A DNA stretch of 64,000 nucleotides, from NCBI GenBank assembly GCA_013115125.1, contig JABANN010000095.1, forward strand, positions 1 through 64,000, read 5' to 3'. Positions 1-64,000 of the stretch are shown here, one piece after another. Both the position numbers and the translations under genes were made by a program. The notes beneath the pieces were generated by a model that was not told the DNA's origin, did not search any database, and saw nothing but the letters and a program-made list of their open reading frames with translations. Origin of the DNA: Perkinsus olseni (taxonomy: Eukaryota). Positions within the stretch are counted from its first letter, which is position 1. Each line of letters starts with the position of its first letter.

Positions 1-1166
1 GCGTATCCTACCAGAGGCCCGGTACCACTACACCCACTCGTTATGATGAGACCAGTAGCCCCCGCACCTACAACGGGCAGGAAATGTGCTCAGCTCTCGC
101 GATCTTCATCGGTTTCCGTGACCCAGGCTACTTCCATTCTGTGACAATCCCGAACCTCGAGCCTGGGTCAGTTATCACGATCCACAACGCCGCCAGTGTG
201 TCACGCAGCTTCTCCCCTCACCCAAGAATTCCGGCAAGCGACTCCACCAGACACAGCGTGGCACTTCTCGGTGACCTAGGCGCCAACGGCAACGAGATAA
301 GCGGCGCACATGGCCTCGGTACCATGGAGTTCCCGCCTCCCGATCCCAGCCCTTCCCTTGTTCACCTGCAAGAGAATGAGCGCCTCAGGCTCATCATTCT
401 TTATGGTGATCTCGCTTATGCGAACGGTTATGGGATTATCTGGGACCAGTTCGGTGCGGAAATGGAGGACAGGTTTGCGATGAGAACTCCCTTCGTGACG
501 AGTGTTGGCAACCACGAGTACGTATCCACTTGAAACCCTGAGGGGTGGTATCCTGACTTCGGTAACTACGATCAGCTGGACTCCGGTGGTGAGGGTGGGG
601 TTCCATTCTCTCATCGCTATCCAATTGGTGATGGTTCGAAGGCTAACTATTGGTTCTCATTTGACTTTGGTTTGGTACACTACGTTATGATGTCTACTGA
701 ACACAACTACCTAAATGGCAGTGCTCAGCATAAGTGGATAGAAGATGATCTCGCCAATGTTAACCGTACCAAGACGCCATGGGTCATCGTTACCGGTCAC
801 CGGGCGATGTATCAGACTTGCAAGGGCTTCCAGTTAGACCAAGAAGTGGCGGAGCACTTGATATCGGATGTCGGTCCGCTGCTGACCAAGAATCGCGTTG
901 ACGTGTTTGTTGCTGGCCACTATCATCTCTACGAGCGCACTGCCGCTATCAACGGCATTGTGCATGTCCTGGCTGGCTCCCCTCGCTTCATGGAAAGCCC
1001 TTGCGAGAGAGTGAAGACGCCATGGTACAGGAAGGGTCTGTTCACTCATGGCTATGTCGAGCTTGACGTCGTTAACTCGAGTCTCCTTAATTTCACCTAC
1101 TGGGGCTATAATGCTACCTTGGGTTCTATTACCGTACAAGATGCTTTTTATGTCTCGAAGCCTTAG
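1..1166 (+). pseudogene. Purple acid phosphatase (metallophosphoesterase), 5'-truncated by the window edge, with one in-frame TGA at 531-533
   Basis: One frame carries all metal-ligand motifs: GDLG, GDLAY, GNHE, VTGHR, GHYH. The frame reads GNHEYVST*NPEGWYPDFGNYDQLDSGGEGGVPF, so ORFs 84-533 and 672-1166 are one reading frame broken by a single stop. Confidence 0.85.
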
Positions 1167-1915
1167 TGATGTCAATAATGCTGTTACAGTCTGTATTATC
1201 GAAGGAACTAGTAGTGCAACATGTTGACTAAGTGCGTCCACCATGTCTCGTGACGGCGGCCAAATATTATTATATCGTTATACTAATGCACTGTGTAAGT
1301 GTAATGAAGTACATAAGTGCTCATTATCAGCAGGTTGCATTCTTCCCTGCTAATCACAGGGAGTACAACTCATCGCCGGCCGAAAATTTTACCACTTCGT
1401 GCTGCCATCGGCCTCTCAGAGGGACATCATCCCCCCACGACCTTTTTTGATCTTTAATTTTTGGCGCTAAGGCAAGTCCAATGGGTGCCATGAACTTTGT
1501 TGTGAATCTCTCAGTCGGTAACCTTATCCAACCTTATGATCTTACAGTATCATTTTTTCTGTCATTACAACCGTTCGGTCCTGGTTCCGATTCTCAGCTA
1601 GAGTGCCTCTTGCGTTGCCTCGACAGACCAGGGAACTGATGGCGTATCGGGGGAACAATGGGAGCTAAGGCGACTCGCATAGCCCTCTACTCGGCCCCAC
1701 GCAAAACCTGGCCATCACCGGTGACTCCGATGACCCCGAAAGCTTTTCACTCGGCACCAATGATGATGATACCTACGTCATGAGCCGCCTCCCTGAAGGG
1801 GCCACAAAGCCTTTGTGACAAAGGTAAGCAGCAGAATGCTCCGCTCCTAGTAGACTTTCAACGGCAGCCACAATGCGGCGTTCAAGTTCTTCTCCTCCGA
1901 ACTTCCCCTCGTCTG

Positions 1916-2953
1916 TTGAGCACCCCGGTCGCCGCCGTGCTGTCTATGCTGTTGCCAACGTTCAACTCTTTCCTATCAGCCGAGCCCCTGTGGATGCTGA
2001 CAATTAAATGCCCCCACTGCGCCACCGCCTTCGCGGTTTACGTCCACACCCAGGCCTTGCCGGAGTGCTCTCCGCCGACCTTACCGAGCCCGGTTCCCAC
2101 AGCATCATCGCCCGACACGTCAAGTGGCTCGCCCTCTGAGTTCTCGCCCTCATCTAGATCCCCCTCCCCTGCTGAGTCACCGCCGTCTGTGTCGCCGCCG
2201 CGTCGTGAGAAGGAAGTCCTCGGCTCGTTGCGGCAGCGGTCGGGTCTGCGGCGAAGCGCTCGGATTCGAGAGTCTCAAGTCGCTCAACTGGACGACGATT
2301 TCAGTCGCACTTCGGCGTCTGATGGTGTCCGTAGGAGCCGTCGCCTCAAGAGGCTACGACGTAGCAGGTTGTACGATACAGAAGACTCGGACAGATTCTG
2401 GTCGACTGATTCTGATGAAGTTGATGAAGCTCGCAGCCGCCCTGATGAACGTACAAGGGAAGACAAGCGGCGAACGTCATCGCCAGAGATCCCCCAGGGC
2501 GATATGGAAAGAGACACTGTTGTCGGGAACTCAGATGAAGGTCCGGCTTCCACTGTGCCGGGCAAGGGCGAGGCACACAACAGGGAGGCATCAGCAGACC
2601 TGCCAGAGGTTGGAGGCGTCGACTTGGATATTTCTAATTTGGGCGACGGAGGCGGCTGGGTGGAGCACAGCATTTCCCCGACTATGAGAAAGGCGCTGGG
2701 GGTCGGGCGCGAGACGATCAACGAGAGTGAGAGCCATCACCGCCCGAGGAACAACTTGGGAGCTATCAAGGCGGAGCGATGCGAGGAGCAACTGAGAACT
2801 GCAAGGTCCAATCTCGGATACGTGAAGCTGGAACTCTGTGATGCCACGTTGCCAGCAGGGGTTGGACAAACTCGGCCTCCGACCGCCGTGAAGCAGGAGC
2901 TACACCGACAGCCTGCAGCAGAAATTTCGATTGTCAAACGCGAATGGCGATAG
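1916..2953 (+). CDS. Hypothetical low-complexity S/P/R/D-rich protein with an N-terminal CxxC (KCPHC)
   Basis: 345-codon intronless ORF; no recognisable domain; true start uncertain. Confidence 0.45.
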   Translation: MSTPVAAVLSMLLPTFNSFLSAEPLWMLTIKCPHCATAFAVYVHTQALPECSPPTLPSPVPTASSPDTSSGSPSEFSPSSRSPSPAESPPSVSPPRREKEVLGSLRQRSGLRRSARIRESQVAQLDDDFSRTSASDGVRRSRRLKRLRRSRLYDTEDSDRFWSTDSDEVDEARSRPDERTREDKRRTSSPEIPQGDMERDTVVGNSDEGPASTVPGKGEAHNREASADLPEVGGVDLDISNLGDGGGWVEHSISPTMRKALGVGRETINESESHHRPRNNLGAIKAERCEEQLRTARSNLGYVKLELCDATLPAGVGQTRPPTAVKQELHRQPAAEISIVKREWR

Positions 2954-3170
2954 ACGAGTAGTTGTAGCGACGAATGGAGTTTCCAGATTTTTATTCGCTC
3001 CCTTTGCGTTCCCACTAACTGCTGGACCAGTAGGAACGTGGTGGCTGCCGTTGGTCTTTTGTATCACTTGTGGGCGCTCCGAGGACTGTGTCGAACGGAG
3101 GTGGGGGTATCTTTTGGGTTACGAGAGATCTCCACACTCACAGGCTCTGTGCACTCAGTCTATCATTGTG

Positions 3171-6100
3171 ATGTCTACTACCACTACTACCGTCACCACT
3201 ACTACGACCACTGTAAACCCTTCACACGACCCCAGGGTTTTAGTGCCACCCGGTCAGGAGGTAAGTTGGATTGTCTAGGACTTAGTGCCTCCTGCTAATT
3301 GCCTCTCAGGGCATCTTCTCGTGGACCACCCTGCTAGGTGTCCGTTGCGGGCCGCCGAACTCGGGCCTGAAACATGCCACGGGCCACAGCTACCATGCTG
3401 TGGACAATGGCCATATGGACCACGGCACTTCGACGCCATTATGTGAAGTGCTCACTTGGGACACCGTCCTCAGACATCTACTGGTACACCATCATACACC
3501 ATCCTTGCGCGTTGCTCATCATTACCACAGAAACAGCGGTCATTCATTACCCATCACGACCGTTGCAACCGGTTCTGATGGATTCTGCGTCTCGGTCGCC
3601 TTTACCCTTATTCCCCCTTCTCAGGATTCCCTAGGTCTTTACATCGTCATAGCGCTTGTGCTGGCTGGGTTGAATCTCCTATTGAAGTGGTGGGAGGCCA
3701 GGGCCGCTAGGAAGCGAGCGGGCCAAAAACTGAAGGTCAGCAGGCAAATAGCAATCCTTTCAAAAAACAGAGCCTCGCCGGAGGTGGCGAGCCTTGCATC
3801 ACCTCAGGAACCCCGTATCGCGCTGGACGACGGCGCCCCCTCATCGCGGGCCGCGTGGCATCGTGCTCAGAAGGTGGTCATTCGACAGCTGTTCAACTTC
3901 AACGGTTCGGTCGCCGTCAACTGGTGCATCCTGGGGCTGTCCACGCTGCAGTCCCTCACCTTCGGTTTGAGGTGGACTACCAGAAGAATCGACAACACCA
4001 CCATTTACCTTGAGTTCATCGCCAACTTCCTGGGCCTTGTCGACACCGCCGTGAAGCTCCTTCTCACCTGGCGTCACTGGTCTCAGTACGTCCGAGTCCT
4101 CGTCTGGCGGCTGCCCGTCGAAACGCTGTTGATCCGCTCCCTTGTCCTTCAAGGGAAGAGTTGGTGGTCCTTCTGCTTCGCCGCTAGCGCTAGAATGTCC
4201 CATGCGTGGCGCAACTTCACGCTCGTCTCCGACTACTGGCAACGGAAAGGGCAGAACTCCTTCAAACACGAAGTCCTTAACGTTATGGTTATCGTTTTCT
4301 GTTGGTTGTGGCTCGCCTCTAACACCATCCTCACAGTGGAGATTCTCGGCGACGCTGGCTTCCTCAAGGAGAGCTTCTCCTTGCCACAGCAAACTTCAAG
4401 CAACACTGATAGGAGAGTCTGGTCGCTCTTCCAAGCGATGTACTTCACTATTATCACAATCACAACGGTAGGCCTCGGTGACTTCAAGCCACAGAGCATC
4501 CTCGGTAGGCTGGTCGTTCCCTCCATCATCCTGGGAGGTATCGCAGCCTTCTCATTGACGACCACCAAGTTCCTGCTTCTTGTCCGCAACCAGCGTATTG
4601 GCCTTCGCCACTATCGAAGATACGGTTCCCGGCTGAACGTGCTGGTCACTGGCGACCCGGATCTGGATTCACTGCTCAACTTTATACTCGAATTTTTCCA
4701 TCCGGAAAAATTTGGAGTAAAATATGACATGATCGTTTTGGTGCCACATCGCCCAAGTGAGAGGGAAGCTTTGTCGTGAAGATACGCCTGGGTATCTTGA
4801 GCTCACTTTGGCACCCTGACGGTCAGAAAGATACCCCGATTTTTATACTTGTTGTTGCGATTTTTTATGGAGGAGATAAGCCCCTTTTTGGCGCTCAACT
4901 GGCAAGGTTTGTCGATATCACAGCTCGTGACGGACTTTGTGATTTGCATGCTTCGACCTTGGATACTTTAACAACGGACGATAGGTTCATAGGCGAGCTT
5001 CGGATACCCACGAGACATTCTGACTGGTAGAAATTCTAGTGAGTGGTGGACCTATGTCGCGCAGGATATTTTAGGATTCTACAGCAGAGTCAAAGATGCC
5101 CGATCAACAGAAAGACCGTCGTCTTTTCTTAGTTTCAGCGGACGGCGAGTCCTTCTTCTACAAGCTCCGTGAGCGTCTCACCAAGACGGAGATTGGGAGG
5201 TCCGCCATTGGCCAGCTGTGGTTCCACCATGGCACCATTATGAATGTGAGCGGCATGGGGGAGCTCGATAAACCAGTCCTGAAGGCCGGAATGGACTCTG
5301 GAAGCGCATTTTTCGTGTAAAAATGGATTCCAGAGTCGACTCTGGGTTTAAGGTTTGGTTTATTCAGCGAAGGGATGGTCTCCAATTTTTCGTTCTAATG
5401 CCGCCCGACAGCTGCTGCTGTCGGTTGTCGTTCATGGCGTAAACGCTCGTCGATGCCGAGAGCCTGTTCCTCGTCAGTCCCAAGACGTTCGTCTCATAAT
5501 TGGCCCCGATGCAGGAGGGGGCGGCGGCGTCGCCACGCAGCATCGACCGCAGTGTATATGGGTAACCACACTCGGCCCGCTGTTGTGAGTGTTGCGGTAC
5601 TCGATGATAGCCTCGTCAGAGACCAACTCTGTCTGCGCCCACTACACCGGAGTTGAGCCCTTCTAGCGTTTTTAGAAGCTTCGCCCACGTCTATAGCCCC
5701 CCGAGCCTCCAGTACTCTCCATAAGATAGATACTCCCGGATACGTCCTCGCGTGTCCCTGAAAGGGAAGATGCAGAGAACGCCTTGAGGGTCCTCGCCAC
5801 CAAACGCGCCGTTGAAAACTACACGGGTGTCAGAATAATAGCTTGCGCCCTCGGAAGTGCAGACCTTTTCATAGCGGCTGGTGAGGGGACTCAGGGCCCG
5901 CGAAGTGATTCTGCCATGGGCCGCACGGCGCTTCCGTTGCCTTCAGGACTTCGGCCGTGGGAAGTCCTTTGCCTCCACGAGTGGCGAGCAACTCTCTTGG
6001 GAGCCTCATGCCGCGTGCCTTGCTTTGGGACCTTCGTAAGTTTTCCGGATACCATCCTCGATTGAATGGCTCTCGTTGGGGCTCAGCAGTCAGTAGCTCT

Positions 6101-9100
6101 TCAGCGGTCCATCGAATGCATCAGCAAGAGCACGGGGTCCCCTATTACGGAACAGTTCCGAGGAGGTTCCGTGTATTTCGAAAGTAATTCAGCCAACCAG
6201 TCCGCGCTGAGGTGCTCAGCCGTTGGCACCGCCGTCACTTAGCATCAGTCCATCCATAGAGGGCAAGGCGCTCTCTCAAATCCCAAGCATGGATTTGGTG
6301 GCCTGTCCTTCCTGTTGAGACCATTCCAGAGGATGACCCGGCCATACCACTCCCCTGACAGGTGTCGAACCTAGTGTTCGCGGTAGAGGAGGACCCGGCA
6401 CTGGTCAGCGCCTTCAACTGGGAGGATAAGCTCATATCCATAGACGACCAGGTGGAAGCTGCCCCCGACAGCGTCGTACCTAGCATGCTCAGGAGCCCGA
6501 CGATGGAGACCCTCAGAAGAGCTGGAGGGCTGCATACGAGCACTCATTGGGCCATGAACTGTGAGCTACTGCGATGCTCGCCTTATCACTAGGCAATCCT
6601 AATAACGGCAATCCAAATGTCGCGCGCCACAAAATTCCGTCTCTCCCAAGGCCAGCTTCGACAGCGAAGACATCACCGTATCACCTCCTGTCTGATTGAG
6701 ACAGGTACGGTATTCGCTTGAGCTCTACTTACCGCGGATGGGCCTTCACTGACATCCTACATCAGAGCGCTTCCATCAGCGACTATCGAGTTACTCTCAT
6801 CGGAATAGTCGAGGTAACAACGCTCGTGGCGGTAGTCGTGTTTTACATTGTGTTTTAAGAAAAATTTCCAGCTCTGTTCGTGCAGAAATTGAACGGTTTG
6901 ATGGTGAAACTTTCAACGTTGGACGCAAGCGGAGCGAAGGATAAAACAACTTCCATCGGGCATCCTGGCGATGGCTCTTTTTCACGCCCGCTTTGTTCTT
7001 TCTGATCCTCGCCTTGCACCGCCATATTCACTCCCGTGATCGGCATCTTTGGTAATCTCTGCAGATTACTATGGTAGACGGTCAGAAGGAGCTGTCGGTG
7101 TATATCAATCCAGGCTCGCTCTATCGAGTACCCCACGACAAAGGGGTCGAGGTCGGGGGCCATCTGCCCGCCCGAATCACCCCCAAAGACTTTAGGTGGT
7201 CGGCGTCTTCATAGCGACCACCGCGGACGCCGTAGCGCAGCCAACCGGCCATCCCGACTTGTACGGCCGGACGCCAACCCCGGACGATGATGAATACAGT
7301 GAGAGATCACGAGGCGACCCTCCACTCCATCACAATCAGGCGACTCCTCCGCCACTGACTCCTACAGCGAGTGCTCGATCAGGCTGGACGGGAGTTTGGA
7401 TGACGATCGAAAGGTGCGTCCACCTGCCGCTGGTGCTCTGGCGTACCGTTTTGACAGGTCTTAGAAGACAGACCGCCAGAATGCGATTTCATAGAGCCCG
7501 AGAGGCTCCTCGAAATTTGGAAGGAGGGGGTCATTGAAGGCCGGAGACAGGTTGCTATGCGAGTGAGGCCCTCTGCGCCACCGCTCTGAGCTCAGCCGTA
7601 TGTTGGAAATATCATCCTCAATCTCTTCTGAAGTCAGCATAGCCATATCATTCTTTACACAACACAATTATCCTAGCTACAGAGACAGATGGTCTCAATA
7701 CCAGAGATGCCTCTAAATCACCGCAGTAGCACAAACGCTTAACGTATATCGGCTTCCCATCTTACCTCCGTACGAGATTCGACGATCACAACAGCTTGAA
7801 AGCAGCAGATAAGGGCGCCCTCTGATGACAGCTACAGTGGGCCTCGGCCATCGCCTCTCGTACCAGCTACTGATCACTATTCTCAAGCCGTTGAGGCCGA
7901 GGGAACATCATCCCAGGGCTTTGGTTCGTGCTGCTTGTCCTCGTTGGGCGCCTTTCGAGGTCCTCTCCAGTGGCGCCCTGCCGATAGACGACATCCATCA
8001 GCTCATGATGGACCCCCATGTTACCAAAAAATTAAAGTATCATTCTGTGACTACGGATACTACCAACACGATGGCTGCTGCAGGGCGGCGGTACGAGAGA
8101 GGATGAAGCTGGAAGAAACCAACAGAGAGGCGCACCTCAACCGAGGGGCTGCCAATAAAAGTGAATCGCTGGCCCCCGCGGATCACCGGTAGAAAGACGG
8201 TCTCGGCAGAGTCGACTCGAGCCTCGGTGACCGAGACCACCCTCCCTCCACCACTGAAGGCCCTCACCCATCCAAGTCCCGGGTAGTGCCTAGAAGTAGA
8301 TCACTACTCACCGTCGGTTCGGCTTTAGGTGTAAACAGCAAAGGTTCGTCCTACTGTGCTGTTGTGGAGAGCTGCCTGCTGTGGAGACGCTCCGTCACTT
8401 TGCGAGGACCTGTCGGATGCAGGTCGGCCGTCACAGACCTGTTCACCCGGTTTGACTAACCACAATCATCTGATACCGAATGCGAGGACGGAATCAAATT
8501 CTGACCCTCTCCCCTTTCCTTCCCCCTGTGGTTGAGGGTCATCCCAATGATTTTAGCGGGCTTCATCTAGCCCCAGCTGCTGTCGTCGATCGGGCATTCT
8601 CCATCACCAGGTGCTCATCCTCTCTCCATTGCCGCCCCCAACAGTCCAACTCCTAGGTCGGTTGGGGACAGCCATTGTGTCGTGGAGGGATGCATCGTCA
8701 TCAGGCGTTGGATCGGAAAGGACCGACACCCCCATCAGGGCCGAGAAGAAGGTCCCCTAGGGCGTTACCATTGGGGGCTCCGAAACACCGAACGCGATCA
8801 GGTCGATAAGAAAATTTGGTACCTTCAAGGCGACCCCCTGAAGGCCAGCCACCTTCGTCGGGCAGGATATCTTCGAGCCCGGGCGATCATGGTCAACAGC
8901 AACAAAGATACCATCCCGTCCTCTTCAGAATGTTTTCCAAACCCCAGGTCATCGGCGGTCTACAGTCGGCTGAGGGAGGCAGTGGCACCTCCGCTGACGT
9001 CAGACAGGTAGATCCCTGCAACCTCATGCCATGGGACCCGCATGCCAAGTCAGGTCTTCGCGGTGAGGCTCATCGAGCAGCTCCTTAACGTTGATCTGGC

Positions 9101-12100
9101 CGAGCGGACGGCTGGTGACCCGTTGGCCTTCCTGTCCGCCCGACGACCACCGGTCATTGCTGAGCTCTTCCACGAGAAGAGCCATCGGTGGGGGCTCCGG
9201 TCGAGTGGAGGGAACGAAGCTCGTTATCAGTCTCATTCCGATTCGACCCGACACGGCCACCGCTCCGCCTCCCTTCATCGATGAGATGACCGCCCCGCAC
9301 AATCGCGAAGTCTATCGCTGCGGCCGCTGGGCTGCTGGGAAAGTAACCCCCGGCTGGGGGCCTGCAGGAGGAGAGCCTCTGTAGGTGATGCTACCGAGTC
9401 GAGTGTGGACGGGGGTTCTCGTGGAAGCCTTTCGAAGTGAAAGCTTCATGTCGATCGTGGAGAGCCTCCTCAAGCACACTTCAAAGTAAGCGACCACTGG
9501 GAGCTGTTAGACTAATAATTCTAATTCATTTTGAATCGCGCTGGAGGTCGGTGGGTGTTAGGTAGGGACTAGCTGGAAAAGAATAACCCGGTCGCTTGTG
9601 GGCTCTTGACGCTTGCACCATCACGTTGTGCGGAATGTAGTACTTGAGAGTAGATCGGGCTCATAGTGAACGAGATGGAGCAGATAGGAAAGAGTTGGAA
9701 GAATGGGAGTTGATAATGCTAGTATGAGTACAGCCCGATTGTGTTATGTAGACAGTGCACGCCTGCGTAGTGAGGACCCCCCACCTCCGTTCTCCCCAAT
9801 CTAGCGGATTAGCACTCCCATTGTGTGGTCTCAGGATCGAGGCAGTTGATGTTTCCTGGATAACCAAACCCTACGGCCAGCTGCGGAGGCATTTCCTCAG
9901 TAGATGAAGGACGCGGTCGTCCACCAACCGATCGCTCCGAAATCAGGAACTTCTGGATCTCTGCCCGTTGCGATTATCCGCACCGTCGAGTACGTTCTAA
10001 CGCCGGAGGCTCGAGGAGACGACGATGACGACGGGTAGGCTGCTGCTGGCTCCCAGCTGCCCGACCGAGCTCTTGTCTGGCCCAGTCCCGAGGGAATGGC
10101 TGGAGTGACCATGTCCCACCCGATGCTGCTCACCAACCCACCCCATGAGTTGCCCCTCAGCAAGGGTGAGATCATCTCACAGCTTGACAGGCGGCCACCT
10201 CCTCACAGGAGATTCGGTCATAGTCCTGCAGGAGAATCGCCATCACTTCCCTGCTGCTCGACGAGATGAGTGCGAAACAGTACAGAAGCGGCCAATGAGT
10301 AGTCCTCTTCCCGATGCCCTGCAACCCTACTGGCGGTGACGATCAGAACGATACCAATCCATGCGCAGCGTCAGGCTGTCACGGTGGGTGCCCGGTGCTT
10401 CGAGAAGGGAGACGGAACCTCGCACAGAGGACAAGTGGGTGCTTCAATTGCTCATTATCCTCGGTGTTCCTTCGAAAAAGTTGTTACCTGTGCAGACCGG
10501 CAGACGACTCTCCGGTACCTGCGGGTCGTCTGGGCTTCCGTCGGAGTGCGCTGGCTGCCTTGGTCGTAGCGGCAGCTAAGAAGGGAGGGGACACCGAACA
10601 GGAACTGGTGAGCCGACCCTGATGAAAATCCGATGACGCCCTTGCCTCCTACGGGCTCTAACAATCATCCAAAGACTGTTCGTGGACGATCCGCATTGGA
10701 CAGACCAAAGGCCATGTCATTCCCTTAGTCTCGTCTCTCACCGATCGTTAACCCCTCCGGGTGAGAGCCATAACACCTGAAGACTCGTCAGTAAATCTTT
10801 GAGGGCGCACATACTCGACCATGCACCATGGGCCGTTCTCGTTGTTCCCAACGGAATCTTCTTACTGCGCAACACAGAGATCTTAGCTCCAACCCTGGCG
10901 GTGGTGGTGTTGCACTAACGCGTCCTACAGGAGACGGAGGAGGCGGAGTACCAGAAGGCCAAGGAGGAGCTGGTCGAGAGTGACAAGCAGCATCGCCGAG
11001 CATTCGGCAGCTTTTGGTCTCCAACCGGTCTTGAGGCGGGAAGTCGAAGAACCTCGATAATATCGGGGAGCAGGAGCTCCTCAGCGAACCCTGAGGTCCC
11101 TCACTCCGTACCATCTGCTGCCGAAGGTGGGACTCCACGTTGCCTGGCGATTGGGCTGCTCCTGCTGGCCAGGCCCCCGCCGCGAGTCCGTAGAGAGCCA
11201 CCAGACACAGGAGACAGTATCATCGTTCGGGTCTGTCTCGAGTGAGGGTACGTTGAGTGCGAAGGGTCGCTGAACCAGCCCAATTGAGAGTAACACAGTC
11301 TGTGTTACACAGACCCAGTCAGATCCATTGAGATACGTCAAATCACAAGTACTGATTACAGTAACTTATAGCTTCAAAATATGCGCTAAGATACTCGTGG
11401 GGAAGTTCGAGGCATCGCTGCTTCCGGTCACCTGGCCGAGTGCGAGTGTGATTGTCCGTTTTCCCTGTAGCTACTGCTACAGCCCAGCGGTCGTCATCAA
11501 GCAAGCAAGTGCGTATTGTCCCACACTGGGAGGAGGAGGAGGAGGCTGCGGTGGCCCCCAACCCAAGAAGACGGAGACGGAGCTCTCTGGCGGAAACCAT
11601 CATGCAGACAACGGAGATCTTGAAGGACTACGGCGCTCGTCGCGGGGTAGCCAGGCGCTGTGGTCAGCGTGATGGAGTGCTGTCTCGCCCTGTCAGTCAG
11701 CTGAGCCCGCTCCTCAAGGCCTCCTCAATACACTCGCGAAAAAGAGTTTGATCTCCGCGGGTGAGGAAGGGTCATGCCTCGGAAGCCATCGGCTCATCTG
11801 TTAGACGGAGGAGTCGTCCTGCCGGACATCGCCAGCTTGACCGGACACGGTTCAACACTGACTGGCGGCGGCGGCGAGTCGAGTGAGTTCATATCCTCGA
11901 TCCGTCACCCACTAGTTCAACCTAATGCAGGTTTCCGAGGCGAAGCACCGCCCACTGGTGAGTTGCCACGTTTTAACGATCCGCTCAGTCCGAGCAAGTT
12001 GAAAGGTCCCCATTGGCCGGAGCCCCCATCTACCGCTGACTCGACCGGGCGAAGGCGCATCAGCACGACGGTGGGGCAGGTGAACCCCATGGAGAAGTAC

Positions 12101-12172
12101 GGCTCCTTTCCGAGCTTTGAGACAGCCCAACCTCACCACCAGGTTCACCCGCCCGTCCTGAGCTTAGCATGA
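3171..12172 (+). CDS. BK/Slo-like (Ca2+-activated, RCK-domain) potassium channel, multi-exon
   Basis: TM helices and pore motif YFTIITITTVGLGDFKPQSILGR (~4441-4510). RCK-type exons follow: VLVTGD...NFILEFFHPE, EDAENALRVLA, VLCLHEWRATLLGASCRVPCFGTF|VSNL, KKIWYLQGDPLKASHLRRAG, YRCGRWAAG, PYGQL, LLTGDSVIVL. Many GT-AG introns. The 5' exon (MSTTTTT...) and the 3' end are inferred. Confidence 0.8.
9614..9754 (+). repeat. 141-bp intronic element, copy 1 (K+ channel intron)
   Basis: Matches the reverse complement of 41340-41480 with 7 mismatches and no indels. Confidence 0.9.
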
Positions 12173-12724
12173 TGATGGTGTCATCTGGCTCGTTGCTTTT
12201 TAATGTGATAGTCGTTGCGTACTGGAGTTGACTAGTTGAAGCTGTGCCGGTAGCATAAAATCCGACCGAGTCTTTCCGCGACATCACGAGCGCTATTAAA
12301 GCTCCTCGTAGAGCAGGCAGAGTCACAAGTCACGGGGGATGAGCAAGCTAGGCCTTAACGTGAACAGCACCGTCCGAGCTGCTGGACAGTACGAGTAGTG
12401 CTGAGTGCTGGCCTTTGCTTCAACCAAGCGAAGGCTTGTCTCGTGATAAGCCACCTCATGGGTAGTTTCATTGTGAGCGCAAGTCGATGAGAAGAAAATG
12501 AAAACTCTTCTATTGAAGCTAACGCGAGCCGACGGAATAACGGCTGCACCCTGAGCAGAGATGGTTAGGACGCGACTGAAAGAAATCTGTGAAAGGTGAG
12601 CATACGAGAGGGATGATATACTCAGATTGGAATTGGGAGCGCTCGCTTCGACTGATCACGGAACTCTTTTTCACACGTCTGAGTGCCGTAGAGTATTCGA
12701 ACTGGTACTTTGTGGAAATGTCAA

Positions 12725-36480: not shown

Positions 36481-36654
36481 ATGCGTTCGACTATGCTTGT
36501 GCTCGCTGTATCTATTATGGCGATATTTGCTGTTGAAGGGGATATGCTGCCAGGGGTTCGTGGTGACCCTCGCAGATTATTCAACAATCCCTGCTCATTC
36601 TGCGATAAAGAGTGTCATTGCGATAAGAACCATGAACATTGCCGATGCTATTGA
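36481..36654 (+). CDS. Small secreted cysteine-rich prepropeptide (57 aa)
   Basis: MRSTMLVLAVSIMAIFAVEG (signal-like) + DMLPGVRGDPRR + LFNNPCSFCDKECHCDKNHEHCRCY* with six Cys. Confidence 0.65.
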   Translation: MRSTMLVLAVSIMAIFAVEGDMLPGVRGDPRRLFNNPCSFCDKECHCDKNHEHCRCY

Positions 36655-37404
36655 AGACGTCAGCATCTGCTGTCTTCTATTTTCAATCAACCCTTCGGTC
36701 ACTGCGGGTCGATTTTCCTCTTTTTGTCGGCGGTTAACCGATTCGGACGAGCAACTGGTGAGGAGTGAGTTGATGCCCCAAGAGGATTGATGCGTTCGTG
36801 TACCATTAATGTTGTTGATCTATCATCATTATTATCAACAATACCCTTGAGGCAATTATGAGATATAGGTCTTTAGTATTCACGGTCTGCTGAGCTCGCA
36901 TGCTGTCGCTGGCGTGCGTACTTTGCCGAACCGTGACCGTAGTCTGCTCAACCGTCAGTCCATTACAGGACAATCTAGAGCGCTTGACAATCTCAACAAC
37001 TTTTTTCAACTCGAGGATAATGAGAACAGTAACTTTTCCCTCTAGTCCGCCTTGTGTTCAGTCTAGGGCTGCCTACGAGCGTTGCATCACCACTAACAGT
37101 AAACTCCGATGTTTCGCTGCCAACACGACAGCACGGAGAGAAGCACCTCAGCTAGCCTCCGCTTATGATGGTGCTGACTCTCCACCGGCACTTACAGACT
37201 CACTCCGTACCAAATGCCTGAAGGATGTCGCAGGTTCGAACCCCGGATGATGTATTTGCTTTTCACGTTCTCGTTGTGAAGTCGTACAATCTCCCTCCTC
37301 TGGGAATGCAGATAAATTCTAAAGAACTAGCAACAAACTCTACTCCTTTAAGCGTGAAAAACGCAGTAGTGTTGACATATGAAAAACGGCAGAGCCGCTG
37401 CCGG

Positions 37405-40400
37405 TCATGCCTCCTCATCTCGTTCCGCCTTCACCTTCGTGATCAACTCCTGAACCTGTCCCCAATAGTCGGCCCATTCCGGTATAATTCGACGAGCCAT
37501 GTCCGTCTTGGGCTCCTTCGTCAGTGGATTCTGGCACAGGTCGATGGTCTTAGCAGTTTCCTTCGCCTCCTCGCCGCACCAGGTCTCGCACCACAACCAG
37601 TCGGCAGGCAGGGAGTGTATAGGGATCTGATGCTGGGCGTAATTAGGGAGATCCTGATCTAGGTTGGCCAGCGAGGCCGGGTCCTGCGAGAGCTGATTGT
37701 AGACAGCTCTGAGCGTGTCCCCAGCGCCCGTCTTTCTGAACTTCGCCAAGTCGACCACGAAGAGGGCCGAGATGTGATAAGGTCGGCCGGCCAAGTGGTT
37801 CTTCCAGTAGCCTTGTTTCCAAAACCTGAACCCTTCAGTGGATGGGTTCGTGTCGCCCATCGGCGTGAAGCCGTAGACCTTGCCGCCCAAGTCCATGTCC
37901 CACAGCTCCCTCACGTCAGCCCTGACCACCTGGTCAGCGTCGATGAAGATGATACGATCGACGCTCGGCGGGAAAATAACGTCCAAAAATAAGATCTTGT
38001 AGGCCCAGATCAGCCGCTGCTTCTCCGACTGAGGATTCAACCAGCTCGGCCACTTGTACGTCACAAAGCGGTACTCGAAGTCGTACTCGTCCGCCAGCCG
38101 CGGAATGAACTCCCTGAACTGGGGCGAAAGGAACTGGTCAATAAACCAGAAACACAGCCGGCTGGTCGTGTGGTTCCGCACAGAGAGAACCATTATAGCC
38201 AGCAGTTGCTCATACAGGTGACCCGAGGCGACCGTGAAAATGTGGATCGGCCCGTCATCGCTCTTGTCGTCCTCTTGCTGCTCATAAATCAGCTCACGGG
38301 CCTTGCCAGGTCTCAACCTCAGCTTCACCGGGTAGGCGGGCATAAGAAATTTATTGACATGAACGACGTTGGCGCCCATCGCCTCATAGACGCTCTCTCC
38401 CACAGTGTTGGGCTTCAGTCTGATATCGTACCGTCCTGGGTTGGCATAAAGTTGATAGTAGCCGAGATTGCGCATGACCCAGGTCTCGGCTAGGGGCTGG
38501 TCCTGGGCCACGAGCTGAAGCTGGGCGCCGTCCGCTGGTCCTCGCGGATGACCATTCTCGTCGACGTCGTACGACTGCCCTTCAATGTACAGCTGCTTCA
38601 AGACGTACCTGACGAAGGGAACACCGTCACGCGCCACGAAATTAACAGGGATCGGCCTACTGCGCTTCGACCCTTTCCGGATCGACCGGAGTGAGTCTGA
38701 TGTTGTCCATGTCCGCCTCTCCTCGCAAGCTGCTAACCTGCCAGTTGGGCAGGACCTCTAGGCCCAGAGTGAGAGTGTTCCTCGTCGGCGTGAGATTGAA
38801 CTCAGCCCAAGCAGCGGCCGCCTCCTCAGCAACACCCGTCGCCATCACCGTTCGATGCCAGCCCTTCAGTGGGTACTCCGAGTACTTCTCCTGCGGGGCC
38901 AGAACCAGGCGAGCGCCGAAGCCGTCCAGGGCAGCGGACATGTGGCTGATGGTCGACAGGGCGCTTCTGCCAGCATCAGTGAGAGGGTCAACACTCGCAA
39001 CGATCTCAGCAATCATATGACCGCGCGCCGCTAAATTGAAGCCGGCGAGAGGTGCCTTCTCAAAGGCTTTCTCGAGGCCTTCCTCCATCATCTCCCTGTG
39101 AGGGTTCTCCGAGGCAGCCACCGTCTGCATCAGGCTTAACGCCACAGTACAGGCCAGGGAGTCCAACCCGCCGCACTCGACCTGCTGAGCGGTCTGTCTG
39201 ACAGCGAACGGGGCCAGAAGGGAATCTAGCAGGTCGTCCAGGATGGGCTTAGCTTCGGCGACGTCGAGTTCGGTCCTCCGACCGTTCATGACCAGGACGA
39301 CGCCTCGGCTGTTCTCGGCACGAGCGGACCGTGCCAAGCGGGCAGCCGCCTCTTCAACGTCGGGGCCCACTGCGGACATCTTGCTACACTTGCTATTCTT
39401 GAAGTTCCTCAACGCCTCTAAAGTATGAGCACAGCCAAGCAGCCTGGCATTGACTTCAGGGTTAGTGGCAATCACCGTGAAAATCGTGCCCGGTCGTCCC
39501 TCCAGCACTTCCGCCATCCTCTTCACAATCACGAGCTTTTCTTCCAACTCCTCCAAGCCACCACCAACGGCCACGAGAACGTGCAGTGGCGCCGCTGGGC
39601 CCTCCGAGGTCGTCGGAGCTTCGAGATTCGTCACGCGCCTCAAAGCTTCGATGGGAAGACGGACGAGGTCAGCCAGGTCATCGTCGAAGAGCGCCGGATG
39701 ATAGACAGAAGACAGAAAGTCCACGCTCTTTTCCGGAAAAATGAGTTCTCTGATGACATCAGTGACCTCGCCATCATCATCTTCCTCAGAATCCCAGTCG
39801 ACCTCCTCCTCGCCCTTGTTCTCCTTTTTCTGCTTTTCAACCAGCTTTGTATACCAGGCTGTCCCCAAGGCCCCAAAGTCCTCATTAATGAACAGCGCCA
39901 TATCGCCAAGGTCGCCGCTGACTCTGCCGTTAACAACCACGCTGGGGAAAGGCAGTCCCTTGGCGGCCGCCCAGGCCTGACCCTTCTTGACGACCTGCGA
40001 GACCTCCCCTCCACTCGGTGGCAAGGCCTCCAGCAGAACGTCCTCGCAGACACGCTCGATCGCGTCCACTGACAGAACTTCGTCTTCCTCAGAGTTGGCC
40101 GCCCTCACCAACGCTTGGAGGAACTGCCGTACTTTTTTCAGCTCTTTTTTTCGACCGCTACCGTAGAGCTCACTGAAGCACTCAGCCGCCCTTGCCCCTG
40201 CCTGAGTGGCCGTGCTCGGCACGAGGGCAATCCTAGCCGGAAACGGCTGAACTAAGAGCTTACCAACCGTCTCAAGAACCTGCTGACGGTCAGCCAGGTC
40301 GATCAAAAAGATAATGTCAAAAACGACTCGTCTTAGCGGAGCGATGCCCCTCTGGCCCATCATCATCATCTGCACTAACACGTCCAATTCCTCCGACCAC

Positions 40401-41945
40401 CTGCTGGCCTGCGGGTCCCTGAGCACGTTATAGACGTAGACCGGGCCCACTCCCCCGTCTCCCTTCCACTCCATGCGACTCGCCATCGGCAACCTAGTGG
40501 CGTTCCGAACCATTCGGGCGGCCTCGGACTCCTCCAGGCCAAGACCAGCGAGCTCCTCCACAGCCAAATAAATGGGAAGCAGCTTGTCGATGAGGGGGTG
40601 CAGAGTGACCATCTTCTCGTCGATCACGTCGCCCGAACCCAGCACGTACACCGACCCGCTCTGCGTTAACCCCTGGGCGACCTCGGATACCTGCTCCTCC
40701 ACGCCCTTGGCCACCGTCGCCTGGCTCAACTCCACCACCCTGGCCGGGAAGTCCTCGAGCATCTTCACCATCCGAGGAAGATCTCCTCGGGCAGCCTCCA
40801 AAAGCTGGGCTCCGATGGAAGTCAGCTCCCACGCTTTCAGCTTGCGATCTGCCGAGCTCAAAATTTTTTCCGATTTCAGATTTGCCTTCGCCCTCGTGAA
40901 GTCAACCTCGGGGAATCTTTCCTGCAACCTGGTCCAACACACGCCAACCTCACCACAGCCAGTTCCCTGGTGAGCTGAGCCAGCCGCTTCCACATCCTCG
41001 CCCTCATCAGCTGAGGCCTTGTACTCAGAGTTCTTGATCGTCAGCCCAGCGCCGTAGCCCGAGATGAGCTCCCTAGGTTGAACCGTGAAGTCGCCCGGTC
41101 CATCGCCATGGCGAAATACGACACGGCAATCGATGCAGCATCCGGTCGTCAAGCTTCTGAGGGCGGCTGTTGTAGTAAGGCTCTTGGCTTCTCCGTAAAC
41201 CAGAACTGTCGTCCCTAAAGAAAAGCGACTTCGCCGGGAATCGAACCTTCGCGAGAATTGGTGATGACGCCTAACAACGCAGTAGACCGAGAAAAGCCTC
41301 GACGATGGCCGCTAAGAAAGCCCCGCAGTGCCTACGCGTTGTCTACATAACACAATCGGGCTGTACTCATACTAGCATTATCAATTCCCATTCTTCCAAC
41401 TATTTCCTATCTGCTCTATCTCGTTCACTATGAGCCCGATCTACTCTTAACTACTACATTCCCCACAACGTAATGGTGCACCTACCTCCAGCAGCTCCCT
41501 CCTGTACCTCAACACCGAAGTCCTCAGTACTGCTATTGCCAGCCTTAGTGACCACGCAGACGCCCTTGGAAAGACACCCTTCCTTCAGACCCTCACCAGC
41601 CACCTCCACCACGACCAAGGCTTCCTCTTGGCACCCTCGACCGACTACCCGAGCGAACGATCGATGGTACTCCACCATCGGCGAGAAGTACTTGTTCAGA
41701 ACGGTAAACTTCATCAGGGATTTAACGCTTCGAGTGGTCAACAAAGATTCCGCCGTCTTATCACTTAAAAGATACTGTCGGGCCTGGTCGCCACTCAGAT
41801 GGGATAAGAACTCGAGCTCTTGAGAAGCCGGCGCCACTGCAGGCCAGGGCGACTGCAACGACACCGACACTGTGTGGGCGCTTGACAGATGTGCGCAGTG
41901 GTAGAACAGCGTCAAGAACGACGAGAGGACGATGAGCATGCTCAT
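37405..41945 (-). CDS. UGGT: UDP-glucose:glycoprotein glucosyltransferase (GT24), 3 exons
   Basis: Signal peptide and VSVSLQSPW; SGYGAGLTIKNSEYKA; VMRNLGYYQLYANPG; IHIFTVASGHLYE; YKWPSWL...EKQRLIWAYKILFLDVIFP; FIDADQVVRAD; LANLDQDLPN; WLWCETWC; KTIDLCQNPLTKEPK. Introns at 41215-41485 and ~38609-38660. Confidence 0.95.
41226..41298 (-). other. tRNA-like element at the 3' end of UGGT intron 1
   Basis: GGCTTTTCTCGGTCTACTG...GAAGGTTCGATTCCCGGCGAAGTC: B-box GGTTCGATTCC and acceptor-like stem GGCTTT/GAAGTC, then GCTTTTCTTTAG (3' splice site). Confidence 0.5.
41340..41480 (-). repeat. 141-bp intronic element, copy 2 (UGGT intron 1)
   Basis: 95% identical to 9614-9754; begins 5 nt after the start of the intron (GTAGG|TGCACC). 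Confidence 0.9.
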
Positions 41946-42213
41946 AAAAACACTAAGATTTGTGGGGGATGGCCGGAAATCGGCCAGGTGACCACGGCCG
42001 AGCGCCCAGAGTTAGCATAGGCTAGGTTCCGCATGGCCACGATCTAGCTGGTCGCCCTCGATCAATCGGTCGGTTACACAGACTCGTACCACCGCCTCCT
42101 GCAGAGTAACACGACACTACAGGAGAGGGTACTCATAGGAAGCCTATTGAAAAGGCGAGTGAGAAGTTAAACCAAAAAAGCGTTCGAAGAACCGGGTTGA
42201 TAACGACGATGCT

Positions 42214-45200
42214 CTACAAGCGCAGCTCCGCCTTGAGCTCAGCAGCGACCCGCTTCATCTGCTCCATCGTCCCCGCGGTGATGCGGATGAAGCCTGGGAA
42301 CCGACCGTGGATGTCCCTGAGAGAATATGATGACTCGAGTGCAAGGGAGTCATGAATTTGCATTAGATGACAAGGGGAGATGGGAAAGTGAGTTTGGCCC
42401 GCGGTCAACGGACTTCATGACACTGTCAGACGAGAAGGAAAGAGATAGGTCTCAGAAGAGAATTTACACTGAGATGAGGAGAGGGCTGAGAAATAAAAAG
42501 CCAGAAAACTCGGAGAGATGGCCCGACCGGGATTCGAACCTGCGACCCAGCCTACAGAACCCACCTCATAAAAATGTCTCTCTTTGTCATCCTCTCCACT
42601 ACTTCTACAGGTGAGATTCCCGGCGGCATCTTAACGCACAGGAAATTGCCCCCGCCAGCTCTCGCCTGGAGACCAGCCGCCCGAAGATCTCCCACCAGCC
42701 AGTCCCGAGCATCGCAGACTTCCTTCGCGTAGCTCATGTAGAAGTCGCGATTTCTCAAAGCTTCCGACGCAGCGAGCTGAGCCAGCATATTCACCGACTT
42801 GCTGTTGTACAATTTCTTCATCTCTGAGAACACCAACATACCAGCTAGAATCAAGCTCCTCCTAATCACAAGTTCCACTCTTGTCAGAAATGTGACTCTA
42901 AATGGATTAACGGAGAGCGCCCTGATCAGCCGCGCCACGGACTACGGACAAACGCCCCTGTAGCACCTCCGACGGTATCTTCGTGAGCCATCAGGAAGCC
43001 AATGCGCATAGCAGCAAGGCCAAAGCATTTCGAGAACGTGCGTGTGACGATGAGGTTGGGTAGACTCTGGACAAGCTGGGCTGAGGACGGTAGCTTGGCG
43101 AACTCGTGGTAAGCCTCATCTGAGGAAAACAAACTTAAATCTCATCGCTCCGCTTCAAGCAAGGCCAGCCTCATTCGAGTTTGTATCATTACTAACGGCT
43201 GGCGCAGAAGGTCCATGACAAGTAGAAGAAGCCATGCCCACCTGCTATCATAATTCTCTGAGGATTCTCCTTGCAGAGGCTCTCTATAAAGCTTGGTTGC
43301 CACTCCGTACCTGTCGAGACCGGCATGCTCGGCTGTTCGGCGGCTTTCTGACACCGTTACTGCGGTGCGCCTCACCTGTGGGATTGTTGGGAGAAATTAG
43401 GTAGACGACTTTGGGATCGACCTCGGCGATCTTCGCTCTAAGTTCACCTGCAGCAGAAAAAAAACCTGTTGCGGGACGATAACCATTTTCAAGATTCACG
43501 ATGCCGCCGCCGCCGCCACTCATTCACGAAGTCTAGGACAGACCAGCCTTAGCGAACGCAACGCTCTCGGCAACGCATAGCTGACTCTCTTGCCGAGCTC
43601 TCAGCTGGTGCGACCCATCGTTAGCGTCTCAGGCAGGAGAACAGGTTCGCCGACGTCCATAGTTCATCATATTCTCGACGAATGAATCTCCGAGTTCACC
43701 CAGCAAAACATTAATTTCATATTTTCCGTTTAGAATTGCGTTTAAGCAGTGAATTCGGAATCTGTTATCCCCTCCCATGCGGATATAACAAGAGAGCATC
43801 TACCCTGCGAGGACTTCCACTCGCCTCGGTTACATGGAGCTCTCTAGTGGTCCAGGCAGATGATGACGGAGAACCATAGAGCCCATCTCCTCGGAGCCAT
43901 CAAACATGTTGTGAGCCCAGGACTCCGAGTCAAGGGCTATGGCAATAGTTCAAATCAATTCTGACCATCACAGCGAGCCCGCAGGCTCAAAGATATCATC
44001 TTTGACATCCGGTTCGTCGTTGCATTGCAACAGGATAAGTCGAGTGAATCAGGGTGCTCAGCAGATAATGAGGCAGATATACGCGCCGACAGCCGGAATG
44101 GCCCGCCTGTCCGATCGACGGGAGCGGCTCTTCTCGTATCCTTCCAAGACCGACTTGGCACCAGAATCTTCGCTAGGTTCGCTCCGTCAAAGCCCGGGCT
44201 CTAGGTTCCGCAGAAGACTTGAGCTGAAAACCTCTCCCGCGGGAGTGGGAGATTTTCTGAACTCTTCCTCTCCCTGGTTGCTTGCCTGGGGCACAACCAC
44301 TACTATTAACGACCAAGACGCGTGAGCTCAAGTCGGCTCTATGGAAGCGGCAGCTGCGACCGACCCTTGTCGTGTCGCAGACGCGCACGCCATTGTTTGA
44401 GAGATCGCCTTCTGCTACAGTAGGCTTAAGCGATCTACCATTGATCTGTCCATGCGTCATTTCGATTAACGTCTCCAGTATCCTGGCTCGCGTTCCCTGG
44501 ATTACACCCAGCAGTAAGATTTAGTGACCACAAGGAATCGACGACAAAGGCCAGCGTCTGGAGCCTGATATACCCATGCCTACTTTCGTCGTTGTGAAAC
44601 GGGTCTTTCAACTCCATCTTGACGTGCTGTGCGTGACAGCCTTCAATGAAAATTCCGACCTATCATGGAGAGATGGGGGAACACGTACGAGGGCTGGAGA
44701 AGCGATCAGCTGTTATACCGATGAGAATGACAAGATCGAACGGGTTATTCACTAAACCACCTCCCGCTTTCCTGCGATTTCAATCTGTTTCAATCACTCG
44801 CGAGCCACATAACATGTCTCTACACTCCTCGCAGCGACTTTCGAGAATCAGCTCAAAGACTAGGAGCATCGGTAATCGTTTGCGGCCGAGAAGCGAAAGG
44901 TGCAACAACTCACCTGCGGATAACTGGGCTGAGGGACCAACGCCTTGTCTCCCGGCGCAAGAAAGGTATCCATGATGAGACGAAGACCGTCGTCGCTGAG
45001 CATCGGAATTGAAAAGCACCACCAAAATCGTTCTTTCACCTTCCATTGTTGATCAGAATATGTTTCTTGTCCAGATCGACATGCCTAGTGATGTCCTCTA
45101 GACACGCTTCGCCGAACAGATGTGGGTACCACGGCAACGTCAGGCGACCATCTTGTGCGTTCAGAAACGATACCAGTCGATTGGTGACGGCTGGAGGGGG

Positions 45201-45631
45201 CGGAATGGTGGCCTAGACAACAACAATACGGACACGAGCGTCCAAGCCGCAACTAACGCGAGGGTAAGCTCAGCTACAGGCAAGATTGATCCTAGAGAGG
45301 CTCTCCAAGAGAGCCCATGGTCCGGCGGTACCATATTTTTCCCAGAAATAGATGGATTGACTAAATTATCGAGTATAATCGGAAGTCGAGTGGCTCTATG
45401 AAAACAGCTGTATTGCAGCAGCCACGCAGATGGCCTTGTTGGTCGGGATCGCCTCCCAACAGTCACCTCGTTATAATCCAGTTTCAATGCCCCCTTCAAG
45501 TCCTTGCTGTCCCTCAAGACTTGATTTAGACTGTCTGGTGGAGAGTACACCTTCACGTGGGATAGCGGCGCGATCGGACGCGTGCCGCCGCCAGCAGTAG
45601 AAAAACCACGAATAATGCCACGACTCAACAT
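42214..45631 (-). CDS. hisC: Histidinol-phosphate aminotransferase-like PLP enzyme (class I/II), 9 inferred exons
   Basis: Reconstructed exons: LKLDYNE|ATIPPP..WYP..ILINNGS|DDGLRLI..PGD..PSY|..|VVYLISPNNPTG|..IADEAYHEF..VTRTFSKCFGLAAMRIG|..GGNFL..|FIRITAGT. The PLP lysine is in TFSK. Confidence 0.9.
42519..42562 (-). other. tRNA 3'-half-like sequence immediately after a 5' splice site (last intron of the HisC-like gene)
   Basis: AG|GTGGGTTCTGTAGGCTGGGTCGCAGGTTCGAATCCCGGTCGGGCCA with consensus B-box GGTTCGAATCC. Confidence 0.6.
43939..44545 (+). mobile_element. Decayed LINE apurinic-like endonuclease (APE) domain, antisense within the 1.1-kb HisC-like intron (43448-44583)
   Basis: APE motifs in order across frameshifts: IVQIN.DH (43945), VVALQ (44016), GAALLV (44121), PWLLA (~44270), STIDL (44434), SDH (44523). 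Confidence 0.75.
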
Positions 45632-46125
45632 AATATACCAAGACAACTGAAAGGAGATCCTGGAGTAATTACTACATCACCGGCTACCACGCCCTCGGAC
45701 CGCCAGGCTGACGAAGCTTCAAATGCAATTCTCAGCGGCCTGCATACACTCAGGATAGATCTACCGGCGTCGACCAAGCAACTCTGACTCGAACGAGGCA
45801 CTACATTACTCAGGTGAAACGAACGAGTCAACAGATCGATGGAAAACGAGGGAAACCATTCTCAGTAGTAACTCTCATGAACTTATACTCTGAATTCTGA
45901 CGAGGAACCGCCGTAAACTCAAGATGACCTTACCCTAGCCCTAGATCGAACCTCAGTCTCCAAGTAAGCAACGCACCATTTACCCGAACTTGAACGCAAA
46001 GCGTGGCCATCACTAGCCTAAGACTAACATACGCCGCTCTCCCATACACAAAAAAATGACATTACTATTGTAGCATGACAGAAAAGGATACTGGCCGCAG
46101 GTCCCAGGTTCTATCCCCGGGCCCT

Positions 46126-47790
46126 CTATTTCTTAGCAACAGCTTGGCCGCCTGACGTTCCCAAGCCCATCATGGTCTTCCAAGCATCGTAGATGTACCA
46201 CTGAAGGCCAGTCAAAGTACCGATCATGATGATACGGGTACCTGGCCAAACAACACAATGACTGCGATGAATGGAACGTATCATAGGTCCAAGCTGGGAA
46301 GATACAGAAAAGCTCGACCTTTTTCGTTTCGATCTGCGCAAAGAATTGTCACGTCACCCCAGGCTACCCAGTCCCTTCATAAAGAGATTCTTCAAGCCTT
46401 GCTCGGACGCCATCTGACCGAAGCTCTTCCCTTGGTTCCCAACCTTGCCTGCCAACACACGACCTATCCTCACCAACTCCCTCCCCCTCCCTACCCATCT
46501 GAGACACAAGGTTGTCCGCCGGCTGGGACACGATGGCACAGAAAACACCGGCGATGTAACCCGAGGCGAAGGTGATGCCGAGCTGTGTGCCCTTAGAGTA
46601 AGAGTCTCTAGGGTTCGTGAAAACGTGTCTGTAGAACTTCTCAACACAGTACTCGAACCCGACGAACTTGGCGACTGTGTACCTGACATCCACCGCTGCC
46701 TGGCAGGAACGGGACGTTAGCGACTCCTCGAGAGAGACGACACCGAGAGAGGATACTGCTTTCCGCGCTACCCCACACTGGGTGGCGGAGCCGGTCGCGC
46801 GCACGGAGGAAGAAAAAAGACGATTGGAAAAGAGAATCTTGATACTACGATGGTAACTCATAGGTTAACCTATCGCCTAAAGATACCCCTGATAACAAAG
46901 AATGAAGACTTACGGTATCTGTCTCGACCACAGCGGCACAACACTTCCGAAGGGGAATCTCGTCTCCGCCCTAGTAGCGTTCATTTGCTGCAGTGCCGCG
47001 CCAAAACTGGTCGGGAAAGTGCCCGGTGGGGACGTCTGGACCTTCACTTTCACCATCTCCATTGGGCACAGAGCGATGTCGGCGAAGAACTCGGCCGAAG
47101 CGCTGGCACCCGCCCACACGAAAGCTCGGTACCTACGAGAGGGCTGTACCGAGGACAGCGGAGAAAGGAGAGATTTACGCCAGGGGCCACACTGTGGAAC
47201 GACGGGGTAGCAGAAATCAACCCTACACAGGCATCCCAACAATTTATGATACTTTCACATGTATAATAGATAATTATCGCAACAGCAGCCGTCCTCATCC
47301 GAGCTCACTTGGTAGCGTTCTGTTCTCCGAGCATGTTGGCGTAGAGATCCTTGAAGACCTCATTCAGGCCGAACTTGAACATGCCCTGGAAGTGGTACCC
47401 AATACAAGTAGGCTCCCAACCCTTGATCAGCATCCTGGCACCTGATCACAAAAATCGCAATAAAAACACGCTTCGCTCCGCCAGAGACTCTCCACCGCGA
47501 CTCACCTTCCTCCGCTGCGATGGTGCGAACACCAGAGATCAGGCTACGATACTTGGAAGGATTAACCTGAGGCCCTCGAAAGTTGGGAAAAAGTTGGTAT
47601 GAACCCTGCACGCATGCGCAAGACTCACCTGCATGTTGCACTTGACCACATCAAGAGGAGTAACGGCAGTGTGGGTGAGTCCGCAGGCCAGGGCCCCTCC
47701 AGCCAGGCACTTGGCATAGTAAGAGTTGGTATGGGGTATTGCGGGGTTGGCAAAACGAGCATCCCAACCCTTCTGAGCGGCAGCTGGCAT
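46126..47790 (-). CDS. Mitochondrial phosphate carrier (SLC25A3/Mir1/Pic2 family), multi-exon
   Basis: YYAKCLAGGALACGLTHTAVTPLDVVKCNMQ; GYHFQGMFKFG; SASAEFFADIALCPMEMVKVKVQT; PLWSRQIP|YTVAKF; AGVFCAIVSQPADNLVS; RIIMIGTLTGLQWYIYD. Confidence 0.95.
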
Positions 47791-48696
47791 ACCGAGTGTC
47801 GGGAAAGGGTAGAAAAATGGTAAGCTTGGGAGCAAAGAACGAATTCGGTTTGTGCAACCCGAGGCCGTCAAGTCGCTACGAAGGCCCTCAGAGGGTCATT
47901 CTGGAGACTTCATTCTACTCGCCCGATATGGTGGGTTGCACGAGTCACAGCTACTATAAGAAAGCACAATCGTTGCTCATTCAGAGGTAACACAACGCCA
48001 GAGACAAAAGCGCGCGCCCGATAGTGAAACAACGGGGTTGGCTCGATTTTCACTCCTTGAATGCGATCCCAGAATGTATTCTGAAATTCAGAATTAACTC
48101 TCTCAACAACCCGACCATGGTTGAATTCTCACACTGAGCGACTCTCGGAACTAGGTGGGATTCCAAACGGCCTAACGAGTGACGGGGGAAGGTACGAAAA
48201 TGATGAGTTTGGAAGCGAGAGATGAAGCCCGAACCAGCCAGTCGAACAGCGGGCCCGCATGCAGGCCATTAGAAAACACTAAGTCTCAAACGCTAAATCC
48301 GTCGCTCAAAATCGATTCAGAAATTGATTTTCACACGTAGAATTCGATCCTGGGTTCAACAATCGGTCAATCAAAAATCCCCCACAATGAATGTGCAAGC
48401 ATAGCAACCGATCCGGCAGAAGCGCGCGCCCAACGATGGAGCCACCACCACCACCCCTGGCTGTGCCTGGGAAAGCTTTCTCAAGACACAACTTATCGGC
48501 AGACCTCTACTCCTACACCCTCCTCCCTCCTATTCCCTTCGAGACCGACCAATGGGACGGCGTCGAGCGAGCACTCCGATGATTAGATGAGCGCAACAGC
48601 ACTGTAGACAACAGAGAAAACCGTTTACACGCGCCGAAGATGAGGAAAGAGCAATTGTACACGATGACGGGTATACGTTCTGATGTGCTGCCGCCC

Positions 48697-53118
<4,422 letters not shown>

Positions 53119-53457
53119 TCACGGGCGCCCTGGCCCAGAAACGACCAGTGGCAAGAACATCATGATGAGCAGGGTATACAGTGACGAGGAATTATGAACG
53201 AAGCGTGTACTTCTACGGTTCACGAATAATTCAGGGAAGATCGCGAGGCTTCAAGGGGACGATCATTCATCGTCTTGAACCCTGGCGATTCCTCTAAGAT
53301 GTTCAGCGCGGGATTTTCTCGCTCGCCATTCCGATCGATTTGTCGAGCGGCTCAGTCTGCGCCTTCACCTACAACAGTGCCATTAAGATCCTTGTGAATC
53401 TAGGCCGCACTGAAGAGTAGTGCAGGAATAGACTCGCGTTACCACTCGCCACAGCCA

Positions 53458-54823
53458 ATGACCACATCTCTATTTCAGAGTAAGTTTTCTTTCGCTGTCA
53501 ATCCAATGCAAACGGTCGCTGCTGTCGCGCTACTCGAAGCTTGGCTTCATATCTGTCGTGAATGCTCGACACTCCTGCCGAATGCCCTGGCTAAAACGGT
53601 CACCATGCCTGTCGAGGATGGGTTCGTCACTGTTGAGATAGACGGGCAAGAAGTAGAGCTACTATTGGATACTGGCTTTTACGGCATGTCTGTCATGGAC
53701 GGCAGATGGTATAAGCGAAAGTATGGCAGAGAAGCGTGCGATCGGTGGGGTTCGGGCTGCTACTTCTGCACGAAGAAGGCGCCTTGTAAGTTCAAGAATG
53801 CAAAAGAAAAGATAACTGAGACCTTCGTGGACAACTCTTCCATCGAGAGCCTACCACGCGACGGCGCCCTGCTCGTGCATGGCCATGGACTTGTCGACGT
53901 CAATTTCATGGTCTCGAGACACACAGTCTGGACTGACAAAGGAACTATGCGGTGGGGCTATTTCGGTATCTCGAGGTCTCCACCAGATGTCGACTACATA
54001 TGAGAGTTTACTCGACACTTTATTTCGGGAAAATGTGGTAGGACGACTTTCGTATACTCTTCGGACTAATACCAGCCAGGATGCCAACTTCATATCGGGG
54101 AACCTCACATTAGGAGAAACGATAAACGAGTCTGAGGCGGGCCAATATATATACACAAAGTTTGTCTTCTCCCCGAGCCATCACCGAGCATTGACCGCTG
54201 TGTTCGTGTACTCGTTGGGGCTGTTTGATGAGGCGGGGAATCTGAAGTCGAAGGAAGGGCTCACTCACCGAGGTCCAGGCTCATACTTGGCAATCGTGGA
54301 TACGGGGACAAATGGTTTATACCTGCCTAGGCTGAATTTGGTGGAGGACATGTTGAGGAGCCTTCAAGTAAAACTCAGGCGGAAAGGCTACAGCAAAGAA
54401 CGAATATCCCAGTTGTGGAGAAGGGACAGAAACGGCTTCCTTCACGTTAAGGTAGAAGCTGTCTCCTTCTTGCCCGTGCTAGGGCTTGCAATTACCGAGG
54501 GACCCGGGGCTCTAGTTGTGAAGATACGTCCAAAACATTACTGTGTCAAGCTTGTAGATGGGTAAGTTGTGGTCAACGTGCAGTACCATGCCAATGCTGT
54601 CCTGGGTACACCATTCTTCACGGCTCACACTGTTCATGTCGATTATACCGACCAATGGTCGGTTGCAGCTGGGAATCCCAGCTGCTGCTGCAGATCGCCG
54701 GTTGCCGAAGCAGCTTCCACGCAGCCGATGCCCACTCCTCGTTCCAATAATAATGTGAATGGAAGGCCGCGCGCAGGGGTTTGTCCGGCTCACTCCACAA
54801 ACGCAAAACACGTCGTTCGATAG
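53458..54823 (+). pseudogene. Pepsin-like (A1) aspartic protease with a frameshift (~53975-54000) and an in-frame TAA (54563-54565)
   Basis: Two catalytic motifs, LLLDTGFYG and AIVDTGTNG, lie in different frames. VLGTPFF..HTVHVDY continues in frame after the TAA. Confidence 0.8.
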
Positions 54824-55063
54824 GTGGGGGTTCTTCCGTCGAACAACGAACATCAGAAGGACAACATGACACCCATGAACTGCCGTGGAGCTCCTTCGAC
54901 GAGAAATCCCCCCTGTACTGGAGAGGTCCCTTGCTATCGCTCCGGTCTATGTCGTCAAACGAGCACATTCAGGCCGTCCTGGCTGACGCTGCGGATAACC
55001 TTCAGGCCAAGGACAGTAGAGTCGGTAGCTGCTAAGGCGTGGAGACACTCAGCCGAGTCGTCC

Positions 55064-58000
55064 TCACCAACCGAGACTATTCGATCGCCTATCATGAGCT
55101 GAAATGAATATCCGTCCTATATCGAATGCTCGGGCCACCAGACGGACCTCACTGCTGCCACTATTGGAGATTCCCGTCACGACGCCGGTAGAGCCCTCGA
55201 AAGATACGCCCCATGGGTCTTCTGCTGCTTTCCGTGTTACAACTACTGGGACCAGGACCGGCGTTGGGGATCCTGCAGGGACAGTGATTTCCGGCAGTCT
55301 CAGGCTCAACGCTTGTCCTACCCAACAGGAGCGATGGAACCTTTCCCGGTCCGCTCCGAATGACGACTAGGTCCACACCCTCGGCCGCAGAATTCATGAG
55401 AGCTCGCAACACCCCTTCGAAGTTCCAATCGAATGCATCTCCTGAGGAGCAGCTGCCTGGGGATCAAATCCCTCCATTTCTCACCATGATTGACCTTGGC
55501 TGCCATGACTTCGTCCCCCTCCCTGATCTCGTCACTCCCCCACGCCGGTGACCCTCCGACCACGCCAGCGACGACCGCAGCGGCGTTGCCAGAGTTGGAG
55601 AGCGGCAGGCCCCAGCGGATGTCTGTGCTCTCACGAGCCAGGGTGATGTGGACCTGCAGACCTCCCGCGTCGGAGTGGCGCCCTCGAATGATGACTTACC
55701 GGCCGGTCAGCTGCAGCAGAGTAGAGCTGTAGGAGCAGCTCCCGAGCTGCAGATCTCGATGTGATATCGGGCCTACGAGCTCACCAGCAGTGTTGGAGCA
55801 TATCGACACTACAGCTCACCCAATGGTATCTTGGCCCTGCTGACATGCTCGAGCATAGCCTGTCCTGAGGAGCTCCCTCTCCACTATTCGCGGGTCGTCC
55901 TCCACCACCGTCGGCTGATCAGCTCCCCCGCCATCAGTGACGCGACTGTCCAGCTCCTCCTGCTCAGGCGATGTTGTGTCCTCAACTTCTCCAACCTCAT
56001 CCATCCGCTCCCGCATCGCAGGCTTCTCCACATCTGCTTGTGAATCCTCGTTGGCACGTTCATCAGCCCTCTCCAATTCGATGAGGTTCTCATGCCGCCC
56101 CACGACTCGAGAGCTCGGAAGCATCTTAGGAATCGGCGGCAGCAAAGGCGGCGGCCTAGACAGTGCTCTCGGTCGCCGTTCGATCGCTTCTGCAGCAACT
56201 CCGTCAACACAGCGGACCTGAACGCATCGACATCAGATACCATTACTCAAGCAATGGCTTCTCTCACCAGCTGCACAGTTATTGTCCTCGGTCCGGCAGC
56301 CCGCAGCTCCGCCGCTATCTCCCTCATGGCACTGCCTGAGACAACAGACGTAGCGGCGATCAGGTGGAGGACAGCACCCACCGCTGCCATTCACTGAGAC
56401 CAGACAGTCGCCGACACACAGAGGCGGTACTGCCGACAATGACGGGCCCGACAACTTCTTCACCTGAGATCATCGTGGAGGAGCTCAAAACCGAAGAGAC
56501 CAAACTCTCGCTACCCCTACCAGGCGATCAGGGGATAGGGTGATACCCCAGAAGTCCTGTTTGGGCTCTCTCGAGATGGTCGCAGTGTAGATTTGCACCT
56601 GCACTTCCAAGTACTGCTCCGACGGGGGTGGGCCGACGTCATACTTGTGCGTTCCTCCTCACGAGCACCAAGCGAGCAGCTGTTGCAGTAGAAAGGTTGA
56701 AGAGCAGAGAGGCGCCCGCCTGGCCATTCGCCGACTGGACCTTCGCCAAACGACACCGTGATGGAGGCGACGGCAGGGCACGAGACACTCACAACGTCAT
56801 CTTCGCGCATGCCACTCCTCGATACTCGTTCCTCGTCGATAGCGGTGACCTTCAGACTAGTCGGATCGACTTGGAACCCCCAGGGGTGCATCAGGCTCCG
56901 GCGGAAAACGCTGACCTCGAACCTCCACGGCATGGACTCAACCGGTCCCTGAAGGGGGGGGGGGTCCGCAGCTGGACTAAAGTAACAGGAAAGTACATTT
57001 TCTAGTAGCCGAGGAGAGATGGATCTGCCGCTCGGCTCAGTCGCTCCATCATCATCACCGCTGCCGTCTGCAAGACTTGAAGCTACACGAGTTGGCGAAG
57101 TTGTGGTATTACTTTTCGGCCGAACCAAGACGTGCGTTATCTCACCAGCCCTGTGTGAAGTGGAAATAACGTGGCACCTAGTACCATAAATTACGCAACT
57201 CCTCTGGAGGAATCGACAGCAGCAGCAGCTCACCCAGGCTCGACCTTTCGCTGCTGACTAGCCGTCCTATTGTATGCGCAAACAGTTCCACCATGCTTGA
57301 CAAGGGTGACGACACCATCAACGAGCGCCATGCTGCCAGCTTCAACCTCGGATACCGTGAGGGTGAAGGGCGTAAGCCTGAGTCAGCGAAGCGTCGACAA
57401 CCTTGTCTGGCCGGCGCCTCAGTCACCCGGCATTCTTAACGAAAGTTAACTGGATGTCCATCTCTCCGGTCAAGGCTGCGGTGATCGCCTCGGGCTCGGT
57501 GTTCCCATTACACGCTAGGAGCCTCGAGAAAGCCTCTGAGGGAACAGTGAAGCCCGACGCTGTAGTTGGGCTCCTTACCAACTCCCGAGGCCGCCGCGAT
57601 CGACCCGCTGACGACATCCTTCACCACCCGACAGCCGTAGGCCGAGTAAAGGTGGTCATCCCAAGTAAACCCCCACCTGTCGAGAGTGCCTGTCGAACAG
57701 ATATCTCTTCGGCCACTCGGACGGACTCCGGTCATCCAACTCGCTGAGTTGCATCGTCGAGAAAGTCCTTACTTTCCCTATGTAGGAAGAGAGTATTGGT
57801 CGCCGGGCCGTACGTAAGTCCACTGCAGCCGCAGGACTCTCGGCCTTCCACCCTCGATGGTCCCTCGGGTCTGGAGGAGAGGAAACCATCGGCCATCAGG
57901 TACGTCAGGGGTGCTCTGTATTCCGCTCATGTTTGGCAGCCTCGTCCGGATGCACCCGCCTGCCTCTCACCTCGGATTATCGCTCGTTGAGAGGCTGTTG

Positions 58001-58924
58001 ACTTCCCCACCCGGACCCCCGCGGGAGGCCGGTCGGGTAATACCAAGCTGAATCGAGGAGGTCGCCACCTTCAGTAGTGATAGAACCCCAGCTACCTTTA
58101 GTGGCCTCCGGCTCCGTAACATCAGAATGATGTGCGCCTGCATGGTGCAGTCCACGGGCATATCTAAGCGCACAGCGAAGAAATGGCAAGCGGACGGTCG
58201 AAGCTTACCAGATATAGAATCTAAAATATCCCCCGGTCGCATTCCCATCCTCCTTGACGCTGTTTCAAACTCCACTCGCTGCACTCGAACCCGGTCATCG
58301 CAGTGGCTCCAGTCGAACGTCGCTCCAATACCTGCAGCCTTGCATGACCTCCTCCCGAATGGCTTCGCTTGTCATCACCAGTGGAAGACCTATCAGGAGG
58401 CTCAGTCAGTCTCATCCACAGCTGCTGCCCTTCGCCGCCGCCGCCCCACGATCTGGCTTTTGACGTCACTACCGACTTGGCAGGAGCCAGCGGCCCGCCA
58501 ACAGCGGAGGGGGGGCTGCTGGGGTCTACAACACAGGAAGGTTCAGCGCGGAGATCCTAGAAATATCAAGTTAAGATGATGAGTAATACGAAAGACGATG
58601 CGTTTGGGTTCAACCCTCGGTCCTTCCATGAGCCACTGCTTTCATCGGTACTAGAGCCCCCAGGCGTTTAACGATCCTTTCTACGAGCACTACTAGGGGT
58701 TGCAATAGCTGTGGAAAGGCGCTAGCGTCTCTCGCCCGGAAGACATCATATGATAGCTACACGCCATCGCCATGTAGCGGTGCCGCGCTAACACAGTTAC
58801 ACTGGAGCCCCGTACTGACAGTCAGCATCGGCCGCTCTGTCGCTCCTGCTCCTTTGATCAGCTGAAAACGATAGCGGAATGAAGAAGGTTTCGGCGGCGT
58901 TGAGGTCACGATCGTTCCCACCAT
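55064..58924 (-). CDS. Multi-exon protein with several PDZ-like repeats
   Basis: Recurrent (P)WG[FV]x motifs followed by V..V..GS.A..G[ML]R.[GD]D: RWGFTWD..VKDVVSGSIAAASG; PWGFQVDP..VTAID..GMREDDVV; GMRPGDILDSI; SPAW..IREGDEV; PWGVSFEG..VTGIS. Boundaries approximate. Confidence 0.55.
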
Positions 58925-59099
58925 ATTTCTTCTTCTTCTTCTTCCGCTCTTTCTCTCTACGTCGCTCCTCGCTTGCCTTCTCAAAAGCCTCGACAGCCTG
59001 AGTTCAAACGGATGCGACGAACACAAGGCCTGTGCTTGGACGCTGAGAATCCTATCTCGCAGCTCGGTCACGATACGAATAGCACCGAGAGATCGCGCC

Positions 59100-60793
59100 G
59101 GCCTCTCAGCTGACCTCGAGCTCCTTTCTTTCCATCTCCCTCATCTTCATGTAGTGTGCGTGTAGAAGCCTTTTCAAATGGCTGACTTGAGGGTCTCCAG
59201 CTTGGTAGCCAGGCTGACACGACGCACGATGCCGCCAAAATTCAAACTGCCCCAAGACCAGAGCCAATCACAAATACGGAGCGAGCGGTAGTCTCTATCG
59301 AGAGCGGTCACTCAGGACCATGAAGGCCACCCGACTTGACCCACCTTCGACAAGCACTGCACGATAGTCCTGATGGGGCTTGTCACCCCTGGCACTATCG
59401 AGTCAACCTGAGGAGAGGCTGGCCACCCAGAGAGGAGGGAGTTCTAGCCTCACCGTGAAGGCTTCCTCAGGGTCCTCCTCGGGCGCCGGTCGTGGTGACA
59501 CCTTATCGCATCGCAGTACTTCCTCGAAGAGCAGCTGGTCGTCGATACCTGCCAAGCCAACCATAATAATCACCATTAGACGTACTGATCACTATCGGGA
59601 CAGAAGTGTGTGATCACTGACTCATGAGTAAGTGCATAGAGAGAACTGTCCGAGACCATTGGGAACTCCAAGGACCCGATCGACTAGTGCAACTCCCTAT
59701 TTGGGAGTTCTAGTAGCCAGTCGAGTGCTCAGTCCTGCCGAGTCTCACGCAGTGGCAGCCATAGGTCGGTCCTGGTTCTTATCCACCCATCATCAACGTC
59801 AGCGGCCTCCACGATCTGCCCTCCACGGACGCCTTCCGAGCACTCTGAAGGACCTCGCGGATCGCCAAACGCTCGACTGACTGCCGCCCTACTGTCATCG
59901 ATATTCGGTGAGCTTCTAAAGGCAACTCCATCACGAACAAGACATACGAATTTCCTATTTCCCACAGAAGCACTCTGCGGCTGATCCTCCCCCACAGTCT
60001 TCGTTTCACCCATCGCCACACCTCCGGACGAGAAACCGTGGCTGCTACCACTGAACCACGGTGGTTCCGTGGGCCAAGCGCTTCGTCTGAGGAAGTCGAC
60101 ACTGGCAACCATCAGCTGATGCAAGGCTCCCACTTCTTCTTTTTTCGACCCTTCAGTGCTTCTGTCCTTCTGATAAATAGGTCGAGGTAAACTGGAGCAC
60201 TCTCGTCCGAGAAGGTGGTCCACCAACCAGCTGGCTTCCCTTCACTTCCCACAGGAACCATGAAGGCCTGAAGGCGGCCCTCGCGAGCTGGCCCTCATCA
60301 CAACACGCACACCCTACCGCAACACACGCCTGGTAATATTTCCTGCATGGCAAGCCAAGAACGGTGGCATCAGTTCCGCTGTAGGCAGCCGCGGCGTCGC
60401 CGGAAACTCGCCCAGTTCGAGCGTCGATGCACCTCCAGGATCCACCTAGGCCAGAAACTGTGACCACAGCGGTTCAGCGTGATGACCTTCTTGCTTCACA
60501 CACAAGGCGTAGGCCCGAGGCTTCAAAGTCGAGAAAGGCGGCGATGACGATACGGACTCGCTCCAGCTCGCGCAGGTATCTTGGAGCCCGACTGGACAGT
60601 TCCACTCCCTCCCGCTGGCCCATTGAATGTGAAGAGTGCCTCGTACGGGCTGTACCTGTCGCTATGGTGTGCGTGCCATACCACACCATTCCCATCTCAC
60701 AACAGGGGGTCGGGGTCTCGGCAGTGGTAAACACCCAGGCGTAGGTCCCCGTTCAACCCGTATATCATCGTTGAGCGCAACTGCGGGTGCCAT
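59100..60793 (-). CDS. Hypothetical multi-exon protein with an SH3b-like segment
   Basis: KFVCLVRDGVAFRSSP...VRGGQIVEAADVDDGWIRTRTDLWLPL resembles a bacterial-type SH3 pattern. Exon structure only partly resolved. Confidence 0.35.
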
Positions 60794-60894
60794 GGTCTGC
60801 TATGCTGTAAATATCAAGTAACGCAACCCCTGACCACAGAAGTTGGGCGAAATGTGGTATCACCGCTACCGGCCACGAGGACAGGCAAAGCCCG

Positions 60895-61080
60895 AGCTAA
60901 TTGACCACAAAAGACTCCCTGTGTCTCTCATACAAGATTCGACCACTTCGTGATTCATGCAGATCGGCGTCCCTCAACGCCATCCTCAAGCACCGACTAG
61001 CCCACATAATACACCCCGAGGTGCTTGCTCGCTGGTGTGATATCTACCCCTCCAATTTCACACGAACGTCCTAACCATGT
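60895..61080 (+). repeat. Diverged ~185-bp direct repeat, copy 1
   Basis: AGCTAATTGACCACAAAAGACT..CCTCAAGCAcCGACTAGC..TTCACACGAA..ACCATGT is shared with 63786-63963. Confidence 0.8.
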
Positions 61081-61551
61081 ACCGCGGGGAAAGCGGGAAG
61101 GACTTTACTAAGTGGACGGCTCCAGGTTTCACACTGACGGTGTTGTGCGAAGAATTTCTAGTGCCCGGGACTCGAAATTTTCATTGGTCGCGTTTGAGAT
61201 GGAATTTAAGTCTTCACTGCATCACCATCAGATCGGCCATGAAAGATTTACTGTGAGAAATTTTCACTGGAAAACCACAAATTGATTTTCCTCATCCCAT
61301 CTCGCGCGCCTCCATGAACACATTGGCATGATCATGGCAATCACCGCCACCGCTCGCCCGTGACCGGTCGCGTCACCCCCGGCGCGGTGACGCCGGATCC
61401 TTCAATGAACGTCGTTTACTGCTCCTTACCTTGATGTCACAATCGCGCTCCATGTCTCCATTTAGTCGGCCAAATCCCGACAGCTTCTGCCGATGCACCT
61501 CTCATTAATGTCAGCTCTGACAAAGGCTTTTCAATCAAACCTTTCCTTCCA

Positions 61552-62403
61552 ATGAGCACCTCCATCCCGACTTGCTTGGCAGTCATTCAAGCTGTGCTCA
61601 TCGTCACGACGGCTCTGGAGCCTGGTACGTACATCTACGAGGCAGTAGACTGTACTATAGCCTTCGAAGTGGACGAGAATTTCAACGCTACACTTATCGT
61701 CGAGTCACATTTCAAACCTGGAGCTTCTGGCATGGACTTCTCACTTCCTTTGAGCTTGCCTCCAGTGCCACTGGTGAGCGACGATGGCAATAAAACATAT
61801 TCCTACGACTTGCAAAGGGCGGATCCTCACCTGCCTTCGAGTCACCTGTTCGATATGATCAAGCTTGTTTTTAGTGCTGCCGGGTGGGTCGACATGGATG
61901 ACGACACCTTTCCACCAGCTGGTACTAAGACAGAAGACTTCACTGTTATCACTCACGTGGACCCCAACGCCATTTCCATCAAGTTCCGGGGAGAGCCGAT
62001 CATCCTCATGAAAAATGGGCGAAATGTGGTGGCTGGTAAATACGTATACAAGTCACCTACCCCTCCTAAGTTCAAGTTGGTTTATAAGATACGCCATGAT
62101 GGTGGTGTGAGGATACGAGCTAAATGTGGAAAGCGTGGCACTCCTCGCTTCCACTTCCAGCTGTTCGATCACTTTGGGCCGGGCGACATCTCCAAGTACT
62201 ACACCGTGGAGCCCAAAGTGCTAAAGGCTAGGAGCAAGCAATATGTCTGGGACGATGTATTGGAGTGGGTCTTGCGTGCTTGTCCGGAGAGATCACGCTA
62301 TTTACAGCCCGACGACCTCAAGCGAGTTGTCGTTGCCAATAAGACAACGATTTTTGTGCTATTCCGTGAATCTCGTCTTGGTCTCACCAGAGTCTCCCCG
62401 TAA
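61552..62403 (+). CDS. Secreted lineage-specific protein (signal peptide plus two related beta-rich halves)
   Basis: Intronless 283-aa ORF with a hydrophobic N-terminus. PGTYIYE and AGKYVYK open the two halves. Paralog of 32329-33149. Confidence 0.8.
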   Translation: MSTSIPTCLAVIQAVLIVTTALEPGTYIYEAVDCTIAFEVDENFNATLIVESHFKPGASGMDFSLPLSLPPVPLVSDDGNKTYSYDLQRADPHLPSSHLFDMIKLVFSAAGWVDMDDDTFPPAGTKTEDFTVITHVDPNAISIKFRGEPIILMKNGRNVVAGKYVYKSPTPPKFKLVYKIRHDGGVRIRAKCGKRGTPRFHFQLFDHFGPGDISKYYTVEPKVLKARSKQYVWDDVLEWVLRACPERSRYLQPDDLKRVVVANKTTIFVLFRESRLGLTRVSP

Positions 62404-63182
62404 ATCGTTCATTGAATGACTTGTGGGCATTTTTTTCTCGAGCACCCAGAGCCCCAGGGGCCCGAGGAGCATCGTGCCGCATACTCTCCGCTGATTGTTG
62501 TTTCACTACTAGCAGATTGGGTGAGGGACTATTCTCGTCACTATTGAATGACGCTACCGTAAAGTACCCGTTTCAGACTTTTCTTACTCAATACGAGAAG
62601 CGCTTTTAACTTCCCGCGTTACCCGTTTGATAATTCTGGTGACTTAGGGTACACAATGAGCCATGTTTGTCGCGTTTAGCCAAGTGCTAGTAGATCTGAG
62701 ACGGGCTGAGATCGGGACTTACGGGGCTTTTTTCTTAGCTATGCTACGACTGGGCTCGCTCAGCGATTCCAATCGGCACCTTCCCAGAAAAAATACCGAT
62801 TTACGTTGTACTCGAAAGTACATTGTACTCGGTGGTCGGAAATGATAGAGGCTAGACCAGCTCAGACTCTACAAAGAAGGCGAAACCATATAAGGAGGCC
62901 AACGAAGCAAACACCGGCAGTCAGGCCTTTGGAGTGAAGCTCCAAAGGTATACTGTCGATAGCAAATGGTCGAATGCTGTGAAGTTTGGACGCCTCACCA
63001 CCTATGATAGTGTCTAGTTATCGTAGGCGTACCAACACGGTTGGATGAAGGCCCGATCCTGGGGCAAGTAGATCAAGTGTTAGATAGTGTTTGAGGCAGA
63101 GGCGTCGAGACTTCTTTGTTTGTTCATCTTATACTATGGTCGCCTTCTGGCGATGTTATGGTATACTCGACGGTGGTATATT

Positions 63183-63204
63183 GATGATGATGATGATGAT
63201 GATG
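63183..63204. repeat. (GAT)n microsatellite
   Basis: About 7 units. Confidence 0.9.
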
Positions 63205-63785
63205 CCTGCGTGCTCAATTATGATTTTCCACTTGTTGAAGTGGTCCCGTGGTTATAACTAAGGGCTCCTGGGAGCGGGAACTTTTACTGTGAATCTTCCC
63301 TGGGCAGCGGAAGAGGTACTTGCCAGACCTAAGGCCTGGTTACCAGGCGCTTAGGACAGCAAAACCTCTGGTCTCCGAGATGAGGCGCAGTAGCTCCCTT
63401 ACGTCGGTAAGGTGAGCAGGACCTCGTGACGCCAGCAGGGAACGCGAAGACAAACTGTGCCGAGGCCGACGGCGATGCTACAAATGGCAATAGCGGTACG
63501 GCATGCACAAGCTACCACTCGAAGACCTCGGGAGAACGGCGCCCGTCTAATCATGCCGTTATCGAGCACCTGACAGCTCCAGCCGATACTCATGGGTCAT
63601 GAGTCATGGCACTAGCCTGCTTGCGTGGGAGGCACAACCGGAATACGAGATGGCCCGATGTGCGCACAATATAACATTGCGCCGGTTTTAACCTAGATAT
63701 TATCTCCTACGGCCGTTCTCGAGCCCCTAGAAGGCTCCCCATTTCTCCACCATGTCGAGTGCATCATAACTGTACAATACCCGAC

Positions 63786-63963
63786 AGCTAATTGACCACA
63801 AAAGACTTCCTGTATCTCACACAAGCGTCGACCACCATCTCATGCTGATTCATGCGTGAGATACTCCCATCCCGGAGCCAACTAGCCTCAAGCATCGACT
63901 AGCTCACCCGAGTCCCAACTGGCTGACATCCGCTGCAACTTCACACGAAGTTCCTGACCATGT
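63786..63963 (+). repeat. Diverged ~185-bp direct repeat, copy 2
   Basis: Colinear blocks shared with 60895-61080. Confidence 0.8.
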
Positions 63964-64000
63964 GGCGTGGCAGCACCGCCTTCTCCCGGGCCCGAACACT

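Follow-up and report, generated by a model that had tools for sequence, protein, structure and literature searches.

A short non-coding repeat, very probably a transposable element, in two introns of Perkinsus olseni

Two host genes and the repeat in their introns

The window analysed here, a stretch of 64,000 nucleotides from the clam parasite Perkinsus olseni, includes a gene for a Slo/BK-type, Ca-activated K+ channel and, on the opposite strand, a UGGT gene. Threading of the annotated K+ channel protein (P0005) gives 38 exons and is exact for every residue (1588 of 1588); by this threading introns make up about 47% of the gene span. The exons neighbouring intron 26 carry the Pfam Ion_trans_2 and Slo-like RCK domains. 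Removal of UGGT intron 1 is seen directly in RNA: one contig in each of the RNA runs X10 and X15 has the joint 41213/41485 (cut +1), which was not found in the DNA runs X1 and X2. The introns and the features within them are listed in Table 1.

Each of these introns contains one copy of a 141-nt repeat, copy A at 9614-9754 on the forward strand and copy B at 41340-41480 on the reverse strand. Alignment confirmed the description given in an earlier, sequence-only reading, that the copies differ at 7 positions with no indels; 4 of the 7 mismatches are transitions. The copies lie 31.6 kb apart and are inverted relative to each other on the forward strand, so that a same-strand alignment fails. 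Both are in the sense orientation of their host genes, as had been claimed, according to the threading and, for UGGT, also the RNA contigs, but two copies are too few for any inference about orientation or preference for introns. No third copy was detected within the window by blastn with a word size of 7 or by nhmmer --max. The sequences flanking the two copies are unrelated and the similarity ends sharply. Copy A is preceded by 128 nt of unrelated intron and followed by another 76 nt; copy B starts 5 nt into the UGGT intron, and 121 nt separate its end from the acceptor that the RNA contigs use. [quoted passage not shown]

As noted previously, the repeat has no ORF: there are stops in all 3 sense frames of both copies and at least one in every antisense frame. 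An antisense open piece of 40 aa matched no longer protein at E<=10 among 27 candidates. A 36-aa piece compared with 1.84 billion representatives gave 2 matches at E<=0.001; both were to highly repetitive unnamed proteins, with 33-38% identity summed over many repeats, and were rejected as spurious.

Table 1. Positions of the host introns, the two element copies and associated features in the window (TSD, target-site duplication)
Feature	Position	Strand	Basis
K+ channel intron 26 of 37 (Slo/BK-type, Ca-activated), 349 nt, GTAAGC...CTCAG	9486..9834	+	Threading of P0005
Upstream TSD of copy A (ACGCT)	9609..9613	+	4/5 match to 9759-9763
Element copy A, 145-nt unit	9614..9758	+	Earlier 141 nt plus GTGC; family 3' end GTGCA in loose-end consensus
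Family core in copy A, sense positions 36-141	9649..9754	+	Loose ends of contigs; depth table
5' arm (ATCGGGCTCATA) of core interrupted inverted repeat	9654..9665	+	8+4 non-overlapping pairs; same in both copies
3' arm (TATGAG..AGCCCGAT) of core interrupted inverted repeat	9723..9739	+	Pairing compared with shuffles
Downstream TSD of copy A (ACGCC)	9759..9763	+	Random-draw test of direct repeats
UGGT intron 1, 271 nt, GTAGGT...TTTAG	41215..41485	-	Threading; spliced RNA contigs
Downstream TSD of copy B (GTAGG), putative former donor (GTAGGC), now intron +151	41331..41335	-	5/5 match
Element copy B, 145-nt unit	41336..41480	-	3' end ACGC where copy A has GTGC
Upstream TSD of copy B (GTAGG), present-day splice donor	41481..41485	-	TSD match; RNA joint; threading

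Ends of the element and its wider family

The repeat had been described as lacking TSDs, with identity stopping right after a terminal ACA. Neither statement held. When the 3' end of the 141-nt repeat is shifted 4 nt outwards, 5-bp direct repeats are found to bracket a 145-nt unit at both copies, perfect in copy B (GTAGG/GTAGG, 5/5) and with one mismatch in copy A (ACGCT/ACGCC, 4/5). Such a repeat pair, at any shared offset from 0 to 11, was obtained in 0.0425% of 200000 random window draws (chance 0.0004); the insertion model is built on these two TSD pairs, one of them with a mismatch. Immediately after the ACA, copy A reads GTGC and copy B ACGC, and the other members of the family discussed below continue with GTGCA, so the ACA is not the end of the unit. 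Copy A can alternatively be drawn as a 146-nt unit, TGCAC...GTGCA, with a 4-bp TSD. Its first 5 nt then find an inverted match at the other end (7/12 positions overall, compared with 3/12 in copy B). The family consensus agrees with copy A in reading TGCAC...GTGCA. Copy B ends in ACGC(G), with 2-3 changes in its last 5 nt compared with about 5% elsewhere, which counts against the insertion model.

The 105-nt 3' core of the element matches dozens of other genomic contigs. Along a 1001-nt stretch, matching contigs numbered 67 in X1, 53 in X2, 22 in X10 and 3 in X15. Among the 67 from X1, identity was at least 99% in 14, 95-99% in 13, 90-95% in 29 and below 90% in 11. Depth in the element bins, a sum over contigs rather than a measure of copy number, rose to 18828 over a baseline of 75-78 in X1 and to 16315 over 133-149 in X2; these two DNA runs may be the source of the present assembly and thus are not independent. 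The family has a sharp edge at 41340, where 8, 7, 6 and 1 contigs have loose ends, and beyond a shared TGCAC at this edge the contig flanks agree only at 0.53-0.6. Each of the 4 runs gives a family consensus with the sequence GTGCA. A second set of loose ends (14, 17 and 7 contigs) falls at 41445. At 41448 the total depth equals that of two single-copy contigs (155.6 in X1 and 295.6 in X2), and therefore the 5' 35 nt are present only in copies A and B. Across the family, then, the 3' part is conserved and the 5' part variable.

Two 24-nt patterns from the core had 0 and 0 matches in metagenome contigs, and one such pattern had 0 in prokaryote genome contigs. Literature on Perkinsus introners, transposable elements, retrotransposons and miniature inverted elements yielded no description of this family. 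It thus appears to be an abundant family of small transposable elements of P. olseni that has so far gone undescribed.

Nature of the element and competing explanations

Taken together, these results make it very probable that both copies are small (145-146 nt), non-coding, non-autonomous transposable elements that are passengers in pre-existing introns. The TSDs and the family of dozens of matching contigs bear out the earlier proposal of a young mobile element, either a MITE or a mini solo LTR. Of these two subtypes we tentatively prefer a solo LTR or TRIM-like terminal repeat. Such terminal repeats are multi-copy, lack an ORF, are bounded by TG...CA with a few terminal bases inverted, and have a 5-bp TSD. 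A full-length relative would have two of them around a primer-binding site, a polypurine tract and, if autonomous, gag-pol; the window contains no further copy of the repeat. The preference arises because copy A has TG...CA ends with 5-nt inverted termini, the family ends in GTGCA and the TSD is 5 bp, within the 4-6 bp of solo LTRs and TRIMs, and because the 5' part of the family is variable and the 3' part conserved. A MITE with very short terminal inverted repeats (TIRs) is a reasonable second choice, ranked just below the solo LTR or TRIM: the element is short, non-coding and multi-copy and has a TSD of fixed length (5 bp in both copies), but its TIRs are 5 nt long, in copy A only, and fall short of the roughly 10 nt or more expected of MITEs. 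To our knowledge there is no transposase-bearing relative of the element. An LTR of 146 nt would be very short, as would a 5-nt TIR in a MITE. A SINE, which has a tRNA-, 5S- or 7SL-derived head with pol III boxes and a 3' tail, was considered and rejected: ARAGORN gave 0 genes around either copy, Rfam gave 0 matches around copy A, and the sequence has no A-rich or simple-repeat tail.

An origin without transposition, in which part of one intron was copied into the other by segmental duplication or gene conversion, is in our view very unlikely. In its favour, the full 141-nt unit is confined to copies A and B, at a distance of 31.6 kb and in inverted orientation. However, each copy has its own, different 5-bp direct repeat, and neither conversion nor duplication makes these; moreover, the 105-nt core is common to dozens of contigs with unrelated flanks.

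The repeat had also been called introner-like; as an introner it would have made these introns by inserting into exons and supplying or recruiting splice sites. Several observations are consistent with this. Copy B shows half of the Symbiodinium introner arrangement, a short TSD supplying the 5' splice site (RNA contigs of both X10 and X15 are spliced from the upstream GTAGG), and the pyrimidine-rich 3' end with its TAG and CAG could serve as an acceptor. The related Amoebophrya, Symbiodinium and Polarella are rich in introners. However, neither copy makes up its intron with splice sites at its ends or in its TSD: in RNA the acceptor of copy B is 121 nt outside the element, and copy A is 128 nt from the donor and 76 nt from the acceptor. 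Among the RNA contigs, which drop rare variants, there was no joint showing use of the downstream GTAGGC or of the element's CAG as a cryptic splice site. Nor does removal of the element restore a continuous coding sequence. Taking out the element and one TSD leaves introns of 121 nt in UGGT (beginning GTAGGCACTG) and 199 nt in the K+ channel gene; both lengths are 1 mod 3, which would throw the reading frame out, and both sequences have in-frame stops, therefore both introns predate the insertion. Alignments to the P. chesapeaki orthologues show breaks at matching positions (residues 945|946 at 9486; 149/155 at 41490/41212), which suggests, at the level of protein alignment, that the introns are common to both species. 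No DNA contig joins 41486 to 41335, a result that is uninformative either way about an empty-site allele, as contigs drop rare variants. For copies A and B the introner interpretation is refuted, and the chance that they made these introns is very remote.

Published surveys point the same way, with no introner families given for Perkinsus. Dataset S1 of PMC12130899 has 0 introner families in the rows considered, 4 for P. olseni, 2 for P. marinus and 1 for P. chesapeaki, and in the SI of PMC9860276 the entry Perkinsus_olseni reads 0.0/0/0 compared with 1.0/1/0 in the Symbiodinium rows, values taken here without their column definitions. It is improbable, in our view, that the family as a whole is a Perkinsus introner family missed by these surveys, with some of its tens to hundreds of copies in exons at targets starting with GT. 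Splicing would then be expected to run from a TSD-derived donor to the TAG or CAG at the 3' end of the element, as in Symbiodinium. If this were true, the UGGT copy would be a snapshot of the donor-from-TSD mechanism, and intron gain driven by transposons would be ongoing in the Perkinsozoa as well as in the dinoflagellates.

The final alternative, an intron-encoded structured RNA gene (an H/ACA-like snoRNA or similar) that was duplicated or mobilised, can be largely set aside and is highly improbable. The two copies lie in introns in the sense orientation, an ACA stands close to their 3' end, ATAGGA follows what may be a 5' hairpin, and the interrupted inverted repeat of the core is non-random, being reached by 3 of 500 shuffles. 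However, no hairpin-hinge(ANANNA)-hairpin-ACA fold that is both above chance and conserved was found, and the stems offered earlier as evidence of structure did not stand up. Stem 1 has 12 of 14 possible pairs in copy A and 11 of 14 in copy B, and was equalled or bettered in 210 of 300 shuffles; copy B has lost one of the pairs through a G-to-A change at position 64, with no compensation, and the 5' arm of the stem is within the 35 nt missing from the rest of the family. The minimum free energies are no better than those of shuffled sequences (z-scores 0.06, -0.30 and 0.43), Rfam gave 0 matches around copy A at E<=10 and, for the whole window, 0 at the gathering score, and the unit with its TSDs extends 4 nt past the ACA. 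RNA contigs that carry the element abound in X10 (2557-2917 compared with 113 for the UGGT exons), but relative to the flanks the RNA depth of 22-26x is not above the 22-250x of DNA, so there is no per-copy excess in these contigs, which cannot show RNA ends such as that of an H/ACA snoRNA, 3 nt from its ACA.

We therefore return to the passenger transposon, for which the enzyme type, the order of events and the subtype are inferred. The inserting enzyme may have cut its target with a 5-bp (possibly 4-bp) stagger, in the manner of an LTR-retrotransposon integrase or a DDE transposase, and the staggered cut would therefore have left the flanking direct repeats. Both elements would have entered existing introns and been removed with them as passive passengers. 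In UGGT the insertion would have struck the first five bases of the intron, GTAGG, and through the duplication a second donor would have arisen on the upstream side of the element, the one that is now spliced. With this upstream donor in use, the UGGT gene would still work, its intron having grown from 121 to 271 nt. The divergence of copies A and B is about 5-6%, and since the 5' 35 nt are confined to them they form a subfamily of two, either a copy and its source or two offspring of a master that has been lost.

Short transposable elements carried in introns are common, and the pair by itself is of little weight. A seemingly abundant family in a parasite of importance to shellfish farming is nevertheless worth masking or annotating in its genomes. 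The UGGT copy would represent a clean natural case in which an insertion on a splice donor is tolerated because the TSD rebuilds the donor. For introners that use a TSD, such rebuilding is the basic event in the recruitment of a 5' splice site, and it would be seen here in a lineage sister to the introner-rich dinoflagellates, for which the surveys cited above report no introners.

Comparison with known elements and introners

The element resembles solo LTRs and TRIMs in its 5-bp TSD, lack of an ORF, many copies and conserved 3' and variable 5' parts and, in copy A and the family consensus, in TG...CA ends with a few inverted bases; it differs from them in being only 146 nt long and in the missing terminal CA of copy B. 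Solo-LTR introners are mentioned in PMC12130899. Its small size, non-coding nature, TSD and abundance recall MITEs, as does its presence in the introns of a gene-dense genome, but its TIRs are only 5 nt long and limited to copy A. Intron-encoded H/ACA snoRNAs share with it a sense orientation in introns, a length of about 140 nt and an ACA near the 3' end; what the element does not share with them is a supported hairpin-hinge-hairpin, an Rfam match or a 5' arm conserved in the family.

Among introners, those of Symbiodinium microadriaticum (Gozashti et al. 2022, PMC9860276) are likewise short and non-coding, have inverted termini and occur in a myzozoan alveolate. Their TSD is 4 bp, compared with 4-5 bp here, and like copy B they take a donor from the TSD. 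However, the Symbiodinium introners bring a 3' splice site with them and constitute the entire intron, whereas here the acceptor is 121 nt outside copy B and both introns were pre-existing. The introners of Amoebophrya (Farhat et al. 2021, PMC7789003), a parasite of a sister lineage, are similar to the present element in having direct repeats of 3-5 nt at their borders as well as inverted repeats. However, the Amoebophrya direct repeats overlap the exon/intron boundaries, inverted repeats of 8-20 nt join both ends of the intron, and the splice sites are often non-canonical, whereas the P. olseni copies lie in GT..AG introns that extend beyond the element.

Extent of the element and its host introns

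Copy A, in an intron of a Slo/BK-type K+ channel gene, was aligned with the reverse complement of copy B, in intron 1 of the UGGT gene. The repeat pair proposed in the sequence-only reading proved real: 141 nt were aligned with 7 mismatches, 4 of them transitions, and no gaps, and similarity dropped sharply beyond both ends. Same-strand alignment of the two stretches gave no match, and no third copy was found within the 64-kb window by blastn (word size 7) or nhmmer (--max). Motivated by an extra GTGCA, we compared the flanks of both copies at every 3' extension from 0 to 11 nt. With the 3' end extended by 4 nt, both copies are flanked by 5-bp direct repeats, which that reading had overlooked; among 200000 random draws made from the window, 0.0425% gave a pair of this kind at one common offset. 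Thus, the unit is 145 nt with a 5-bp target-site duplication (TSD), or 146 nt (TGCAC...GTGCA) with a 4-bp TSD. A 5-nt inverted terminal repeat is present in copy A only, the 3' end of copy B deviating as ACGC(G).

The ORF adjoining copy B was 100% identical to the P. olseni protein UDP-glucose:glycoprotein glucosyltransferase (UGGT; Pfam domains Glyco_transf_24 and thioredoxin-like), and the channel ORF matched P. olseni 'calcium-activated potassium channel subunit alpha-1' (Ion_trans_2 and Slo-like RCK). The channel protein (P0005) threads exactly onto the plus strand, with 1588 of 1588 residues placed in 38 exons separated by 37 GT..AG introns, and the UGGT protein threads from exon 1 into exon 2 as far as a single amino-acid difference, over 435 residues. 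Each copy thus sits within an intron and reads in the sense direction of its host gene, copy B beginning 5 nt after the GT of its intron, all as first proposed.

Features of the window
Feature	Position	Strand	Remarks
Copy A, 145-nt unit	9614-9758	+	TSD ACGCT-element-ACGCC, 4/5 match
Channel intron 26, host of copy A	9486-9834	+	349 nt; copy A 128 nt past donor (threading)
Copy B, 145-nt unit	41336-41480	-	TSD GTAGG-element-GTAGG, 5/5 match
UGGT intron 1, host of copy B	41485..41215	-	Protein threading
Channel gene	3171-12169	+
UGGT exon 2	38660-41214	-
S1/P1 nuclease frame	12725-13933	-	402 aa, domain E 7e-17
Intronic GGTTCGATTCC	41237-41247	-	Single-copy, 3' of element
Direct repeats	24457-24966		~81-100 nt, 60-91% identity; weak fourth match 46277-46319
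Microsatellite	27389-27439		Perfect (TCA)17

Intron lengths in the channel gene are two-peaked, 26 of the 37 being 41-72 nt and 11 being 141-397 nt; other insertions may sit in the longer class, of which intron 26 is the sole one inspected. Directly downstream of this gene, on the opposite strand, lies the nuclease frame. Exact threading of the annotated UGGT (P0003) ends after residue 435, the channel protein matching exactly, and the translation of UGGT exon 2 is 99.88% identical to P0003 over 852 aligned residues; the window and the annotated UGGT record may come from different haplotypes or isolates. The GGTTCGATTCC sequence in UGGT intron 1 resembles the T-arm of a tRNA or a B box for pol III; ARAGORN found no tRNA there. 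Elsewhere the window holds three to four direct repeats, not reported by Tandem Repeats Finder, and a microsatellite.

Age of the introns and the UGGT splice donor

The introns predate both insertions. When the element and one TSD copy were removed in silico from each, what remained was an intron of 121 nt in UGGT and one of 199 nt in the channel gene; each has a length of 1 mod 3 and, when read through, contains in-frame stops, so that neither site was ever continuous coding sequence. The alignment of the P. chesapeaki channel orthologue breaks at the same place (residues 945/946 at 9486), and that of its UGGT orthologue at residues 149 and 155 (41490 and 41212); these protein alignments fit older, shared introns.

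Contigs from four public sequencing runs were placed on 40900-41900, the DNA-type runs X1 and X2 and the RNA-type runs X10 and X15, the last classed as RNA from its record. In X10 and again in X15, a single contig connects 41214 directly with 41486 and so leaves out 271 nt bounded by GT..AG on the minus strand; the DNA contigs of X1 and X2 lack this joint. UGGT intron 1 is thus spliced out together with the element; if retained, it leads to a stop after 9 further codons. This intron opens with the 5-bp TSD of copy B. The original donor would have read G/GTAGGC, and the element would have entered where GTAGG was cut with a 5-bp stagger; the duplicate GTAGG upstream of copy B, now GTAGGT, would have become the donor in use, leaving the former copy idle at intron position +151. 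It is the upstream GTAGGT that is used in the RNA contigs. This rebuilding of the UGGT donor by the TSD is the single notable feature of the element pair.

The wider family

Both copies belong to a much larger family. The interval 40900-41900 was matched by 67 contigs in X1 (14 at an identity of at least 99%, 13 at 95-99%, 29 at 90-95% and 11 below 90%), 53 in X2, 22 in X10 and 3 in X15. Over the bins of the element, contig depths summed to 3060, 1634 and 18828 in X1 (flanks 75-78) and to 7981, 2183 and 16315 in X2 (flanks 133-149); such sums are not a copy number and suggest only tens to a few hundred copy-equivalents. Since both DNA runs may be the assembly source, X1 and X2 are not independent confirmation.

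Contigs diverge from the reference at 41340 (8, 7, 6 and 1 across the four runs), beyond which their flanks agree at most 0.53-0.6, save for a common TGCAC adjoining the element. The family edge therefore lies ~5 nt outside the ACA that had been taken as the end of the unit. At 41445, contigs (14, 17 and 7) diverge into another sequence common to them (agreement 0.77), so most relatives share only the 105-nt core, 41340-41445. Total depth at 41448 is that of exactly two single-copy contigs (155.6 in X1, 295.6 in X2), one of which has the variant of copy A; copies A and B are thus the only ones to hold the unit's 5' 35 nt. A single DNA contig in X1, and another in X2, represents a family member without 39 nt at 41364-41404, in the pyrimidine-rich middle (+ strand), and numerous small indels are concentrated at 41376-41407; in its middle, the family varies in length.

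Nature of the element

The pair is very probably best explained as copies of a small non-autonomous transposable element of an ordinary kind, riding in introns that were there before it. Its sense strand is purine-rich (62% overall, 78% over positions 60-105); reversed, it would bring a long pyrimidine tract and then AG dinucleotides into the intron, a likely cryptic acceptor. Selection might thus favour the orientation observed in the two copies. Judged by class features drawn from general knowledge, a solo LTR or miniature terminal repeat is tentatively and slightly favoured: TG...CA termini with 5-nt inverted ends, the 5-bp TSD, and a conserved 3' with a variable 5' part argue for it, against the 146-nt length and the deviant end of copy B. 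A MITE is a possible, somewhat less probable assignment, for which the size, TSD and abundance of the element speak and against which its 5-nt TIR does. A typical SINE was rejected, since the element is non-coding (all sense frames contain stops), has no tRNA-like (ARAGORN) or Rfam match and lacks an A-rich tail. No such family in Perkinsus was described among the papers listed from the introner, transposable-element, retrotransposon and miniature-inverted literature.

The structured RNA offered as another option was also rejected. Rfam gave no match around copy A at E<=10 and none across the window at the gathering score, and folding energies were on par with shuffles (z 0.06, -0.30, 0.43). 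The proposed 5' stem forms 12 of 14 pairs in copy A and 11 of 14 in copy B, a change at position 64 breaking one pair with no compensating change; 210 of 300 shuffles held a stem as good, and its 5' arm lies within the 35 nt absent from the rest of the family. The alternative pairing, ATCGGGCT/AGCCCGAT with CTCATA/TATGAG, does not differ between the copies, and covariation therefore cannot show. As an interrupted inverted repeat in the conserved core, it was matched by 3 of 500 shuffles; we read it as belonging to the element DNA, e.g. as a relic of inner inverted repeats. Element-bearing RNA contigs in X10 (2557-2917 against 113 for UGGT exons) show a 22-26-fold excess, not above the 22-250-fold excess in DNA, and thus no dedicated RNA gene is needed.

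The small transposable element can finally be compared with introners, which are described as transposable elements that create introns when they insert, with splice sites that the element carries or that are recruited from the TSD (excerpts of PMC9860276 and PMC12130899); solo LTRs can also generate introns (excerpt of PMC12130899). The SI of PMC9860276 has a Perkinsus_olseni row of 1.0/0.0/0/0 and Symbiodinium rows of 1.0/1.0/1/0, in an excerpt without column headings. As far as can be tested for these copies, the element is not an introner, an option that the sequence-only reading had offered, both host introns being older than the insertions. Symbiodinium introners, as excerpted in PMC9860276, have 4-bp TSDs, TIRs, their own 3' site and a 5' site from the TSD; with these, copy B has in common only the donor derived from its TSD.
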